Below are positions 1 through 64,000 of a stretch of 64,000 nt of DNA, piece after piece. Source of the DNA: a virus. The notes beneath the pieces were generated by a model. The model was not told where the DNA came from, did no database searches, and saw only the letters and a program-made list of their open reading frames with translations. Location of the stretch: the IMG/VR virus record IMGVR_UViG_3300029931_000011, one strand, 5' to 3'. Both the position numbers and the translations under genes were made by a program. Each line of letters starts with the position of its first letter. Position 1 is the first letter of the stretch.

Positions 1-1056
1 GGCGCCGTCCTCGAGCGCCAGGGTGATGAACGTCGCCCGCATGTCGTAGTGCCGCCGCGGCCGGAAGCCGAGCGCCGGCAGGTCCTCGTCGCGCCAGCGG
101 CGCGCCGAGTAGTAGGTCGGCCGGAACGGCTCCGCCTCTCGGCGCGTGACGCGTGCGGCGGCGTCCGCCGGCGGCAGCGGCACGATCAGGTCCTCTGAGC
201 CCGGCGGCCGCCCCATCATCTCGGCCCAGCCTGCCAGCTTCCACTCGGCCAGGATCGCCGCGAGCGTCGGGTGCACCGGGATATACTTCACCGAGTCGGT
301 CTTCGTCGACTTCGTGCGGAACTGGCGGGTCGAGAACGCGAGCGCGACGAACAGCTCGCCGAGCGGCTGCTTCGCCGCCTCGTAGTGGCGCCAGCGGAGC
401 GCGGCGGCCTCACCGGGACGCACGCCGGCGAGGAGCTCGAGCGCGTACACGACGCGACGATCGGCCGGGATCTGCGGCGACGAGATGATCGCGGTCGCCT
501 CGTCGCGCGTGAAGACGGCGTCCTTGCGCCACTCGGGATCCTTGTCGCGCTTCGGGCCGAGCTGGCGCTCGGTGAGGATGCAGGGCGACTGCCCGATCAG
601 CCCGGCGAGCCGCGCGTCGCGGAAGAGCGCCGACACGACGGCGTAGATGTTGTAGACGGTTCGCTGCGCGACCGGTTCGCCGGTCTGCGCGCTCGGCGTG
701 GTGCGGATGCGGCGGACCAGGTCGACGAGGTGCTGCGTGTGGACGTCGGCGAGCGGCATGTCGCCGATCACTGGCAGCACGTGCGCCTCGAGGCGTCCGC
801 GGTCGTGCTTCCAGTCGTGGCCGAGCGCCTCGCGCTCCTTGAGCCACTGCGCGACGTACCTCCTGACCGTCATCGGGCCCGCCCCGGCGCCTGCGCGCTC
901 GTTGCGCTCGCGCTCGGCGTCGAAGCGCCGCTGCGCGTCGCGTAGGAACTTCTCGGCCTGTTCCTCCTCCTCCTGACGGAACCCGGTCGCGAGCTGCTCC
1001 CACTTCCCGGTGACGCCGCGGACCTTGCCGTACCAGCGGTTGCCGCGCAGGAACAT
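1..1056 (-). CDS. int: Tyrosine integrase; 3' end runs off the left window edge
   Basis: Own translation of the minus frame that stays open to base 1. It is absent from the ORF track because there is no stop in the window. Reads MFLRGNRWYGKVRG...VYALELLAGVRPGEAAALRW...RRHYDMRATFITLALEDGA, with recombinase R and H-x-x-R boxes. ATG at 1056; GTG at 1062 is an alternative. xis lies directly upstream. Confidence 0.85.
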   Translation of the reverse strand, partial: MFLRGNRWYGKVRGVTGKWEQLATGFRQEEEEQAEKFLRDAQRRFDAERERNERAGAGAGPMTVRRYVAQWLKEREALGHDWKHDRGRLEAHVLPVIGDMPLADVHTQHLVDLVRRIRTTPSAQTGEPVAQRTVYNIYAVVSALFRDARLAGLIGQSPCILTERQLGPKRDKDPEWRKDAVFTRDEATAIISSPQIPADRRVVYALELLAGVRPGEAAALRWRHYEAAKQPLGELFVALAFSTRQFRTKSTKTDSVKYIPVHPTLAAILAEWKLAGWAEMMGRPPGSEDLIVPLPPADAAARVTRREAEPFRPTYYSARRWRDEDLPALGFRPRRHYDMRATFITLALEDGA

Positions 1057-1070
1057 GATCACGTGCTTCT

Positions 1071-1367
1071 TCAACGCGCGCCCCGCGAGAGGATGCGCGT
1101 GATCCGCTGGGCGCGCCGAGCGTCCTCGTCAGGCCGCGCACGCGGCGCGATCACGGCGCTCGCCTCGACCCGCACGGCTCGACCGATTCGCATCGCGGGC
1201 AGTCTGCCATCGCTGATGGCCTCGCGAACAGTGGAGAGTGAGATCGAGTGGCGCCCCGCGTACTCGGCGGCGGTGATGTAGACCGCGGCGGCCGGCTTCT
1301 CGTCGTTGCGCGCCTTCGCGAGCTCCTCGCGGATGAGGCGGCGGAGCATGTCCTCGAGCTCGCTCAC
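1071..1367 (-). CDS. xis: Excisionase-type HTH DNA-binding protein
   Basis: Track ORF of 98 aa. YITAAEYAGRHSISLSTVREAISDGRLPAMRIGRAVRV matches the excisionase/MerR-type HTH pattern. Lies immediately upstream of int on the same strand. Confidence 0.8.
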   Translation of the reverse strand: MSELEDMLRRLIREELAKARNDEKPAAAVYITAAEYAGRHSISLSTVREAISDGRLPAMRIGRAVRVEASAVIAPRARPDEDARRAQRITRILSRGAR

Positions 1368-1627
1368 CGCCCCTCTCCATCACGGAGGGAGGCCCGCGGG
1401 TCGGTGCCAGGAGCAGGGCGGCCGGCGCGCCGTGCGGCGATCGACTGGCGGAGGCGGGCTGGCTGGTGGCCCACATGCCAGCCACCGCACCACTTGCATG
1501 GGTAGACGTGGATCCATCGCTCGCCTCGTCGGCGCATCGCCGCAACATGGCCGGCCGCCGATGCTTGATCCGTGTACCTGACTTTACCCTTGCACGATCG
1601 CCGACGGACAGCCCTCTTGCTGCTCAT
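1364..1627 (-). CDS. Small zinc-ribbon-like protein with C-terminal CGGWH motif
   Basis: Track ORF 1364..1663 trimmed to Met13, giving an ATGA overlap with the upstream stop at 1624. The motif KVRY...A...YPCKWCGGWHVGH recurs at the C-terminus of 25610..26149. Confidence 0.55.
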   Translation of the reverse strand: MSSKRAVRRRSCKGKVRYTDQASAAGHVAAMRRRGERWIHVYPCKWCGGWHVGHQPARLRQSIAARRAGRPAPGTDPRASLRDGEGR

Positions 1628-1893
1628 CGCGAGACCTCCCTTCCGTCGGCGTTTGGCCACCACGGCTGCTCATCGTTCCAGAAGCCACGCTCGTCTCCGA
1701 ACCGCTCCCCATACCGTGCACCGAGGTCGAACGACGCGGTCAGCGCCCCAGCCATGGCGAGGTTGCGGCCGAGGCAGGCCATCGAATCCATGAACCGCAC
1801 AGCGATGGCGCGAGCGTGGGTCGGGTACTGCCGCTCGTACTCATCAGGCACGAACATGAACGCCACATTCCACCAGTTGACGAGACCGCTCAC
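1624..1893 (-). CDS. Hypothetical protein
   Basis: Track ORF 1624..1944 trimmed to GTG at 1893, one nt after the upstream stop. GGGGAGGGG lies just upstream as a Shine-Dalgarno candidate. GC3-rich. Confidence 0.5.
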   Translation of the reverse strand: MSGLVNWWNVAFMFVPDEYERQYPTHARAIAVRFMDSMACLGRNLAMAGALTASFDLGARYGERFGDERGFWNDEQPWWPNADGREVSR

Positions 1894-1894
1894 G

Positions 1895-2635
1895 TCACCC
1901 CTCCCCCGGCAGGCTCTCGGCCTTGCCCTCTGGTGGGGTGGCATCCCCTGGTCTCACCTCGATCACGGTGACGCCCGCAGCACGGATCGCGTGCATCACG
2001 TGGCGCAGGCGCTCGCGCAGCCCACGCATGATGTCGGCATCGGCGTGGCCGAACCGAAGGCATGAGCATCCCATCGGGACGAACGGGTGGCCGCTGTGGT
2101 AGCCGTGCCCCTCGCCACGCTCGCCGCACCCGCACGTGTCCGGGTCGATCTCCTTACCGCAGCCGTCGCAGAACGATGTCAGTTCCACCGCCATCACCCG
2201 GTCCCCTGCGGGTGGGGTGGCGGGCTCGCTGAGTCGGCGAAGCGTGTCGATGGCCAATCGGCAGTCGGCCACGGTGACTTCGCAGCGCGCCCCGTGCGAC
2301 GCGCGCGATACGATGCGCAAGGCCACGCGCAGGGCTCTTTGTTCCTCCTCGGTCAGCCCTACGGCGGGCTGCGCGAGGAGGCGGTCGATAGTGTCGGTCA
2401 CCCACGGCCAGTCGTGGTGCTGGTACACGCACTCGCGCGCGCGCAGCAGGTTGGCGCGGTCTTCGGCGGTCAGACCTACGGCGGGAGGTGGGGTGACCAG
2501 CATCCGACGGATCGCGGCCTCCTTCTCGCGGCAGTCGCGAGCAGTTGGATGGTCGCCGTCGCCGTCACGCTCGCAAAGCAGCGCCCGGTTGATGAGGTCG
2601 TGACAGACCTCCACGATCAGGTCGCGGTCGCTCAT
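1895..2635 (-). CDS. Hypothetical Cys/His-rich protein with an internal repeat
   Basis: C-terminal 246 aa (MSDRDLIVEV...) of track ORF 1895..3145; the N-terminal part of that ORF is Arg/Pro-rich junk overlapping the next real gene. Repeat PAVGLT(A/E)E(D/E) occurs twice. Contains the cluster CDGCGKEIDPDTCGCGERGEGHGYH. Confidence 0.55.
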   Translation of the reverse strand: MSDRDLIVEVCHDLINRALLCERDGDGDHPTARDCREKEAAIRRMLVTPPPAVGLTAEDRANLLRARECVYQHHDWPWVTDTIDRLLAQPAVGLTEEEQRALRVALRIVSRASHGARCEVTVADCRLAIDTLRRLSEPATPPAGDRVMAVELTSFCDGCGKEIDPDTCGCGERGEGHGYHSGHPFVPMGCSCLRFGHADADIMRGLRERLRHVMHAIRAAGVTVIEVRPGDATPPEGKAESLPGEG

Positions 2636-2636
2636 C

Positions 2637-3149
2637 TCATCCCTCCCCGCCCGTCGGGGTGCCCGAGCGGTATGCGTCCACGGCGCGGTCCGTTTCGCAG
2701 ATGGCGTCTTCGTACTCGCTGAACGTGTAGCGGCTGCCGTCGCTGCGTTCGCGCTGCCGCTCTGCCGCTTCCACCACCGCCCGCATCCGCTCACACCTCT
2801 CTGCCAGTGCGTCCCGCTCGTCCTTGACTGCTCGGCACTCGTCCGCCATCTCCCGGATGGAAGCGGCGGCCATGTCCAGTTCGGCGCGGGCGGCGTCGCG
2901 CTCGCGATGGACCTCGGCGAAGTCTCGCCCCCACTTCTCGGCGGCTGCTTTCGCCTCATCCCTCTCCCTGGCCAGGCGCTCGTTGTCGGCCCGGAGGCGG
3001 GCGATCTCGGCGGCGCTGCCGTCGTCGTCCTCGGAGGGGAGGGAGAGGATGCCGATGCGCGGAATTGACCGGGGCGCCTTGCCCATCGTCGCCTCGGCGT
3101 GCGCGAGGTACTCGGCTTCGAGGTCAGGCGGTAGCTTGTCGTCACTCAT
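2637..3149 (-). CDS. Coiled-coil protein
   Basis: Track ORF of 170 aa. Long charged heptad-like stretch (ARLRADNERLARERDEAKAAAEKW...ERDALAERCERMRAVVEAAE). Confidence 0.6.
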   Translation of the reverse strand: MSDDKLPPDLEAEYLAHAEATMGKAPRSIPRIGILSLPSEDDDGSAAEIARLRADNERLARERDEAKAAAEKWGRDFAEVHRERDAARAELDMAAASIREMADECRAVKDERDALAERCERMRAVVEAAERQRERSDGSRYTFSEYEDAICETDRAVDAYRSGTPTGGEG

Positions 3150-3468
3150 TGGCTTCCTCCTCTATCGTCATCACCAGCCGGGTTAGCTGGTCACGCAGCC
3201 AGCGAACCTCCACCGTCGTGAGCCAGCCCAGCCCGCGACGCTCCATCACGCGATTGGCCTTCGGGTCGGCGACCTTCTCCGGCAGAACGCGCTCCAGGGT
3301 TATCTGCGTCAGTTCGCCGGGCTCGCGGAAGATGTGCAGCCGCCATCCGGGGTCGGCCTTGGGGTCGGGGTCGGGTAACACGACGTCGAAAGCGCGGTCC
3401 GGCTCCTCCTCGTCGGGGGTGCCCGCGCCCATTGCGCAGTAGCGATCGTAGTCGTCGGACTCGCTCAC
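3142..3468 (-). CDS. Hypothetical acidic protein
   Basis: Track ORF of 108 aa. GC3-rich, with short overlaps to both neighbours. Confidence 0.55.
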   Translation of the reverse strand: MSESDDYDRYCAMGAGTPDEEEPDRAFDVVLPDPDPKADPGWRLHIFREPGELTQITLERVLPEKVADPKANRVMERRGLGWLTTVEVRWLRDQLTRLVMTIEEEANE

Positions 3469-3872
3469 TTCGACCCCTCACCATCCCTGGGAGCCTCTGG
3501 AGCGAGGAGCAGGCGGAGCCTGTCAGCCCGTTCGTTGCTCTCCCACTTGTCGCGGAAGTACGGCGTGGCGTAGCCCCACCCCTCCTCCGCAAGATCGATC
3601 GCCTCCCTCAGCCACGCCTCCAGCTCCTCGAGCCTGGAGAGCAGGGCGTCGGCCGAGTTGCGCAGGGCGACGATGCCGGCGGCGTCGGGGTCGCCAGTCG
3701 TGGGGCCATTCTCGACGGTGCCCATCGTGGCGATGTGCGGCTCCCAGTCGTCACCCTCGTCGTCGGTGGACTGGTAGATGCTGACGGTCGGCCACGGACC
3801 GCAAACCTTCCATGGCCCCGGGCTCATCTTCGCCAGCACCTCGCGCAGTCCCTTCAGGTCTAGGTCACCCAT
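3465..3872 (-). CDS. Ead/Ea22-like phage protein
   Basis: Track ORF of 135 aa. N-terminal SPGPWKV motif followed by ...AAGIVALRNSADALLSRLEELEAWL, a pattern I associate with the Ead/Ea22-like family. Confidence 0.5.
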   Translation of the reverse strand: MGDLDLKGLREVLAKMSPGPWKVCGPWPTVSIYQSTDDEGDDWEPHIATMGTVENGPTTGDPDAAGIVALRNSADALLSRLEELEAWLREAIDLAEEGWGYATPYFRDKWESNERADRLRLLLAPEAPRDGEGSK

Positions 3873-4599
3873 TGCTCTCCTCCTTGGCCTTGAGTGCGGC
3901 GATGCCCGCCATCACCAGGGCAATGCCCAGGTCGATGGCAGCCGCGGGGTCATCTGGCGCTGTCACCCCTTTCCAGTTGCGACCAGAGATGGCGGCCTCA
4001 AGCGTCTGAAGGGGGACACCGAGAACTCGGGCGAGGTAGCTCGTGGATGCGCCGTGTGACTTCATCAAGAGCGCGTCGCTGACGATCTTCTCGGTGAGCG
4101 TGTTGCGTCTCGTGTTTCGGCTTTGCTCGTCGCGCGTCGCCCACCGGCAGTTTCCCGGCTCGTAACCCTTGTCGTTGTCGATGCGGTCAAGGGAGTGCAC
4201 CGGGGAGGGCTTCGGCCCCATGTCCGCCAGAAACGACTCAAAGGAACCGGACCACCGGTCACAGACCGCAATTCCGCGTCCCACATAGTTGTGCGCGCCC
4301 CTCCTCGTCGACCGTCCGCATCGATCCTTCATGTTCATCCACGCCTGGTACTCGCTCTTGTGCATGGACCGGAGAACGCTCGCTTCCTTGCGAGCGCATC
4401 CGCAACTCGGGGCCCCGCCACCGCGCGCGACCTGACGTGGACTGGCATCGTCGCGCTCGACGGCCCTTCCGCAATCGCACTGGAACATCCAGAACCACGA
4501 GTGGCCGACCTTGCGTGTCCGCTCCCTCGCCACTAGTCGCCCGTATCTCGTACCCGGAGACGTGGGCGCCAGCACCGGCTCGTCGCTACGCCGCGTCAT
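3865..4599 (-). CDS. Degenerate-HNH (DRID) nuclease-like protein, paralog P1, with C-terminal HTH
   Basis: Track ORF 3865..4707 trimmed to Met37, with GGAGG 6 nt upstream. Core YVGRGIAVCDRWSGSFESFLADMGPKPSPVHSLDRIDNDKGYEPGNCRWATRDEQSRNTRRN. N-terminal CDCG...SCGC. Confidence 0.7.
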   Translation of the reverse strand: MTRRSDEPVLAPTSPGTRYGRLVARERTRKVGHSWFWMFQCDCGRAVERDDASPRQVARGGGAPSCGCARKEASVLRSMHKSEYQAWMNMKDRCGRSTRRGAHNYVGRGIAVCDRWSGSFESFLADMGPKPSPVHSLDRIDNDKGYEPGNCRWATRDEQSRNTRRNTLTEKIVSDALLMKSHGASTSYLARVLGVPLQTLEAAISGRNWKGVTAPDDPAAAIDLGIALVMAGIAALKAKEESNG

Positions 4600-4821
4600 C
4601 GCTTGCCTCCATCTCGGGTCTCGGTCTGCATCGCGTCTCCCTCGGTTGCTCTCGTGGTGAGCCGACGACGTGTCACCGTCGCCGGCCCGGGCCGCCACGC
4701 TCGACATGGGCGGCCTTGTCGCCGTGCCTACGTTGAGGCGCGCGCACCGCGCTGCGGTACTGACGAGTCGGGACCGAGCCCGACCTCCTCGATTTGGTTC
4801 GAGTCGTCCATGGTGGTCACC

Positions 4822-5475
4822 TCAGAAGCGACGAAGCGCGCGAGCGATCGGCGACGGCTCGTGCGCGAGATCGGCGGTCGCGAACGGGATGTCGTCGTCG
4901 GGCCCGCCCCCGCCGTAGCTCGAGCCGGGCGCGTTCGGGTGCGCGTCGCGGCGCGGCGGCGGCGCGGTGCGGTTGGGCGGCGGCGCCGCCGACCGCTGCT
5001 GCTGGCCGCCTCCGTTGCCGCCGATCTTGCTCTTCATCTTGCGCGCGAAGTCGAGCACCTCAGCATCCGTCATCGCATTGCCCTTGAGGTCGACCTTCAC
5101 CGCCCCGATGCGATTCACCCACTTCACCTTCGACCGCCACTTGCCGTCGTTGCCGAGCTTGAACTCGCGCACGAGCGACACCTCGCTGGCGCACGCACCG
5201 CCGTCGACGATCGCGGGGAGCTCGGAGAGGTCGTCTCCGGTCCACCCGCACGTGCGGAGACCGTCGATCGTGTACTCGTAGAACGAACGGCCCTTGCTGC
5301 TGACGTCGTCCGAGAGCGAGGCGAACCACGTCTCGTACTTGCCGGCGTCCTCGCCGTCGAGGATCTTGAAGCGGCCGACGAGCTGCGGACGACGCACGCC
5401 CTCGTACTCGTCCCAGCCGAACTGGACGCCGCGCAGAACGCCGCGGCAGCGGATCTCGTAGGTGTCATTGCTCAT
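4822..5475 (-). CDS. DUF669-like single-strand DNA-binding protein
   Basis: C-terminal 217 aa (MSNDTYEIRC...) of track ORF 4822..5814. Gly/Pro-rich tail containing DDDIPF (the SSB tip motif). Position is directly downstream of the Sak4-like ATPase. Confidence 0.65.
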   Translation of the reverse strand: MSNDTYEIRCRGVLRGVQFGWDEYEGVRRPQLVGRFKILDGEDAGKYETWFASLSDDVSSKGRSFYEYTIDGLRTCGWTGDDLSELPAIVDGGACASEVSLVREFKLGNDGKWRSKVKWVNRIGAVKVDLKGNAMTDAEVLDFARKMKSKIGGNGGGQQQRSAAPPPNRTAPPPRRDAHPNAPGSSYGGGGPDDDIPFATADLAHEPSPIARALRRF

Positions 5476-6641
5476 GGCGCGGTCTCCTCGGTGCTGGTCT
5501 CGGTCTCGGGGTTGCTGGTGTCGGTGTTGTTCGCGGTGGTCTCGATCGGCGTCGACTGCTGGAGGCCGACGAGGTAGCGGTGCAGCGCGCTGGTGTCGTC
5601 GCCGGCGCGGGCCACGGCCTTGCGCATGGCCTCGACGTGGACCGGGCGCTCGTCGGCGGACATGAACAGCGTGCCGAGCCGGTCGAGCTCGGCCTCGATG
5701 CTCTTGCGCAGGCCGTCGGGGCTCATCGAGTAGAGCGCCTCGAGTGCGTCTGCGAACGGTGCCCACTGCGCCTCGCTGGCCAGATCGATCTCCGACGGCA
5801 TCGGCAGCGAGCACTTCGCCGCCCAGGTCGTCTTGCGCTGGAGGTGGATGATGCGGTTGCCCGAAACGCCGATCGCCTTACGGCCGATCTTCCGCACCGA
5901 GTCGTCGTAGGTGATGAACCCCACGACGTCGCACTTCTCGAGGAGCACGCCGGCGGCCTTCTCGTCGAGGCGCGGGCGGAAGATGTCGAAATCCTCGGCG
6001 AGCACCGACTTGTACTTGGCCACCACGGCGTGACCGAGGAGGATGACGTGCATCCCGGCCTTGAACCGGACGTCGTCGAGGCGCCGCACGAGGACGCGCC
6101 ACATCTGGACGGCGATCTTCTGGCCGCTCGAGTAGCCGAAGTCCTCGATGTTCTCGATCTCCTTCCCCTCCTTGTTGCGGTGCCCGCGGGCCCGAGCGTC
6201 CTCGACGATGCGGTCGAAGATGAGCTGCTCGAGCGCGGCCACGCCGTCGAGCACGACGGTCTTGTAGCCGTACTGCTTCGCGTTCACGACGAGGTCGTCG
6301 AGCGCGTCTTCGACCTCGGTGAGCGTGCGCGCCACCGTGCCCTCGTCGCCCTCGGCGGGGCGGAACGGGTAGCGAGTCACGTGGAGATGGCGGGTGCGGC
6401 CCTCGATGTCGAGGAAGATCGGAGACGGCGCGTCGGCAGCGAGGCTCGACTTGCCGATGCCCTCGTCGCCGTAGAACCAGAACAGCTTCGGATCGCGTCG
6501 GGCGCCGGCCACGACGGCGCCGAGCTTGGACGCCTTCACGGGTGCCGGGGCCGCCGGCTTGGCGGTCTGCGTCGTGCCGGACGCAGGGCGGGCGCCGTTG
6601 GCGGGCGCGGGACGAGGGACGGGTGCGGTGTTGGTCGCCAT
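5472..6641 (-). CDS. AAA_24 / Sak4-like RecA-family ATPase
   Basis: C-terminal 389 aa (MATNTAPVPR...) of track ORF 5472..8027. Walker A reads FWFYGDEGIGKSS; Walker B-like reads TVVLDG. ATGA overlap with the downstream SSB gene. Confidence 0.75.
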   Translation of the reverse strand: MATNTAPVPRPAPANGARPASGTTQTAKPAAPAPVKASKLGAVVAGARRDPKLFWFYGDEGIGKSSLAADAPSPIFLDIEGRTRHLHVTRYPFRPAEGDEGTVARTLTEVEDALDDLVVNAKQYGYKTVVLDGVAALEQLIFDRIVEDARARGHRNKEGKEIENIEDFGYSSGQKIAVQMWRVLVRRLDDVRFKAGMHVILLGHAVVAKYKSVLAEDFDIFRPRLDEKAAGVLLEKCDVVGFITYDDSVRKIGRKAIGVSGNRIIHLQRKTTWAAKCSLPMPSEIDLASEAQWAPFADALEALYSMSPDGLRKSIEAELDRLGTLFMSADERPVHVEAMRKAVARAGDDTSALHRYLVGLQQSTPIETTANNTDTSNPETETSTEETAP

Positions 6642-6664
6642 GCGATCGCTCCTCCTTCGAGCGG

Positions 6665-7702
6665 TCAGGGCTGCGCCGTGCGGCGCGGAAATCGCGTCTC
6701 GTCGGTTATGTCCGCCGAGCCGGTGCACAGGGGGATGAAGGCGCACGCGGCGCCGAACGAACGGCAGGCGTGCGTGTTGCCGCGGGGCCACATGTCGAGC
6801 ACCTCGCACATGCGGGCCAGGCGGATCGTTTCGAGCAGATCGCTCCGCATCTTGGGGAGCTCGTCGTCGGTGCGCACGATCGTCGCGCGCTGGTAGAACT
6901 TCTCCGGCGCGGATGCGATGGCGGCGCGCACGCGAGCGTCGAACGCCTCGGGGCTCTCGTCCTCGGCGCGCTGGTCCTCGTGGAGTCGCGGCTCCTCGAA
7001 CCAGCCCGTCTGGTTGCAGGTCGCGCAGCCCTCGCCGCGCTTGATGCCACCCTTGCCGCCGTGCGTGCCGCCGCAGAGCTTGCAGCCCTTGCCCTTCGTG
7101 TACTTGCGATTCTCCTCGGGCGTGGCGAGGAGCCGGTCGTGCTTGGGCTTGCCGATCGCGTCGTAGATAACGCCGGCGATCTCGTAGCCGAGCATCGCGG
7201 CCCCGTCGACGTAGATCGAGACCTGTCGATCGATGGTGAGCATGTCCCAGTAGCCGGTCCCGGGCGCGATGTCGCTCACCGTGTTCTTGTGCTCGATGAC
7301 GTAGATGCGGCCATCGGTCTCGTCCTGGATGATCCCGTCGATCACGCCCATGAGGACGTGGCCGCCGAGCTCGTAGCGGAAGCCGATCTCGGCGGCGAGC
7401 ACGCGCCACGCGACGCCGCCCCAGCGCAGCTCGTAGCCGTCGATCACGGCGTGCGCCTTGATGGCGTCGACGGGCGACAGGTTCGCTTCGATGATGCGCG
7501 CGTGCGCGATCGCGAGCCGCGCTTCGGGGCCCTGGTCGTGGGCGAGCAGCCACGCCTCGAGCCCGGCGTGTACGCCCTTGCCGTACGCCTGCGCGTCGGT
7601 ACCGGGCTCGATGAGCCGGTCGACGTACTTGTACTTGTACTTGCGCAAGCACGTGTGCAGCGTCGCAAGGCGCGACGAGCTGTACTCGGTGAGGTCCTGC
7701 AT
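6665..7702 (-). CDS. PD-(D/E)XK exonuclease, Cas4/RecB-like, with a Cys cluster
   Basis: Track ORF of 345 aa. VIDGIIQDE...IYVIEHK gives the D...D/ExK motif. N-terminal C (LHTC) plus C-terminal C...C..C (ACRSFGAACAFIPLC) is typical of Cas4-like Fe-S nucleases. Confidence 0.75.
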   Translation of the reverse strand: MQDLTEYSSSRLATLHTCLRKYKYKYVDRLIEPGTDAQAYGKGVHAGLEAWLLAHDQGPEARLAIAHARIIEANLSPVDAIKAHAVIDGYELRWGGVAWRVLAAEIGFRYELGGHVLMGVIDGIIQDETDGRIYVIEHKNTVSDIAPGTGYWDMLTIDRQVSIYVDGAAMLGYEIAGVIYDAIGKPKHDRLLATPEENRKYTKGKGCKLCGGTHGGKGGIKRGEGCATCNQTGWFEEPRLHEDQRAEDESPEAFDARVRAAIASAPEKFYQRATIVRTDDELPKMRSDLLETIRLARMCEVLDMWPRGNTHACRSFGAACAFIPLCTGSADITDETRFPRRTAQP

Positions 7703-7738
7703 GGAGTCTCCTGCGCACCCTCGGGCGCGCGGCTGGGG

Positions 7739-7945
7739 TCAGTGGGTGGCGAACGGCTCGCTCGTGAGCAGCTGGGCGGCCGCGTCGCTGGACAGGGTCA
7801 GGCACAGGTCCACGCGGTAGCCCTGCTCCGTGCTCGCCACGGCGAGCGTGCCGACGATCGGCGCCTGCGACTTGGCGAGGAGGGCGTCGAGCTCGCGCTG
7901 GAACGAGCGGATGAGGAGCGCGACGGTGTGGGCATTGCCGGTCAC
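7739..7945 (-). CDS. Hypothetical small protein
   Basis: Track ORF 7739..8152 trimmed to GTG at 7945, giving a GTGA overlap with the upstream stop at 7942. The upstream part of the track ORF is Arg-rich junk. Confidence 0.45.
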   Translation of the reverse strand: MTGNAHTVALLIRSFQRELDALLAKSQAPIVGTLAVASTEQGYRVDLCLTLSSDAAAQLLTSEPFATH

Positions 7946-8304
7946 GGCAACCGCCTGGCAGCGGCCAGCCCGCGCTCCAGCTTGGCGATGCGCACGGCCT
8001 GCGCGAGCGGCACGGTCCCGGCGACACCCACGAGGAGCCGCGCCTGCATCCGGGCGTCGCCGAGGCGGCGCTCGTAGTGGGCGACGAGGACCTCGCGCAT
8101 CTCGCGCCTGGTCTCGGGATCGAGGTCGCGCCACTCGGTGTGGCCGGCGCACGCGGCGAGGTCGCGGCCGAGATCGGCGGTGGCGCGGCGGATGACGGCG
8201 GGCGTCTCGAGGTCCTCCGGCGTCAGCGCCGACGTCTCGCGGGCGAAACGCGGGCGCTCGATGGCGCCGAAGGGCGGGGCGAGGGCTTCGCTGCGGGCGC
8301 GCAT
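7942..8304 (-). CDS. Hypothetical protein
   Basis: Track ORF 7942..8349 trimmed to Met16, giving a TGATG junction with the upstream gene. Confidence 0.5.
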   Translation of the reverse strand: MRARSEALAPPFGAIERPRFARETSALTPEDLETPAVIRRATADLGRDLAACAGHTEWRDLDPETRREMREVLVAHYERRLGDARMQARLLVGVAGTVPLAQAVRIAKLERGLAAARRLP

Positions 8305-8510
8305 CACGCAGCCGCCTTGATCGTCGAGACGCCCTTGCCGCGGAGCCACTCTCGCGCGGCCTGCACGAGCATCTCGCGTGACGGCGGCATCAGGCTCGCC
8401 TCGGCGTTCGGCGTCAGCGCCAGCGAGCGCGCGTACGAGCGCAGCGGGGTCTTCGGGCAGTCGCGGCGGTGCGCCGACTTGAGGCGCTTGCGCGGGCGGA
8501 ACTTCTCCAT
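8304..8510 (-). CDS. Small basic protein
   Basis: C-terminal 68 aa (MEKFRPRKRLKSAHRR...) of track ORF 8304..8750. Confidence 0.45.
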   Translation of the reverse strand: MEKFRPRKRLKSAHRRDCPKTPLRSYARSLALTPNAEASLMPPSREMLVQAAREWLRGKGVSTIKAAA

Positions 8511-8512
8511 GG

Positions 8513-9367
8513 TCAGGCCCCCTCCGTCGAAGCCGTCTGCTCGGCCGCGCACCTCTCGATGTCCTCCATCGCGCGCTCGTCGGTGGCGAAGAAGTGCGGC
8601 ACGCGACCGGTGCTCGCGCGGTAGATCATCGCGCCCGCTTGCTGCGATCCGCACTCGCGCTCCAGCGCGGCGCCGGCCGGGCCGGCGAAGTGGATCGCCC
8701 AGCCAGCGCGGCAGTGCGTCGTACCGCACACGCCGCCCGAACCGTGCCACTGCGACATGTCGAGCACGCCGCCCTTGACGGTGACGGCGTCGAGGATACG
8801 AGCGTCGAGATTCTCGACGACGGGAACGTTCGGGTGGCGCTCACGGTACCGCCGCGCACGCTCGGCGAGCACTTCGCGCGTCGGCTCCTGGCGCACGTAC
8901 GGCTCGGGCGGATCCGTCTTGTCGACGCCGCCTGGCAAGTTGATCGCGTCCGCGAGGTTGGCGTCCGCGAGGTTGGCGCCCGCGAGGTTGGCGCCCGCGA
9001 GGTCGGCGCGCGCGAGGTTGGCGTCCGCGAGGTCGGCGCCCGCGAGGTTGGCGCGCGCGAGGTTGGCGCCCGCGAGGTCGGCGCGCGCGAGGTTGGCGTC
9101 CGCGAGGTCGGCGCCCGCGAGGTTGGCGCCCGCGAGGTCGGCGCGCGCGAGGTTGGCGCCCGCGAGGTCGGCGCCCGCGAGGTTGGCGCCCGCGAGGTCG
9201 GCGCCCGCGAGGTCGGCGCCCGCGAGGTTGGCGCGCGATCCATCACCCTCGCCGTAGCGCCACGCTCGGTGCCTGGCTAGCACCTCGCTCAGCGCCTCGG
9301 CGAGTGAGGTGGCCGTATCGCTAGTGTAGAGCGCGACGTTCGTGAATCGGTTGCGGATGACGTACAT
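8513..9367 (-). CDS. Pentapeptide-repeat protein with a Cys/His-containing C-terminal domain
   Basis: C-terminal 284 aa (MYVIRNRFTN...) of track ORF 8513..9631. Has 19 consecutive A(N/D)LA(G/R/D) units (residues 46-140), then ...LDMSQWHGSGGVCGTTHCRAGWAIHF.... Confidence 0.8.
   Translation of the reverse strand: MYVIRNRFTNVALYTSDTATSLAEALSEVLARHRAWRYGEGDGSRANLAGADLAGADLAGANLAGADLAGANLARADLAGANLAGADLADANLARADLAGANLARANLAGADLADANLARADLAGANLAGANLADANLADAINLPGGVDKTDPPEPYVRQEPTREVLAERARRYRERHPNVPVVENLDARILDAVTVKGGVLDMSQWHGSGGVCGTTHCRAGWAIHFAGPAGAALERECGSQQAGAMIYRASTGRVPHFFATDERAMEDIERCAAEQTASTEGA
8948..9232 (-). repeat. 15-bp tandem DNA repeat array encoding the pentapeptide units
   Basis: The plus strand shows gcgaggttggcgccc / gcgaggtcggcgccc / gcgaggttggcgtcc units in tandem across this interval. 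The array is in frame with the coding sequence. Confidence 0.9.
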
Positions 9368-9369
9368 GA

Positions 9370-9912
9370 CTAGGCTGCCCCCTTCGGCGGAATCGGTCGG
9401 TCGTCGGCGCGCATCTCGTCGGCGATCTCGCCCAGGACGTTGCGCGCGTCGTTCACGTTGATCGATCGCTGGATGTGGTCGGCGAGCGCCTCGGGCGTCT
9501 CGCAGGTCGAGGCGGCTGCGGCGCGCTTGGCGTCGCGGGCGGCCATCGACTCGGCGATGTGGCGCCGCTGGCGAGCGAGTCGCGTGTCCAGCGGGATGAC
9601 GTCGGCGCCGGCGGCCGTGACGCACGGGCACCTCGCCCCCGCCTCACCGTCCCCGACCGACCGCTGCCGCGTGTACGGCCGCCCGTTGTCGTGCCACGTG
9701 ATGAGCCCACGGTCCTCGAGCGCCGCCCACGTCTCGAACACCGTGAGCACGCCGAGGTTGCAGCCGGCGGGGTCGTAGATGGCACCATCGACACGACGCC
9801 AGCCGAGGCGGGTGAGCACGTCGGGGAGGAGGTCGACGCTGGCGTTGACGGCGAGCGGGATCGTGGGGACGCCGCGGGGCGGCGCCGTCTTGCGCGTGCG
9901 GGTGCGGGTCAC
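9370..9912 (-). CDS. Hypothetical protein
   Basis: Track ORF 9370..10044 trimmed to GTG at 9912, giving a GTGA overlap with the upstream stop at 9909. Confidence 0.5.
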   Translation of the reverse strand: MTRTRTRKTAPPRGVPTIPLAVNASVDLLPDVLTRLGWRRVDGAIYDPAGCNLGVLTVFETWAALEDRGLITWHDNGRPYTRQRSVGDGEAGARCPCVTAAGADVIPLDTRLARQRRHIAESMAARDAKRAAAASTCETPEALADHIQRSINVNDARNVLGEIADEMRADDRPIPPKGAA

Positions 9913-10445
9913 GACGCCTTCGCCTCGCGCTCGACGACCGCATCCGGCAGCCGCGTGATCCGTCGCTGGTAGTGGTCGCGGTCGTGGACCGTCTCGCTCT
10001 CGCCGACCTCCAGGCCGCTCACGTCGTCGTACCCGATCCCCCACCGAGCGCCGTCGCCGCGGAGGAACTGGCCGAGCGTCGTTTCGTACGTCTCGATCGA
10101 CTCGTTCGCCTTGGGGTCGCCGGTCATGAGGGCGACCTCGATGCGAACGGCCAGATCGCGATCGATCTCGTCAGCCCTGCGCTCGTACCGCTCGATGTCG
10201 GCGCGGTCATCGTCCTTGAGCCGCTCGATCACCTCGGCGTCGGGCTGCGTGATGCACGCCAGCGCGCGATCGACGTGCGCACGGAGGTCGGACTCGCTCA
10301 CCGCGTACCTGGACGAGCGGAGGATCTCGGTGGTGCCGCCGATACGGCGCGACATCACGAGCGACGACGGGTACTGGCCCGACGCCACGCGGTCGCGCAG
10401 GCGCGCCGCCATGCGGCGGTAGGTGTCGGCGTCGATCGCCGCCAT
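9909..10445 (-). CDS. Hypothetical protein
   Basis: Track ORF 9909..10484 trimmed to Met14 (MAAIDADTYR...), giving a one-nt TGATG junction with the upstream gene. Confidence 0.55.
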   Translation of the reverse strand: MAAIDADTYRRMAARLRDRVASGQYPSSLVMSRRIGGTTEILRSSRYAVSESDLRAHVDRALACITQPDAEVIERLKDDDRADIERYERRADEIDRDLAVRIEVALMTGDPKANESIETYETTLGQFLRGDGARWGIGYDDVSGLEVGESETVHDRDHYQRRITRLPDAVVEREAKAS

Positions 10446-11053
10446 CACACGCCTCCCTGCCGCATCGACTGCTCGCGGAGCCACTCGTCAGCGACCTCGC
10501 GGAGCGAGAGCACCGGGATCTTGATCGTCGTCGGCTCCGTCGCGCCCTCGCGGAACGCCAGCCACTCGCGGGCCCTCGTCAGGTTCTCGGCGGCGACCGT
10601 GGCGACATCGCGCCCCTCGACCTCCTCCGTGATGATCTCGGCGAGCTCGCCGAACGCGAAGTGTGACTCGGCGAGCTCCTGCCCGCCGACCACCGACCAG
10701 TCGTCGTGGCGTCCCTGGCGGGCGAACTCGGTGACGCGCACCGTGGCGCCGTCGAGCGAGTAGGCGACGCGGTAGCTGTGGCCGTAGGTGTCGCAGTAGT
10801 CCGGCTCGATCGAGAGGATGTGGAGGCCCTCGGCCTCGTCGGCGTCCTCGATCTCGCCGCAGCCATCTTTGTGGAACGCGACGCCGCCGCACTCACTGCA
10901 CGCCGGCCCCCAATGCGAGGCGCCGCAGGTGGTGCAGCAGCAGTAGCAGGGGAAGGGTGAGACGGACTGCCCGACGCCGCCCGGCGAAGGCTCGGAGGGG
11001 GTTGCCGTTGACCCGGCCGAGACCGGGGAACCTGCGAGCGGGGCGTCGAGCAT
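10445..11053 (-). CDS. First gene of the leftward early operon; Cys-rich N-terminus
   Basis: Track ORF of 202 aa. Contains CYCCCTTCGASHWGPACSECGG. The ATG at 11053 directly abuts an operator/promoter and no Shine-Dalgarno sequence is visible. Confidence 0.6.
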   Translation of the reverse strand: MLDAPLAGSPVSAGSTATPSEPSPGGVGQSVSPFPCYCCCTTCGASHWGPACSECGGVAFHKDGCGEIEDADEAEGLHILSIEPDYCDTYGHSYRVAYSLDGATVRVTEFARQGRHDDWSVVGGQELAESHFAFGELAEIITEEVEGRDVATVAAENLTRAREWLAFREGATEPTTIKIPVLSLREVADEWLREQSMRQGGV

Positions 11054-11113
11054 GTCCGCACAGTATGCGGACTCGACTCGTATGTCAACTCGAAATCCGC
11101 ACAGAGTGCGGAT
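11054..11113 (-). promoter_or_regulatory. Leftward early promoter (PL-like) with two palindromic operators
   Basis: The minus strand reads ATCCGCACTCTGTGCGGAT-TTCGAG-TTGACA-(17 nt)-TACTGT-GCGGAC-ATG. The -35 box is at 11083-11088 and the -10 box at 11060-11065. Operators are at 11054-11072 and 11095-11113 (TCCGCA-N5-TGCGGA). Confidence 0.6.
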
Positions 11114-11122
11114 TGCCGAATG

Positions 11123-11368
11123 CTAGGCTGACCCCCTGGTGACGCGGCGGCTGAAGAGTGCCTTGAGGGCCGGCACCTTGCGCGGGGCTGTCCGTCGCAC
11201 GCTCTCCGCCATCCTCCTCACCACCGCCAACGCCTCATCGTGAAGCTCAGGGTTTGCGTCGCGAATCTCGCGGGCGAGCTCGCGCCATTCGACGCTGTCT
11301 CCGCTACCGCCGAGACTGAGAGTGTCGCTGCTTTCCTCTGGGGGTGGTGGCTGGTCCGGGCTGTTCAT
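11123..11368 (-). CDS. Hypothetical 81-aa protein downstream of the repressor gene
   Basis: Track ORF, GC3-rich. It overlaps the 3' end of the repressor ORF in another frame. It lies between the repressor and PL, the position rexAB occupies in lambda. Confidence 0.5.
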   Translation of the reverse strand: MNSPDQPPPPEESSDTLSLGGSGDSVEWRELAREIRDANPELHDEALAVVRRMAESVRRTAPRKVPALKALFSRRVTRGSA

Positions 11369-11816
11369 CGTCTGCCGATGTTACCGGCGCGGACTGACTG
11401 AGATGCGCTCGAAGCAGGGCTGTGAGATCTCGCAGTTCGGCCACTCCCGGCGAGGTTTCGGCAGCTTCGAGCCGACGACGAAAGACAGAGGCGTCTTCGG
11501 GGCCATCGAACACCACGTAGAAGCCCGGCGGCTCGATCTCCAGGGCTTCCGAGACGGCTAGTGCAACATCCCACACGACGTTCTTCCCATCGAGGCACCT
11601 CTGGATCCGCTCATCATTCACGAGCGGCCACTGCTGATGGTCGACAAGGGAGTCGAGGTAGCGCCAGCCCGGCTTGCGGGCGCCGGCCTTCTGTCGCTTC
11701 TCCTCTAGGCGTTCGCGGGCGAGCTTCACCCACCAGTGGCTGAGAAGATCCTCGGCGCCCTCCGGTTTTTTTATCGGCACGGCGGCCTCGCGCGAACCGT
11801 CGGATCTCGCTGGCAT
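11304..11816 (-). CDS. CI-like repressor candidate
   Basis: C-terminal 170 aa (MPARSDGSRE...) of track ORF 11304..12275. HTH-like segment IQRCLDGKNVVWDVALAVSEALEIEP. Divergent from the Cro-like gene, with two operators between them. Confidence 0.5.
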   Translation of the reverse strand: MPARSDGSREAAVPIKKPEGAEDLLSHWWVKLARERLEEKRQKAGARKPGWRYLDSLVDHQQWPLVNDERIQRCLDGKNVVWDVALAVSEALEIEPPGFYVVFDGPEDASVFRRRLEAAETSPGVAELRDLTALLRAHLSQSAPVTSADDEQPGPATTPRGKQRHSQSRR

Positions 11817-11841
11817 TCGCAGCCACGGTAGCAGTGACGAC

Positions 11842-11904
11842 GTCCGCACTGGATGCGGATTCGAGGCTCGTGCGACTTGACGCGAATCCGCACATAGTGC
11901 AGAG
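11842..11904. promoter_or_regulatory. Divergent repressor/cro control region with two operators
   Basis: GTCCGCACTGGATGCGGAT at 11842-11860 and ATCCGCACATAGTGCAGAG at 11886-11904; the second has a degenerate right half-site. TTGACG at 11877-11882 lies 17 nt upstream of CAGAGT at 11900-11905. Confidence 0.55.
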
Positions 11905-11914
11905 TCGTCACGCC

Positions 11915-12124
11915 ATGTCCAAGCCGATTCATCGTCAGCTCCTAGAGGCGGTCGAAGCGCAGGGGTTGACCTGGGATCAGGTGATTCGCCTGGCTGCGCT
12001 GAAGTGCTCGGCGGACTCCATCTCGCGAAAGCTGCGCGGGAAGCAGTCGCTCCGAGCGAAGGAGATCGAGTCGCTCGCGAAGGCATTGAGGATCCAGGTC
12101 GTCGCCGGCCGCGAGGCGGCCTGA
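11915..12124 (+). CDS. cro: Cro-like HTH regulator
   Basis: Track ORF 11834..12124 trimmed to Met28. MSKPIHRQLLEAVEAQGLTWDQVIRLAALKCSADSISRKLRGKQSLRAKEIESLAKAL is an XRE-type HTH. Divergent from the repressor candidate. Confidence 0.7.
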   Translation: MSKPIHRQLLEAVEAQGLTWDQVIRLAALKCSADSISRKLRGKQSLRAKEIESLAKALRIQVVAGREAA

Positions 12125-12129
12125 TGCGC

Positions 12130-12717
12130 TCACCTTCGCTCGCACTTCCCGATCCCCTCGTACCCGAGGTCTGCCCGCATTTTCTCGCACCGCTCCAGGG
12201 TGGAAAAGCAGTTGGGCGCCCCATCCTCGATGCGGAAGCAGAACTCTTCGAGGGGTTCGGGGGACGGCGGTGCAACGGACGGGGCGGGATCGGGCGTGCG
12301 AGTGCCCGCCGCTACCTCGGCCGCGATGGCCTCGGCCGTTGCGCTGAGACCGGCCTCTTGCTGTTCGCAGCGTCGGATGGTCGGCTGGCCGGGCTTCGTC
12401 GAGGCGCCGTACTTCGGCACGACAACCTCGCGGCACACGCTGTCAACGACGACGTCGCCATTGACGTAGAACACGGCCCATCGGACGGCCTGCCCGTTCC
12501 ACTGGCGCCACGCCGTGATGATCGGCGCGGTCGCGCCGTACGCGGCGCCAGCGCCGGGATCGATGACGGGCTCGAGCCCCTGCTCGACCATGGCCTGGTA
12601 GGCGCGTCGCATCCCGTCGGGGTCGGCGGATCGCCGGGCTGGCGTGAACGGCTCCGTCTTCGGTGGCGTCGCGCAGGCGCACGTCGCTACCACGATCAGC
12701 ATCGCGGTCTTCCCCAT
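12130..12717 (-). CDS. Secreted or membrane-anchored protein, possible lipoprotein
   Basis: Track ORF 12130..12930, with the start placed at Met72 (MGKTAMLIVVATCACATPP). This gives a signal-like hydrophobic stretch with Cys, but the lipobox VATC is weak. The longer start at 12930 cannot be excluded. Convergent with cro across a 5-bp gap. Confidence 0.55.
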   Translation of the reverse strand: MGKTAMLIVVATCACATPPKTEPFTPARRSADPDGMRRAYQAMVEQGLEPVIDPGAGAAYGATAPIITAWRQWNGQAVRWAVFYVNGDVVVDSVCREVVVPKYGASTKPGQPTIRRCEQQEAGLSATAEAIAAEVAAGTRTPDPAPSVAPPSPEPLEEFCFRIEDGAPNCFSTLERCEKMRADLGYEGIGKCERR

Positions 12718-12950
12718 GTCTCCATCCTCGCCGACCTCGGCGCCGTCGTCGAGGCTCACACCGGGCGGGTGAACCAGCTCGCGCTCCTCTCTCCAGTCGA
12801 GGCAGCCCCAGATATCGCTGCCCACGAGGGCATCGAAACTCTCGGCGCTGATTCGTTCGCTGCTCACGAATCCACAGTCTGTCCTCAGGCCGCCGGTGTC
12901 ACCGAACATCGCGGAACGGTCGCTTATCACCTCTGTTCGGCGGTGCGCGC

Positions 12951-13358
12951 ATGACCCGAGAGTTGTTCGAGAAGAACACGGATCCGGTCGTCCGCCGTCA
13001 CAACCACGACGAGGCCGAGCGGAAGTGTCTCCGCGTCCTGTCGGACATCGCCGATCAGCAGGGGCTCGACGTCTGCGCGGCAGCAGCGGGGATGGCCGGG
13101 CCGAACTTGCGCCAGGCGCTCGACGCCAAGCCCGGCCGCCACCTCGGCCAGCGCCAGCGCGTCGCGATCCTCGACCTCGGCAGCGACGAGCAGCGCACCG
13201 CGTACGCCAACCTGATGCTGCGCGCGTGGGCGAAGAAGACCGCGCCGCTTCGTGAGCGGACGGTCGAGGAGCGGCTGCGGGATTTGGAGTTCGCCGTCGC
13301 CGCCCGCTTCGGCGAGGCCGGCGTCGAGCTCGTCGAGCAGGAGAGGAGCCGGCCGTGA
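12951..13358 (+). CDS. Hypothetical early protein
   Basis: Track ORF of 135 aa. GC3-rich. GTGA overlap with the next gene. Confidence 0.6.
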   Translation: MTRELFEKNTDPVVRRHNHDEAERKCLRVLSDIADQQGLDVCAAAAGMAGPNLRQALDAKPGRHLGQRQRVAILDLGSDEQRTAYANLMLRAWAKKTAPLRERTVEERLRDLEFAVAARFGEAGVELVEQERSRP

Positions 13359-13993
13359 CCCGGCCCTTCTTCTTCGTCCCCGGCGCCTACGCACGGTCGG
13401 CGCCGTTCGCTGACGAACCGTACAGCGACGGGCTGCTAGCGATCGACGCGGACATCGCTGACGTTGCGCTCGCGTGCGATGCGGCCCCTGTCGGGGTTGA
13501 GCCGGCCGAGCCTCCCGAGGTCCCCGACGTGACGGCGTACGCGGCGATCACCGTCGCCGTGCGCGAGTGCCTCAAACCGCGCGCCCGAGCGATACTGCTT
13601 CTCTACTTCGTCCACGGCGTCGGCGCAGTCGAGATCGCCAAGCGGTTCGGCATCTCCCATCAAGCGGTGCGCATGTCACTCGACGCCTCCATCGCGAAGC
13701 TGCGCCGTCACCGTGCCGTGGCAGCCGTACGTCGCGGTCATCCGCTGTCGCGTGTGCGCCCATGTCGCCCGAGCGCGATGACTCGCGAGCAGGTGCGATC
13801 CATCAACGAGCGGATCGCGCGCGTCCTCGGCCCGACGCCGCGATACGCGATGTCGGCATACCAGCACTACGTCTCGGACGAGGCCCGCACAGATCGCCCG
13901 CGCTGGAAGTTTCAGCGCGAGAAGGCACGCCAGCGGAAGCAGGATCGCGTGCGGCAGGTCATCGAGCGGCATCTCGCGCAGAGGGCCGTTTGA
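13355..13993 (+). CDS. Sigma-70 region-4-like HTH protein
   Basis: Track ORF of 212 aa. LKPRARAILLLYFVHGVGAVEIAKRFGISHQAVRMSLDASIAKLRR matches the region 4.2 pattern. Confidence 0.6.
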   Translation: MTRPFFFVPGAYARSAPFADEPYSDGLLAIDADIADVALACDAAPVGVEPAEPPEVPDVTAYAAITVAVRECLKPRARAILLLYFVHGVGAVEIAKRFGISHQAVRMSLDASIAKLRRHRAVAAVRRGHPLSRVRPCRPSAMTREQVRSINERIARVLGPTPRYAMSAYQHYVSDEARTDRPRWKFQREKARQRKQDRVRQVIERHLAQRAV

Positions 13994-14391
13994 TGTCCAA
14001 GCTCTCGCGCCACTCCTCGCGGAACGTGCCGCTGGCGAAGCCGCGCGCGTGCGCCAAGTGCGGCAGCCCGTTCCACAGCCTGTGCCCGCGCGACCGCACG
14101 CCGATCGAGCGAACCACCCGCGTGAACCCTCGGCGTGAGGAGCCCCGACGCTCCGAGCGCGAGCGCAACGCCAACTACCTCGCGTGGGTCCACACGCAGC
14201 CGTGCTGCGCCGTCGGCCTACCGGGCCACGTCTGCGGCGGCCGCATCGAGGCCGACCACGCGGGCGAGCGTCCGCTCGGGCGCAAGGCCGACGACGACAC
14301 GTGCATCGCGATTTGCAGCCAGGGGCACCGCGAGCGCACCGACTTCTCGGGACCGTTCAAGACGTGGAGCCGCGACGAGATGCGCGCGTGA
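13993..14391 (+). CDS. DUF968/Ref-like HNH-type nuclease candidate
   Basis: C-terminal 132 aa (MSKLSRHSSR...) of track ORF 13567..14391. Contains NYLAWVHTQPCCAVGLPGHVCGGRIEADHAG...DDDTCIAICSQGHRE. Confidence 0.5.
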   Translation: MSKLSRHSSRNVPLAKPRACAKCGSPFHSLCPRDRTPIERTTRVNPRREEPRRSERERNANYLAWVHTQPCCAVGLPGHVCGGRIEADHAGERPLGRKADDDTCIAICSQGHRERTDFSGPFKTWSRDEMRA

Positions 14392-14537
14392 TCGTCCTCG
14401 CCGTCTCGCTCCTCATCGCCGTCATGAGCTCGCCCCACAGCCGCGAGCAGACGCCCTGGCCGTGGTTCGCGTGGGCGCTCGCCATCACGGCGGTCGTCAC
14501 GGGGATCGTGATGCTCGAGAGGGGTGCGCCGTGGTGA
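14388..14537 (+). CDS. Small membrane protein (49 aa)
   Basis: Tail of track ORF 14184..14537 from GTG, with a GTGA overlap. Two hydrophobic segments: VIVLAVSLLIAV and WFAWALAITAVVTGIV. Confidence 0.45.
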   Translation: MIVLAVSLLIAVMSSPHSREQTPWPWFAWALAITAVVTGIVMLERGAPW

Positions 14538-14719
14538 CCGCCGCCCTTCTCGTCATCCTCTTCGCCGCCGTCTGGCGCGTCCCGCGTCTCACGGTGCAGC
14601 GTGGAGTCGAGCTGCGCGCACCTGGCGCCGTCGCCGCCCTCGCGCTGTTTCTCGGGTGGGCGCTCGTCTGCGCGTCGATCGCCGGCGCCGCCGTCGTCTG
14701 CGCGGAGGGATGGCCATGA
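14534..14719 (+). CDS. Small membrane protein (61 aa)
   Basis: Tail of track ORF 14135..14719 from GTG, with a GTGA overlap. Hydrophobic segments TAALLVILFAAV and AVAALALFLGWALVCASIAGAAVV. Confidence 0.45.
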   Translation: MTAALLVILFAAVWRVPRLTVQRGVELRAPGAVAALALFLGWALVCASIAGAAVVCAEGWP

Positions 14720-15030
14720 CCGCGCTCGTCGTCACCTTCGCCATCCTCATCGCGATCGCCATGAGCGGGTACGCGCTCTGGTGCATGGTCCGCCATCATC
14801 GGACGAGGACCGACTGGAATCCGCTCGGGCGCGACCGCGCCGCGCGCATGTCGCTCCTCGGCACGATGCCGTGCGTCGACTGCCTCGGCGACCTCGGCCA
14901 GTGCCGGCCGTGGTGCGTGCGCGCCGGCGGACGCGGCGACAACCTGCAGGGCGACCGCGACTCGAGGCGCGTTGACGACCAGGATCGCCAGGTCGCGCGC
15001 CGCACGCGGCGCAGGGCGGTGGCGGCGTGA
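14716..15030 (+). CDS. Membrane-anchored small protein (104 aa)
   Basis: Tail of track ORF 14524..15030 from Met65, with an ATGA overlap. N-terminal TM segment TALVVTFAILIAIAMSGYALWCMV, then CVDCLGDLGQCRPWC. Confidence 0.5.
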   Translation: MTALVVTFAILIAIAMSGYALWCMVRHHRTRTDWNPLGRDRAARMSLLGTMPCVDCLGDLGQCRPWCVRAGGRGDNLQGDRDSRRVDDQDRQVARRTRRRAVAA

Positions 15031-15638
15031 CCCGCCCCATCGTCCTCCTCGATGTCGACGGCCCGCTCGCGCTGTTCGTCGAGGCGTGCCAGGCCGAGCT
15101 CGCCGGCCACGGCGTCTACCGCGAGGCTGCCGCCGTCAAAACGTTCCGTCTCGAGGAGGCGTGGAGCCTGTCGCCCGACCAGAAGCAGATCCTCGCGCGC
15201 GCCTACAAGCGTCCAGGGTTCTGCGCTGGCATCGCGCCGCGCGAGAAAGCGCGAGAAGCCGTCGAGCGCCTGCGCGGCATCGCCGACGTCTACGCGGTCA
15301 CCGCGCCGATGTGGAGCGGGCCGACGTGGCAGCACGAGCGCACCGAGTGGCTCGTCGATCACTTCGGGTTCCAGCGCGACCACGTCGTTTCGACGTCGGC
15401 AAAGTACCTCGTCGGCGGCGACGTGCTCGTCGACGATCGCGCCGAGACGCTGGTGATGTGGGAGCGACACGGGCGGGCGTCTGGTGTCGGCGTGCTGTGG
15501 GCGATGCCGCACAACTTCAACGCGTGGGCCAACGGCGAGTGGGACGGCGACCGGACTAGCGACTGGCAGGTCGTGATCAACCTGGCCGAGCGACTGGCAG
15601 GCGCGCGCGATCCGCAGGAGGCGACGCGTCGTGCGTGA
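15027..15638 (+). CDS. 5'(3')-deoxyribonucleotidase (HAD superfamily)
   Basis: Track ORF of 203 aa. The N-terminal LLDVDGPLA is HAD motif I. Overall length and layout fit the NT5C-type phage nucleotidases. Confidence 0.65.
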   Translation: MTRPIVLLDVDGPLALFVEACQAELAGHGVYREAAAVKTFRLEEAWSLSPDQKQILARAYKRPGFCAGIAPREKAREAVERLRGIADVYAVTAPMWSGPTWQHERTEWLVDHFGFQRDHVVSTSAKYLVGGDVLVDDRAETLVMWERHGRASGVGVLWAMPHNFNAWANGEWDGDRTSDWQVVINLAERLAGARDPQEATRRA

Positions 15639-16143
15639 TCGCCCCGGCGTCATGGTGGTCAACGTCGCCACCGGCGAGACCCGTCCGCGCGCGCGGAAGG
15701 GTCCGCTCAAGCACGGTCTCTCGCGGACGCCCGAGTACCGCGCGTGGCAGACGATGCGGCACCGGTGCACCCGGCCGACAAGCCCAAGCTGGCCCGACTA
15801 CGGCGGACGCGGCATCACCGTCGCCGCCGAGTGGCTCAATGACCCACGAGCCTTCATCGCCCACATCGGGCCGCGCCCATCTCCGAAGCATGAGGTCGAC
15901 CGCATCGACAACGAGCGGGGCTACGAACCAGGCAATGTTCGATGGGTCACGCGCCCGGTCAACGACCGCAACCGACGGAGCAACAACCTCCAGACGTTCA
16001 ACGGCGAGACCCTGACGATCGCCGAGTGGGCGGAACGCACCGGCATCAGCGCCGACACGCTCTACGACCGCATCACCCGGCGAGGTTGGTCAATCGAGAG
16101 GGCACTGACGACTCCGGTGCGCGCAAAGGCGAGGGCGGCGTAG
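15631..16143 (+). CDS. Degenerate-HNH (DRID) nuclease-like protein, paralog P2, with C-terminal HTH
   Basis: Track ORF of 170 aa. Core YGGRGITVAAEWLNDPRAFIAHIGPRPSPKHEVDRIDNERGYEPGNVRWVTRPVNDRNRRSN. Lacks the N-terminal CxCDCG element. HTH-like segment LTIAEWAERTGISADTLYDRI. Confidence 0.7.
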   Translation: MRDRPGVMVVNVATGETRPRARKGPLKHGLSRTPEYRAWQTMRHRCTRPTSPSWPDYGGRGITVAAEWLNDPRAFIAHIGPRPSPKHEVDRIDNERGYEPGNVRWVTRPVNDRNRRSNNLQTFNGETLTIAEWAERTGISADTLYDRITRRGWSIERALTTPVRAKARAA

Positions 16144-16207
16144 CCGCCGCGCAAGTTCCCCGCGCGCTCGGCGCGCTGACGTTTCCAACCCCAGCACACA
16201 GGAACCC

Positions 16208-16576
16208 ATGTCCAACAAGTATTTCAGTGAGATCGTGGCGGGCCTCGCCGAGGGCGACCTCGACGAGCGCGTCACCAAGCGGCTCTCCGAGCTGGCGCAG
16301 AAGGTCGAAGAGACCGGCGGCACCGGGAAGCTCACCCTGACGCTGACGGTCAAGAAACAGAACCGTCAGGTCGTCTTCAAGCCGACTTTCAAGGCGCAAC
16401 TGCCCGAGCCGGCGCTCGACGACACGATGTTCTTCGTCGACGCGAACGGTCAGCTCACGCGCGACGACCCGAAGCAGCTCCGGCTGCCGCGGGTCGCGAA
16501 GGAGGCGCGCGTCGTCTCCCTCGACGGCGGGAAGGCGAAGGACCCCAAGGACTCCAACGACAAGGACGGTGACTGA
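16208..16576 (+). CDS. Hypothetical protein preceding the DUF2303-like gene
   Basis: Track ORF of 122 aa. Clean ATG, and the upstream intergenic gap contains AGGAA. Confidence 0.6.
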   Translation: MSNKYFSEIVAGLAEGDLDERVTKRLSELAQKVEETGGTGKLTLTLTVKKQNRQVVFKPTFKAQLPEPALDDTMFFVDANGQLTRDDPKQLRLPRVAKEARVVSLDGGKAKDPKDSNDKDGD

Positions 16577-16578
16577 CC

Positions 16579-17505
16579 ATGCGTGACGACGAGAACAGCG
16601 AAAACGGCCCCATCCTCTCCAACAACGAGTCGATCCACGCGCTGCGCCAAGGCGTCAGCGTCGAGATGCGCACCTGCGACATCGAGATGGCGAGCAACGA
16701 GGGCAAGGACGTCTCCGTGCCCGTGCGCCTGGTCGAGCGCGGCCCCGGGCAGATCACGGTCGAGGTCATGCGCGACGTGATCGACGAGGCCGAGCGCCAG
16801 TCGGCCGGGCCGCGCCGCCGCGCCGGGACCGTCGAGATCGGCGCACTCGACTCGCTCATCGACTACGTCAACCGCTTCAAGGCGACAGCGGACGACGAGA
16901 CGGTCGCCTTCGCGCCGATCAACCCGCCCGGCGTCACCGTGATCTTCGACTACCACGCGCACGGCGGCGGCGCGCCGGGCTGGTGCGGTGACCGCGCGGT
17001 GTACCGCTGCCCGCTCTCGCGCCAGTGGCAGCTCTGGTGCAAGGCCGAGGGCGTCGGGTACTCGCAACTCCATTTCGGCGAGCTCATCGAGACCAACGAG
17101 GTCGACCTCTACGGCGACGACGAGATCGGCCTCGCGAGCGCCAGCCGGATGCTCGAGACGGCGCGCAACCTCATCATCCGCCAGGCCGGGAAGTACGAGC
17201 GGAAGATCAACCCGACCACGGGCGAGGGAACGCTCGTATCGGTCGAGGAGCACGGCAGCGAGTCGACGAAGATCCCGAAGGCCTTCGGCCTCGCCATCCC
17301 GGTCTTCGAGGGCTCGGACGTGAAGTACCCGGTCGAGTGCCGTCTGCGGTTCTCGATGGTCGAGGGCAAGGTCCCGCAGTTCTCGTTCGTCATGCAGAAC
17401 CGGCAGGACGTGTTCGACAAGGCGCTCACCGAGCTGCGCCAGACCGTCGCCGAGAAGTGCGGCATCCCGGTCTTCGTCGGCAACCCGCCGGCCGCCGCCA
17501 AGTAG
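16579..17505 (+). CDS. DUF2303 (YfdQ-like) prophage protein
   Basis: Track ORF of 308 aa. Size and central segment (...VIFDYHA...W..H.A.Y.CPLS.QW..W...) recall the YfdQ/DUF2303 family. Recognition is by eye only. Confidence 0.5.
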   Translation: MRDDENSENGPILSNNESIHALRQGVSVEMRTCDIEMASNEGKDVSVPVRLVERGPGQITVEVMRDVIDEAERQSAGPRRRAGTVEIGALDSLIDYVNRFKATADDETVAFAPINPPGVTVIFDYHAHGGGAPGWCGDRAVYRCPLSRQWQLWCKAEGVGYSQLHFGELIETNEVDLYGDDEIGLASASRMLETARNLIIRQAGKYERKINPTTGEGTLVSVEEHGSESTKIPKAFGLAIPVFEGSDVKYPVECRLRFSMVEGKVPQFSFVMQNRQDVFDKALTELRQTVAEKCGIPVFVGNPPAAAK

Positions 17506-17645
17506 CTCGAGCTCGACCACGGCGCCCGGAGAGAGCACGCGACATGCCGCCCAGCCTCTACGCGATCTCGAACCGTTACCTCAGGGGAACCCGTGCGAAC
17601 GGGCACCTTGGGCGAAGCCGCACGTGCGTGGAGGCGCGGTAGCGC

Positions 17646-18626
17646 ATGGCGGCAGCGGTCACCCTCTCGGCCGAGTTCTTCGACGACCCATCGTTCGATC
17701 ACCTCGGCGTGCTGCTCGGCATCGACCCCGATCTCGCTCGCATGAAGGTCGCGCGGCTGTGGTCGTGGCAGACCGAGCACTACAGCGAGGAGCGGCCGAC
17801 GTACGTGATCCCGGAGGGGTTCGTGATCGGCAAGCTCGGGGCGAAGGGGCCGGCGGCCATGATCGAAGCCGGTCTCGCCGAGCGCCGCGATGGCGGCCTC
17901 TTCCTGCGCGGCACCGACAAGCTCACGAGCACCGGCGACACGCGCATCGGGTGGCTCGGGTCACGGCGAGCCGACAAGGTCGCCGGCGGCAAGGCGCGGG
18001 CGGCACAGGCAGAGAAGATCGGAAGGGTCGGCGGCCGATTCACCAGCGGCGCACCAGCGGCGCACCAGCATGGCGCTGCTGGTCCAGCGGCGCACCAGCA
18101 GGCACCAGCAGGCACCAGCGGAACACCAGCGGCGACCACCAGCAGCGGCCAGCGGCCACCAGCTATCAGGGATCAGGGATCAGGATCTTCTTCTGGTTCT
18201 ACGCGCGATCCTGGCGTGTACGCCTCCATCGCCGAGCTCGTGACGCTCGCCTATGCGCGCATGGGCGCGGCCAGGGAATCCATCGAGCCCGGCGCGCCTG
18301 CACTCCCACGCCTCAGCGAGCGCCCGCTCGTGGACCGCTTGCGCGCCACGCCGCCGGAACGCCGCGAGCGCGACCTCGTGCACTGCCTCGACGTTCTGAT
18401 CGCCGAGGCGGAGCGCGACCGCTCGGTCAACAACCTCCGCATGGGCTACCTGGGCGGCGACCTCGCCTGGCCCGGACTGCTCTCGAAGACCGTCGCCAGC
18501 GTTCGCGGACGCGACGGCCCCGGCGGTGACCGCTCATCGCGCTCATCACGCCAGCCCACGGGTGCCGCAGCCGGCGCCGACGCCCTCGAGATCCTCCGAC
18601 GCCGCAAACAAGGCCAACCGCCATGA
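17646..18626 (+). CDS. Replication initiator candidate (lambda O-like logic)
   Basis: Track ORF of 326 aa. A low-complexity linker is encoded by an iteron-like repeat array. A loader-like gene follows with a 4-nt overlap. Confidence 0.5.
   Translation: MAAAVTLSAEFFDDPSFDHLGVLLGIDPDLARMKVARLWSWQTEHYSEERPTYVIPEGFVIGKLGAKGPAAMIEAGLAERRDGGLFLRGTDKLTSTGDTRIGWLGSRRADKVAGGKARAAQAEKIGRVGGRFTSGAPAAHQHGAAGPAAHQQAPAGTSGTPAATTSSGQRPPAIRDQGSGSSSGSTRDPGVYASIAELVTLAYARMGAARESIEPGAPALPRLSERPLVDRLRATPPERRERDLVHCLDVLIAEAERDRSVNNLRMGYLGGDLAWPGLLSKTVASVRGRDGPGGDRSSRSSRQPTGAAAGADALEILRRRKQGQPP
18041..18185. repeat. Iteron-like array, candidate origin of replication
   Basis: CACCAGC starts at 18041, 18052, 18063, 18093, 18103, 18113, 18124, 18137 and 18157, mostly 10-11 bp apart. 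One inverted copy (GCTGGT) at 18078-18083. Then ATCAGGG x3 in tandem at 18165-18185. Confidence 0.6.
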
Positions 18627-19201
18627 CCGACGAAGAAGCCGTCAAGATCATCACGCTCGCGCTCGCTGCCCTGCCGCAGCAGTCCGCGCGCATGACCGCG
18701 GACAACATCGCCAACGCAGCGCAGGTCTGGGCCGAGCTGATGCCGGACCACGACCGCGAGGAGGTGTGGTCGGCGGTGAAGCGGCTGCTGGTCACGAGCA
18801 AGTGGCTGCCGACGCCGGCCGAGATCCTCGCCGTGATCGACGCCGCCCGTCATGGCCGCCGCCCCGGCGGCGCCGAGCAGTGGTCGCGGGTGTGCGACGC
18901 GATCGGCGCCGTGGGTCGCTTCCGCCCGGCGCCGGCGTTCCGTGACCCGGTGACAGCGCGCGTGGTCGACGCGCTCGGGTGGCGCGAGTTGTGCGAGTCC
19001 GAGAACCAGGTCGCCGACCGCGCGCGCTTCATCGAGCTCTACGACCGGCTCGCCACCGAGGCCGTCGAGGATCGCGCGGTCGCTGAGGTGCCTGGCATCG
19101 CGCGCCCGGCGCTCACCGGCCCGCGCGGCCGCGTCGGCGAGATGCACCGGCTTGACGTGTCCGCGTTTCCCGGTCTGCCGCCGGCGAAGGAGGGCAACTG
19201 A
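18623..19201 (+). CDS. Possible helicase-loader-like protein
   Basis: Track ORF of 192 aa. The N-terminal part (...AQVWAELMPDHDREEVWSAVKRLLVTSKWLPTPAEILAVI) recalls G39P-type loaders. The assignment is weak. Confidence 0.35.
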   Translation: MTDEEAVKIITLALAALPQQSARMTADNIANAAQVWAELMPDHDREEVWSAVKRLLVTSKWLPTPAEILAVIDAARHGRRPGGAEQWSRVCDAIGAVGRFRPAPAFRDPVTARVVDALGWRELCESENQVADRARFIELYDRLATEAVEDRAVAEVPGIARPALTGPRGRVGEMHRLDVSAFPGLPPAKEGN

Positions 19202-19533
19202 TGGGCGACGACGACGACATCGACGACTCGATGGGCGCCAACCCCGAGCCCGTTCGCGAGGACGCGCGCGCCGACCTCGGCTACCAGGAGACGCTGGCCC
19301 CGCGCTCGAGGAAGCCGCGCGGCGACCGCGCCGGCCGGTGGGTGGTCGAGTTCCGTGAGGGGGCCGAGGAGCCGGCGGCGCCGGCGGCAACGCCGACGTG
19401 CCGCGTGTGCGGTCCGGTGCCGGCGGGGACGATCCTGCACTCGCACGGCGACGACTGCAGGCGGAACGTGTGCGGTCCGTGCCAGGGGAAGCTGAACCGG
19501 CAGCGGATGGGCGGCACTGGAGGTAGCTGGTGA
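19201..19533 (+). CDS. Hypothetical protein with an acidic N-terminus and CxxC motifs
   Basis: Track ORF of 110 aa. Contains CRVCGP...CRRNVCGPC. Confidence 0.5.
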   Translation: MGDDDDIDDSMGANPEPVREDARADLGYQETLAPRSRKPRGDRAGRWVVEFREGAEEPAAPAATPTCRVCGPVPAGTILHSHGDDCRRNVCGPCQGKLNRQRMGGTGGSW

Positions 19534-20364
19534 GCGCCGCGCACGTCGAACGCGGCGACGGCTGGGAGTTGCATCTCGGCGACTGTCTGAACGGTCTCTC
19601 GCTCCTCAACGACAGGAGCGTGACCGTGACGATCACGGATCCGCCGTACGAGGCTGAGGCGCACACCGAGGGCCGGCGCCAACTCGGCAAGGATCGCGCC
19701 GGCACGCACAAGGGAAGCGGCGGTCGATATCGCAAGGTGCTAGAGACGCCGCTGGCCTTCGCGCCGATCGCGAACGTCGATCGCGTGGCTGTTGCTGCAC
19801 AGATCGCGCGCGTCACGCAGCATCGTGCGCTCGCGTTCTGTCAGGCCGAGGCCGTCGCGGACTGGCGCGATGCCTTCAACGCAGGCGGCATCCCGTATCG
19901 ACGGGCGATGCCGTGGGTGAAGCCCGACGCGATGCCGTCGCTCCATGGACGGTGGCCGGGACAGTCGTACGAGTCGATCGTGCTCGCGATGCACCCGTCG
20001 GCGCCGCCGTGCCCGGTGGGGGGGCGCCTCGCGACGCTACGAGTTCACGCGCGACGCGGCGCTCTACCGCCGGCACGGCGAGAAGAAGACCGGCGAGGCC
20101 GCGCCGCACCCGACGATGAAGCCGCTCGACCTGATGCTACAGCTGGTCCTGGACTTCACCGAGCCCGGTGATCTCGTGCTCGACCCGTTCGCGGGCAGCG
20201 GAACCACCGGCGTGGCGTGTCTCTCGCTTGGTCGCCGTTTCGTCGGCTGGGAGATCGACGAGGCGTTCTTCGAGGTCGCGTGTCGTCGGCTCCGTGGCGA
20301 GCGCGCTGTGCCGCGGCCCGAGCAGCCAGACCTGTTCGCATCCACGCCAACGGAGGCCGCATGA
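19530..20364 (+). pseudogene. Beta-class DNA N6-adenine/N4-cytosine methyltransferase, interrupted by a frameshift in a G7 tract
   Basis: Track ORF 19530..20171 carries TITDPPY (motif IV). Track ORF 19945..20364, in the +1 frame, carries HPTMKPLDLMLQLV...LDPFAGSGTTGVA (motif I). The frames switch at GGGGGGG, 20018-20024. Removing one G joins them. Confidence 0.8.
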
Positions 20365-20711
20365 ACCCGTACGCCGACGTCGACGACCTCTTCGCCTGGG
20401 CGGATGCGAACGGCAGCCCGGCGGCCGCCGAGGAGCAGGCGACGAGCGACAAGCGCGACCACGAGGCCCGCTGGCGCCAGTTCCGCGCCGATCACCCCGA
20501 GGCGTGGCCCGCAATCCTCGAGTACCTCCGTGGCGAGCGCGAGCGGGGCGAGCGGCGGCTGTCGATGGCCCGCTGTTGGGAGGTGCTGCGCGGCCGGTTC
20601 GGCAAGGGCGTGAGGTTCGATAATTCGTGGCGCGCCATCGCAGCGCGGGATGTGGCCGCGGCGGACCCTGATCTCGGCGCGCTGATCGAGACGCGCAGGA
20701 GGAAGGCGTGA
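20361..20711 (+). CDS. Hypothetical protein
   Basis: Track ORF 20217..20711 trimmed to Met49, with an ATGA overlap. Confidence 0.55.
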   Translation: MNPYADVDDLFAWADANGSPAAAEEQATSDKRDHEARWRQFRADHPEAWPAILEYLRGERERGERRLSMARCWEVLRGRFGKGVRFDNSWRAIAARDVAAADPDLGALIETRRRKA

Positions 20712-21385
20712 GCGCCGAGCATTGCACCCGATGCCGCGGCGCGATGCTGCCAGAGTGGGGCGGGTATCGCTGGTGCCCGACGTGCCGCGAGGAGGGAGCG
20801 AAGCGCCAGCGCGCCCGCACCAAGACGGCGAAGGGGCGCGCGCTCCACGCGAAGCACTGCGCGACGTGGAGGGGCAAGAACCGCGAGGACTACAACGCCG
20901 GCCGGATGGACGACTACTACGCGCGCCGCGAGCGGAAGCAGTGCATTGCCTGCAGCGAGCCGGCGCTGCCAACGGGGCCGCGGTGTCAGAAGCATCGCGA
21001 CGCGCACGTGCAAGCGCAGCGCGAGTATCGCGCTCGGCGCGCCGGGGGCCAGCAGCGGCTGATCAAGCCGCTGATCAAGCCGCTGCCACGAAAGCGGCCA
21101 GCGAAGATGCCCGCACCGGTTCGGCGCGCGGCCGCGACCGAGCCCGCCCCGCACGAGCAGCTCGAGCTTCCGCTCCGCGTCCGCATCCTGCGCGTCGTCC
21201 GCTTCTATGACGCCGCCACCGGCGAGGACATCCGCGAGCACCTCGGGCTCGGCGATGACGCGCGCGACGCCGTGTCGGCGCACCTCTCGCGCCTGACGAA
21301 GCGCGGGCTCCTCGCCCGCCTCCCCGACCGCAGCCGCGCCGAGGCCGCGTACCGCCTCACCGACGAAGGAAGGAGGGCCGCCTGA
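20708..21385 (+). CDS. Zinc-ribbon plus winged-helix DNA-binding protein
   Basis: Track ORF of 225 aa. Repeated CxxC pairs (CTRCRG...CPTCR; CIACSE...RCQKH). C-terminal segment EDIREHLGLGDDARDAVSAHLSRLTKRGLLARL is MarR-like. Confidence 0.55.
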   Translation: MSAEHCTRCRGAMLPEWGGYRWCPTCREEGAKRQRARTKTAKGRALHAKHCATWRGKNREDYNAGRMDDYYARRERKQCIACSEPALPTGPRCQKHRDAHVQAQREYRARRAGGQQRLIKPLIKPLPRKRPAKMPAPVRRAAATEPAPHEQLELPLRVRILRVVRFYDAATGEDIREHLGLGDDARDAVSAHLSRLTKRGLLARLPDRSRAEAAYRLTDEGRRAA

Positions 21386-21687
21386 TGCGCACGTACAAGC
21401 CGACGGGTCGACCGGTGGGACGACCGAAGGCCCCGCGGAGCTCGACGACGACACCGATCGCCGACTGGCGCCTGGGTGAGCTTTCGCTCCGCGAGGCCGC
21501 CGTGCGCTTCGTCGAGCTGTGCAACGGCGTCGACGCGGCGACCGTCTGCGAGGAGTTCGGCGCCGACACAAGGGAAGGCCAGACGATCCGCGCCGCCCTA
21601 AATGGGGCTGCGAAGAGCGGAGAGCGCATCGTCAAGCACGATGGCGCGTTCTACCCGGCGCGCCGCGCTTCCCGGAGAGCCGCATGA
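21385..21687 (+). CDS. Hypothetical protein
   Basis: Track ORF of 100 aa. One-nt junction with the upstream stop. Confidence 0.5.
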   Translation: MRTYKPTGRPVGRPKAPRSSTTTPIADWRLGELSLREAAVRFVELCNGVDAATVCEEFGADTREGQTIRAALNGAAKSGERIVKHDGAFYPARRASRRAA

Positions 21688-21890
21688 CGCGAACGCTGTC
21701 GATCAACGGCTCGGTGCACATCGAGACCGATGCCGGCCACACCCTGCAGCACGCGGGGAAGGGGAAGCCGCGGCAGCTCATCTGCCATCGCTGCGACGAG
21801 CGGCTCTTCATCGAGGGCGAGACGTTCGACGATCGAGTCGAGCACCTCAGGCAGATCATCGCGGAGCACGGAGGTGCGTCGTGCCCGTGA
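21684..21890 (+). CDS. Hypothetical small protein
   Basis: Track ORF 21519..21890 trimmed to Met56, with an ATGA overlap. Confidence 0.5.
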   Translation: MTRTLSINGSVHIETDAGHTLQHAGKGKPRQLICHRCDERLFIEGETFDDRVEHLRQIIAEHGGASCP

Positions 21891-22195
21891 GGCGAGCTGC
21901 GCGACGAGATGCGAACGAGGACGAGATCGTCCGCGCACTGCGCGCCGCCGGCGCGTCGGTGTGTCTCCTCAGCATGAAGGACGTGCCCGATCTTCTCGTC
22001 GGGTTCCGTGGCGCGAACTTTCTGCTCGAGGTGAAGCAGGAAGGGCGCCGCGGGGCATCCATCAAGAGCATCCACGCCGAGCTCAGTGACGACCAGGCGG
22101 CGTGGCACGAGACCTGGCGCGGTCTCACGCCGGTCGTTGTTCGTAACACAGCCGAGGCGCTCGCCGCCATCGGCGCGACCACAGGAGCACCGTGA
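21887..22195 (+). CDS. VRR-NUC / PD-(D/E)XK nuclease, Holliday-junction-resolvase-like
   Basis: Track ORF 21602..22195 trimmed to GTG at 21887, with a GTGA overlap. EDEIVRALRAAGASV...VPDLLVGFRGANFLLEVK...LSDDQAAW gives the D...ExK motif. Confidence 0.55.
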   Translation: MRRAARRDANEDEIVRALRAAGASVCLLSMKDVPDLLVGFRGANFLLEVKQEGRRGASIKSIHAELSDDQAAWHETWRGLTPVVVRNTAEALAAIGATTGAP

Positions 22196-22488
22196 GCACC
22201 GAAGACCGCGACGTGTACCCCGCCGTCGTCCTCAACCCCGAGGCGATCGGCGAACCCAACCAGACGCCGGAGGTGCAACTCTCGCCGGCGCTGGTCGCCC
22301 TCGCGCGGGGCGAGTCCGCGGAGTCGGGCCCGTGCCGGAAGTGCAAGCGCGACGCACCGCCGAGCGCCGACGCCCTGGCCGCCAAGCTCGCGCGCGAGGA
22401 CACGGGCGGCCCGATCGAATGGCTGTCGTACGAGGAGCAGGAGCGGTGGCGCCGGATCGCGCGGCACGCGCTCGAGGTGATCGGGTGA
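22192..22488 (+). CDS. Hypothetical protein
   Basis: Track ORF of 98 aa. 4-nt overlaps on both sides. Confidence 0.5.
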   Translation: MSTEDRDVYPAVVLNPEAIGEPNQTPEVQLSPALVALARGESAESGPCRKCKRDAPPSADALAAKLAREDTGGPIEWLSYEEQERWRRIARHALEVIG

Positions 22489-23039
22489 GCGCCTCCGACG
22501 ACACCACGCCGACCGTTGAGGTCGTCGACTACTCCGACCTGCGGCCCTGCCCGCCGCTCCCCGGGCCGTTGTACGTCGACGACGAGCGCCTACCGCCGAA
22601 CTTCTGGTCCAAGGTGACGCCCGAGCCGAATACTGGCTGCTGGCTGTGGTTTGCCTGTGGTTCTGCTGATGGGTACGGGCAGTCGTTCGTGACGGGGAGG
22701 CAAGTGTACGCGCACAGGCTGGCGTACATCGTTCTTACCGGTCACGACCCGGGCGCGCTCCAGTTGGACCACCTGTGCCGCACGCGCTGCTGCGTAAACC
22801 CGGCACACCTCGAGCCGGTGACGAACGCCGAAAACTCGCGCCGGGGGCGCATTCGCCAGGTCACGAAGGAACGACACGCGGCCAAGACGCATTGCGTGAA
22901 CGGGCACCCGTTCACCGACGAGAACACCCTCGTCCGCACAGAGCAGGGGCGCTCTGGCGTCTACGGCATCCGACGTTGCCGAGCGTGCAACCGGGAACGG
23001 ATGCGGAAGCTTCGTAAGCTACGAAGGGAGTCGGCATGA
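22485..23039 (+). CDS. HNH endonuclease (canonical), with a borrowed N-terminal segment
   Basis: C-terminal 184 aa of track ORF 22086..23039, from GTG at 22485. Contains GCWLWFACGSADGYGQSF...LQLDHLCRTRCCVNPAHLEPVTNAEN plus CVNGH...CRAC. The N-terminal VVDYSDLRPCPPLPGP duplicates the N-terminus of the next gene. Confidence 0.8.
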   Translation: MSASDDTTPTVEVVDYSDLRPCPPLPGPLYVDDERLPPNFWSKVTPEPNTGCWLWFACGSADGYGQSFVTGRQVYAHRLAYIVLTGHDPGALQLDHLCRTRCCVNPAHLEPVTNAENSRRGRIRQVTKERHAAKTHCVNGHPFTDENTLVRTEQGRSGVYGIRRCRACNRERMRKLRKLRRESA

Positions 23040-23113
23040 GGGACGAATTTCAAGACGAGGGGCTCGTTGTCGACATTTCCGATCTTCGACCATGCCCATT
23101 CCTGCCTGGACCC
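22569..23113 (+). mobile_element. Putative HNH cassette (HNH core plus a replacement 5' end of the downstream gene)
   Basis: Bounded by two copies of the VVD(Y/I)SDLRPCP(P/F)LPGP coding segment, at 22521-22568 and 23066-23113, 545 bp apart. In the second copy 9 of 16 codons end in A/T; in the first, 0 of 16. Confidence 0.5.
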
Positions 23114-23485
23114 TTCCCGGAACGCTGCACCGCTCGCTGCGTGTGCTGTGACGACCGCATGGAGGTGTTCATCGACCAGCGTGTGAGCCTGGATGCCGAC
23201 AGCACCGGCGACACCGCCCGGCTCGTGCCCGCGATCCCCGTCGACCAGCACGCTCGGTTGCTCGCGATGTCGGCGAGCGCGGTGGGCCGCGATGGCGTCG
23301 GCGGGTGGCTGCTCATCCCGGATCCGAAGCGGGGCATCGAATGGGTGTGCCGCGAGTGCGCGAAGGTGGCGATCGACTTCACTGCCGACGAGGTGCAGAA
23401 GGCCGTCGCGATGTGGCTGCGGTGGTCGCGGATCGAGGTGGAGGACAGGACGGCGGGCGCGCCGAGGCGTTGGGGGCGGCGATGA
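23036..23485 (+). CDS. Hypothetical Cys-rich protein
   Basis: Track ORF of 149 aa. The first ~35 codons are AT3-rich and the rest are GC3-rich. Confidence 0.6.
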   Translation: MRDEFQDEGLVVDISDLRPCPFLPGPFPERCTARCVCCDDRMEVFIDQRVSLDADSTGDTARLVPAIPVDQHARLLAMSASAVGRDGVGGWLLIPDPKRGIEWVCRECAKVAIDFTADEVQKAVAMWLRWSRIEVEDRTAGAPRRWGRR

Positions 23486-23736
23486 AGTACAGCGAGCGCG
23501 ACCGCGACCTCGCAGCGAAGGTGTGCTCGATCGCGGCCTGCGGCGAGGCCGGTGGCGAGCACCAGTGCTACCAGTTCATCGCCGAGGAGATCTGCGACAC
23601 AGCCCGCCACTCGAAGCGCGTGGCGACCTTGGCGCTCAAAGCATGGGCCGAGGTCCCGGACAACGTCGTCGAGTTGAACATGGCCGAACACGACGCGTGG
23701 GCTGAGGCGATGCTGCGAACGGGATGGGAGCCATGA
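23482..23736 (+). CDS. Hypothetical protein
   Basis: Track ORF 23305..23736 trimmed to Met60, with an ATGA overlap. Confidence 0.5.
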   Translation: MKYSERDRDLAAKVCSIAACGEAGGEHQCYQFIAEEICDTARHSKRVATLALKAWAEVPDNVVELNMAEHDAWAEAMLRTGWEP

Positions 23737-24134
23737 ACCCGATCCCTCTCACCGGTCCCGACGGCACGGTCTACTGCTTCGCCTGCTCGACGTGCGGCAA
23801 GCCGTGGTCGTCCATCGATCTGGTCTACGTGCCGTCGCCGGTCGAGCGCGCGGAGCACATCGCCCGCTATCGCGACGAATCGCGCTGGCGCGCCGAGAGG
23901 TGCTGCCACTGCATGGACTGCGGCGACCCGCTCGTTCCGACGGAGGCGGATGCCGACGGGATGGTCTCGCTCTGGTCGAAGTCGATGTGCAGGCGCTGCA
24001 TCGCGAAGGCCGAGGAGAAGCGTCGCTGGAATCGGTTCGGGTGGGCATGGGGTCAGATCGCCGACGCCATCGCGCGCGGCATCACGACGGAAGCCGAGTG
24101 GAATGCTCAGTTCCCAGAGGAGGAGGACGAATGA
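23733..24134 (+). CDS. Hypothetical zinc-ribbon protein
   Basis: Track ORF 23724..24134 trimmed to Met4, with an ATGA overlap. Contains CFACSTCG...CCHCMDCG...CRRC. Confidence 0.55.
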   Translation: MNPIPLTGPDGTVYCFACSTCGKPWSSIDLVYVPSPVERAEHIARYRDESRWRAERCCHCMDCGDPLVPTEADADGMVSLWSKSMCRRCIAKAEEKRRWNRFGWAWGQIADAIARGITTEAEWNAQFPEEEDE

Positions 24135-24280
24135 CCGCCAACGACGTCGCCGCCCTCGCTGTCGCGGTCGCGCTCATCCTCATCGGCCCACGCCTCGATC
24201 CCGGCCGACGCGGCAACGTGCAGCTCGTCGTCTGGCTCGCCTGCATCGCGGCCCTGTTCATCGATTGGAACCGCCTATGA
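24131..24280 (+). CDS. Small membrane protein (49 aa)
   Basis: Tail of track ORF 23792..24280 (MTANDVAALAVAVALILIGP...VVWLACIAALFI). Confidence 0.45.
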   Translation: MTANDVAALAVAVALILIGPRLDPGRRGNVQLVVWLACIAALFIDWNRL

Positions 24281-24561
24281 CCGCCCGCCACACCCCCGAC
24301 GGACAGATCGCCCCGCCCGAGCGCACCGCTGACGGCACCGGCGCCCGCCGCTACGCCCCGATCCCCGGTGACCTCGTCGAGGTCCGTGCGGGCGCTCTCG
24401 TCGCGTACTTCAAGGCGCACGGTGTCCGCCTCGGATCCATCGATCGAGAGGCTGGCCCCGGCGCCGTCTACGTCGCACTGCCGGGCTACCGGGCATCGAT
24501 CCGCCTGGAGGTGGAGGACCTGACGCTGGTGTGGCGCCGGCCGCAGGAGTCGACGCCATGA
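24277..24561 (+). CDS. Hypothetical protein
   Basis: Tail of track ORF 23950..24561 (MTARHTPDGQ...), with an ATGA overlap. Confidence 0.5.
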   Translation: MTARHTPDGQIAPPERTADGTGARRYAPIPGDLVEVRAGALVAYFKAHGVRLGSIDREAGPGAVYVALPGYRASIRLEVEDLTLVWRRPQESTP

Positions 24562-24794
24562 CGCGCGAGGAGTGGCTGGCGCTCGAGGTCGGCGACGTGA
24601 TCATCGACCACAAGTGCGGCGGCGCGCGGCGGGTAGTTCGCGAGATCAGGCGCGTGACCAGCACGCGCGGCCAGCGCACCGGCGCCACCCGCACGGTGAT
24701 CCGCGTCGACAACCTCAAGAGCCCGGGCGCGCTGACGGTGATCTTCTCGACCGACGACTCGCCGGCCTACACGCGGTTCTCGAGGGCTCCATGA
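24558..24794 (+). CDS. Hypothetical protein
   Basis: Track ORF 24531..24794 trimmed to Met10, with an ATGA overlap. Confidence 0.5.
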   Translation: MTREEWLALEVGDVIIDHKCGGARRVVREIRRVTSTRGQRTGATRTVIRVDNLKSPGALTVIFSTDDSPAYTRFSRAP

Positions 24795-25060
24795 GGCAGG
24801 CGCTCAACCGCATCGACGTGCACAACCCGCTCGTCGAGCCCGAGCGCCCGGGCTACGCCGTCCGCCACAAGCTCCACGGCTGGTGGTGGACCGACAAGGG
24901 CTGGCAGTCGAAGCACGAGCACGTGAAGGTCTACGGCTCCCTTTCCGCCGCCGCCTACGCCGCCGGGATGCTCGCGGGCGCGCAGGTGACCAGCGTGCCG
25001 CGGGTGATCGGCGAGATGAGCGTCGGCCCGCTCGTGGTGTGGACGGAGGTGTCGACGTGA
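24791..25060 (+). CDS. Hypothetical protein
   Basis: Tail of track ORF 24572..25060 (MRQALNRIDV...), with an ATGA overlap. Confidence 0.5.
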   Translation: MRQALNRIDVHNPLVEPERPGYAVRHKLHGWWWTDKGWQSKHEHVKVYGSLSAAAYAAGMLAGAQVTSVPRVIGEMSVGPLVVWTEVST

Positions 25061-25188
25061 GCCGCATGACGCCCGAGATGCTGGCGCTCTGCTACGGCTC
25101 GCTCATCGCGTACCTCGCCGACTTCGCGTTCGCGTTCACGAGGCGCGTCGCGTGGTCGCCGAGGATGGCACCGGAGGGATGGGAATGA
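25057..25188 (+). CDS. Small hydrophobic protein (43 aa)
   Basis: Tail of track ORF 24883..25188 from GTG, with a GTGA overlap. Contains MLALCYGSLIAYLADFAFAF. Confidence 0.35.
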   Translation: MSRMTPEMLALCYGSLIAYLADFAFAFTRRVAWSPRMAPEGWE

Positions 25189-25613
25189 ACCCCGCGATGC
25201 AGCACATCGGCCTGCCCGACATCGACTTCTGGCACACCGACGAGTCGGACTGGCGCCGCGAGGCCGCGTGGCACCTCTGCGCGCAGATGGGCGCGCACAG
25301 CGAGGACGTCTACTGCGCCTCGTGGCTGCTCGATCTCGAGTACGAGCTGTGGGCAATCGGCGCGGGCGAGGCTTCGCCCGGGCTGTTCGACGAGCGCCTG
25401 TGTCGCGACCTCGTGGCGCTCGCGCGGCTCGTCGACTGCTGGTGGTTCTGCCCGCACTTCGCGCGCGACCGGCCGAACTTCACCCCGCACGACCGCCACA
25501 TCGGCCAGCGACGGCCCGTCGACCTCGCGACGTGGGAGCGGATGCGGCAGTGCCGCCGCGCGCTCGACAAGGCGTCCCGCTGCCCTGGATGCGGACGGAG
25601 GTGGCTGGCATGA
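25185..25613 (+). CDS. Hypothetical Trp/Cys-rich protein
   Basis: Track ORF 25152..25613 trimmed to Met12, with an ATGA overlap. Confidence 0.5.
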   Translation: MNPAMQHIGLPDIDFWHTDESDWRREAAWHLCAQMGAHSEDVYCASWLLDLEYELWAIGAGEASPGLFDERLCRDLVALARLVDCWWFCPHFARDRPNFTPHDRHIGQRRPVDLATWERMRQCRRALDKASRCPGCGRRWLA

Positions 25614-26149
25614 CCCGTCTCATCCCCGGCGAGAAGCTCGACGAGGCGACGCGGAAGCGGATCCGCGATCTCATCAAGGCGGTGAGCGGGGACGGCGACC
25701 GCGGAAACGCGTCGCGCATCGCGGCCGAGCGCCTGCTTGTACTCGCGCCGAACAACGCCGTCACTGCTGAACTGGTCGTGTTCGTCGAGAGGGTGCTGGC
25801 GATCGCGGTGTCTCACTGCCCTCGATGCCTTGACCCGAGCGTGGGTCTCTGTACGCCGTGTCGCGCAGCGCACGCGATCGAGTTCTCGGAGGCGACGCGG
25901 GTGCGACAAGGGCGCGTGACGCTGGCGCCCGTTCCCCAGGTGGCTCGGTCGCGCGGTGCGCTCGCCGACCGCGACCTCGACGAACTGATCGCCGAGTGCA
26001 CGCGGAAGAAGCGGTACGTCAGCCAGATCGACGCTGACCGCGTGGCGGCGAAGCGGGGTGCGTTGAGCGGCGTGGCGCTGCGGTCGTACTCATGCACCGC
26101 TGGCTGCGGTGGCTGGCACATCACCCACAAGCCCCAAAGGGCATCATGA
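25610..26149 (+). CDS. Hypothetical protein with C-terminal CGGWH zinc-ribbon motif
   Basis: Tail of track ORF 25268..26149 (MTRLIPGEKL...). The C-terminus KKRYVSQIDADRVAAKRGALSGVALRSYSCTAGCGGWHITH parallels 1364..1627. Confidence 0.55.
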   Translation: MTRLIPGEKLDEATRKRIRDLIKAVSGDGDRGNASRIAAERLLVLAPNNAVTAELVVFVERVLAIAVSHCPRCLDPSVGLCTPCRAAHAIEFSEATRVRQGRVTLAPVPQVARSRGALADRDLDELIAECTRKKRYVSQIDADRVAAKRGALSGVALRSYSCTAGCGGWHITHKPQRAS

Positions 26150-26949
26150 CCGGCGCCGCGCAGATCGCGCTCCTCGCCGACTGCCCGCCGGTGCCGGCGG
26201 CCCGGTCCGACGACGAGGAGATCGCCCGGGGCGTGGTGGCGTTCGTGACGTGGCTCGTGTCGCTCGTCGATCACGAGGAGCAGCGTGAGCGCGCCGCCGC
26301 CGCCCGCCGGCAACGTATCGCCGCGAAGGCCAGTCAGCGCAGCCTCGACGGCAGAACCGGATCGTCGTGGTGGTTGCCGGGCGACGACCGGGTTCATCTT
26401 CCCGTGCTCGTCCCGAATTCGGACCACTGCGGCGAGGATATCGACTGCGAGAGGTACACGTGCCCGTGGCACACGTCGCTTGAGCTTGGCGAGCCCGAGG
26501 TGGTCGACGGCTCGGTCTGGCGGCGAGCAACGATCAACACGGGGTGGCGCGAGGAAGGCGACCCGGTCCGTGGACGCCGGCCGTCATTCAACGTCGAGGA
26601 CCAGGCGGACGAGCGAAACTGGCCGCCCTTCGAGGCCGCGCTCCGCGAGGAACGGCGGGCGATGCGCGAGGCCGGTCACGATCCATGTGGCGACCGCTTC
26701 AGCAAGAGGGTGCGCGCGGCGCGCGAAGAAGCCGAGGACAGCGTCAACCCGCTCGCACCGCAGGAGATCGACGACATCACGGTGGTCGCCGTTGGGCGCA
26801 TGATCGGCACCAGCGACGAATCGATCCGGCTCACCACCAACGACGCGTTCGCCAAGCTGCGGAACATGGCTCGCGACGGGGGCTACGGAGAGACTGGCGA
26901 CGTGGACGACCTGATCGAAGCTCTCGCGTTCGGCGCCGGGGTCGAGTAG
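26146..26949 (+). CDS. Protein with a C-terminal sigma-region-4-like HTH
   Basis: Track ORF 26092..26949 trimmed to Met19, with an ATGA overlap. Contains LAPQEIDDITVVAVGRMIGTSDESIRLTTNDAFAKLRNMA. Confidence 0.5.
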   Translation: MTGAAQIALLADCPPVPAARSDDEEIARGVVAFVTWLVSLVDHEEQRERAAAARRQRIAAKASQRSLDGRTGSSWWLPGDDRVHLPVLVPNSDHCGEDIDCERYTCPWHTSLELGEPEVVDGSVWRRATINTGWREEGDPVRGRRPSFNVEDQADERNWPPFEAALREERRAMREAGHDPCGDRFSKRVRAAREEAEDSVNPLAPQEIDDITVVAVGRMIGTSDESIRLTTNDAFAKLRNMARDGGYGETGDVDDLIEALAFGAGVE

Positions 26950-26955
26950 GCCGCG

Positions 26956-27447
26956 ATGCTCATGGTCGAGCGCCGGCTCGCGCGCGAGCTCCGGGCAAAG
27001 AGCCGCAACCGGCACCGGAAGCGCAAGGAGCTCGGCGCGCGCGCCACCACAGAGCGGTCGAGGAAGCTCACCGACGAGGAGCGGCGCTACGGCGAGATGC
27101 TCGACGAGCTACCGCCGACGCCGCGCCCGCGCACGCGCGGCGAGTGCCGGGACATGGAGCGGCCGTGCCCGTACGTCGGCTGCCGGCACCACCTGTATCT
27201 CGAGGTCCTGCCGAGCGGCTCGATCAAGTTCAACCACCCTGGGCTGGAGCTCCACCAGATGCGCGAAACGTGCTCCCTGGACGCCGCCGAGCGCGAGCCG
27301 TCGTCGCAGGAGTGGACCGGCGTGCTGCTCAACCTGACGCACACCCGCGTCGAGCAGATCGAGATCGAGGCGTTGGCGAAGCTGCGAGGACGGTCGAACG
27401 AGCCCGAGCAGATCGGCGCGGCGCTGATCAGGAAGCCGCGTGAATGA
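26956..27447 (+). CDS. Sigma-region-4-like HTH protein, candidate late regulator
   Basis: Track ORF of 163 aa. Contains CPYVGCRHHLYLEV... then EWTGVLLNLTHTRVEQIEIEALAKLR. It is the last gene before a 340-bp non-coding gap and the late genes. Confidence 0.55.
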   Translation: MLMVERRLARELRAKSRNRHRKRKELGARATTERSRKLTDEERRYGEMLDELPPTPRPRTRGECRDMERPCPYVGCRHHLYLEVLPSGSIKFNHPGLELHQMRETCSLDAAEREPSSQEWTGVLLNLTHTRVEQIEIEALAKLRGRSNEPEQIGAALIRKPRE

Positions 27448-27788
27448 CGAGGGAATCGCGCCCTTGGGAGTTTTTTCTTGCGTGGGGCCGCCAGACCCCT
27501 GACTCTCCTCTCGCGCGCCCGGTCAGAGCGAAGGATCTCTGCTCCCACTTCTTCCGCCGAAGGCGCTCTCCCAAAAAAGAAGCGTGTCGGCGGCGAAGCC
27601 GCCTCTCAGCGGGGCTGGCGCTCCAAACGAGGAGCGGTGCCGGGCAAAGGCCGGCGAGACAAGATCTTTTGGTGAGAGGCCTGTCCGCGCGTCGGACCTC
27701 GCGAGCCCGCTGTCGCCTCACCCTCCCCGGGCGATGTGGCGCCAGCGCGACACTTGCGCCCTGGCCGGACCGTGGGCACGATCCCTCC

Positions 27789-27914
27789 ATGACCCCGATC
27801 CGCGCCCTCGCCGCCATCCTGACCGCCATGCTCGTCCTGGGGGCGTGCGGGGACTCAGGCCCCGGGGAGGACGGCGAGCTGCCGGCGGCGTTCACCGTGA
27901 TGGAGGTACACTGA
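27789..27914 (+). pseudogene. Truncated 5' fragment of a lipoprotein gene (41 codons)
   Basis: Tail of track ORF 27444..27914: MTPIRALAAILTAMLVLGACGDSGPGEDGELPAAFTVMEVH*. It has a lipobox (LGAC) and shares GEDGELPA(A/G)F with the intact lipoprotein at 28558. Confidence 0.6.
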
Positions 27915-28650
27915 TGCCCCCGTTCGTCGACTACACCGGGAAGCGATTCGGAGCCCTGGTCGTTGAAGGGAAGGCGGCGCAGACTGCCCACGGCAAGTTC
28001 CGCTGGTCGTGCCTGTGCGACTGCGGCGCCCGGACCATCGTGGAGGGGCGGTGCCTGAAGAGCGGCGGCGTGAGCTCCTGTGGATGCCAGCGGCGTGCGC
28101 GAATCAGCGCGAAGGCACGGGCGCGCTGGGGTGACCCGCTTGCGCTCAAGGAGAACAACCCGGTCGAATACAATGCGTGGGCGAACATGATCAATCGCTG
28201 CGAGAACCCACGTAACAAGTTCTTCTCGAACTACGGCGGTCGAGGCATCAAGGTCTGCGCCGAGTGGCGTGAGAGCTTCGCGCGCTTTCTTTCCGACATG
28301 GGCAAGCGCCCATCGCCGGGGCACTCCCTCGATCGCATCAAGGGCGACGGGAACTACACGCCGCTCAACTGCCGATGGGCGACCCGAGTTGAGCAGAACC
28401 GAAACCGACGCAACTGCCTCGAGCCCCACGAGCCTGACCAGATCCGGTGGCTTCGCGCCAGTGGGTACACGAATCGTGAGATCGCCTGCTTCTTCGATGT
28501 GCACTATTCCTCGGTCGCCCGCATTGCCCAGGGGCGTACATGGACGGAGGCTGCGTGATGCGTACATGGTTGGCTGCGGTCGCGGTCGCGGTGATCGCCG
28601 CGTGTGGTGGTGGCGGCGGGGGCGAGGATGGGGAGCTGCCGGCGGGCTTT
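27894..28650 (+). mobile_element. Putative nuclease-gene cassette (P3 plus a replacement 5' end of the lipoprotein gene)
   Basis: Bounded by the two GEDGELPA(A/G)F coding segments, 27864-27893 and 28621-28650. By my count 24 of 30 nt are identical. They are 757 bp apart. Confidence 0.5.
27914..28558 (+). CDS. Degenerate-HNH (DRID-type, here DRIK) nuclease-like protein, paralog P3, with C-terminal HTH
   Basis: C-terminal 214 aa (MPPFVDYTGKRFG...) of track ORF 27584..28558. Contains CLCDCG...SCGC. Core YGGRGIKVCAEWRESFARFLSDMGKRPSPGHSLDRIKGDGNYTPLNCRWATRVEQNRNRRN. TGATG junctions at both ends. Visibly more A/T-ending codons than its neighbours. Confidence 0.75.
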   Translation: MPPFVDYTGKRFGALVVEGKAAQTAHGKFRWSCLCDCGARTIVEGRCLKSGGVSSCGCQRRARISAKARARWGDPLALKENNPVEYNAWANMINRCENPRNKFFSNYGGRGIKVCAEWRESFARFLSDMGKRPSPGHSLDRIKGDGNYTPLNCRWATRVEQNRNRRNCLEPHEPDQIRWLRASGYTNREIACFFDVHYSSVARIAQGRTWTEAA

Positions 28651-29001
28651 GAGGTCAACGCGACACGAACGGATGGCGGTGGACCCGTCGTGAGCTGTCC
28701 GTCCACGCCGTCTTGGCGTGCGTGGTTCGAGGATGTGTCCTCCACCGGCGCGACCCTCACGCCGAATGGCGCCAGTGGGCCTGGGGCATGGGTGTGCGGG
28801 GCGCCGATGCGCGTCGACGGCGCGTGGGTCGTAGGCTGCGAGGCGAATACCGGAAGCGTCACGGTTTCGTCGGTGTTCACCTTCGCCGACGCTGGCGGAG
28901 GAGTGATCGATCACGTCGGAACCTTCAACGCTGACGGGAGCGCCGCCTGCGCCTCGTCGTACCGCATCGACTCCATCGTCGAGGACCTCGACGGCCCGTG
29001 A
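28558..29001 (+). CDS. Lipoprotein
   Basis: Track ORF 28540..29001 trimmed to Met7. MRTWLAAVAVAVIAACGGGGGGEDGELPAGF has the lipobox IAAC. The mature part contains several Cys. Confidence 0.65.
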   Translation: MRTWLAAVAVAVIAACGGGGGGEDGELPAGFEVNATRTDGGGPVVSCPSTPSWRAWFEDVSSTGATLTPNGASGPGAWVCGAPMRVDGAWVVGCEANTGSVTVSSVFTFADAGGGVIDHVGTFNADGSAACASSYRIDSIVEDLDGP

Positions 29002-29039
29002 ATGTGGGGACATGTCACGCGCACGCCTAGCGTGCTGCG

Positions 29040-29864
29040 GTGGCGTTCGCTGACGACGAAATCTCGCCCCATGACGGCGACACGGTAGAGCTCTACGAGT
29101 TCATCGGCCCGCAGATCGCGTATCGCTACACGAGCTGCGAGCGCCAGATCGTCCTGAACGGGAACGTGTACACGCCCGTGGCGGGGCTCGTGCGCACGGC
29201 TATCGGGGCCAACTCGACAGGTGACACGGCCGCCTTGGCGGTGTCGCTGCCCGTGACCACGCAGGTTATCCGGGACTACGGGCTCGACGACGTCCCTCCT
29301 CGGTCACTGTTGCTCCGAGTCTACCGACGACAGGAGCGTAGCGCCGAGTACGTCGAGATCTGGATCGGAAGCGTCAACAGCATCCAGCCCATGGGGCGCA
29401 TGGCCGAAGTCCGGTCGATCTCGCAGCTCGGCGAGCGGCTCGACATGGTCCTGCCGTCGGTGTCGGTGCAGAGGCTCTGCAACCATTTCCTCTTTGATCG
29501 ACGGTGCAGAGTCGACCGCCTGACCTACGACTTCGAGACAGTCGTGACGAATGTGAGCGGAGCGACGGTCACGCTGGCGTCGATCGGCATCGCCCCGGAC
29601 CAGTGGTTCCGCGCCGGCGAGATCGTGCGCAACGTTGACGGGGAGCGGCGTGCGATCGTCGACCAGGCCGGCGCCGTTCTCACGCTCGCACACCCGTTCC
29701 GAACGCTCTTGAACGGCAACGGGGTGACGCTCTACGCGGGGTGTGACCACACGCTCGCGACCTGCTCCGACAAGTTCAACAACGCGGTGAACTTCGGCGG
29801 GCACCCGACGGTGCCATCGAGCAACCCGTTCCTGACCCCGATCCGCCTCACGAGGGGGAGCTGA
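29040..29864 (+). CDS. DUF2163 / phage BR0599-family tail protein (RcGTA g13-like)
   Basis: Track ORF of 274 aa. The C-terminal YAGCDHTLATCSDKFNNAVNFGGHPTVP matches the BR0599 signature as I remember it. Lies directly upstream of the host-specificity gene. Confidence 0.6.
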   Translation: MAFADDEISPHDGDTVELYEFIGPQIAYRYTSCERQIVLNGNVYTPVAGLVRTAIGANSTGDTAALAVSLPVTTQVIRDYGLDDVPPRSLLLRVYRRQERSAEYVEIWIGSVNSIQPMGRMAEVRSISQLGERLDMVLPSVSVQRLCNHFLFDRRCRVDRLTYDFETVVTNVSGATVTLASIGIAPDQWFRAGEIVRNVDGERRAIVDQAGAVLTLAHPFRTLLNGNGVTLYAGCDHTLATCSDKFNNAVNFGGHPTVPSSNPFLTPIRLTRGS

Positions 29865-32800
29865 TGGCGTTCTGGACCATCGTGCAGCTCGGCTACCTGG
29901 CTGGCTACTACGGCTGGCAGATGTACAAGCATCACCAGGCGAAGAAGGAGGTCCCGCGGGCGGCCTCGCTCGATGAGTTCACCTACCCGCGCGCGACCGA
30001 GGGCGATCCCGTCCCGCTGATCTACGGGACCGTTCGCGTCCGCTCCCCGGTGGTCTTGTGGGTCGGCGATCTGGAGCCGTTCCCGCAGGTGGTCAACGGC
30101 GTCACGGTCGGTTACCAGTATCGCATCGGGATGCGGCTGCTACTCGGCCGCGGGAACACGGACGTTGGGGCAACGTCCGGCTTCGCGACGCTGCAAGGCA
30201 TGTACATCGGCGACGTGCAGCCGCCGAGCTTCGCGGGCCCCTTCTCTCCGACGGCGCACGCCGGCTACTACCAGGTCAACGCGGACGATTTCGACCCGGG
30301 CAACTTCAACGTCGGGACCAACGGGCGCCTCGTGTTCTACGACGGCTCGTGGGATCTCGAGCGGTACGCGCTCGTGGCGTCTGCGTCGGAGCCGCTGAAC
30401 CCGCCGTATCGCGGTCAGATCACCGTGCTCCTCCAGAACTGGTCCGTCGGCACCGCGCCGACGATGCCCTCATACAGCTTCATCGTCCACAACCCGGTCT
30501 ACATCCCAGGCTACGAGTCGGTGTCGGGGCCGATCGCCAACGGCGCGGCCAACCCGGCATCCGTGCTCTACGACCTGCTGACGAATGAGTGGGGCTGCGT
30601 CGCGAACGCCGCGCCGCTCGTGGATGTCGCCAGCTTCGCAGCGTGCGCGGCAACCTTGCAGGACGAGCAGCACGGCTTCTCGGCGATCATCAACGACTCG
30701 CGCGACGCGAGGAGCGTGGTGGAGCAGGTGCTTCGCCAGATCGACGGGGTTCTCTACGAGGACCCGCAAACGCGCCGCTACGTGCTCAAGCTCATCCGCG
30801 AGGACTACGACCCGAACACGTTGCCGGTGTTCGACCCGAGCAACGTCGTCGGCCAGCCGAAGAAGCCGACGAAGCTGTGGGACGAGGCAGTGAACGAGGT
30901 GCGGGTGATCTTCACGAACCCAGTCTCGGGCTACGGGGAGGGTGTCGCCGTCGAGCAGGATCTGTCGATCATCAGCTACAACGGCGGACGCCGCCGCTCG
31001 GCCGAGTTCCGCTTCCTCGGCGTCACGCACGCGCAGCTCGCTCAGGAGTTGGCGGCGCGCGAGCTCAACTTCCTTTCGCGCCCAATCTCTCGCCTCCGCA
31101 TGACGGTCAACCGCGAGGCGTTCGACCTCAAGCCGGGCGACGTCTTCCGCTTCAACTGGCCCGAGTGGAACGGGTACACCCAGGTCTTCCGCCTCGGCGA
31201 GATCGACTACGGCGACCTGGAGGACGGGAAGATCACGATCACGGCCGTACAGGATCGCTTCGCCATCCAGGGCACCGTCTTCGACCCGCCCGACGACGAG
31301 ATCGGGCCGACCCGGCCGGTCGCCGACCCGATCCATGTCAGCCACATCACCGAGGCGCCGCGGTGGATCATGCTCAAGGCCTACGAGCAGGGTCACATCG
31401 CCAACGTCGACGCGCAGCGGGGCTACTTCCTGGCCAAGCCGGAGGGGTCCGACTCGCGCTACCAGGTCCAGTCCGGCTGGTCGACGGCGCTGCAGGAGGT
31501 CGACATGCCCGGCCGGGTCTTCCCGGGCACGTTCACCGTGGAGACGGAGTACGCGAAGACGACCTCGGCCTACGACACGTCGACCCATCTGCGGATCGAG
31601 AACGTCGTGGGGTGGACGCCGGGCGTCGTGACCACGACGCAGATCCAGGTCGAGGGGCGCAACGTGATCGGTGTGCTCGATGCCAACGGCGCCCTCGAGA
31701 TCATGGCCTACGAGGACGTGATCGACCTCGGCGGCGGCGTGTACCGGCTCCTGAACGTCTGGCGCGGCCTGCTGGACACGGTTCCGGCCACGCACGCCGT
31801 CGGGGCGCAGGGCTTCGTGCTGCCCGGCAGCTACCTCGCCGCCGGCATGGGGCGCCGCGTGTACACGCATGGGACGGCGATCACGGCGTACACCCAGGGC
31901 GCCGCCGGCTCCTCGGTGGTGCCGGTCGAGGACAGCCCCGAGGACACCTTCACCGCCCGCTCGCGCTCTCTCCTGCCGTACCCGGGCAGCGACCTGCTCG
32001 TGAACGGAACGAAGGCGCCCGTGGCGCTCGAGGAGGGCGGCGTCACCCTTCAGTGGAATACCCGCGACCGCCTCAAGACGACGATCACCCGGGGCAACGC
32101 GAGCGCCGAGACGCCCGAGGCGAACACGACCTACGACGCCGTGGCCGTGAAGGGCGACCCGGTGACGCCGGGCTCCGAGGTGAGCCTCGCGTCCGGCGTG
32201 ACGACCTCGAGCACGACGCAGCACCCACTCGGCGCCGCCGGCCACGGCGCGCTCCAGGTCGGCGTCCGCACGAAGCGCACGGGCGTCGCGCTCTCCGACG
32301 GCACGACGCCGATCGGCGGTGTCTTCAACTGGCAGACCCCGCTCCTCGACATCCAGGCGCACCACTGGCGCAACCTGCTCTTGAACCCGCGCTTCGCTTC
32401 GGGCCTTGGGCTCAACCATTGGGACGCGGTCACCGGCGTCGCGACGACCTCGAACAGCGGCGGTCTCGGCAACAACAGCTTCTACGTCACGGGGCAGAGC
32501 GGCACGACGGTCGAGATCCGCCAGACGCTCGACCTCACCGGGTACAACCCGAAGAACTACAGCGCCGCCCTCGACTTCTACGTTCACAACGGCGGCGACT
32601 CCGGCGACACGGTGCAGGTCGAGCTCATCTCGCTCGACGCGGCGACCTCCGTGCTCCAGACGCAGACCTACGGCGCGAGCGACCCTGGCAACGCCTGGGT
32701 GAAGCAGACGCTCTCGATCGCAGACCTGCACGACGATACGAAGTACCTACGCGTGCGCATCATCCTCAACGCGGTCGGCGAGCTGGACAGCGTCGCCTCG

Positions 32801-35212
32801 TGCCGCGTCACCGAACTGTGCCTGCGCGTCGGGCAGGTGTCGGCGCAGCTGCTCCTCAACCCGAGCTTCGAGGCCGGGCTCACGTCATGGACGGCCGGCG
32901 GCTCGGGGATGCAGGTCCTCACCACGACGCCCTACGAGCTGACGAACTACGTCCGGCCGCAGGACGGCGCCTCGTCGACGCTCTCGCAGACGGTCGCGCT
33001 GCCGACGGGCTACGAGGATGGAGTCGTTGTGTGCGAGTGCGCGCGGATGAACGACGCGGCCGACGACACCGGCACCGTGCTGGTGGAGTGCCTGGACGGT
33101 GGCGCCGCGACGGTGGCCTCGGCGACGACCGGGGCCGAGGCGATCTCGCCGACGAACGCGTGGGTGCGGCGCCGGCTGGTCATCGACCCGATCCCGCCAA
33201 CCACCGTGAACATCCGCGTCACCTTCACCGGCACGCGGGTCACCGGCACGCCGAACAACTCGTGCGTCGACGACTTCGACCTCCGCGTCCACAAGCACCT
33301 CGATCCCGACGAGGAGACGCACCTCCTCGACGGCATGGACTTCGTCGAGCAGCCCTTGCCGCGCACGCTGACCGACTGGAAGCAGCACTTCCCGGCGGTG
33401 CCGCCGCCCGACTACGCGATCTACGACGGCGGGCTCGTCGGCCGCCTCGGCATCGAGCCCCTTCTGGAGGCCGGCGCCGGCTGCTTCGCGGGCGGCAAGG
33501 CGGTCGCCGTCGGGCCCGAGGGCGACGCGACGACCTGCTACGAGTCGACGGGGCGCTCCGACGTCGCCGACGAGGACATCCACACGGCGCCGGTCGGGGA
33601 TGCATTCGCGAACTTCGGCACCGCTGACCCGTTCACGGCGATCGCCTTCTGGAAGCTGACGGAAGGGTTCACCGACCCCGCCGGGCTCATGGGGCGCGTC
33701 GTCGGCTCGCGCGGCTGGGCCTTCGACCTCGACAGCGACTCCATCCCGCGCGTGCGCCTCTTCGGCGCCAGCGCGACCATCGCGCAGGGCGGCAACAACC
33801 GGACCGACGACGGCTCGCTCCACGGCGCCGCGATGATCTACGACCAGGCCAACAGCCTCTTGCGGTCGGTAGATCCGTCGGGCAGCTTCTCGGCCTCGAC
33901 TGCGGGCATGGGGGAGATCCGCGCGACCTCGCCGGGGAAGTTCCGGCTGATGGCGACGGGCGAGGCGGGTGTCGACCGGCTCCCAGGGCAGGTGGTGCGC
34001 GCGTACCTGTGGCGTCAGGCCCTCACGGTGGCGCAGGCGCAGGAGGTCATCCGGTACGCGGAGTCACCGGTGGCAGGGCTCGATCCGAACGAGCAGACCC
34101 GCGGCGGCACCATCGTGTGCGTCGTCGGCAGCGACAGCGAGGGTGTGCTCGTCGAGAAGTTCGGGCCGCTGCGGCCGGCGCTCTCCGTCGACCCGGGCTC
34201 TGGTCGCGTCGGGCTCGTCGGGATGCCTGCGCTGACGAACCTGGCGCCGGACACGTTCGACCCGGGGAGCGGATGGGATGCAGCAGGCTCGGGAGGCGCG
34301 GCCGCGGTCACGCTCGACGTCGCGGCGGACCCGACCGGACACAGGGTCGCGGCGCGCATCGTCGGCGACGACGTTCAAGAGTGGACGTTCGGGTACGCCA
34401 GCCCGCTCACCTTCGGCAGCGCCGGGACCCGCCACCTGCACTTCTTCGCGCGCGCCGACGACACGCACACGATGGCGGTCGCGCTGATGAACGCGGGCGA
34501 TGGCATGGTCGACTCCGACGGCTTCGTGGTCACGCCGCAGTGGCAGCTGTTCACCTTCGCCATGGCCTGGGATGGCTCCTCGAGCGGAGAAGGCTATCTC
34601 TCGTTCCGGGCGTCGAACGACGGCACGGAGCGCACCATCTACCTGTCGCCGGTCATGTTCCTGGGCGGCACCGCGGCGAGCCCTTGGCCCGGCACGATCC
34701 CGATCGGAACCCCCGGCGCGACGTCACCGCTCCTCACGATCGCGCCCTCGGCGCAGTTCAACCGCGAGGGCGAGATCGAGGTCGAGCTGGTCAACTACGA
34801 CGAGGCGGGCGTCATCGCCAACGCGCACAACGACGCGGACGACGACGACCGGCGGCGCATCACCTGGCCGACGACCGGGGGCGGGGACGTCGGCAGCGAG
34901 CACTACGACGGGTCAGGCTCGGACGACTCGTCGGCGCTGGTCGCGAACACGACCGTCGACATCGCCCAGCCCTGGAAGGCGCGGCTGCGGTGGAACCGGG
35001 CCGGGCTGGTCGACGGCGTGGCGTCGGCGTTCGTCGTGCTGCGGGCCGAGCAGGGCGCCACGGTCGAGCAGGACGGCGGGCGGGCGTCGGCGTTCTCGGC
35101 CTCGACGACGGCGCTGACGCGGCTGGCGCTGCTGCACGAGGCGGGCGCCACGAGCGCCATGGCAGGGCTCGTGTTCTCGGCGAGGATCAGCGCGAGGGAG
35201 CGGAAGGTGTAA
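29864..35212 (+). CDS. Host-specificity / central tail fibre protein (1782 aa) with multiple lectin-like modules
   Basis: Track ORF. The N-terminal ...DPVPLIYGTVRVRSPVVLWVGD... resembles the gpJ/Phage-tail_3 type. Two tandem NP(R/S)F..GL..W modules look CBM-like. There is a LamG-like segment (...WKLTEGFTDPAGLMGRV...LWRQALT) and a further CBM-like module. TGATG junction with the upstream gene. Confidence 0.75.
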   Translation: MAFWTIVQLGYLAGYYGWQMYKHHQAKKEVPRAASLDEFTYPRATEGDPVPLIYGTVRVRSPVVLWVGDLEPFPQVVNGVTVGYQYRIGMRLLLGRGNTDVGATSGFATLQGMYIGDVQPPSFAGPFSPTAHAGYYQVNADDFDPGNFNVGTNGRLVFYDGSWDLERYALVASASEPLNPPYRGQITVLLQNWSVGTAPTMPSYSFIVHNPVYIPGYESVSGPIANGAANPASVLYDLLTNEWGCVANAAPLVDVASFAACAATLQDEQHGFSAIINDSRDARSVVEQVLRQIDGVLYEDPQTRRYVLKLIREDYDPNTLPVFDPSNVVGQPKKPTKLWDEAVNEVRVIFTNPVSGYGEGVAVEQDLSIISYNGGRRRSAEFRFLGVTHAQLAQELAARELNFLSRPISRLRMTVNREAFDLKPGDVFRFNWPEWNGYTQVFRLGEIDYGDLEDGKITITAVQDRFAIQGTVFDPPDDEIGPTRPVADPIHVSHITEAPRWIMLKAYEQGHIANVDAQRGYFLAKPEGSDSRYQVQSGWSTALQEVDMPGRVFPGTFTVETEYAKTTSAYDTSTHLRIENVVGWTPGVVTTTQIQVEGRNVIGVLDANGALEIMAYEDVIDLGGGVYRLLNVWRGLLDTVPATHAVGAQGFVLPGSYLAAGMGRRVYTHGTAITAYTQGAAGSSVVPVEDSPEDTFTARSRSLLPYPGSDLLVNGTKAPVALEEGGVTLQWNTRDRLKTTITRGNASAETPEANTTYDAVAVKGDPVTPGSEVSLASGVTTSSTTQHPLGAAGHGALQVGVRTKRTGVALSDGTTPIGGVFNWQTPLLDIQAHHWRNLLLNPRFASGLGLNHWDAVTGVATTSNSGGLGNNSFYVTGQSGTTVEIRQTLDLTGYNPKNYSAALDFYVHNGGDSGDTVQVELISLDAATSVLQTQTYGASDPGNAWVKQTLSIADLHDDTKYLRVRIILNAVGELDSVASCRVTELCLRVGQVSAQLLLNPSFEAGLTSWTAGGSGMQVLTTTPYELTNYVRPQDGASSTLSQTVALPTGYEDGVVVCECARMNDAADDTGTVLVECLDGGAATVASATTGAEAISPTNAWVRRRLVIDPIPPTTVNIRVTFTGTRVTGTPNNSCVDDFDLRVHKHLDPDEETHLLDGMDFVEQPLPRTLTDWKQHFPAVPPPDYAIYDGGLVGRLGIEPLLEAGAGCFAGGKAVAVGPEGDATTCYESTGRSDVADEDIHTAPVGDAFANFGTADPFTAIAFWKLTEGFTDPAGLMGRVVGSRGWAFDLDSDSIPRVRLFGASATIAQGGNNRTDDGSLHGAAMIYDQANSLLRSVDPSGSFSASTAGMGEIRATSPGKFRLMATGEAGVDRLPGQVVRAYLWRQALTVAQAQEVIRYAESPVAGLDPNEQTRGGTIVCVVGSDSEGVLVEKFGPLRPALSVDPGSGRVGLVGMPALTNLAPDTFDPGSGWDAAGSGGAAAVTLDVAADPTGHRVAARIVGDDVQEWTFGYASPLTFGSAGTRHLHFFARADDTHTMAVALMNAGDGMVDSDGFVVTPQWQLFTFAMAWDGSSSGEGYLSFRASNDGTERTIYLSPVMFLGGTAASPWPGTIPIGTPGATSPLLTIAPSAQFNREGEIEVELVNYDEAGVIANAHNDADDDDRRRITWPTTGGGDVGSEHYDGSGSDDSSALVANTTVDIAQPWKARLRWNRAGLVDGVASAFVVLRAEQGATVEQDGGRASAFSASTTALTRLALLHEAGATSAMAGLVFSARISARERKV

Positions 35213-35215
35213 TGC

Positions 35216-36694
35216 TCAAGGCTCCGGCCAGTCAACCCCGCTCGCCGCGGCGGCGATGGTGGATTGCAGCCCCGGCGATGGCTCGTTCGCGTACCCGCTC
35301 GACGGGTCCGCGACGTGCGGGGTGACGCCGATGAATACCGGAAACCGGAACGGATGACCGTTCGTCGCGTGCTTCTTCCGGTAGTAGAGGATGCGGAGGT
35401 ACCCGTTGCTGCCGTCGCTCACCTGCGCCGACTGCACGAGCATCGGGTAGCGGAGCACCATGTAGACGCAGTAAGGGATCGACGGCGAAGCGTTGATCGC
35501 AGCGACGGCCCACGGGCCTGTCGTCGGCCGGTACGGGAACAGCGCGTGCTGTGTTGCGCGTACGGTTGCATTGGCCCAGTACGTCGGCTGATACGTGCCG
35601 TCGGGATCGTAGATCCCCATGTTCGCGGCGTGGTCGGCGATGTTCCCAACGGCCGCCTCGGCCGCTGCCCACCGCGCGTCGGATCCGAACGCGGGATGAC
35701 GCGCCGTCGCGATCAGTGAACCGGCCACCATGGAGAACGCCACAGCGACGTCGGACCCCGGACCGATCTCGATCTCCCCGTAGTCCGGCACGTCGTTGTA
35801 GCTCGGGACGTGGGAGTTGCCGGGAAGAATGTCGGGATAGAACGAGTAGCCGACGAAGTACCCGGGCACCCCGCGCTCGACACGGATCGTCTTGACGAAC
35901 GCGACCACGGTGTCGCTCTTGGCCGTTGAGCTGTTGATCGGGTAGTCGAGCGCCTCGTTGGCATCGTCTCGACGCCGAACCCCGAGCCCACCGAATGCCG
36001 ATGAGAGACTATAGGCGTCAACCTGGAACGCCACCTCGATGGCGTCCTGCGTTGCCTGGCGAACGGTGGCACGATTGTACGGCACGGTGGCGCCGACCAC
36101 GGGATACGTCCAGTCTCCGTACTGCGCGCTCATCACACGCGTGTACGCGCCTGACTCGTCAACGGCCCAGAGGTAGTGGGCGAGCGTCTCGGCTCCTGGG
36201 ATCGATGGAGTCCCGTGGGTGACTTTTATCTCCCCATTACTAATAACAATGGCGCGGATGTTGGCCTCGCCGGTCACCACCTGCCCGGCGGACAGTTCGA
36301 CGCCTCCGGCTCCCGTGATCGACAAGACACGTGCCCCCGGTCCACCTGCAACCGGTAGCCTCATCTTCACGGTCTCGGTGGCGCCGTCCGCATCGATCAC
36401 CGTGATCCATGCCCAATAAGCGGCGTTGCCGGCGAGCGGGACAAGGAGATCCGCTTGCTCCTCGGTGAGAGTGTACTCGAAGAGGCCGGCCGACGCGTCG
36501 GCGATCGCGCCGCTCACCGCGAACAGATTGGTGGACGCGTCGGCTGGGTTCTCGTTCGGGTCCACTGTTAGCGTTGACTCGTAGCCGGTTATGTCGATGG
36601 CTGCGCCGGTGGCATCGGTGTATGTCAGTCGGATCGGAGCAGTGTCGCCGGTGATCCGCGTTCGCAAGTTGCCGCCGTCGAGCACCAGCATCAT
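35216..36694 (-). CDS. Tail fibre / receptor-binding protein candidate
   Basis: Track ORF of 492 aa. The N-terminal Ig-like segment (GDTAPIRLTYTDATGAAIDITGYESTLTVD...AGLFEYTLTEEQ) is reminiscent of BppU-type N-domains. It is the last gene of the minus-strand structural operon. A 152-bp gap lies upstream. Confidence 0.5.
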   Translation of the reverse strand: MMLVLDGGNLRTRITGDTAPIRLTYTDATGAAIDITGYESTLTVDPNENPADASTNLFAVSGAIADASAGLFEYTLTEEQADLLVPLAGNAAYWAWITVIDADGATETVKMRLPVAGGPGARVLSITGAGGVELSAGQVVTGEANIRAIVISNGEIKVTHGTPSIPGAETLAHYLWAVDESGAYTRVMSAQYGDWTYPVVGATVPYNRATVRQATQDAIEVAFQVDAYSLSSAFGGLGVRRRDDANEALDYPINSSTAKSDTVVAFVKTIRVERGVPGYFVGYSFYPDILPGNSHVPSYNDVPDYGEIEIGPGSDVAVAFSMVAGSLIATARHPAFGSDARWAAAEAAVGNIADHAANMGIYDPDGTYQPTYWANATVRATQHALFPYRPTTGPWAVAAINASPSIPYCVYMVLRYPMLVQSAQVSDGSNGYLRILYYRKKHATNGHPFRFPVFIGVTPHVADPSSGYANEPSPGLQSTIAAAASGVDWPEP

Positions 36695-36846
36695 CTACTC
36701 CTCGCGCACGCGACGGATCGCGTTACCGGTAATGAGCCTGGCGGATGCGACCTCGACGAGGCACCGAATCGAACTCGCGTCTCGGAGAACGTGTCGGATG
36801 GCCATGGCGCGACCAGTGTGCGCATCCTCGAATGGTCAACCCACAT

Positions 36847-38886
36847 TCAGGCGCGCCCGGTGAAACGTCGGATGTTCGCAATGGGCACCGCCGCCGCCGC
36901 TCGCAGCTCACCCACCCCCGCATCGGCGACTGCTGCGAACGCGTAGATCGGAGCGTTCGCGGCGACCACTAGCCCGAAGCGAAATACGCCCGTGCCTGAC
37001 ATGGACAGTGCTGATGCGATGCTCGTCTCCGACGAAACCCCCAGGCTGGTCACAAGCCGCTGCGCACCGCCGTCGCGATCGACGATCGCGAGCACGTCGA
37101 CGAAGGAGCCATTCGCATGGTTGACACTGACGGATGACGTCCGAAGTGTCGACCCGTCCCACGTCTCCAGGTGCAAGAACCCGGACGCATCGAGGCGCAC
37201 GGCATAGTAGCCACCGGAGCCGCCGTGCTTCCCGATGATGTAGTCGGCCTGCGCTGCTGGGAACTTCACACAGGCGTAGAAGGCGACCTGTCCGGTGGTC
37301 GTGATCAGATAGCTCGACGAAGACAGGGCCAAGAAATCATCCGATGATGTCCCGGCCGTGACGGCGTAGTCGCTCGCAAGTGCTCCGGTCTGGCGGTAGA
37401 GGGGGGAGCCGACGCGCGAAAGCGGGACCCCGCCGATCGAGTCCGACAGGTTGCCCAGTTCCTCGTCGCACAGCCACGCGCTCGCCCACGTCCCGAACCC
37501 GAATGCGGCACGCAGCGCCGCCGCAGTCGACGGCCACGCGAACGACCGCACGTTGCTCTCCTGCACGACGATCGCCGGTGGCGACACCTTCGCCTTCCAC
37601 CCGCCGCCGTACTCGATCGCCACCTCGTCGGTGTCCAGCCGCGCCGTCTCGAGGAACGAGACGCGGGTGACGCCGCCCGTCGGGATCGGGTTGGCGAGCG
37701 TCGGCACGAGCGTGATCTCCTGGTAGCCCGAGCCCTGCGACGTGGAGTGGACGTAGTGGTGCGACACCGAGCGGTCGGCGTATTCGATCTGCAGGCGGCG
37801 ATGAGCAAGCGACGGGTACCAGTTGTTGATGTAGTCGGTCGTCACGCGGATCGCCGACGCGCCGGCGGCGGGCTGCTCGTGCAGCACGAGGTCGGGCCGC
37901 CAGGTCGGGAAGAGGAAGGGCTGCCAGCGACCGCGGCGCTCGGTCAGAAAGGCCTTCCACCACTGGCGGTCCGACGGCGAGTCGATGCGCCACGTCCCCA
38001 TCCGTCGATGCTTCGCCCGCCCCCACGCCGTGTCGCTCGTCATGGTCGCCCCGTTGTCGAGGAACTCGACGCCGGCGCCGAACACCTCGGGCGTCTCCTT
38101 CTCCTGGAACGGCCGCCGGTCGAGCACGGTGTACCCGTCGAACGTCGTCAGGGCCGGGGCGCCCGCCCCCCCGAGCGCACGCGCCCCGGCCCGAGCCGTG
38201 AACCGCCACCGGGAAGCGTTCACCGGATAGCGGCCGATCGTCTGCCCGTCCTCGAAGCGCACCGTCTCCACGGGGAAGATCAGCGTCGTGTGGGCCGGGA
38301 AGTAGCCGCCGACCGGCGGCGAGCTGACGACGTTGATGGTGCCGCCCGATGAGCCCGTGATCGTCGTCGTGTACGCCGATCCCGACGGGCCCCGCACGTA
38401 GATCCGCCGCCCGTTCTCGATCCAGTCGGACTTCGACGCGGCGTCCGCGCTGATGTAGATGGTCCCGCCGGTCAGCTCGACGATCGCCGCGACCGCCTCG
38501 TGAGGGAGCGGCAGTTCGTAGGTGCCATCGGCCGAGGCGCTGAGGAGCTGGCGGATAGTGCGCGTGTCGGCGTCGTCGAGGAGGAACGAGCCGTCGAACT
38601 TCTGCCGCGGGTGCGTGAGCGTGGCCCGACGCTGCTCGGTCCCGTCGTAGGCCACAAGCACGTCGGTGCGGTAGGAGAGCGTCCAGCGGAAGCCGGTGGC
38701 GGCGTCGGGGATGCGCGAGGTGCCGAGCTCGGCCGGAGCCGGTTGCTCGTCGAGGCCGAAGAGGTAGTCGCCGACGGCGAGAGCGACCTGCTGCGAGTCG
38801 CGGCCGGAGCCCGGACGAGGGATCGCCGCGCGGGCGAAGCGTCGCCCACCGAGCAGCGGCCAGCGTCCGAGGGTCGACGAGGCCAC
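36847..38886 (-). CDS. Tail/baseplate protein with a C-terminal concanavalin-A/LamG-like domain
   Basis: Track ORF of 679 aa. The C-terminal ~200 aa (...FYACVKFPAAQADYIIGKHGGSGGYYAVRLDASGFLHLETWDG...) looks LamG-like. Position is two genes after the tape measure. Confidence 0.55.
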   Translation of the reverse strand: MASSTLGRWPLLGGRRFARAAIPRPGSGRDSQQVALAVGDYLFGLDEQPAPAELGTSRIPDAATGFRWTLSYRTDVLVAYDGTEQRRATLTHPRQKFDGSFLLDDADTRTIRQLLSASADGTYELPLPHEAVAAIVELTGGTIYISADAASKSDWIENGRRIYVRGPSGSAYTTTITGSSGGTINVVSSPPVGGYFPAHTTLIFPVETVRFEDGQTIGRYPVNASRWRFTARAGARALGGAGAPALTTFDGYTVLDRRPFQEKETPEVFGAGVEFLDNGATMTSDTAWGRAKHRRMGTWRIDSPSDRQWWKAFLTERRGRWQPFLFPTWRPDLVLHEQPAAGASAIRVTTDYINNWYPSLAHRRLQIEYADRSVSHHYVHSTSQGSGYQEITLVPTLANPIPTGGVTRVSFLETARLDTDEVAIEYGGGWKAKVSPPAIVVQESNVRSFAWPSTAAALRAAFGFGTWASAWLCDEELGNLSDSIGGVPLSRVGSPLYRQTGALASDYAVTAGTSSDDFLALSSSSYLITTTGQVAFYACVKFPAAQADYIIGKHGGSGGYYAVRLDASGFLHLETWDGSTLRTSSVSVNHANGSFVDVLAIVDRDGGAQRLVTSLGVSSETSIASALSMSGTGVFRFGLVVAANAPIYAFAAVADAGVGELRAAAAVPIANIRRFTGRA

Positions 38887-38890
38887 CGGG

Positions 38891-39727
38891 TCACCGCTCG
38901 ATGTACTGGACGTTCCCGCCCGACACGTTCACGGCGGTCGTGCCCTGCGGCTGCCAGGCGAGGAAGGGCACGGAGCCGTCGAACAGCCGCGGGATGCCGA
39001 GCTGGTCCCACGCCGCCTCGACACGCCCCGAGGCAACGAACGGCAGCGAGGCGAGGTGGCGAAGGAGGAGGAGGTGGACGGTGCCCGAGACGAGCGAGGT
39101 GCCCAGCGTGATCGACTGGATCGATCGCACGCCCCGGTCGCCGGCCTGGAGCATGAACGGCACGAGGGTCCCGGCGGCGGCGGTGGCCGGGAAGCTCGGG
39201 ATCGTGCCGGTGCGGCCGGCGGTGCCGTCGCTGTTCGTGTAGCTGATGGTGCAGTTCGTGATGGCGCCGCCGTTGCCCGTCGACGACGACACCTCGAGCG
39301 CGGCGAAGACGCCTTCGCCGAGGGCCGCGCCGTTCACGTCGCGCGGCGGCGCGGCCGCCGGCGTGATCGCCTGCGCGCCCGTGGTCGTCGAGACGATGGA
39401 GCTGTTGTGCCAGAGGCGATCGAGCAGGAGGAGGGCGCCGGCCTGGTCGCACGCCGCGGCGAACCGGCCCAGCCGCTTCACGTTGCCGGCCGCCGCCTTC
39501 ACGAACGGGATCTGACCCGTCACCTGCGTCGGGTCGCTCGAGAGCGCGGCGCCGTTGAGGCCGGGCGAGGGCGCGGCGCCGGCGCCGGGCATCCCGGCCG
39601 AGTACCAGAACGAGTGGAACCAGTGCCCGACGCCCTCCATGGTGCCGCCGACCTTGGAGACGGGCAGAGGGCCGCCGCCGGCCGCGAGGCCGTATGCGAT
39701 GTCGTCGACGGTGAGAACGTCAGCCAT
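38891..39727 (-). CDS. Tail protein of unknown family (distal-tail position)
   Basis: Track ORF of 278 aa, immediately downstream of the tape measure gene. Confidence 0.5.
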   Translation of the reverse strand: MADVLTVDDIAYGLAAGGGPLPVSKVGGTMEGVGHWFHSFWYSAGMPGAGAAPSPGLNGAALSSDPTQVTGQIPFVKAAAGNVKRLGRFAAACDQAGALLLLDRLWHNSSIVSTTTGAQAITPAAAPPRDVNGAALGEGVFAALEVSSSTGNGGAITNCTISYTNSDGTAGRTGTIPSFPATAAAGTLVPFMLQAGDRGVRSIQSITLGTSLVSGTVHLLLLRHLASLPFVASGRVEAAWDQLGIPRLFDGSVPFLAWQPQGTTAVNVSGGNVQYIER

Positions 39728-39740
39728 GGTGGGTCTCCTG

Positions 39741-42155
39741 TCAGCGGGCGAGGGCGCCGCGCAGCTTGCCGGTGTGCTTGGCGAAGATGTCGATCACGAC
39801 CTGCTCGCCCTCGGACGAGCGGAGGAACGTCGCCACGAGCGCGTTCGGGTCGCCGGCGAGCGTGATGGAGAGCGGCACCGAGACGCCGCCGCTGGGCGCG
39901 TTGCTGTTGGCGGCGAGGCCCGGGTTCGTGACGGTCACGATCTCGCCGGGGGTCGCGCGGAAGAAGACGCCCTGCGAGTCGGGGCCGCCGGTGCCGCCGA
40001 CCCGGAATTGACCGCCGCCGGCGAAGTTGCCGCCGGTGATCAAGCCGGCCAGTAGCCCGCCCATCGACGTGAGAGCAGGTTGCCCGCCGGCACCAGTCGT
40101 GCCGAACCCGGCCTGCACCGCCTGGAGGAGCAGCATCTTCGCGATCAGGAGGGCGATCTCCTTGAGCAGGTTCTGCACGATCTGGCTGAAGTTGTTCTCG
40201 AAGGCGATGGCCGAGCGCAGCGCCTCATCGAAGGCGCCCGCGAACTCGTTCTTCATCGCGCCCTCGAGCTCCATCATCGGACGCTCGAAGTCTTCCTTGG
40301 CCTTGGCGGCGACCTCGCGTTCGACCTCGGCCAGCGCACGCATCTTCTCGCGCACGTCCTGCAGGAGCTCGAAGCGTTCCTGCGCCGCGTTGGCGGCCTT
40401 TGCCTCTGCCTCGGCGCGCTGGTCGGCCGCCCTGGCCGCCGCTTCCTCCGCCCGCACAAGCTCGTCGAGCTGGCCCCACTGCTCGGAGGTCAGCTCGACG
40501 CCCTTGCCGCGCAGGTCGTTCTCGATCTCGAGGAGCCGGGTCGTTCGATTCCGAACCTCCTCGCTCTGTCCGAGTAGGACGATCTCGCGCTCGATCTCGC
40601 GCACCACGGCCGCGTAGGGATCCAACTGGTCGCGGAGCATCTCCTCGCGCTGCGCCATCAGCGCGTTCGCCTCCTCCTGGGTCGTCAGGTGCGCGCGCAC
40701 GGCGCGGTCGAGGAGCCTCTGGGCCTTCTCTAGCTCCTGCTCCGCGGCGGTGACGTCGGAGAGCGAGCCGAGGAACGAGTTGTACTCGTCACGCAGCCGC
40801 TTCATCGCGTCGGCTGCGTCCTTGTCGCGCTTCATCTGCGCCTGTCGACTCTTGGCGCCGTCGCCGACGCCCTGGATCATGGCGCGCGTGGCGATCGGGA
40901 TGAGCGCCGCCGCCTGCTGCTCGGCGACGAACTTCGCCACCGCATCCTTCTGCTCGAGCCGCTGCGCCATCCCGGCGAAGCCGCCGAACTCGGTGTTCTT
41001 GGCGACGTCCGCGAGGAGCCCCTTCATGCCCTCGGTGTGGCGCGAAATCTCCTTGAGGGTGTCGACCAGATCGCCGACCCGCGACCCCTTGCCCGAATCC
41101 TGGACGGCGCCGTAGATGTCGCTCGCGGCGTTGTAGCTGCCCGTGATCGGGTTGAGGTAACGACGCGCCGTGCTGACCCCGCGCCAGAGCGCACCCCCGT
41201 CGAGCTGGTAGCCGCCGATCGAGATGTCGCCCAGCTCTCCGACGGCCTTCGATGCCATCGCGCCGACGCTGGCCACCATGCGGAGGCTGTCCGCGAGTCC
41301 GGCCAGCGCAGAGCCGAGGAGCTCGACGGCGCGGGTGTTCTGCGCGAACTCCGAGAGCGACTTCGACGCCTCGTTGCGAAACTTCGTCCACTGCTCGGCG
41401 AACGTCGGTAGGCGCTCCGCGTACTGGTCGAGCACCTCCTGACGCTGCGACTTGAGCGCGCTGATGACGACCTGCGAGGTGAGCTTGCCCTCGTTGGCCA
41501 TCGCGCGCATCTCGCCGCGAGTCTTCCCGAGGCTCTTCGCGATCAGGTCGATGATGATCGGCGCCTGCTCGAGGACGCTGTTGAACTCCTCGCCGCGAAG
41601 CGCACCAGCGCCGAGACCCTGAGAGAGCTGGGTGAGCGCAGCGTCGGCGCTGGCACCGGAGGCACCGCTCGCCTTGATCGCCTTCGTGAGCGTATCGACG
41701 GTCTCGATCGCCTGCCGCTGCGAGCCGCCCATGTCGGTGACGGCCTTGCCCACCTGACGGTAAAGGCCGACGACGGAGCCGAACTCCGACCCGGTCTCCT
41801 GCGCCGACTTGAACAGCTCGCGCTGCGCGATGATCTGCGCCTGGGTCGCCCCGTGCATCGCGCGAAGCTGGCTGGTAGCGTTCGTGTAGGCGTCGGCCAT
41901 GTCCATGGCCTCGCGCGCGCCGAACGCGGTCGCCAACCCAGCCACAGATCGCCCGACCGCCCCGGCGAGGTCGCTGCGCCGGGCGTCGCTGGCTGCCTTG
42001 CGCATCCCGTCGCCGATCGACTTCGACATCGCCTCCGACGACTTCTTCGCCTGGCGCTCCATGCCGATGAGCTCGCGATCGATCACGTCCGCCCCACGCT
42101 TTCCCTGCGTGGGGTCGATCGTCACGACGATCTCGAAGTCTTCATCGTTCGCCAT
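39741..42155 (-). CDS. Tail tape measure protein
   Basis: Track ORF of 804 aa. Long alpha-helical/coiled-coil sequence with a Gly-rich C-terminal part. Lies directly downstream of the G/GT chaperone pair. Confidence 0.8.
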   Translation of the reverse strand: MANDEDFEIVVTIDPTQGKRGADVIDRELIGMERQAKKSSEAMSKSIGDGMRKAASDARRSDLAGAVGRSVAGLATAFGAREAMDMADAYTNATSQLRAMHGATQAQIIAQRELFKSAQETGSEFGSVVGLYRQVGKAVTDMGGSQRQAIETVDTLTKAIKASGASGASADAALTQLSQGLGAGALRGEEFNSVLEQAPIIIDLIAKSLGKTRGEMRAMANEGKLTSQVVISALKSQRQEVLDQYAERLPTFAEQWTKFRNEASKSLSEFAQNTRAVELLGSALAGLADSLRMVASVGAMASKAVGELGDISIGGYQLDGGALWRGVSTARRYLNPITGSYNAASDIYGAVQDSGKGSRVGDLVDTLKEISRHTEGMKGLLADVAKNTEFGGFAGMAQRLEQKDAVAKFVAEQQAAALIPIATRAMIQGVGDGAKSRQAQMKRDKDAADAMKRLRDEYNSFLGSLSDVTAAEQELEKAQRLLDRAVRAHLTTQEEANALMAQREEMLRDQLDPYAAVVREIEREIVLLGQSEEVRNRTTRLLEIENDLRGKGVELTSEQWGQLDELVRAEEAAARAADQRAEAEAKAANAAQERFELLQDVREKMRALAEVEREVAAKAKEDFERPMMELEGAMKNEFAGAFDEALRSAIAFENNFSQIVQNLLKEIALLIAKMLLLQAVQAGFGTTGAGGQPALTSMGGLLAGLITGGNFAGGGQFRVGGTGGPDSQGVFFRATPGEIVTVTNPGLAANSNAPSGGVSVPLSITLAGDPNALVATFLRSSEGEQVVIDIFAKHTGKLRGALAR

Positions 42156-42158
42156 GGC

Positions 42159-42967
42159 TCACTTCTTCCTGGCCGCCTCGGCGGCTCGCTGCTTTGCTTC
42201 CTGCTCCTCGCGCTGCCACTTCAACCACGCCGCGTCCATCGCGCGGATGATGTCGTAGAAGGCGAGGAGTACCCGCCGAGAGCGCAGGCCCCACCGCTCG
42301 CCGTAGGCGAAGATCGTCGACTCCGGGATGGGCCCGATCCCGAAACCGATCGAGCGGTTCGTGCTCAGATCCCAGAACGCCTTGAGGCAGAAGGACTGCG
42401 CCAGCGACGTGACGGGCGGTTCGATGGCCTCGGGTGGTAGCGGCCGACCTTCGAGCGGGTACTGCCTCCACGCAGCCCCGTCGCGCTGCTCGCGCAGCTG
42501 CCAGGTCAGCCGCTCGACGAGTTTCCCGCGGCGGACTCCACATCGGCCGGGGTCACGTCGTCGGGCCCGGGGCGCGCCATCTTGACGACCTCCTGCTCGA
42601 TCGCGATGAACAACCCCAGGCCGACCTGCGGGGCCTCGATGAGCTTGACCAGGAAGTCGCGCCCCTTCCTCGGGGTGTACTCGAGCGCCACCCACTGCCC
42701 ATCGCGCTCGACCTCCCACCCGACGATCGCCGACGACGCGATGGCGCGGGCGCTGTCGCGAAGCTGCTGCATCCGGATCTCGTCGGGCGCCGTCTCTTCC
42801 TGCCGCTGACTCTCGAGGAAGTGCCGGAAGCCGGCCTCCATCAGGAGCGGGTTGTCGGGCGTCATCGGCACGAGGCCGAGTCGCCGGCGAGGCCGGATAC
42901 TCTCGATCACGTGGTGCGCCGTGGCCTCGGGCAGCACGAACTCGAAGTCCTCGAACGATTCGCTCAT
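42159..42967 (-). CDS. Tail assembly chaperone frameshift product (gpGT-like)
   Basis: The -1 frame continues from GGGAAAC as GKLVERLTWQLREQ...; this is the C-terminal part of track ORF 42159..43007. It ends 4 nt before the tape measure start. Confidence 0.6.
42506..42967 (-). CDS. Tail assembly chaperone (gpG-like)
   Basis: Track ORF of 153 aa. Acidic protein between the tube gene and the tape measure. A slippery heptamer lies 13 nt before its stop. Confidence 0.65.
   Translation of the reverse strand: MSESFEDFEFVLPEATAHHVIESIRPRRRLGLVPMTPDNPLLMEAGFRHFLESQRQEETAPDEIRMQQLRDSARAIASSAIVGWEVERDGQWVALEYTPRKGRDFLVKLIEAPQVGLGLFIAIEQEVVKMARPGPDDVTPADVESAAGNSSSG
42521..42527 (-). promoter_or_regulatory. 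-1 programmed ribosomal frameshift heptamer G_GGA_AAC
   Basis: Minus strand reads GCG GGA AAC TCG in the zero frame, an X_XXY_YYZ pattern. The -1 frame stays open for about 120 further codons. Confidence 0.6.
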
Positions 42968-43091
42968 CGTCGAGCACCGTGCGCCCGCGTCCGTCGAGGA
43001 TCCACATTCGGTAGCAGGGGCGAGAATCGAACTCGCTTCTGCTCGGGTATGAGCCGAGCGCGCAGCCGGAGCGCCTCCCTGCAGGAAGCCG

Positions 43092-44579
43092 TTACGCCGT
43101 CGGGCAGTAGGGGAAGAGGCTGACGATCAGCGTCGAGCCGAAGATGTCGTCCTCGTGCGCGTCGGCGCCGAGCGCGATCCGCACCGTCTGGTTCGTCGGG
43201 GTCTCGGGCATCCCGTTCGACAGGCAGCACGACGGCATGTCGAAGCACGCCGCGCCGTCGCCGTTGTTGATGAACCAGTCGCAGCCGACCGCGTCACCGG
43301 CCTCGAGCGCCGCGATCACCTCGGGCACGGTGAAGTGCGCGCCGACCTCGACACCCACGTTGACGGGGCCGGCGGTGTTGGTCACCGAGCCCATCACGCC
43401 GTGGCCGCCGTTGCGCTGGACGTCGGCCTCGAGGTTGAGCGCGACGCTCGTGATGATGCCGGTGAACGCCGTCCCGGCGACCTTCGCGCGGATGCGCCCC
43501 CGGTAGATGTGCGACGTGGTGTTCACCATCGTCTTCTGGAGCGTCTTGACCGGCGCGTTGAAGTTCGTCGCGCGGCTCGTCGTCGGGCCCGACGTCGTGG
43601 TGCCGCGCATCGCCACCGAGAGCGTGGCCTTCGTCTTCTCCGGCATCGAGATCGTGCCGCGGACGACCTGCATCCCGTGGGCGTAGAGGTACGAGGCGGC
43701 GTCGCCGGCGCCGAGCTTGTTGAACACGCGCTCGGTGCGCCAGTAGGGCAGGAGGAAGTTCGCGTCCGTCAGGTAGCGGACCCGGACGCGCTGGCCGTAG
43801 AAGACGTCGATCAGCTTCGAGGAGCCGTTGTCGACGGTGAACGGCGCGGTGGTGTTCTCGATCCGCATCAGGTTCGCGGTCGGCGTCGCCGCGATGCGCG
43901 CGGGGCCGCGGTTGGCCGCGACCGCGAAGGTCTGCGCCGCCGCGACGCCGCCCACCCAGATGGTGTCGCCAGCCTCGAGCCCGAGCTGGGTCAGGTTCTT
44001 CGTCGTGGTGATCAGGTTGCCGTCGCTGTTGACCTGGAGGTCGCCGGATGCGAACCGGAAGCCGCACACCTCGACCGTCGCGCCCTCGGCGGCGGCGAAG
44101 GTCTCGGCGACGAGGCCTCCGACGATCGGGATCTGGGTGGTGGTGCCGCCCGAGTCGACGACCTTGAAGCCGTTGTTCGCGGCGATCTTCGCACCACGCA
44201 CGAACACCAGCGTGTTCGCCGGAAGCGCCGCGCTCATGGTCGGCACGACGAAGTGCGCCGTGGTGCAGCTCGTCGGGAAGTTCGGCGCCGGGCCGGTGAA
44301 CGCCGCATGGAGCAGGCCCTCCGCGAACTCGCGAAAGGTCGACCAGGTCAGGTCGGTCTCGATCGACCCCTCGACCATCTTGTCGACCGGCATCCCGCGC
44401 TGCCGCTGGTTCGCCGGCGAGACCGGCTCGCGCTCGACGCTCTCGATCTGCGGCGCGAACCCGGTGAGCCCGCCCGGGTTGTACTCGTAGGCGTGGACGA
44501 CCGGGGAGCCGGGGAGCGCGCCCTCGCTCGACTCACGCGCGACCTGCAGGAAGGATCGGTTGCTCTCGCTGTAGCCCAT
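43092..44579 (-). CDS. Major tail (tube) protein candidate with a central insertion domain
   Basis: Track ORF of 495 aa. Position is between the head-tail joining genes and the chaperone/tape measure genes. Confidence 0.5.
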   Translation of the reverse strand: MGYSESNRSFLQVARESSEGALPGSPVVHAYEYNPGGLTGFAPQIESVEREPVSPANQRQRGMPVDKMVEGSIETDLTWSTFREFAEGLLHAAFTGPAPNFPTSCTTAHFVVPTMSAALPANTLVFVRGAKIAANNGFKVVDSGGTTTQIPIVGGLVAETFAAAEGATVEVCGFRFASGDLQVNSDGNLITTTKNLTQLGLEAGDTIWVGGVAAAQTFAVAANRGPARIAATPTANLMRIENTTAPFTVDNGSSKLIDVFYGQRVRVRYLTDANFLLPYWRTERVFNKLGAGDAASYLYAHGMQVVRGTISMPEKTKATLSVAMRGTTTSGPTTSRATNFNAPVKTLQKTMVNTTSHIYRGRIRAKVAGTAFTGIITSVALNLEADVQRNGGHGVMGSVTNTAGPVNVGVEVGAHFTVPEVIAALEAGDAVGCDWFINNGDGAACFDMPSCCLSNGMPETPTNQTVRIALGADAHEDDIFGSTLIVSLFPYCPTA

Positions 44580-44594
44580 GGTCGTGCTCCTCGG

Positions 44595-45032
44595 TCAGAA
44601 GGTCTCGTGGAAGGCGAAGCGCGCGCTGACGTTCACCTGGTAGTAGGTCGATGGCCCGGCGTCGCCGTCGACGCCGATGCGCCGGATGTCGGCGCCCATG
44701 AAGGTGACGGTGTCACCGGCGGTGCCCAGGTCGAGCCCGCGGAACACCTCGCGAACCTGCTGCGCCAGGGTCATCGCGCCGGCCTGGCCGTCGTCGGGGA
44801 TGAGCGGGGCGAAGCACTGCGCGATCACGTCGGCGCGCTGGCGCTCGACGCGGTGGCCGACGGGGCCGTGGCCCGAGGGGTCCGGCGGCAGGTCGCGCAC
44901 CGAGACGCGCACCCATGCCGTGTCGGCCGGCGGCTCGTACCGCTCGCCGTCGATCGTGAAGGCGACCGGCAGCGAGTCGAGCCGATCCTTCACGGCGGCG
45001 AGCACGAGCTCGGTGGCGGCGAGCGGCGTCAT
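44595..45032 (-). CDS. Tail terminator / neck protein candidate
   Basis: C-terminal 145 aa (MTPLAATELV...) of track ORF 44595..45524. ATGA overlap with the gp10-like gene. Confidence 0.45.
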   Translation of the reverse strand: MTPLAATELVLAAVKDRLDSLPVAFTIDGERYEPPADTAWVRVSVRDLPPDPSGHGPVGHRVERQRADVIAQCFAPLIPDDGQAGAMTLAQQVREVFRGLDLGTAGDTVTFMGADIRRIGVDGDAGPSTYYQVNVSARFAFHETF

Positions 45033-45385
45033 GCGGCCCTCGATTCGGCAACGCCCTTGGCGACCGCGTACTCGACGAACGCGGCCGGCGCCTGCTTCGA
45101 GTGCCCGGCGTTGAGCCGACGGATGTAGGGCACGTTGTTCGACACGAACGCCTTCCCGTGCTCGAGCCGGAACGCCACGACCTCGGCGAGCCCGGCCGCC
45201 TGCCGCGACGTGCCGGTGCCCCGCGCCGGCTGACCGACCGCGGGGACCCAGTTCGCGCGCGCCCAGCCCGTGTCGACCGGCGTGATCGCGACGAGCTCGT
45301 GCGTCACGTTGACGGCGATGCGCGCGACCGCCTGCTCGATCCGGCGGTCGAGGGCGGCGCGGATCTTGGCCCGCGACGAGGCCAC
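45029..45385 (-). CDS. HK97 gp10-like head-tail joining protein
   Basis: Track ORF of 118 aa. ...ITPVDTGWARANW...NNVPYIRRLN.GHS.QAP fits the gp10-family pattern. Confidence 0.65.
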   Translation of the reverse strand: MASSRAKIRAALDRRIEQAVARIAVNVTHELVAITPVDTGWARANWVPAVGQPARGTGTSRQAAGLAEVVAFRLEHGKAFVSNNVPYIRRLNAGHSKQAPAAFVEYAVAKGVAESRAA

Positions 45386-45388
45386 GGG

Positions 45389-45670
45389 TCAGCTCCTCGC
45401 GGAGCTGCGGCGCTCGGCGCGGGTCGGCTTGATGCGCGCGGCGGTCTCGGCCTGCGGCTGCGCGGGCGAGGACGGTTCCGGCCCGGGCACCAGCGGCGCA
45501 CGCTCGTTGTCGATGTACGCGCACTGCCAGAGGTTCAGGACGCGATGGCGCGGCACGCCGAGCGACTGCCAGTCGAAGGGCGCACCCGCCTCGATCTGCC
45601 GCCCGTCGAAGACGAAGGCATGTCGCGCCACGAATGGCGCGTCGAGGTTGAAGGGCGGCCGGTTCGACAT
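45389..45670 (-). CDS. Hypothetical head/neck protein
   Basis: C-terminal 93 aa (MSNRPPFNLD...) of track ORF 45389..46600. Confidence 0.45.
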   Translation of the reverse strand: MSNRPPFNLDAPFVARHAFVFDGRQIEAGAPFDWQSLGVPRHRVLNLWQCAYIDNERAPLVPGPEPSSPAQPQAETAARIKPTRAERRSSARS

Positions 45671-45684
45671 GGTCAGGGGCTCGA

Positions 45685-46746
45685 TCAGGGCAGCATCGTC
45701 TTGAACAGCACGCCCATCTTCGAGTTGACGAGCGTGAAGTCGTGCGCCGAGTCGCAGACGGTCTTCTGCGAGCCGCCGGGGCCGGCGTCCTCGTCGCGAA
45801 TCGAGCGGAGGCGGAATCCCTCGGTGTTGCCGACGGCCTCCTCCCACTGCGCGCGCGCCATCGCGCACGGCGCCTCGGGGTTGAACACGCCGGCGTCGTC
45901 GGCCACCGCGCTGGCGGCCTCGCCCTGCATCGCCGGGAAGCGGCGGTAGAGCAGCATCCCGTCGCTGGGGACGATGCGCGAGTTGGTCGCCGTCTCGCCC
46001 TCGAGCGCCGTGTTGTAGATGGCGCTCGCGACGCCGACCCACTTCACGCCGCAGAGGCGGGCGATCTCCGACTCGTTGGCCGGGGCGTCCCGGAGGATCG
46101 GGTTCGACCCGTTCGTGAGCGTGGCGCGCACGAGAGGGTGCATCGCCACGGCCTCGAAGAGGTCGGCGCCGAAGATGATGGCGTCGCCCTTCCAGCCGGT
46201 CGCGAGCTCGATGTCGTTGCGCTCCTCGCGGATCGCCTTGATCGGGTCGGTGTTCGCGTCCGAGAAGTGGATGCGCGTTCCCGTCGCGGTGGTGCGCGCC
46301 GGCGCCGCGCCCGACGACACGCCGGTGACGACGCGGAACCAGGTCGTGTCGGCGAACGCGAACGCCGAGAAGAGGAGCTCGAGGCTCAGGCTCGCCTTGT
46401 AGGCGAGGAGCTGCGGGATGATCTGCGACGGATCGATCGCGACGTCGCTGGCCCGCTTGAGCCAGTCGTTCAGGTTGTACCCGAGCGACCGCGCGTTGAT
46501 CTCGAACATCGCGGTCTCCTTGCCGAAGGCCGCGATCGGGGTGGGCGAGTTGTAGCCGCGGACGACCATCTCGTTGCGGTTCAGGTCGCCCTGCTTCCAC
46601 TTGTAGTAGGTGCCCGAGAGCTTCTTGACCGGCATCCGCGGGGCCGCCTTGCGCGCCACGAAGCCCTCGCCGGACTGGAAGAGCTTGATCGCCGCCTGGG
46701 TGAGCGGGACGTTGGTGTACACGTCGCCTGGGGTGAACGTCGGCAT
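45685..46746 (-). CDS. Major capsid protein (lambda gpE-like)
   Basis: Track ORF of 353 aa. Size and position (after the protease/scaffold and decoration genes) fit, and the layout resembles gpE (...TDPIKAIREE...AIIFGADLFEAV...). Confidence 0.7.
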   Translation of the reverse strand: MPTFTPGDVYTNVPLTQAAIKLFQSGEGFVARKAAPRMPVKKLSGTYYKWKQGDLNRNEMVVRGYNSPTPIAAFGKETAMFEINARSLGYNLNDWLKRASDVAIDPSQIIPQLLAYKASLSLELLFSAFAFADTTWFRVVTGVSSGAAPARTTATGTRIHFSDANTDPIKAIREERNDIELATGWKGDAIIFGADLFEAVAMHPLVRATLTNGSNPILRDAPANESEIARLCGVKWVGVASAIYNTALEGETATNSRIVPSDGMLLYRRFPAMQGEAASAVADDAGVFNPEAPCAMARAQWEEAVGNTEGFRLRSIRDEDAGPGGSQKTVCDSAHDFTLVNSKMGVLFKTMLP

Positions 46747-46816
46747 GGTCGGGCTCCTGCTGGTCGGTGTCGGTCGAGAGGGCGAGCCCCGAAGGGCTCA
46801 GGGATGAAGCGATGGA

Positions 46817-47809
46817 TCAGGCGAGAGCGAGGCCCGTCGCCGTGACCTGCTGCCACGCGGCCCCGTTCCAGCGGAGCTGCATGTGGTGCGCGGTCGTGCC
46901 GTTGATGTCGTCGATCTTCGTCGCCGCGGCGCCGTCGAGCGTCTCGGCGGTGATGTCGATCTCGCCGTCGGGCGTGCCGCCGGCGACCGTCACCTGCACG
47001 TCGATGAACTCGCCATCGACCTGGCCGTTCGGGATGTTGAACCCGCCGGCCGCGGCGCCCGTGACCGTGCCGGTGACCGACAGGTTGTAGCGAGCGACCA
47101 TGTCGTGGCCGGTGAGGACGTCGGTGCCGACGACCACGGTGCGCGCGCCAGCGCGGCGCTTGCCGACGACCTTCCAGCCGGTCGCGTGCATCCGCAGGCG
47201 CAGCGACTGGCCGGCGGCGGTGAAGACGTGGGTGGCCGACTCGGTGCCGGCCGGGCCGAGCGCGCCGTTGAGGGTGACCGTGCCGAGCGGCGTGCCGCTG
47301 ACGGCGACGCAGTCGATCTCGATCTCGTGGCCGAGCTCGCCGTCGTCGAGCGTGTACGCCTTGGTGTCGGCGACGGTGAGCGCGATGTGGCTCGCGCTCG
47401 GCGGGATGGCGCCAGCCGCGGCGACCGCCACCGAGGACGCCGCGGCGTGCGGCTGCACCAGCGGGCGGAGCACCGACACGAGACGGCCGGTCGCGCCGGC
47501 GCCGAGCGCCACGGCGTTGACGTGTTGGCCGGCGCCCGCGACGATCGCCCGGCCGACGGAGTCGGTCGTGAGATCGGCGCCCGCGTCGAACGAACCGCCG
47601 GCCTCGACCTTCATCACGCGCTCGATGAATGCGTCGACGCCCTTGCCTGCGGCGTCGGGCTCGCTGCCGATGACGAGGTCCGCTCGCTCTCCGGCGACCG
47701 AACACGCGACGACCCGGCCGGTGTTGTCGACCTTGCCGAAGCGGTTCTTGCGCGCGCTGAGGTCCGCGCCGCTGACGAGGCTGACCGGGGTGCTGTCGAT
47801 GGTGGCCAT
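46817..47809 (-). CDS. DUF2190-like head decoration protein with a C-terminal tandem-domain extension
   Basis: Track ORF of 330 aa. The N-terminal ~110 aa (...GRVVACSVAGERADLVIGSEP...VMKVEAGGSFDAGADLTTDSVGRAI) looks DUF2190-like. Two similar beta-rich segments follow, ending ...LRMHATGWKVVG and ...LRWNGAAWQQVT. Confidence 0.55.
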   Translation of the reverse strand: MATIDSTPVSLVSGADLSARKNRFGKVDNTGRVVACSVAGERADLVIGSEPDAAGKGVDAFIERVMKVEAGGSFDAGADLTTDSVGRAIVAGAGQHVNAVALGAGATGRLVSVLRPLVQPHAAASSVAVAAAGAIPPSASHIALTVADTKAYTLDDGELGHEIEIDCVAVSGTPLGTVTLNGALGPAGTESATHVFTAAGQSLRLRMHATGWKVVGKRRAGARTVVVGTDVLTGHDMVARYNLSVTGTVTGAAAGGFNIPNGQVDGEFIDVQVTVAGGTPDGEIDITAETLDGAAATKIDDINGTTAHHMQLRWNGAAWQQVTATGLALA

Positions 47810-47858
47810 GGTGTGTCTCCGTGGTTCGGTTCGTCGGTGGCGAAGGGGTGGTCAGCGG

Positions 47859-49415
47859 TCAGTTGCGCGGACCGCCGGGGAGCTCGCGCTCGTAGGCGGC
47901 GTACCGGGCCTTGCCGTCGTCGGTGGTGAGGTACTCGAGCGCGACGTCGTCGGGCTTCGCGTTCCGCGACTTCGCGAACTCGGCGAGGCCGGCGTTGTAG
48001 TGGGCGAGCGCGCCGGTCTCGGGCACGCCGCCGCCGGCGACGCCGACGCGCTTGGTGACCGACTCGAACGCGGTGTTGGCCGCGCGCAGGGTCTCGAGCG
48101 CCTCCTTGCGGAGCTCCTCGGGCAGCGCCTCGACGGCGCGCATGATGGCGACCTTGACGGCGTCCGAGCCCTTCACGAAGGGGATGACCTCGCGCGCCGA
48201 CTTCTCGATGCGGGCGGTCTCGTTCGCCTCGCGCGCCTTCGCGAGCTCGACGGCGTTGGAGTCGAGCTCCTTGGCCATCTCGACCAGCGACTCCTCGCCG
48301 GCGTAGTAGCAGCGCCCGGTGCGCTCGCTCTTGTGGATCGGCTTCGCGAGCGCGGCGCGGTCCGCCTCGGGCTTGCCGAGGAACTGCTCGAGCTCGTCGC
48401 CCTTGAGGCGCTTCGCGAACGCCGCCTGGTCGGCGGGCAGGTTGCGGAGCGTGTCGAGCGCCTTCGCGAAGGTCTCCTTCGCCTTGGCGAAGTCCGCCTT
48501 GAGAGCGGTGATGTCGGCCTGGGCCTTGGCGATGTCGGTCGGGTTGCTCATGGCGATGGTCTCCGTGGCGAGGGTGTGCGTGTGGCCGTCGGCCGCGAGC
48601 ACGGTGAGGGTTCCGTCGGCGCCGCGAATCCAGTTGTGGGAGTGCCCGTACTGGAATCCGTCGGCGCGGTCGTAGGACGTGACGCCGTCCTTCTCGTCGG
48701 CGTCGTAGATGAGGTGCTGGTGACCCAGCTCGTACGACGTCGCGGCGGGGGTGCGCTTCTCGATCGGCGTGACGAGCCCTGCGACGAGCGCGGCGTGCTT
48801 CACGAGCGAGACGGCGTGCGCGACCTTGGCCTCCGCGCTGACCTCGACCGTCGGCTCGCCGACATCGGCACGCTTGATGAGCGCGACCTTCGCGCCCTCG
48901 TGCGCGCCGAGCTTGACGACGCTGATCTCGTGGATCGAGACCTTGCGAAGCACCCGCTTGCGCTTCTCGACCTTCGCGGCCTTCGACTTCTCGATGACCT
49001 CGGGGTCGTGGCTCACGCCGCCGATCGACAGGCAGAACGCCTCGCCGCTCTCGATGCTCTTGAGCAGCTCCTCGTCGGGCTTGAACGCGACGAGGATGCC
49101 GGCGGTGCCGTGGGTGTCGACATCGCACGCCTTGGCGATGTCCTCGGTCATGCCCCAGCACGACACGATCGAGCCACGAGCGCCACCGGAGTGGTTCGCC
49201 TTGATCGTGCGGTCCTCGACCGGCAGTGCCGAGAGCTCGAGCGCCGCGAGGAGGATGTCGTCCTCGGGGATGTGGTCGCCGTGGCTGTCTTCGTAGGCCT
49301 CGCCGTCCTTCTTGGCGAAGCACGACCAGCCGAAGCACATGCCGAGCTTCTTGTCGAAGCGCAGCGGCTCGGGCGAGGTCTTCGCGAAGGCGAGAGGCTT
49401 GCTCACGAGCGCCAA
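47859..49415 (-). CDS. Prohead protease (XkdF-like) fused to a scaffold region
   Basis: Track ORF of 518 aa with a TTG start. The N-terminal ...EDSHGDHIPEDDIL...ANHSGGARGSIVSCW...ESGEAFCLSIGG fits the XkdF pattern. The C-terminal half is helical and charged. Confidence 0.65.
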   Translation of the reverse strand: MALVSKPLAFAKTSPEPLRFDKKLGMCFGWSCFAKKDGEAYEDSHGDHIPEDDILLAALELSALPVEDRTIKANHSGGARGSIVSCWGMTEDIAKACDVDTHGTAGILVAFKPDEELLKSIESGEAFCLSIGGVSHDPEVIEKSKAAKVEKRKRVLRKVSIHEISVVKLGAHEGAKVALIKRADVGEPTVEVSAEAKVAHAVSLVKHAALVAGLVTPIEKRTPAATSYELGHQHLIYDADEKDGVTSYDRADGFQYGHSHNWIRGADGTLTVLAADGHTHTLATETIAMSNPTDIAKAQADITALKADFAKAKETFAKALDTLRNLPADQAAFAKRLKGDELEQFLGKPEADRAALAKPIHKSERTGRCYYAGEESLVEMAKELDSNAVELAKAREANETARIEKSAREVIPFVKGSDAVKVAIMRAVEALPEELRKEALETLRAANTAFESVTKRVGVAGGGVPETGALAHYNAGLAEFAKSRNAKPDDVALEYLTTDDGKARYAAYERELPGGPRN

Positions 49416-49499
49416 CTTGCGGCACGCGCGCGTGCGAGACCAAGAAACGAATTTGGAACCCGACAGCGAGCGTCGCTAGCGTCGACGTCGTTGCAGATC

Positions 49500-49724
49500 G
49501 TGACACTCAACGACGACGAGCGGCCGAAGAGCGCGCGCCAGATCGAAGAGCACTTCGGCTGGCGGCCGGGAATGATCCGCGCGTGGCGACACCGCGGCGT
49601 CGGCCCGCCGGTGTTCGCACAGCCCACGCCGCGGGGCTACATGTACCGGATCCGCGACGTGCTCGCGTGGCTGGTCAGCACAGGACGCGCGGCGAACGCA
49701 GCGCCCGAGGAGAAGCAGACATGA
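49500..49724 (+). CDS. AlpA/excisionase-type HTH protein
   Basis: Tail of track ORF 47100..49724 from GTG at 49500; TTG at 49491 is an alternative. Contains SARQIEEHFGWRPGMIRAWRHRGVGPPVF...YRIRDVLAWL. Confidence 0.55.
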   Translation: MTLNDDERPKSARQIEEHFGWRPGMIRAWRHRGVGPPVFAQPTPRGYMYRIRDVLAWLVSTGRAANAAPEEKQT

Positions 49725-49951
49725 CCGAGGACTCCAAACGATGGGCCGACACTGCGACGAGCCCGGTCGCCGACATCAAGGCCGAAGCCGAGCGGCTGCT
49801 CGGGAAGCCGCTGCGCATCGCGGCCGGGCCGCCCGAGGCTGTGCGCTTCCGCGCGACGCCGTGCGAACGCATCGTCATCGAGCGTTCGCCTGCCCAGCTC
49901 GGCGTCGAAGGCTGCCGGTGCGGGTGCAGCGATGGGAGGCGGGTGCGATGA
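49721..49951 (+). CDS. Hypothetical protein
   Basis: Tail of track ORF 49226..49951 (MTEDSKRWAD...), with an ATGA overlap. Confidence 0.45.
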   Translation: MTEDSKRWADTATSPVADIKAEAERLLGKPLRIAAGPPEAVRFRATPCERIVIERSPAQLGVEGCRCGCSDGRRVR

Positions 49952-50232
49952 GCGCCGCGATCGTTCGCACGATCGGCCCGAACGTGAAGCAGCTCATTGC
50001 GATGCGCGCCTCGGTGCTCGCCATCCCGAGTGGGACGCAGAACCCGCTGGCTGTCGGCCTCGGCGTGTTGCTCGATCCCGCCACGATGAAAGCGCATCTC
50101 GCCGCCGCGCAGAGTGAGATCCTGGCTGCAGTCGATGCCGTAAAGGCGGCGCCCGACAACCGCTGGGGCGACGACGACGAGGCGATCGCTGGGGAACTGC
50201 TGCGCCGGGCAAAGGAGAGACGTCCCCGATGA
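49948..50232 (+). CDS. Hypothetical protein
   Basis: Tail of track ORF 49741..50232 (MSAAIVRTIG...), with an ATGA overlap. Confidence 0.45.
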   Translation: MSAAIVRTIGPNVKQLIAMRASVLAIPSGTQNPLAVGLGVLLDPATMKAHLAAAQSEILAAVDAVKAAPDNRWGDDDEAIAGELLRRAKERRPR

Positions 50233-50447
50233 TCGACCTCGGCGCCATCACGATTACGTGCGACCACGAAGGCTGCGCGGCGCGCCTCAAGACCTCGACG
50301 TCGAGCCCGCACGCTGCGCGCGACAGGGCGCGTCGCGAGGGCTGGGCAACGCGCCTGACGCGAGACGCTTTCGCGCGTGCCCTCGAATACTGCCCCGACC
50401 ACGCAGCGGCGCACGAGGCTGACACGATCGACGGGCGAGCGTTCTAG
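50229..50447 (+). CDS. Small zinc-ribbon-like protein
   Basis: Track ORF of 72 aa. Contains CDHEGC...AR..A..EGW...YCPDH. Its TAG stop and the MuF gene's stop share one CTAG. Confidence 0.5.
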   Translation: MIDLGAITITCDHEGCAARLKTSTSSPHAARDRARREGWATRLTRDAFARALEYCPDHAAAHEADTIDGRAF

Positions 50448-51421
50448 GCCGCCGCCGGTGCCGCCGTGCCGTCGAGGTAGGCCTGCGCGGCCTCCTTCGA
50501 GGCGAAGACCTTCACCGAGCGTCCACACCGGCAGTTCGCTAGTTCCTCGACGGGCGCATCGCGGTCGCCGGGGTGCTTGAGCAGGTTGCCGAGCCCGCTG
50601 CGAAACAACTCGCCCCACCGCTTCCGCTGCCCGTTCATCGACGAGTGCCAGTGCCGCGAGCGCGGCGGGCCGCCGGCGTGCCACGTCTGGATCGCGAGGT
50701 CGGCGTCGAGCGTGCCGTCGTCGATCGCCTGCTGATACGCCTCGTGCTGGCCGGCGTGCACGGCCGACATCGTCTCCGTGCGCGAGATGACCTCCGCTCG
50801 GTACCGCAGCGCGCGCTGGTAGTACCGCTCGACGAGCTTGTCGATCTGCTTCGCCGTGAGCGGCTTCGCCTCATCGATCGCGCGGCGGACCGTGCCGTCG
50901 TACCGGGCGTCGCGGAGCTCCATGCCGAGCGCGCCGCGATCGAGCGTCTCCAGCCGGCGGCGGTACGAGCGCACCCATTCGGCCTGCTTCGGCGTGAGGC
51001 CGATCGAGTCGCGTATAGCACGCGCCTGTTCGCGTGGGTTCGTGCCCGACTTGATCCCGTCGGCCATCACCTCCCACGCCTCTTCGCGCATCGCGTGAAT
51101 GACGCGCTGTCGGTTCGATCGGAGCTGCGCGACGGCGCGCTCGTTCGTGCCGTCGTAGGTCACCACGACGTCGAGCTTCTTCGAGAGCTGCTCGGCGACC
51201 TCGTTGGCGACGAGCGCGGTGACGGCCTCGGTCTGGGCGGCGAACAGCGCGGCCCCGCGCTCGACCTCGTCGAGCACGGTGGCGATGGTGCCCGATTCGA
51301 GCGCGTCCTCGAGCTTGGCGAGGGTGGCACGCGATCGAACGCGCTGCATGGCGGCCAGGTAGCGGCGGCGAACACGCGGGGTCTGGCGGTCGAGAAGCTC
51401 CTGCAGGCGCTTGCGGGTCAT
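50444..51421 (-). CDS. Head morphogenesis protein (Mu F / SPP1 gp7-like)
   Basis: Track ORF of 325 aa. ...VISRTETMSAVHAGQHEAYQQAIDDG... and the C-terminal ...NCRCGRS fit the MuF pattern. Confidence 0.7.
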   Translation of the reverse strand: MTRKRLQELLDRQTPRVRRRYLAAMQRVRSRATLAKLEDALESGTIATVLDEVERGAALFAAQTEAVTALVANEVAEQLSKKLDVVVTYDGTNERAVAQLRSNRQRVIHAMREEAWEVMADGIKSGTNPREQARAIRDSIGLTPKQAEWVRSYRRRLETLDRGALGMELRDARYDGTVRRAIDEAKPLTAKQIDKLVERYYQRALRYRAEVISRTETMSAVHAGQHEAYQQAIDDGTLDADLAIQTWHAGGPPRSRHWHSSMNGQRKRWGELFRSGLGNLLKHPGDRDAPVEELANCRCGRSVKVFASKEAAQAYLDGTAAPAAA

Positions 51422-51894
51422 CCGGGCCTCGGGACGCCGGGACCCGGCATCGCGGTGGGCGGAGGCCGCCCGTCAGCGCGCGCAACCTCATCGACTCGAT
51501 CGCACCATCCCTGGTACGGCGTCTCGTTGCGCACCTCGATGACGCGTTCGAGCAACGCGCGATGAGAGCACCCGCGCTCGTGCTGACGATGCGCCGGGCA
51601 GGTGCACCCGACAGCGGTGGCGCCGAACGAGCACGCCCCGCGACATGACGCGCAACCGCACTCGACGCACACCGGCGTCGGCGCGCCGCGCCACCACGCA
51701 AGGAGTCGCCGCCACCACGGCGCGCGTACGCGAGCGACAGGCAGCGGCGCGCACCAGCACGGCGCACGACCGTCCCACGCGCAGTGAAACCCGTGCGCCT
51801 CGTCGAATGCGTCCGCCTCGTGGCGGGGACAGATCGGCCGGCCGAGCATGGACACGTCAACAGTCTCGTCGTCTGCCGAGTAGCGCCTGATCAT
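51418..51894 (-). CDS. Cys-rich protein (13 Cys in 158 aa)
   Basis: C-terminal 158 aa (MIRRYSADDE...) of track ORF 51418..52317. ATGA overlaps on both sides. Contains VCVECGCASCRGACSF...GCTCP. Confidence 0.5.
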   Translation of the reverse strand: MIRRYSADDETVDVSMLGRPICPRHEADAFDEAHGFHCAWDGRAPCWCAPLPVARVRAPWWRRLLAWWRGAPTPVCVECGCASCRGACSFGATAVGCTCPAHRQHERGCSHRALLERVIEVRNETPYQGWCDRVDEVARADGRPPPTAMPGPGVPRPG

Positions 51895-52280
51895 GCCGCC
51901 GGCTCCTGCACCACGACCACGCCGAGCGCCTGCAACTCGCCGAGGATCTCGTCGAGCACCGTGTCGATGCCGCTCGCCATCACACGCTGGCCCTCGGTCT
52001 GCTCGACCTTCGGCACGATCAGGATCACGAGCCGATCGACCGGCCGCTCCTCGGGGCGGTCTCGCAGCGCCTTGCGTAGCACCCGCGCCACAGCCACGCC
52101 CTCGACCACGCGCGGCGCGCCGTCGGCGAGCATATCGGCGACGTGCTGCGATGCCTGCGACCAGCCCATGCCGATGAAGTCGTCGGTCGACACGAGCGGC
52201 AGGCCAAGGGCGAGCGCCACGGCGCGCGCCGAGCTCGACTTGCCCGTGCGCGGGCCGCCGACGATCGCGATGCGCATCAC
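51891..52280 (-). CDS. Small P-loop NTPase/kinase-like protein
   Basis: Track ORF of 129 aa. Walker A reads IVGGPRTGKSS. Walker B-like reads RLVILIV. Confidence 0.65.
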   Translation of the reverse strand: MMRIAIVGGPRTGKSSSARAVALALGLPLVSTDDFIGMGWSQASQHVADMLADGAPRVVEGVAVARVLRKALRDRPEERPVDRLVILIVPKVEQTEGQRVMASGIDTVLDEILGELQALGVVVVQEPAA

Positions 52281-52654
52281 CGCACCGCCAGCGAAAACGT
52301 CGCGGCCGCTGCGTCACGGTCCACGATCGTGACCACCGCCCGCGTCACCCCGCCCGCCACCTGGACGCGGTCACCAGCGCGTGGCTCTATCGCCCCGCCA
52401 CTGATCGTGTCGCCCAGGAGCACGACCATCACGTCGGTGCGCTTTACCAACGTGCCGTCGATGTGCCGTTGCTCGAGTGCCGCCTCGAAGCCCTTGCACG
52501 GGTAGGTTGCGGTCACCGGCTGCGTGCCGCCGGCGAGGTTGCCGGGCTCGCGAGTGGTGCCGGTGACGCGGGTGAGGGTGCAGTCGAGGAGGCCGGGCCC
52601 GATCTTCTGCGCGACGATCTTCGCGATGTCGACGCCGAACAGCTTCACGCCCAT
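52277..52654 (-). CDS. Head closure / head-tail joining protein candidate
   Basis: C-terminal 125 aa (MGVKLFGVDI...) of track ORF 52277..52831. Confidence 0.45.
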   Translation of the reverse strand: MGVKLFGVDIAKIVAQKIGPGLLDCTLTRVTGTTREPGNLAGGTQPVTATYPCKGFEAALEQRHIDGTLVKRTDVMVVLLGDTISGGAIEPRAGDRVQVAGGVTRAVVTIVDRDAAAATFSLAVR

Positions 52655-52656
52655 GG

Positions 52657-53193
52657 TCAGCCCCCGCCGTTGATGCCGAACTCGTCGCACGCATCGAACG
52701 CCGACTCGCCGTCGACGCCCGCCGCGTAGCTGCCGGCGCCCACGCCGCTCGACGACGTGCCCGCAAGGTACGGCGCGAGCAGCTCGGCGACGCGGCCAGG
52801 TAGCCGTCCACCGTCGCGCGGGCCGAACCACTCCACGTTGACGCCCTTCGCGTCCACACGCTTGATCTTGTCCTCGGTGGTGGTCGTCGTGAAGATCGAC
52901 GAGTCGGCGAGGCCGGCGAGCGCGAGTTCGTAGGCGGCGTCGATGATCGCCTGCGGCAGACCGGCCGTCGTCGGGTCGGCGTGGGTCTCGTCGGCGAAGT
53001 CGAGCCCGGAGATTACGCGCGTCGCGCTGACGAGCGCCTGCTTCTGTCGCTTGCCGCTGCTGGCTGTGTTCTCCGACGAGTTGTAGATCGGTTCGCGAGC
53101 GAGATCGCCGAGCGCGTACTCCTCGAGCGAATCAGCGCCCGTGTGCGTGCCGTACACCGAGTAGTCGACCGCGGAGATGGTGACCGTGCCCAT
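52657..53193 (-). CDS. Head-tail adaptor (gp6-like / DnaT_2-like) candidate
   Basis: Track ORF of 178 aa. ...ADSLEEYALGD...KQALVSATRVISGLDFADE... fits the connector-type N-terminal pattern. Confidence 0.45.
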   Translation of the reverse strand: MGTVTISAVDYSVYGTHTGADSLEEYALGDLAREPIYNSSENTASSGKRQKQALVSATRVISGLDFADETHADPTTAGLPQAIIDAAYELALAGLADSSIFTTTTTEDKIKRVDAKGVNVEWFGPRDGGRLPGRVAELLAPYLAGTSSSGVGAGSYAAGVDGESAFDACDEFGINGGG

Positions 53194-53196
53194 GGC

Positions 53197-54795
53197 TTAC
53201 TCCTCCTCCTCGGGGTCGTCGTCCTCGTCAGGATCTTCCTTGCCGAGCTTGGCCATCTCGGCCGCGACTGCGCGCTCCTCCTCACGCCGCAGCACGAGGT
53301 CTGCGTCGTCGTGGGCCCTCATCGGCGGCGCGCCGAGGTGCTCGAGGAAGAAGTTGACGATCTCCTCGACGCGGTCGGGCGAGGCGCCGGCCTTCTGGAG
53401 GAAGTCGCCGACGGCCGCCATCGCGCTCGGGATGTCCTGGAGCTCGATCGCGGCCCACGTGAGCGTCGGCGCCGTCTCCGGGTCCCAGCCGTTCCACGCC
53501 CAGAGGGGCATGACGAGGTCGCGGCGGAAGGTCTCCGCGATGCGGTTGAGCACCGACGTCACCGTGCGAATCGCCGCCGCCATCTTGCTCGCGTGCATCG
53601 CGTCGGAGCCGCGACCCTCCTGGCCGAGGAGCAGGTACTCGAAGCCGAGCAGCGCGAGCAGCTGCCACGTGAGCCGATCGATCCGCCGCTCGAGCGCGTC
53701 GAAGCTCGAGGCCTGCGAGGCGAGCACCTCGGCGTGCCACCGCCGCACCGGCGACGGGCTCTGATCGGTCGACGGGTAGGTGCTCGAGTCGAGGATGAGC
53801 CCGCCACCCTTGCGCACCTTGGCGTCGACGAAGTTCTTGACCGGCTGGAACTCGGCGTCGAAGTCGGTCGCCGTGTAGCCGCTGTCCTTCTGCGCGACCT
53901 TCCCCTTCCGCTCCATCACCGGCCCGTACACGATCGGGACGCCGTTCACGTCCTTCTCGAAGGCGCGGTTCTGGTAGCGGACGAGCTCCTGCATCTGCCG
54001 CACCGCCTCGGCGAGCTGGCGCATGACGCCGCAACCCTCCGGGTGGTCCGTGATCGGGATGTCCTTCGTCCACACCAGGCGGCCGCGCTCGATCGGGTGC
54101 TCGGTGCCGTCGTTCGGATCGCGCTGCACGATCCCGACGACCTGGCCGCGCTCGTGCTCCCACCGCTCGACGGTGTGCGGCGACAGCTTCATCAAGTCGA
54201 GCAGACCAAAGCGGCCGTCGGCGAGCCGCTTGAACGTCCACGCCTGCAGCGCGTAGCCGTCGAGCGTGGACATCGCCGCCGACATCACGGCGTCGGCCCA
54301 CTGCGTGTCCATGGAGCCGATCTGCTTCTGCAGCCAGGCCGCGCGCTCCTGATCCTCGGGCGTCGCCTCCTCGGCGGCGTCGGCCTTGTACGGCTCGACG
54401 GTCCACGTCGGCGAGCCCGCGAGCGTCAGGTACGCGCGCACGCCGAGCCCGACCGGGATGACGTTGCGCTTCCACTCGTCGAAGTTCCTCCACCTCGACG
54501 CGCCCACCATCTCGCCGTTCTTCTCGTTCGACTGCGGATAGCCGCCGTACCACGAGTAGCCCGGCACGCCCGCGCGCTCGGTCGGGCCGGCCGCCTTCTC
54601 GACCGCCGCCGCCTCGGTCGCCGACGAGGCCCGCTGCCCATGCAACGGCTCCTCCGACACGGGGTGGTAGTCGTCGAGCGCGTTACGCACAGGTTCCGGC
54701 GGCGGCATCGACGCGACGCCGAGCCAGGACGTGAAGCGAGAGAGCGCACGCATGGTCGGGGCCATGCTGCGGCCGCGATGGCGCGCGCCCCACAT
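53197..54795 (-). CDS. Portal protein
   Basis: Track ORF of 532 aa. The ATG lies directly after the terminase stop (TGAATG). Size and the acidic C-terminal tail are typical. Confidence 0.75.
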   Translation of the reverse strand: MWGARHRGRSMAPTMRALSRFTSWLGVASMPPPEPVRNALDDYHPVSEEPLHGQRASSATEAAAVEKAAGPTERAGVPGYSWYGGYPQSNEKNGEMVGASRWRNFDEWKRNVIPVGLGVRAYLTLAGSPTWTVEPYKADAAEEATPEDQERAAWLQKQIGSMDTQWADAVMSAAMSTLDGYALQAWTFKRLADGRFGLLDLMKLSPHTVERWEHERGQVVGIVQRDPNDGTEHPIERGRLVWTKDIPITDHPEGCGVMRQLAEAVRQMQELVRYQNRAFEKDVNGVPIVYGPVMERKGKVAQKDSGYTATDFDAEFQPVKNFVDAKVRKGGGLILDSSTYPSTDQSPSPVRRWHAEVLASQASSFDALERRIDRLTWQLLALLGFEYLLLGQEGRGSDAMHASKMAAAIRTVTSVLNRIAETFRRDLVMPLWAWNGWDPETAPTLTWAAIELQDIPSAMAAVGDFLQKAGASPDRVEEIVNFFLEHLGAPPMRAHDDADLVLRREEERAVAAEMAKLGKEDPDEDDDPEEEE

Positions 54796-56355
54796 TCACT
54801 CGTCGTACGTGCCGGCATCCGACGGCGCCCAGGTTCCGACCTGGTTCGTGTCGATCCCGCCGCCGCCGCGGTGGAGCAGGTTGAAGGCGTGCCGCGCCCA
54901 ATCGACCTGATCGTCGTGCGGGTCATCGAGGCCGGTGAACTCGCGGTGCTCCTCGATGAAGTCGTGCCAGTCGTCGAGCGGGTCGTCCGGGTCGGAGAGC
55001 GGCACCTCGACGCGCGCCTGGTTCCATGCGTCGGCGTAGGGCGTCGCGCCCTCCATCTTGCCGCCCTTCGTGAACGCCGCCGGCAGCGGGAAGACCTGCA
55101 CCTCGCCATCGAGCGCGCGGATCACGTCGGGCATCGCCGAGAAGCCGCCCACCGCTTCGACGTAGATCGGTAGCCCGTACTCCTTGGCCATCGGCTTCAC
55201 GTGCTCGCGAAGGAACGCTGGCACCGAGGCCTGCGCGCGCTTGTTGCGGAGGATGCGCGCGCGCTCGTTCTCGCCGATGCCGATCATTCCCATGACGCCG
55301 GCGGCCTGGTAGTCGCTCGAGGTCTTCTTCGTGCCCGCCGGATCCCACACGAGCGCGAGGCGCCACGCCTGCCCGTCGAGGCCAAGCCCCTCGAGCTTGT
55401 AGCGTTGCGGCTCGTCCTGGAAGAGCTTCGAGTCGCGCGGCCGCGGCTCCTGCTGGTAGAGCGACCACCAGCGATAGGCGCCCTTCGCGCGCTGCTTCCG
55501 CGCCCACTCGATGTCGTAGCCCGCCTCGGGCCAGAGCGCGATGTGGATGTCGGGGTCGAAGTCCTGCCCCCGCGCACCACCGTCGACGGGTTCGCCGGTG
55601 CGCGCGTCGACGACCGCGGCGAGCTTGATGTGCTCCCACGTCTCGCCGAGCCCGTCGCGCATGATACGGCCGAGCGGGTCGTCGAGGTGCCATCGTGTGC
55701 CGACGAGGAAGTTGCTCGCGCCGCGCTCCATGCGCGTCATGACGTCGTCGAGCAGGTACTCGAAGGTCTTGTCGCGGATGAGGCGCGACTCGGCCGCGAT
55801 GCGGCCCTTGAGCATGTCGTCGTTCACGATCGCGCCGCTGTTGCAGCCGCGCCCGGTGATGTCGCCGCCGACGCTCGTGGACTTGAGCCCGCCGTCGAAG
55901 GTCGTTGCCCAATCGTGCACGTTGGCGCGGTCGTCGGCGATCGGGACGCCGGCCTTGCGCGCGAGCTTGCGCGTCTTGTACGAGAAGTCGGTCGCGAGCG
56001 AGTCGCCGAAGGTGACGTAGAAGTTGAGGCACGCCGGATCGCGAAGAAGTCGCCACGCGAGGTACTGGCGCAGCGACGTCGACTTCCCGAAGCGCGGCGG
56101 CATCGAGCAAGTGACGTGCACCGGCCGAATGCGGCTCTCCTGGAACAGCGCGTAGAGCCGACGCAGGTGCCGCGGCACGACGCGTCCGAGCTCGGGCGAG
56201 TGCTGGTGCACGAAGTCGACGAAGGACAGCCCGCCGTGCTGCGCTTCGTACAGCGTCCGGTACCGCTCCTGGTCGGCGGGCGACAGCCGCGCCAGCTCAG
56301 CCGGCGTCAGCGCCACCAGTCGGCTCGCTCGGTGCGGACGCCGCCTCGCGCGCAC
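54796..56355 (-). CDS. terL: Terminase large subunit
   Basis: Track ORF of 519 aa. Walker A reads CSMPPRFGKST. A C-terminal nuclease-like part follows. The start is uncertain; GTG at 56316 is an alternative. Confidence 0.8.
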   Translation of the reverse strand: MRARRRPHRASRLVALTPAELARLSPADQERYRTLYEAQHGGLSFVDFVHQHSPELGRVVPRHLRRLYALFQESRIRPVHVTCSMPPRFGKSTSLRQYLAWRLLRDPACLNFYVTFGDSLATDFSYKTRKLARKAGVPIADDRANVHDWATTFDGGLKSTSVGGDITGRGCNSGAIVNDDMLKGRIAAESRLIRDKTFEYLLDDVMTRMERGASNFLVGTRWHLDDPLGRIMRDGLGETWEHIKLAAVVDARTGEPVDGGARGQDFDPDIHIALWPEAGYDIEWARKQRAKGAYRWWSLYQQEPRPRDSKLFQDEPQRYKLEGLGLDGQAWRLALVWDPAGTKKTSSDYQAAGVMGMIGIGENERARILRNKRAQASVPAFLREHVKPMAKEYGLPIYVEAVGGFSAMPDVIRALDGEVQVFPLPAAFTKGGKMEGATPYADAWNQARVEVPLSDPDDPLDDWHDFIEEHREFTGLDDPHDDQVDWARHAFNLLHRGGGGIDTNQVGTWAPSDAGTYDE

Positions 56356-56884
56356 GGCGCTCGAGCTCGGCCAGCTCGTCGAGACGCGTCGCCGGCGTCG
56401 CCTTGATGGCCGCGATCACCGCGTCGAGGCCTCCGGTGCCCACCTCGACCTTCGTGAGCTTCAAGCCGAGGAGGTCCATGATCTTCCCGGCCGCGGCGAT
56501 CGCGTTCTTCCGGTCCTTGGCCTCGCGGCACTCGAGCAGGAGGTCCTCGAGGATGCGGAGCAGCCGCGCGCGCTCGAAGGGTGCGGCGTCCTTGTCGATC
56601 TCGGCCCACCGCTCCGAGATGGCTTGCTTGTAGCGCCAGACGTGTCGCTCGGTCAGGCCAAACTGGCGAGCGATCTCCTCGACAGCGAGCCCCGGCGACT
56701 TCCCGCGCGAGAGCAACTCGGAGAGCGCGCGTCGGACCTCAACCCGCCCGAGTTGCGCGTCCGCCTGCTCCTGCTCCTCGGGCGTGAACGTGGTGACGGT
56801 CGCGCCTTCGGCGTCTCGTCGCTTCCGCGGGCGGCCGAGCGGCTTGCGCGTGGTCCGTGGCTTGGTCTTCGGCTTCGGGGGCAT
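56297..56884 (-). CDS. terS: Terminase small subunit
   Basis: C-terminal 195 aa (MPPKPKTKPR...) of track ORF 56297..57160. Basic N-terminus and HTH LAVEEIARQFGLTERHVWRYKQ. Confidence 0.65.
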   Translation of the reverse strand: MPPKPKTKPRTTRKPLGRPRKRRDAEGATVTTFTPEEQEQADAQLGRVEVRRALSELLSRGKSPGLAVEEIARQFGLTERHVWRYKQAISERWAEIDKDAAPFERARLLRILEDLLLECREAKDRKNAIAAAGKIMDLLGLKLTKVEVGTGGLDAVIAAIKATPATRLDELAELERRAREAASAPSEPTGGADAG

Positions 56885-56932
56885 GGCGTGCGCCTGTCCA
56901 CGATTGACACCAACTGACGCGACTTCCCCAAT

Positions 56933-57628
56933 TTGGGTTCGCGCTCGCACCTCGGTGACGGTGCCGTGGTGCCCGACGACCGCGACCGGCGCCGAGAGGC
57001 GGACCCGCTCCACGACACGGTGGACGAGTCGACGGGCGTGGTGCGCGACGCGGTCGACCCGGACAACACGCCGATCGACAAGCTGATCGCGCTCATCCGC
57101 GAGGACGTGGGCCTCCTGTCGGCGCGGGACGAGCGCCTCATCCGTGCCGTGGAGGCGCACCGGGAACGGGCGCAGGAGCGCAGCGAGAAGCGCCGCCCGC
57201 AGCCCGCGTCACCCGAGGTCGATCGCGCCCAGCTCGTGTCGCTGCTCGCCGAGGACATGGCGCAGTGGGAGCCGTTCCAGCACCTCCACGCGAAGGCCGA
57301 AGCCGCGCACAAGCTCGCCGAGAAGGCGGAGGCGCGGTGGAAGTGGCCGATGCGGATCGCCTCGATGCTCGCCGCCGGCGCGCTCGGCGTGGTGGGCTGG
57401 GTGCTCTCGGAGACGCGCTCGAGCGGCTACGAGGCGCGCACGACCGAGGTGTACCGAGCGCAGGTCGACGCGAACGCCAAGGCGATCTTGGTGCTCGACG
57501 ACGCGCTCGACGATGTTCTGCGAGAGCTGGCCGAGATCCGTGGGCGGATGTCCCGCGGCGGCTACCCGATTCGCATGGTGCCGGTCACCGGCCCACGCAC
57601 CGAACCCGATGACGACGATGGAGAGTGA
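56933..57628 (+). CDS. Coiled-coil membrane protein (one TM)
   Basis: Track ORF of 231 aa with a TTG start; the start is uncertain and GTG at 56966 is possible. TM segment MRIASMLAAGALGVVGWVLS. Confidence 0.5.
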   Translation: MGSRSHLGDGAVVPDDRDRRREADPLHDTVDESTGVVRDAVDPDNTPIDKLIALIREDVGLLSARDERLIRAVEAHRERAQERSEKRRPQPASPEVDRAQLVSLLAEDMAQWEPFQHLHAKAEAAHKLAEKAEARWKWPMRIASMLAAGALGVVGWVLSETRSSGYEARTTEVYRAQVDANAKAILVLDDALDDVLRELAEIRGRMSRGGYPIRMVPVTGPRTEPDDDDGE

Positions 57629-57631
57629 CCG

Positions 57632-58204
57632 ATGAAGAAGATCCTGTTCCCGCTCATGATCGTGTGTGCCGTGGCCCTCGGCTACGGCTCGATGTTCGCC
57701 GCCAACGCGATCGGCGAGGCCGAGGCGCCGGCGCCGGTGGCGCTGATGGTCGATGCCGGACCGGCGGCGGAGCCGGGCCCGGGGCCCGCGGCGGCAGCCG
57801 TGGGGGTCGAGCCGACGCAGCCGAGCATCGTCGCGCCCTCGGGGCCCTGCATCGATCGAGACGGGCCGGGGCCGGCGCCGTGCATCGCGACGCCTCTCGA
57901 CGCCCACGGCGAGTCGCTGGATACCGCGCGCGCAGCGCAGAAGGTCGGATGGCCGCTGCTCGTGCTCGTGCTGGCGTTCGGCCTGCTGACGGCGCTCGCC
58001 GGGCGGATCAAGTGGCTCGGCGAGGGGTATCGAGCCCTGGCGTCCGCCGGGCTGATCGCCGGGTTGGCGGCGGCGGCGAACGCGAGCTTCGCCGGCGGCT
58101 CCTACTACGCGATGGCCACGGCGGCGGCGGGTGCCGTGCTGCTCGCCCTGCAAGGCAACCGGACCGTCGCCGAGCTGGTGAAGTCGGCGAAGGGCGGGGC
58201 GTGA
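57632..58204 (+). CDS. Secreted/membrane protein with a signal peptide and C-terminal TM segments
   Basis: Track ORF of 190 aa. Starts MKKILFPLMIVCAVALGYGSMFA. Pro-rich linker. C-terminal hydrophobic segments (WPLLVLVLAFGLLTALAG; LASAGLIAGLAAAA; AMATAAAGAVLLAL). Confidence 0.6.
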   Translation: MKKILFPLMIVCAVALGYGSMFAANAIGEAEAPAPVALMVDAGPAAEPGPGPAAAAVGVEPTQPSIVAPSGPCIDRDGPGPAPCIATPLDAHGESLDTARAAQKVGWPLLVLVLAFGLLTALAGRIKWLGEGYRALASAGLIAGLAAAANASFAGGSYYAMATAAAGAVLLALQGNRTVAELVKSAKGGA

Positions 58205-58440
58205 TGGAGCCCCGCGAGCTGACGGTCCTGCGCGAGAGCGGCGAGCACATCGCGCAGTTCTTCTCCTACGCCCACCTACCCGAGAAGATGCAGGCGGTCT
58301 CGCGGCCGTTCGCCGAGCTGGCGGCCACGGTCATCGAGACGTGCCCGCGGAACCCGGAGCGCACGGTGGCGCTGCGGAAGCTCCTCGAGGCCAAGGACGC
58401 AGCGGTGCGGGCGTTCATCGCGAAGGACGTGCCGCGGTGA
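58204..58440 (+). CDS. Hypothetical protein
   Basis: Tail of track ORF 57625..58440 (MEPRELTVLR...ALRKLLEAKDAAVRAF), with a TGATG junction. Confidence 0.55.
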   Translation: MEPRELTVLRESGEHIAQFFSYAHLPEKMQAVSRPFAELAATVIETCPRNPERTVALRKLLEAKDAAVRAFIAKDVPR

Positions 58441-58925
58441 GCGACCTGCCCGAGTACAAGCTCGAGGGCTACGCGTCCGCCGGTGACGTGCTGCAGCTGC
58501 ACCCGGATGGCGTGCTGCGCCGCAAGCCGCCGACCCCTCCGCCTGTGCGCGAGGACCTCGGCACGCACACGTGCGGGCGCCGCACCGAGGACGGTGTGCC
58601 GCCAGACGGGCGGCCGGGGCCCGACACGTGGCGCGAGCGCCCGGGTGAGCTGCCGTCCTGCTCGTACTGCGGCTCGATGCACCCGAACGAATTCATGCGC
58701 ATCGCCGAGGGCGGCGTGCATGAGCTCGGCCCCACCGACAAGAGCTACAAGGTCTACGTCGATAGCCACCGGCCGTCGAAGTTCTACTTCCAGCACCTCA
58801 CGCTCGAGCAGCGGCACCGGTTCATCGAGCTGCTGAACGCGGGCACGATGAAGATCGGCTTCCCGGGCCGGTTCTACTCGCGACCGTTCTTCGTGCAGTA
58901 CTCGAAGCCGGCCGAGGGCGCCTAA
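58437..58925 (+). CDS. Hypothetical protein
   Basis: Track ORF 58341..58925 trimmed to GTG at 58437, with a GTGA overlap. Contains CSYCGSMHPNEF. Confidence 0.55.
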   Translation: MSDLPEYKLEGYASAGDVLQLHPDGVLRRKPPTPPPVREDLGTHTCGRRTEDGVPPDGRPGPDTWRERPGELPSCSYCGSMHPNEFMRIAEGGVHELGPTDKSYKVYVDSHRPSKFYFQHLTLEQRHRFIELLNAGTMKIGFPGRFYSRPFFVQYSKPAEGA

Positions 58926-58926
58926 C

Positions 58927-59031
58927 GTGCTGACCGCGGCCATCATGCTCGGTGCGGCAGCAGGTGACCGCGGCTGCGCGGTGGCGCTGGTGATGGCCGT
59001 CGTGATGGTCATGGCGCTGGAGGTGCGGTGA
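58927..59031 (+). CDS. Tiny hydrophobic peptide (34 aa), holin/antiholin-type candidate
   Basis: Own reading; below the track size cutoff. GTG start. VLTAAIMLGAAAGDRGCAVALVMAVVMVMALEVR*. Overlaps the i-spanin start. Confidence 0.3.
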   Translation: MLTAAIMLGAAAGDRGCAVALVMAVVMVMALEVR

Positions 59032-59423
59032 TGGAGGCGGTCGCCGGTCTCGTCGTCCTCGCGGTCATCCTCGGCGGCACCGTCACCGCGGTGGTGCTCG
59101 CGTACCGCCAGGCGCTCGCCGACCGGGACGCGCGCCGGGTGGCCGAGGTCGAGCGCGCAGAGATCGCTGGCGAGTTGCGCCTCACCGAAGCCGCCCTGGA
59201 GACGAGCGAACGCTTCCGCCTCGCGGAGAAGTCCCGAGGCGACGCACTGGAGGAGGAGCTTGCCGATGCTGACCGTGCTGCGATTGCCGATCCTGACCCT
59301 GGTGCTCGTCGTCGCGTGCTCGCGCGGTGGAGGGCGTCCCTCGACACCGCAGCCGCCTCGGCCCGTGCTGGTCGAGACGCCGGGCCTGTGTCTGACCCAG
59401 CAGCCGCCGATGCCGACCCCTGA
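59028..59423 (+). CDS. i-spanin (Rz-like)
   Basis: Track ORF of 131 aa. N-terminal TM segment AVAGLVVLAVILGGTVTAVVLA, then a charged coiled coil. A lipoprotein ORF is embedded in the +1 frame. Confidence 0.65.
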   Translation: MMEAVAGLVVLAVILGGTVTAVVLAYRQALADRDARRVAEVERAEIAGELRLTEAALETSERFRLAEKSRGDALEEELADADRAAIADPDPGARRRVLARWRASLDTAAASARAGRDAGPVSDPAAADADP

Positions 59424-59556
59424 GCTACTTGCCATCGCCGACGAAGGGACGCCGACCCCGGACCAGGAGGCGCTCTTGTGGACGTACCTGGAGGCGGTGG
59501 AGTCGTACGCATGGCGGGCGTGGAAGCTCTGCGGGCGAAGGGCGGTGGAGAGGTGA
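59266..59556 (+). CDS. o-spanin (Rz1-like lipoprotein), overlapping the i-spanin 3' end
   Basis: Track ORF 59260..59556 trimmed to the ATG. MLTVLRLPILTLVLVVACSRGG has the lipobox VVAC. The mature part is Pro-rich with Cys. Confidence 0.6.
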   Translation: MLTVLRLPILTLVLVVACSRGGGRPSTPQPPRPVLVETPGLCLTQQPPMPTPELLAIADEGTPTPDQEALLWTYLEAVESYAWRAWKLCGRRAVER

Positions 59557-59903
59557 GAGACGCCGTCGAGGCCATGGTGGGCACGGTACTCGTCATCCTG
59601 CTCCTGCTCGAGATGATCGCGGTCGCGTCGTGGCTGGGCGCCTGCAACCGCACCGTCGAGTACCCGGAGCCGCAACCGTGCCCCGCGCTCGCCAAGCTAC
59701 CGACCGGCGAATTGGTTCGGGTCCCCGCTGAACCGTCATGCCCGCTGCCGGGTCCGAGACCGGAGCCCACGCTGGCGGCATCAGTCGAGCCGGCGGACGT
59801 GATCTACGCGGCGACGATGACCGTGCTGGACCTCTCGCGATGGGGAGACGAGGTCGAGCTCTACGCCGGGTGTGTGGCGGCGCTGCCGGAGGGTGAGCCG
59901 TGA
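59553..59903 (+). CDS. Second Pro/Cys-rich lipoprotein (o-spanin-like)
   Basis: Track ORF 59478..59903 trimmed to GTG at 59553, with a GTGA overlap. ...MVGTVLVILLLLEMIAVASWLGACNRTVEYPEPQPCP has the lipobox LGAC. Confidence 0.55.
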   Translation: MRDAVEAMVGTVLVILLLLEMIAVASWLGACNRTVEYPEPQPCPALAKLPTGELVRVPAEPSCPLPGPRPEPTLAASVEPADVIYAATMTVLDLSRWGDEVELYAGCVAALPEGEP

Positions 59904-60037
59904 CGATCGGGCTTTTCATCGTCGGCGCTATCGCCTTCGTCGTGATGCTCGGCGCTGGCGGCTACTGGCTCGTGCGCACGATCGCCGGCCCGAACGATGT
60001 GATGGACCGCGATCGGGATGGGGACATCTACGAATGA
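59900..60037 (+). CDS. Small single-TM protein (45 aa)
   Basis: Own reading; below the track cutoff. GTG start with a GTGA overlap. VTIGLFIVGAIAFVVMLGAGGYWLVRTIAGPNDVMDRDRDGDIYE*. Confidence 0.4.
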   Translation: MTIGLFIVGAIAFVVMLGAGGYWLVRTIAGPNDVMDRDRDGDIYE

Positions 60038-60258
60038 TGGCCCCGCGCGCGACCGCCCGCTTCCTCCTCGCGCTGACCGCGTCCTCGGTCGTGTGGACCG
60101 CGCTGCTCGCGTGCCTCGGGTGGACCGCCGCCGCCGGGCTCTGCGCGGCCGGCGGCGTCTGCTCGCTCGTGGCCGCTCTCGTCCTGTGGCGCTGGGTGAT
60201 GCCCTGGTGGTGGGGGATCGCCGCGGCGGGCGCGCTGTTCGACCGGAGGCGCAAGTGA
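60034..60258 (+). CDS. Holin-like multi-TM small protein (74 aa)
   Basis: Tail of track ORF 59872..60258 from Met55, with an ATGA overlap. Contains FLLALTASSVVWTALLACLGW...LCAAGGVCSLVAALVLW...WWWGIAAAGALF. Confidence 0.5.
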   Translation: MMAPRATARFLLALTASSVVWTALLACLGWTAAAGLCAAGGVCSLVAALVLWRWVMPWWWGIAAAGALFDRRRK

Positions 60259-60515
60259 CCGCCATCAAGCCCCGCAGCCACGCCGTCAACCCCACCGCCG
60301 AGGTGCAGTCGTTCCGCGTGCAGCAGAGCGCGCTGGCGACGCAGATCGCGATCGTCGAGGGGCGCGCGATGATCTGCGGCCACGACCCGATCGCCGGCCG
60401 CGACTTCACGATCACCATGACGCGGTTCTACGTGGATCGTCGCCCCGTCGAGGACGGCTTCGCGCCGGCCGACGACGACCCGTTCACGTTCGACCTCAGC
60501 GACACGAAGGAGTAG
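60255..60515 (+). CDS. Hypothetical protein
   Basis: Tail of track ORF 60018..60515 from GTG, with a GTGA overlap. Confidence 0.5.
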   Translation: MTAIKPRSHAVNPTAEVQSFRVQQSALATQIAIVEGRAMICGHDPIAGRDFTITMTRFYVDRRPVEDGFAPADDDPFTFDLSDTKE

Positions 60516-60518
60516 CCC

Positions 60519-61313
60519 ATGCCCTCGTTCCTCTCCCGCCTTCTCGCGCCCTTCCTCGCGACGTGGCGCCAGCTCCTCACGCCGCCCGCCATCCCGTCCA
60601 CCGACGTGCTGATGAGCGAGACGGAGTCCGAGATCGATGCCGACGTGATCGAGGCATGCGGCAAGCTGGCGATGGCACGCCTGACCGAACTGTGGCGGCA
60701 GGATATCTACGACCCTCGCCACACCGAGACGAGCGAGAACGCCGAGCGGTGCCGCGCTGCGATCCTCGACATCATCCACAACGGCGGCGGGTGGCGGTGG
60801 ATCAAGCGATACGGCGGCGACGGCGCACCCGCGGCAGAGCACGCCGAGTGGTGCGGCTTCACGCAGGCGTGGGCGTGGGCGCCGTGGATCCCCGAGGAGA
60901 CGCGGAAGACGTGGTGGGCGTCGACGTACCGGCTCGATGCGTGGGCGCGCTATGCGGCGCTCGACATGAGCGGGAAGACCACGCCGAACCCGAAGCCGGC
61001 GCGCGGGCCCTTCCGCCTCTACGTCAAGCTCGACGAGCACTCGACGAAGCTTCCATTCCAGCCGCAGGCCGGTGACATCCTGCTCGTGGGCGACGGGAAG
61101 CCTGACTACGGCGACCACGTCTGCGGCGTGCTCGGGTACGACGAGAAGCGGCGGATGTTTTCTACGTTAGAAGGAAACGGCGGCGGCCTAGGGCCAGATG
61201 GAAAGAAGCAGCACGGTCTAGTGAAGGCCGAACGCCCCCTTGGGGCGACGTCCGGTCACTCGTACCACGCGCGGCGCCTCATCCGGCTTTCGCCGTCGGA
61301 CCTGATTCCGTAG
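60519..61313 (+). CDS. Endolysin, CHAP/NlpC-P60-like cysteine peptidase-amidase
   Basis: Track ORF of 264 aa. Candidate catalytic Cys in AEHAEWCGFTQAWAW. His in GDILLVGDGKPDYGDHVCGVLG, followed by STLEGNGGG. Confidence 0.65.
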   Translation: MPSFLSRLLAPFLATWRQLLTPPAIPSTDVLMSETESEIDADVIEACGKLAMARLTELWRQDIYDPRHTETSENAERCRAAILDIIHNGGGWRWIKRYGGDGAPAAEHAEWCGFTQAWAWAPWIPEETRKTWWASTYRLDAWARYAALDMSGKTTPNPKPARGPFRLYVKLDEHSTKLPFQPQAGDILLVGDGKPDYGDHVCGVLGYDEKRRMFSTLEGNGGGLGPDGKKQHGLVKAERPLGATSGHSYHARRLIRLSPSDLIP

Positions 61314-61985
61314 CCCACGCGCCGTCGTTGAGTACGTGGCTGACGGCTGACTCCGAGCAGCCGACCGCGTCGGAGATGGCCTTGTAGCTGTTGCCTTCTG
61401 ACCGCAGCGCGCGAATGCGTTCCGCCTTCTCCGGGGTGAGAACGACACCGCGACGATTCCTCGCCTGTGTCGTCGGCAGCGCCCACCGGCAGTTGCCCGG
61501 CTCGTAACCCTTGGTGCCGTCGACGCGATCGATGGAGTGACGCTTCGACGGGCGCGGGCCCATGTCGGCGAGGAACGCCGCGAAGCTCTCGCGCCAGCGG
61601 TCGCACACGGTGATTCCGCGGCCGCCATAGTCCGCGTAGTCGCCGCAGTTCGTGTCGGCGCACCGCTGGCGCATCCGCTTCCACAGGCCGAAGTCCGGGT
61701 GGCGTCGCTCGTCAGCGCGAGCGAGCCCATGCCTGAACTTGACCCTCGAGATACGCTCAGCCGCGCCCTCGCGCTGAAAGCATCCGCACGAGCGGGTCTT
61801 GCCGTTGCGAAGGGTTCCTGCGCGGACCACTAGTTCGCCGCCGCAGTCGCAGCGGCAGTGCCATGCAGCGTCTTTCCACTCGGGCTTGGCGACGCGCTCG
61901 ATGACGAGAAGCCGCCCGAACCGCTGACCGCGCAAGTCAATGAATGCCGGCATGTGACATCGATAGTCACGAATACCGGCGGCGC
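61224..61985 (-). mobile_element. Putative nuclease-gene cassette (P4 plus a replacement 3' end of the endolysin gene)
   Basis: Bounded by two 90-nt copies of the endolysin 3' end, 61224-61313 and 61986-62075, 762 bp apart. Confidence 0.5.
61279..61953 (-). CDS. Degenerate-HNH (DRVD) nuclease-like protein, paralog P4, with C-terminal HTH
   Basis: Track ORF of 224 aa. Contains CRCDCG...SCGC. Core YGGRGITVCDRWRESFAAFLADMGPRPSKRHSIDRVDGTKGYEPGNCRWALPTTQARNRR. Its 3' end overlaps the endolysin 3' end by 35 bp in antisense. Confidence 0.75.
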   Translation of the reverse strand: MPAFIDLRGQRFGRLLVIERVAKPEWKDAAWHCRCDCGGELVVRAGTLRNGKTRSCGCFQREGAAERISRVKFRHGLARADERRHPDFGLWKRMRQRCADTNCGDYADYGGRGITVCDRWRESFAAFLADMGPRPSKRHSIDRVDGTKGYEPGNCRWALPTTQARNRRGVVLTPEKAERIRALRSEGNSYKAISDAVGCSESAVSHVLNDGAWATESGPTAKAG

Positions 61986-62075
61986 AAGGCCGAGCGACCG
62001 CTGGGCGCGCGCTCGGGCCACGGCTACCACGCGCGACGGCTGATCCGCGTGGCCCCGCACGACCTTATCGGGTAG
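61986..62075 (+). pseudogene. Displaced 3' remnant of the endolysin gene
   Basis: Translates KAERPLGARSGHGYHARRLIRVAPHDLIG*; the live gene end is KAERPLGATSGHSYHARRLIRLSPSDLIP*. By my count 23/29 aa and 62/90 nt are identical. Confidence 0.7.
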
Positions 62076-62321
62076 CTAGCGCGCGTCGAAACAGCCGCGC
62101 GGGCACTCGTAGCCATCCTCGTACACCGTGCCGCAGCGGCCACACGTGACCATGCCGTGGTCGCGGCAGCGCGCGCAGAGGCGCGGCTCGGAGCCGAGGT
62201 GGACAGCCAGGAACTGCGGCCCTTCGATGCTGGGATCGGGCGCGGCCGCCGGGTTGTCGCGCCGCTCGCCGCAGGACGGGCAGTGGAAGGAAACGGGGAC
62301 GATCACGTTTCGCGCTCCCAT
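62076..62321 (-). CDS. Small zinc-ribbon protein
   Basis: Track ORF of 81 aa. Contains CPSCG...CARCRDHGMVTCGRCG...CPRGC. Confidence 0.5.
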   Translation of the reverse strand: MGARNVIVPVSFHCPSCGERRDNPAAAPDPSIEGPQFLAVHLGSEPRLCARCRDHGMVTCGRCGTVYEDGYECPRGCFDAR

Positions 62322-62662
62322 GATGCTGGCTGCGGTCGCGCGGCTGTGTCGAGGTCGATGTTCTCGAATGCCGTGTGCTCCTCGGGACGGATGAGTACCT
62401 GCACGAAGTCATCGTCGACGTCCTCGGGCTCGATCGCGGCGCGCACTACAGCGACAAGGTTCTCGACGTCGAGGTGATTGACGGCACCGACGAGAACGCG
62501 CCCGTTCATGATCTTCGACCCGTCGTGTGCATGGTCGGCGACGGCGAAGAGGCGAACGCTTTGGCTCTCCCACAGCGCGGTGTTGATGCGATCGATCATC
62601 CGCTGCTCGACCTCGGGGTCGCCGGACGGGATCGCGACGATGACGTCGGTGACGCGGCTCAT
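62303..62662 (-). CDS. Hypothetical protein
   Basis: C-terminal 119 aa (MSRVTDVIVA...) of track ORF 62303..62872, with an ATGA overlap. Confidence 0.5.
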   Translation of the reverse strand: MSRVTDVIVAIPSGDPEVEQRMIDRINTALWESQSVRLFAVADHAHDGSKIMNGRVLVGAVNHLDVENLVAVVRAAIEPEDVDDDFVQVLIRPEEHTAFENIDLDTAARPQPASWERET

Positions 62663-63210
62663 CGCTCCCTCGGTGGTAGCACGGCGCCCTGGCGTACGAC
62701 GGCGCGCGGCCGCTGCCATGTCCACGGCACGTGAGCGTGCCGCTCCACGAGACCCATGATCTCGAGCTGGGACAGGGCATCCATGAGGGCGTCCGTGGAC
62801 GGCCGCTCGGATTCGACGAAGCGGTCGGCGATCTCGTCGAGACCGAAGGCGAAGTCGCCGAGAATGAACCACACCTCGAAGACGATGCCGCCCTTCGCCT
62901 TCAGGCGTTCCGCGATCTCGCGATCCCGGCTGCGGTCCGGGCGGTTGCCGCGCACGAGCCTCGGCGGCCCTGGCGGCTCCACCTCATCGACCGCCGCCTG
63001 CAGCGCCGCGATCACCTCGCGGGCCTTGGCGGGGGAGAGCCACACGCCAGCGGCCTCGTAGTCCTCGTGCACGCTCAGCATGATCGGAGACGACGGCCCA
63101 GGGCAGTCGCGCGCGCGAGGCTCGCCAGCCGCGAAGTCGGCGAGCGTCTCGACCGTCACCTCATGCTCGTGGTCGGCGGGGCGGCCGTCGGGGATCTTGA
63201 TGGTGGTCAT
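62659..63210 (-). CDS. Hypothetical protein
   Basis: Track ORF of 183 aa. GC3-rich. 4-nt overlaps. Confidence 0.55.
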   Translation of the reverse strand: MTTIKIPDGRPADHEHEVTVETLADFAAGEPRARDCPGPSSPIMLSVHEDYEAAGVWLSPAKAREVIAALQAAVDEVEPPGPPRLVRGNRPDRSRDREIAERLKAKGGIVFEVWFILGDFAFGLDEIADRFVESERPSTDALMDALSQLEIMGLVERHAHVPWTWQRPRAVVRQGAVLPPRER

Positions 63211-63572
63211 GCTGGCGCTCCTCGGTACGTGTCGAATCCCTCGAACCCTCGATCACGCAGCCTGTTCACGACGAGCTTCTCGATCGCGGCCTCGTGCGCA
63301 GCTCGGCTGTCGGTGAGCTGCCCGAGCAGCGTGGGCACGGTGTCGAGGTTGATCGTCTCGGCGGCCCGCTGGCCTGCGAAGCAGCCGTGCGCCTCGACGG
63401 TGAGCACGGAGGTGCGGCGCGCGATCTCGCCCCGCTCGGGGTCGCCGGGCTCGGAGTAGATAACGCCGCTCACCTCGCAGTACGCGCCGCACGCGCGGCA
63501 CCGGGTGTAGGCGGTCGGGCCTTGGACCTCGATGGTGTCGGGGATCTGGATCGCGTCGTCGGGCATGGTCAT
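63207..63572 (-). CDS. Hypothetical protein
   Basis: Track ORF of 121 aa. Contains CRACGAYC. Confidence 0.55.
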   Translation of the reverse strand: MTMPDDAIQIPDTIEVQGPTAYTRCRACGAYCEVSGVIYSEPGDPERGEIARRTSVLTVEAHGCFAGQRAAETINLDTVPTLLGQLTDSRAAHEAAIEKLVVNRLRDRGFEGFDTYRGAPA

Positions 63573-63577
63573 CCTCC

Positions 63578-63802
63578 TCAGTCAAGCGTCAGCGTCTTCA
63601 GGTCGAGTCGCACCGCTTCCCGCGCGACGGCGTAGCGTTCGGCATGGAACGGCGGCTCGGTTGGCGACGGCATGTTCTTCACGAACCACGTGCAGCGTAC
63701 CGCTACGGCGGCAGAGCACGTCGGGCACTCGACACCGAGCGCCGCCATCGGCGTCAGAATCTCGGTGAGGCGCGCGAGGGCGCGGTCTTTTGCATCTGCC
63801 AT
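63578..63802 (-). CDS. Small zinc-finger-like protein
   Basis: C-terminal 74 aa (MADAKDRALA...ECPTCSAAVAVRC...) of track ORF 63578..63919. Confidence 0.5.
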   Translation of the reverse strand: MADAKDRALARLTEILTPMAALGVECPTCSAAVAVRCTWFVKNMPSPTEPPFHAERYAVAREAVRLDLKTLTLD

Positions 63803-63828
63803 GAGGGCTCCTGTTGTAGCGTGTCGGG

Positions 63829-64000
63829 GTGAGAACGTGCTCGACCTGCGGCTGCCGCGCGCCGCTCTGCCGTGAGTGCTGCGATGCCGCGCTCGACCAG
63901 TTCCGAGGCGTCGCGGCACTGCGCGGGCTGCTCCTCGGCGAGTCCGCGCGTACGCGTCGCCCGAGCAGCCCGCCGACGGAGGCCGAAGCCCGCGAGAAGG
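63829..64000 (+). CDS. Partial ORF running off the right edge; Cys-rich N-terminus
   Basis: Own translation from GTG at 63829: VRTCSTCGCRAPLCRECCDAALDQFRGVAALRGLLLGE.... GC3-rich. Not in the track because there is no stop in the window. Confidence 0.35.
   Translation, partial: MRTCSTCGCRAPLCRECCDAALDQFRGVAALRGLLLGESARTRRPSSPPTEAEAREK

Follow-up and report, generated by a model that had tools for sequence, protein, structure and literature searches.

The closest described counterparts of the locus reported here are the mORF gene hybrids of fungal mitochondria, which include atp6 of Allomyces macrogynus and atp6, atp9, cox2 and nad3 of Glomus sp., as well as atp9 of Rhizopus and cox2 of Mortierella (PMC3630166, citing Paquin et al. 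1994). In these hybrids, an endonuclease ORF lies inside a gene together with a foreign in-frame carboxy-terminal segment, and the native C-terminus is duplicated downstream. The native copy is 91-98% identical to the sister taxon, whereas the inserted copy is 64-81% identical.

We found the same layout in a phage. In the window (the whole 64,000-nucleotide stretch of viral DNA that was analysed; IMG/VR record IMGVR_UViG_3300029931_000011), a mobile cassette, consisting of the homing-endonuclease-like gene P4 interlocked with a foreign endolysin end, has probably entered a CHAP-like endolysin gene within its 3' part (Table 1). As in the mORF hybrids, it is the native duplicate and not the inserted copy that resembles the sister lineage more closely, both in the window and in a second cassette-bearing contig, L022, where the relic is 94% (62/66) identical to the native end of the uninterrupted relative L001, against 74% for the live end. 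However, the host here is a phage and not an organelle; the mORF nucleases are of the LAGLIDADG or GIY-YIG type, whereas P4 belongs to an HNH-annotated family with a zinc finger and a helix-turn-helix (HTH); the mORF nucleases have the same orientation as their host gene and are often in phase with it, whereas P4 is antisense and overlaps the gene end by 35 bp; and the same phage genome also has a 5'-end version of the arrangement. By analogy, the P4 arrangement would thus work like the mORF hybrids while falling outside that set.

T4-like phages possess free-standing homing endonuclease genes (HEGs) of the seg and mob groups, which are associated with intronless homing and marker exclusion (PMC2988022). 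Like P4, these are stand-alone nuclease genes beside conserved phage genes, their presence varies among relatives, the donor flank is co-converted and the gene seems to be expressed from an adjacent transcription unit. Unlike P4, they lie between genes or break up the host gene so that two polypeptides result (Aeh1 nrdA, T4 gene 39/60, phage 25 gene 43). The text of PMC2988022 does not contain the string "duplicat", and a carried replacement end or a relic is therefore not discussed there. HEGs of the ICP1 type have CapR-like zinc-finger DNA-binding modules and form "HEG islands" at recombination boundaries (PMC10448857). P4 resembles them in its N-terminal CxC...CGC finger, often present as tandem copies in P4 homologs, and in the position of the nuclease gene exactly at the native/foreign boundary, but their catalytic modules are T5orf172 or AP2-associated HNH and no gene-end duplication is described for them.

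Engineered HomeR drives place a nuclease cassette in an essential gene together with a recoded, cleavage-resistant downstream part, so that insertion preserves function and failed repair does not (PMC7968924). The P4 cassette shares this design logic, whereas HomeR is engineered, Cas9-based and eukaryotic, and the immunity of the replacement end is in our case something that we infer. Integrative elements in tRNA genes restore the 3' end of the gene they enter. They resemble the P4 cassette in carrying a replacement for the displaced gene end, but they have an integrase and near-identical att repeats, whereas the P4 repeats are 69% identical; no integrase or recombinase of the kind that marks an integrase island is present among the ORFs around the window locus. 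We found no description of a nuclease-carried replacement gene end in phages in the full-text literature, in which subscription journals are thinly covered, and an earlier description is possible. The layout of the fungal mitochondrial hybrids is thus seen here in phages, with another nuclease family and with an uninterrupted relative for comparison, and the nuclease gene occupies coding sequence without splicing and without splitting the protein.

Table 1. Features of the endolysin locus, in window coordinates; origins of the gene ends are as assigned by sequence comparison
Feature	Position	Strand	Size or content	Basis or remark
Hybrid endolysin gene (divergent CHAP-like peptidoglycan hydrolase)	60519..61313	+	264 aa	ORF, homologs, fold model
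Putative imported replacement 3' end (left boundary estimated)	61155..61313	+	~codons 213-264 and stop	identity drop; breakpoint tests
Cluster of A/T-ending codons in the imported tract	61158..61220	+	11/21 codons end in A/T	
Live copy of the duplicated end	61224..61313	+	29 codons and stop	KAERPLGATSGHSYHARRLIRLSPSDLIP, then stop
Antisense interlock of P4 3' end and endolysin 3' end	61279..61313		35 bp	recurs in L021 and L022
P4, free-standing homing-endonuclease-like gene	61279..61953	-	224 aa	PHROG, domains, model
Leader between P4 start codon and relic; right end of cassette	61954..61985	-	32 nt	
Relic, native endolysin 3' end	61986..62075	+	29 codons and stop	KAERPLGARSGHGYHARRLIRVAPHDLIG, then stop
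Convergent Cys-rich gene	62076..62321	-	81 aa	stop abuts relic stop

The window endolysin itself has no Pfam or PHROG match, yet its product can be assigned as a CHAP-domain endolysin by a catalytic Cys-His pair on a CHAP fold. We collected 158 homologs, several of which have Pfam CHAP or PG_binding_1; CHAP is matched by 3 of the 25 aligned members and also occurs in the precomputed annotations of many homologs. In the family alignment, C112 and H200 are invariant and E218-G-N220 is conserved at E218 and N220. The AlphaFold model has a pLDDT of 94, and its six best PDB fold matches, although weak (prob 0.82-0.99, E 0.008-0.035), are all chains from two phage endolysins of the CHAP type, Ly7917 and PlyGRCS. 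The designed Kelch-repeat proteins, which were the sole PDB sequence matches of the endolysin profile, were discarded as spurious.

The two copies of the endolysin 3' end have the same orientation, lie 762 bp apart and agree at 62/90 nucleotides and 23/29 amino acids. Eleven codons are identical (stop included), 13 differ synonymously at the third position only and 6 differ non-synonymously; the differences at codon positions 1/2/3 number 6/4/18. All the counts of the original prediction were exact on recounting. Endolysin queried against the window by tblastn recovered the second end at E 1.2e-9, and the P4 flanks matched each other at 6e-13 (tblastx); a second copy of this quality is far beyond chance expectation. 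Nei-Gojobori analysis of the aligned 90-nt copies gave pS 0.69 and pN 0.17 (dS ~1.9, dN 0.19; dN/dS ~0.1), and the synonymous excess was significant (Fisher p 3e-6). Synonymous sites are near saturation while the amino acids are conserved, which bears out the proposal of two diverged alleles and not a recent in-place duplication. The purifying selection that had been proposed with it holds for the history of both copies before the insertion, but present-day selection on the relic does not follow.

Several lines of evidence support a foreign live end and a native downstream copy. The relic agrees with the P4-less relatives L004 and L001 at 60/87 and 61/81 positions, the live end at 52/87 and 47/81. 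Moreover, the endolysin gene is 83-88% identical to its closest P4-less relatives up to ~61155-61185 and ~60% identical beyond; relative to L004 and L001, nucleotide identity is 85-88% through 61154 and 50-65% afterwards, and third-position identity drops from 75-85% to 25-45% at the same place. Maximum chi-square tests placed breakpoints at 61160 (p 9e-8) and 61183 (p 3e-5). We therefore estimate that the left boundary of the imported tract is a recombination breakpoint within 61155-61185, upstream of the insertion point, which corresponds to the flanking co-conversion of free-standing HEGs. The final three beta strands and the catalytic E-G-N motif fall within the tract; as read from the sequence, it continues the reading frame and supplies the enzyme with a complete end, and the native last 29 codons are left as an untranslated relic. 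The claim that the insertion carries a replacement for the gene end it breaks thus stands as regards the foreign live end, but the imported tract begins ~40-70 nt upstream of the duplicated part.

The cluster of A/T-ending codons within the tract coincides exactly with the stretch that has no native counterpart in the relic. Such codons number 17/213 upstream of the cluster (binomial p 1e-7) and make up 18.5% in P4 and the live tail (p 5e-4 versus the cluster). The cluster could represent a nuclease target that has been recoded, or else reflect the composition of the donor; it is absent from L021, a further cassette-bearing contig.

The similarity between live end and relic ends abruptly just upstream of the K codon: homology of the relic begins at K236, and no endolysin homology was found upstream of it. 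Of the family residues that are invariant or nearly so, the relic retains all 8 that fall within it (R239, P240, G242, Y249, R252, R253, I255, R256/D261), its stop is at the family's stop position, and it appears in the gene-caller output as a 43-aa ORF, P0257. On the minus strand, it lies within the untranslated stretch upstream of P4. The leader contains a 12-mer, ATAGTCACGAAT (61963-61974), which is conserved in L022 by alignment; a consensus scan for promoters and terminators gave no match. The Cys-rich gene that follows is the last of a leftward gene string before P4 and appears to mark the original endolysin gene boundary, since in the P4-less L001 and L004 the endolysin stop is likewise abutted by a small convergent gene. 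Homology between the small convergent genes of the window and L001 was rejected on comparison.

P4 matches PHROG 374 "HNH endonuclease" at E 6e-62 and four further PHROGs, all HNH or restriction-endonuclease, where the PHROG names are annotations. It has an N-terminal CapR-like zinc finger (WxCxCDCG...SCGC) and C-terminal helix-turn-helix matches (HTH_38/HTH_23). All residues conserved across the family are present in P4: N154 is invariant, N166 nearly so, and H139 (consensus HSIDR) occurs in most members, though not all. In the structural model (pLDDT 88; strands 140-143 and 155-158, helix 160-167), a beta-beta-alpha element is predicted in the core at H139, N154 and N166. Pfam CapR is matched by 3/56 family members and the Pfam HNH model by 0/56 at E <= 0.1, and P4 has no sequence match in the PDB and no significant fold match there. 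Some family members bear an extra canonical HNH domain, and the conserved core of P4 could therefore be a non-catalytic module; endonuclease activity of P4 is presumed from its family. P4 has three paralogs in the window, making four family copies in the genome. As a separate ORF on the opposite strand with no ribozyme match around it, P4 shares with free-standing HEGs a position outside introns and inteins.

The anatomy recurs in other lineages. The overlap between the last 35 bp of P4 and the live endolysin end, noted in the original prediction, was confirmed, and the same 35-bp overlap of a P4 homolog with an endolysin end is found in the metagenomic contigs L021 (1589-1623) and L022 (1737-1771), whose nucleases are 78% and 67% identical to P4. 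This agrees with the suggestion that the gene end moves together with P4. Only three lineages were found to carry the cassette (window, L021 and L022). In L021, the nuclease gene is truncated, there is no relic, and a serine recombinase, absent from the window and L022, adjoins the cassette; in L022, a relic is present as in the window, and the P4 homolog (P0121) is intact. The flank L022rc 969-1541 is 99% identical to 4784-5356 of L001, a contig with an uninterrupted endolysin gene, and this pair of a filled and an empty site in near-identical flanks is the presence/absence pattern by which HEGs are recognized. The insertion points in the window and L022 lineages lie 12 nt apart, with the recipient's own end kept from K236 and P240, respectively. 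The two insertions could derive from one event with later spread by ordinary homologous recombination.

P4-less alleles, whose existence had been left as a condition of the original prediction, are thus represented by L001, and 46 other loci with relatives of the endolysin have neither a P4 homolog nor a second end. The search for P4-free variants succeeded in these related lineages but not in this phage itself, of which 10 contigs are 100% identical across the locus; metagenomes with this phage include JGI 3300013287, 3300014773 and 3300038816 and SRR2082602. A chimeric donor/recipient origin of the L022 relic, suggested by four junction-end mismatches to L001, was rejected: L033, a member of the same clade, has the relic's state at two of these mismatches (GGG, CAC) and agrees with the relic at 61/66 positions, within the clade's natural variation. 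A window-like donor for the 118 nt beyond the L022 relic was also rejected, as no similarity was found.

Wider searches added no further carrier. INPHARED gave no match to the locus by DNA (distant mode) or endolysin protein, and only short matches to other HNH genes; an alignment scan of IMG/VR and GTDB found no close P4 relatives, and the DNA pattern of the interlock had 0 matches in IMG/VR. As to the donor of the window live end, no tail among 120 homologs exceeded 69% identity, a tail-only search of a 5.8-billion-protein set returned nothing, and in a full phmmer scan of 1.84 billion representatives, identity to other proteins did not exceed 66%, while the relic ORF P0257 was recovered.

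We propose that during co-infection, the nuclease of a cassette-bearing phage would cut a cassette-less endolysin gene near codons 233-240 (G-I/L-V-K-A-E-R-P-L-G). At the left break end, resection would remove a few dozen bases, and donor sequence would be copied in by way of homology in the gene body, leaving the breakpoint at ~61155-61185, and copying would continue across the donor gene end and the nuclease gene. The right side would be rejoined at or near the cut, so that the recipient's own gene end survives from K236 in the window and P240 in L022. Many synonymous sites distinguish the imported end from the target, and the new allele would therefore work while resisting the nuclease. P4 is probably transcribed from the leftward gene string (62076 onward) through the relic, in the same direction. 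Cleavage, cut site, immunity, repair route and transcription are each deduced from the arrangement.

The differences between the live end and relic, 28 of 90 nt including five consecutive synonymous codons over ERPLG, are compatible with cleavage resistance of the live end. The codons CGC-CCN-CTT-GG were considered as exclusive to cassette-linked ends and rejected, because the P4-less L005 has them too. Together with the lack of the A/T cluster in L021, this leaves the synonymous "immunity" signature weak.

It is possible, although unlikely, that P4 is a mere passenger of illegitimate or homologous recombination between two phages, brought in within a block that also held an endolysin end, and that the arrangement later spread or was inherited without nuclease-driven homing. 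Phage genomes are mosaics, this phage has the locus in a single, invariant form, and the donor of the live end was not found in our searches. A passenger would nevertheless have had to strike the same gene position in two lineages and leave in each a relic native to its own clade, although the right junctions lie 12 nt apart and hence indicate no precise site. P4 lacks a Pfam HNH, PDB sequence or significant PDB fold match, but its family is annotated as homing-type HNH endonucleases with four copies in the genome, a paralog likewise replaces a gene end at an unrelated gene, and nuclease genes are documented at the boundaries of phage genetic exchange (PMC10448857).

In-place tandem duplication of the endolysin 3' end, with divergence and later insertion of P4 between the copies, would account for two copies in the same orientation 762 bp apart; it is already contradicted, and very improbable, since an untranslated copy would drift neutrally and yet pS is 0.69 against a pN of 0.17, divergence sets in at a sharp breakpoint that lies before the duplicated part, and L022 and L001 present an insertion into an otherwise 99% identical background. 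A further reading takes the downstream copy for what is left of a second, once complete endolysin-like gene unrelated to P4, such as an old paralog or a neighbouring prophage gene; the existence of the fragment is all that suggests it. We hold this, too, to be highly improbable: endolysin homology sets in abruptly at K236 and is absent from the sequence before it, the relic stop abuts the convergent gene exactly as the intact endolysin does in P4-less relatives, the relic of L022 and the one native end that L001 has are 94% identical, and 0/46 related loci have two endolysin ends or genes, so that the larger second gene that would have spoken against the original prediction is absent from these loci. 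Group I introns encoding HNH endonucleases are known to reside in phage lysin genes. On such a reading, P4 would lie in a self-splicing intron or be an intein, and the two ends would be exon or extein features. The chance of this is negligible, because no Rfam intron matches 60900-62400 even at E <= 1, the live gene has its own in-frame stop (61311-61313), P4 lies on the opposite strand and overlaps the live end, and splicing needs no second complete copy of the end.

The proposed cassette has a mirror image in the same genome. The parallel drawn to a lipoprotein gene is real and involves the P4 paralog P3, which follows the same gene-end-replacement logic at an unrelated gene, except that the replacement there is the 5' end. 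Flanking duplicates like those of P4 were also looked for around P1 and P2, and none were found. Tentatively, and short of an even chance, we suggest that this zinc-finger/HNH-like family is a natural "home-and-rescue" phage drive. Its members would cleave a needed gene within the part that codes for protein, at a motif conserved in the catalytic domain, and the unit would spread with a re-coded, cleavage-immune 3' end (P4, endolysin) or 5' end (P3, lipoprotein).

If the drive reading is true, it adds a third way for homing endonucleases to reside in phage genes, beside introns/inteins and gene splitting, and would systematically generate hybrid phage genes and leave behind orphan gene ends as relics. 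The logic is that of engineered home-and-rescue drives, and a natural counterpart would therefore interest the gene-drive field. A test pair is at hand in the empty L001 and the filled L022, and the window live end and relic are candidate resistant and sensitive targets, which makes homing and target immunity directly testable. For annotation, the arrangement accounts for short orphan ORFs, such as the 43-aa relic called as a protein, and for abrupt identity breakpoints in phage genes. For endolysin engineering, it offers a case in which the last three beta strands, including E-G-N, have been exchanged between lineages ~40% diverged in DNA. The phage in which the hybrid endolysin gene persists has been recovered in numerous samples.

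The 3' end of the endolysin gene occurs twice, once in the intact reading frame (the live end) and again downstream as a relic, with the nuclease-like gene P4 on the opposite strand between them. Our recount of the two 90-nt copies reproduced the originally predicted identities of 62/90 nt and 23/29 aa; 13 codons differ synonymously at the third position only and six are non-synonymous. The likeness is beyond chance (tblastn E 1.2e-9 within the window, tblastx E 6e-13) and stops sharply 5' of a Lys codon. The dN/dS estimate proposed with that prediction (Nei-Gojobori: pS 0.69, pN 0.17, dN/dS ~0.1, Fisher p 3e-6) argues that both copies were protein-coding through almost all of their divergence. 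Moreover, the C-terminus is a conserved feature of the endolysin family (consensus ...RAxRPLGxxxGxxYxARRLIRPAPxDLL), and thus both copies are bona fide family ends. The relic has also been called as a 43-aa protein found in public protein sets (P0257, MPACDIDSHEYRRRKAERPLG..., window 61944-62075), likely an annotation artefact of a gene-end-replacing insertion.

Coordinates of the features discussed (positions in the window, except for the L021 region)
Feature	Position	Strand	Description
Endolysin ORF	60519-61313		264 aa; placed in a divergent CHAP-like family
Live copy of the duplicated end	61224-61313	+	encodes KAERPLGATSGHSYHARRLIRLSPSDLIP*
Relic copy of the duplicated end	61986-62075	+	encodes KAERPLGARSGHGYHARRLIRVAPHDLIG*
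P4	61279-61953	-	224 aa; PHROG 374 'HNH endonuclease' (E 6e-62) and other nuclease PHROGs
P3 (P4 paralog)	27914-28558	+	a lipoprotein 5' end lies on either side
Relic lipoprotein ORF	27789-27914		signal peptide and lipobox; MTPIRALAAILTAMLVLGAC...
Live lipoprotein	28558-29001		carries the live 5' end
P1 (P4 paralog)	3865-4707	-	280-aa ORF; finger, core and HTH; ~50 extra N-terminal codons; hydrophobic C-terminal extension (AAAIDLGIALVMAGIAALKAKEE)
P2 (P4 paralog)	15631-16143	+	170 aa; without the N-terminal zinc finger; different C-terminal HTH
P4-homolog region of contig L021	1589-3738		serine recombinase (Pfam Resolvase and Recombinase)

We made a codon-wise comparison of the endolysin with its two nearest P4-less relatives, at loci L004 (P0001) and L001 (P0002). 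Identity is 85-88% over the last 300 nt upstream of 61155 and 50-65% beyond, third-position identity drops from 75-85% to 25-45%, and the maximum chi-square method places breakpoints at 61160 (p 9e-8) and 61183 (p 3e-5). The relic is closer to L004 and L001 (60/87 and 61/81) than the live end is (52/87 and 47/81), and protein-level comparison gives the same order. On the breakpoint and this closeness, we conclude with high confidence that the endolysin end was imported, starting at about 61155, and that the native copy is the one downstream; together with the dN/dS value, this bears out the proposal of two alleles from different lineages. At L001 and L004 a convergent small gene abuts the endolysin stop, just as 62076-62321 abuts the relic stop in the window.

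The imported tract starts ~40-70 nt upstream of the duplicated part, and the native version of these nucleotides is lost. Duplication of the endolysin end in place is therefore not the explanation: the divergent tract reaches beyond the repeat, and an untranslated copy would not hold dN/dS at 0.1. Nor is the relic what remains of a second endolysin gene, the case named against the original prediction, since the likeness stops at the Lys codon and a further 46 loci with relatives of the endolysin show neither a second end nor a P4 homolog. An intron was also rejected: there is no intron ribozyme, and the live endolysin has its own stop.

Between the breakpoint and the duplicated part, 11 of the 21 codons at 61158-61220 end in A or T (p 1e-7 and 5e-4), whereas ~92% of the remaining endolysin codons end in G or C. 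This run may be either a nuclease target that was recoded or a remainder of the donor's composition. At ERPLG, five synonymous codons in a row distinguish the live end from the relic. The ERPLG differences and the A/T-ending run could reflect target recoding, but the evidence is thin: L021 does not have the run, and the CGC-CCN-CTT-GG pattern common to cassette-linked ends is also seen in one P4-less allele.

The endolysin ORF lacks a direct Pfam or PHROG match. Several of its 158 homologs carry CHAP or PG_binding_1 domains, the family conserves C112, H200 and an E-G-N motif, and the six best PDB fold matches of its model (pLDDT 94), though weak, are chains of the CHAP phage endolysins Ly7917 and PlyGRCS; on these grounds we assign it to a divergent CHAP-like family. 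Small membrane-protein ORFs directly upstream would fit a putative lysis module. With E218/N220 and the last three beta strands all in the replaced segment, the enzyme would very probably lose its activity if an insertion brought no replacement end.

P4 is a putative nuclease by homology-based annotation. It has an N-terminal WxCxCDCG...SCGC finger, of a type matching the CapR homology domain in some family members, a C-terminal HTH, and a conserved core modeled as strand-strand-helix around H139, N154 and N166; no match among Pfam HNH models, PDB sequences or PDB folds supported catalysis. In two P4-family alignments (A5, A6), many homologs carry two or three tandem copies of a DLxGxRFGRL...WxCxCDCG...SCGC finger and a few add a C-terminal canonical HNH/HNH_5 or AP2 domain, a modular 'beads on a string' architecture like that described for ICP1 nucleases.

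Close relatives of P4 are rare: among 5.8 billion protein clusters there are only three. One comes from the window's own phage, as a shorter gene call, and the remaining two adjoin endolysin ends. In L021, a homolog 78% identical to P4 overlaps endolysin P0003 in antisense by exactly 35 bp; it lacks the first ~63 codons, a serine recombinase gene adjoins it 5' on the same strand, and no relic is present. The finger domain and any relic seem to have been removed by later rearrangement. L022 has a full-length homolog (67% identical) with the same 35-bp interlock and, beyond the nuclease gene start, a second endolysin end, PLGGSHGYIARRLIRVGPQDIA*. The interlock thus recurs, as expected if P4 and the endolysin end travel as one unit.

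The search for P4-less alleles showed L001 to be an empty site and L022 its filled version. Their downstream 573 nt are 99% identical, and the L022 relic matches the L001 native end at 62/66 positions, the live end at only 74%. Since the relic also matches L033, of the same clade, at 61/66, it is native to that clade. The window and L022 lineages differ by 12 nt in where the insertion lies (relic beginning at K236 vs P240), and a 12-mer upstream of the nuclease start, ATAGTCACGAAT, is conserved between them. In L022, 118 nt (reverse complement, 851-968) separate the relic from the 99% block; nothing corresponds to them in the window or in L001 (27 nt there), and they give the convergent small protein a different C-terminus (91 vs 83 aa). 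The window's phage (~65.7 kb) was recovered in many samples, and 60519-62321 is 100% identical in all ten contigs examined (L023-L032), which come from several JGI, ENA and SRA samples; therefore, the cassette is fixed in its population. We hold with high confidence that foreign end and nuclease gene form one unit, that the native end is a relic, that the arrangement recurs and that an empty site exists. The original observation is thus confirmed and its interpretation supported.

P4 has three paralogs in the window. The lipoprotein parallel drawn earlier is present at P3 as a mirror image: the 5' end rather than the 3' end is replaced, in sense orientation, with the relic TGA overlapping the P3 ATG and the P3 TGA overlapping the live ATG. 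Of the duplicated parts (27825-27899 and 28582-28656), 44/75 nt and 16/25 aa are identical. The P3 case suggests that gene-end replacement is a habit of the nuclease family. No flanking duplicates were found at P1 or P2; P2, directly downstream of a 203-aa ORF (15027-15638), may be a reduced or degenerate copy.

The anatomy points to a homing-type cassette which, being unable to splice out, carries a replacement for the displaced gene part. Beyond this anatomy, we infer that the nuclease would cut cassette-less alleles near the conserved G-I/L-V-K-A-E-R-P-L-G codons. The left end would be resected and repaired from the donor via gene-body homology, which would explain the breakpoint at 61155-61185; synthesis would run on through the donor's gene end and the nuclease gene, and the right side would be rejoined near the break, so that the recipient's own end would persist. 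Because the P4 ORF ends in antisense to the last 11 endolysin codons, P4 cannot move as a whole without 35 bp or more of the endolysin end; by this anatomy, the interlock guarantees linkage. P4 has the orientation of the leftward genes from 62076 onward and is probably expressed from their transcripts, in which the relic would be an antisense leader; a scan for promoter and terminator consensus sequences gave nothing. Nuclease-driven homing and target immunity are plausible as hypotheses.

The nearest known parallel comes from fungal mitochondria, the 'mORF gene hybrid' (Allomyces atp6; Glomus atp6, atp9, cox2 and nad3), where a foreign C-terminus arrives with an endonuclease ORF and the native one stays behind downstream, 91-98% identical to a sister taxon vs 64-81% for the inserted copy (PMC3630166). 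The L022 values, 94% for the relic and 74% for the live end, are close to these. Unlike the hybrids, the P4 cassette has a phage host, another nuclease family, an antisense interlock and a 5'-end version. According to a T4 review, free-standing nuclease genes either lie between genes or break a gene into two polypeptides, and duplication goes unmentioned there (PMC2988022); an ICP1 study reports nuclease genes at exchange boundaries and CapR-type fingers but no carried gene ends (PMC10448857). We found no phage precedent for a nuclease-carried gene end in the literature searched, whose incomplete coverage does not prove absence. The P4 cassette is not a new principle but a clean natural example from phages that can be tested directly, with a filled and an empty site at hand, and its design logic is that of engineered home-and-rescue gene drives (PMC7968924).
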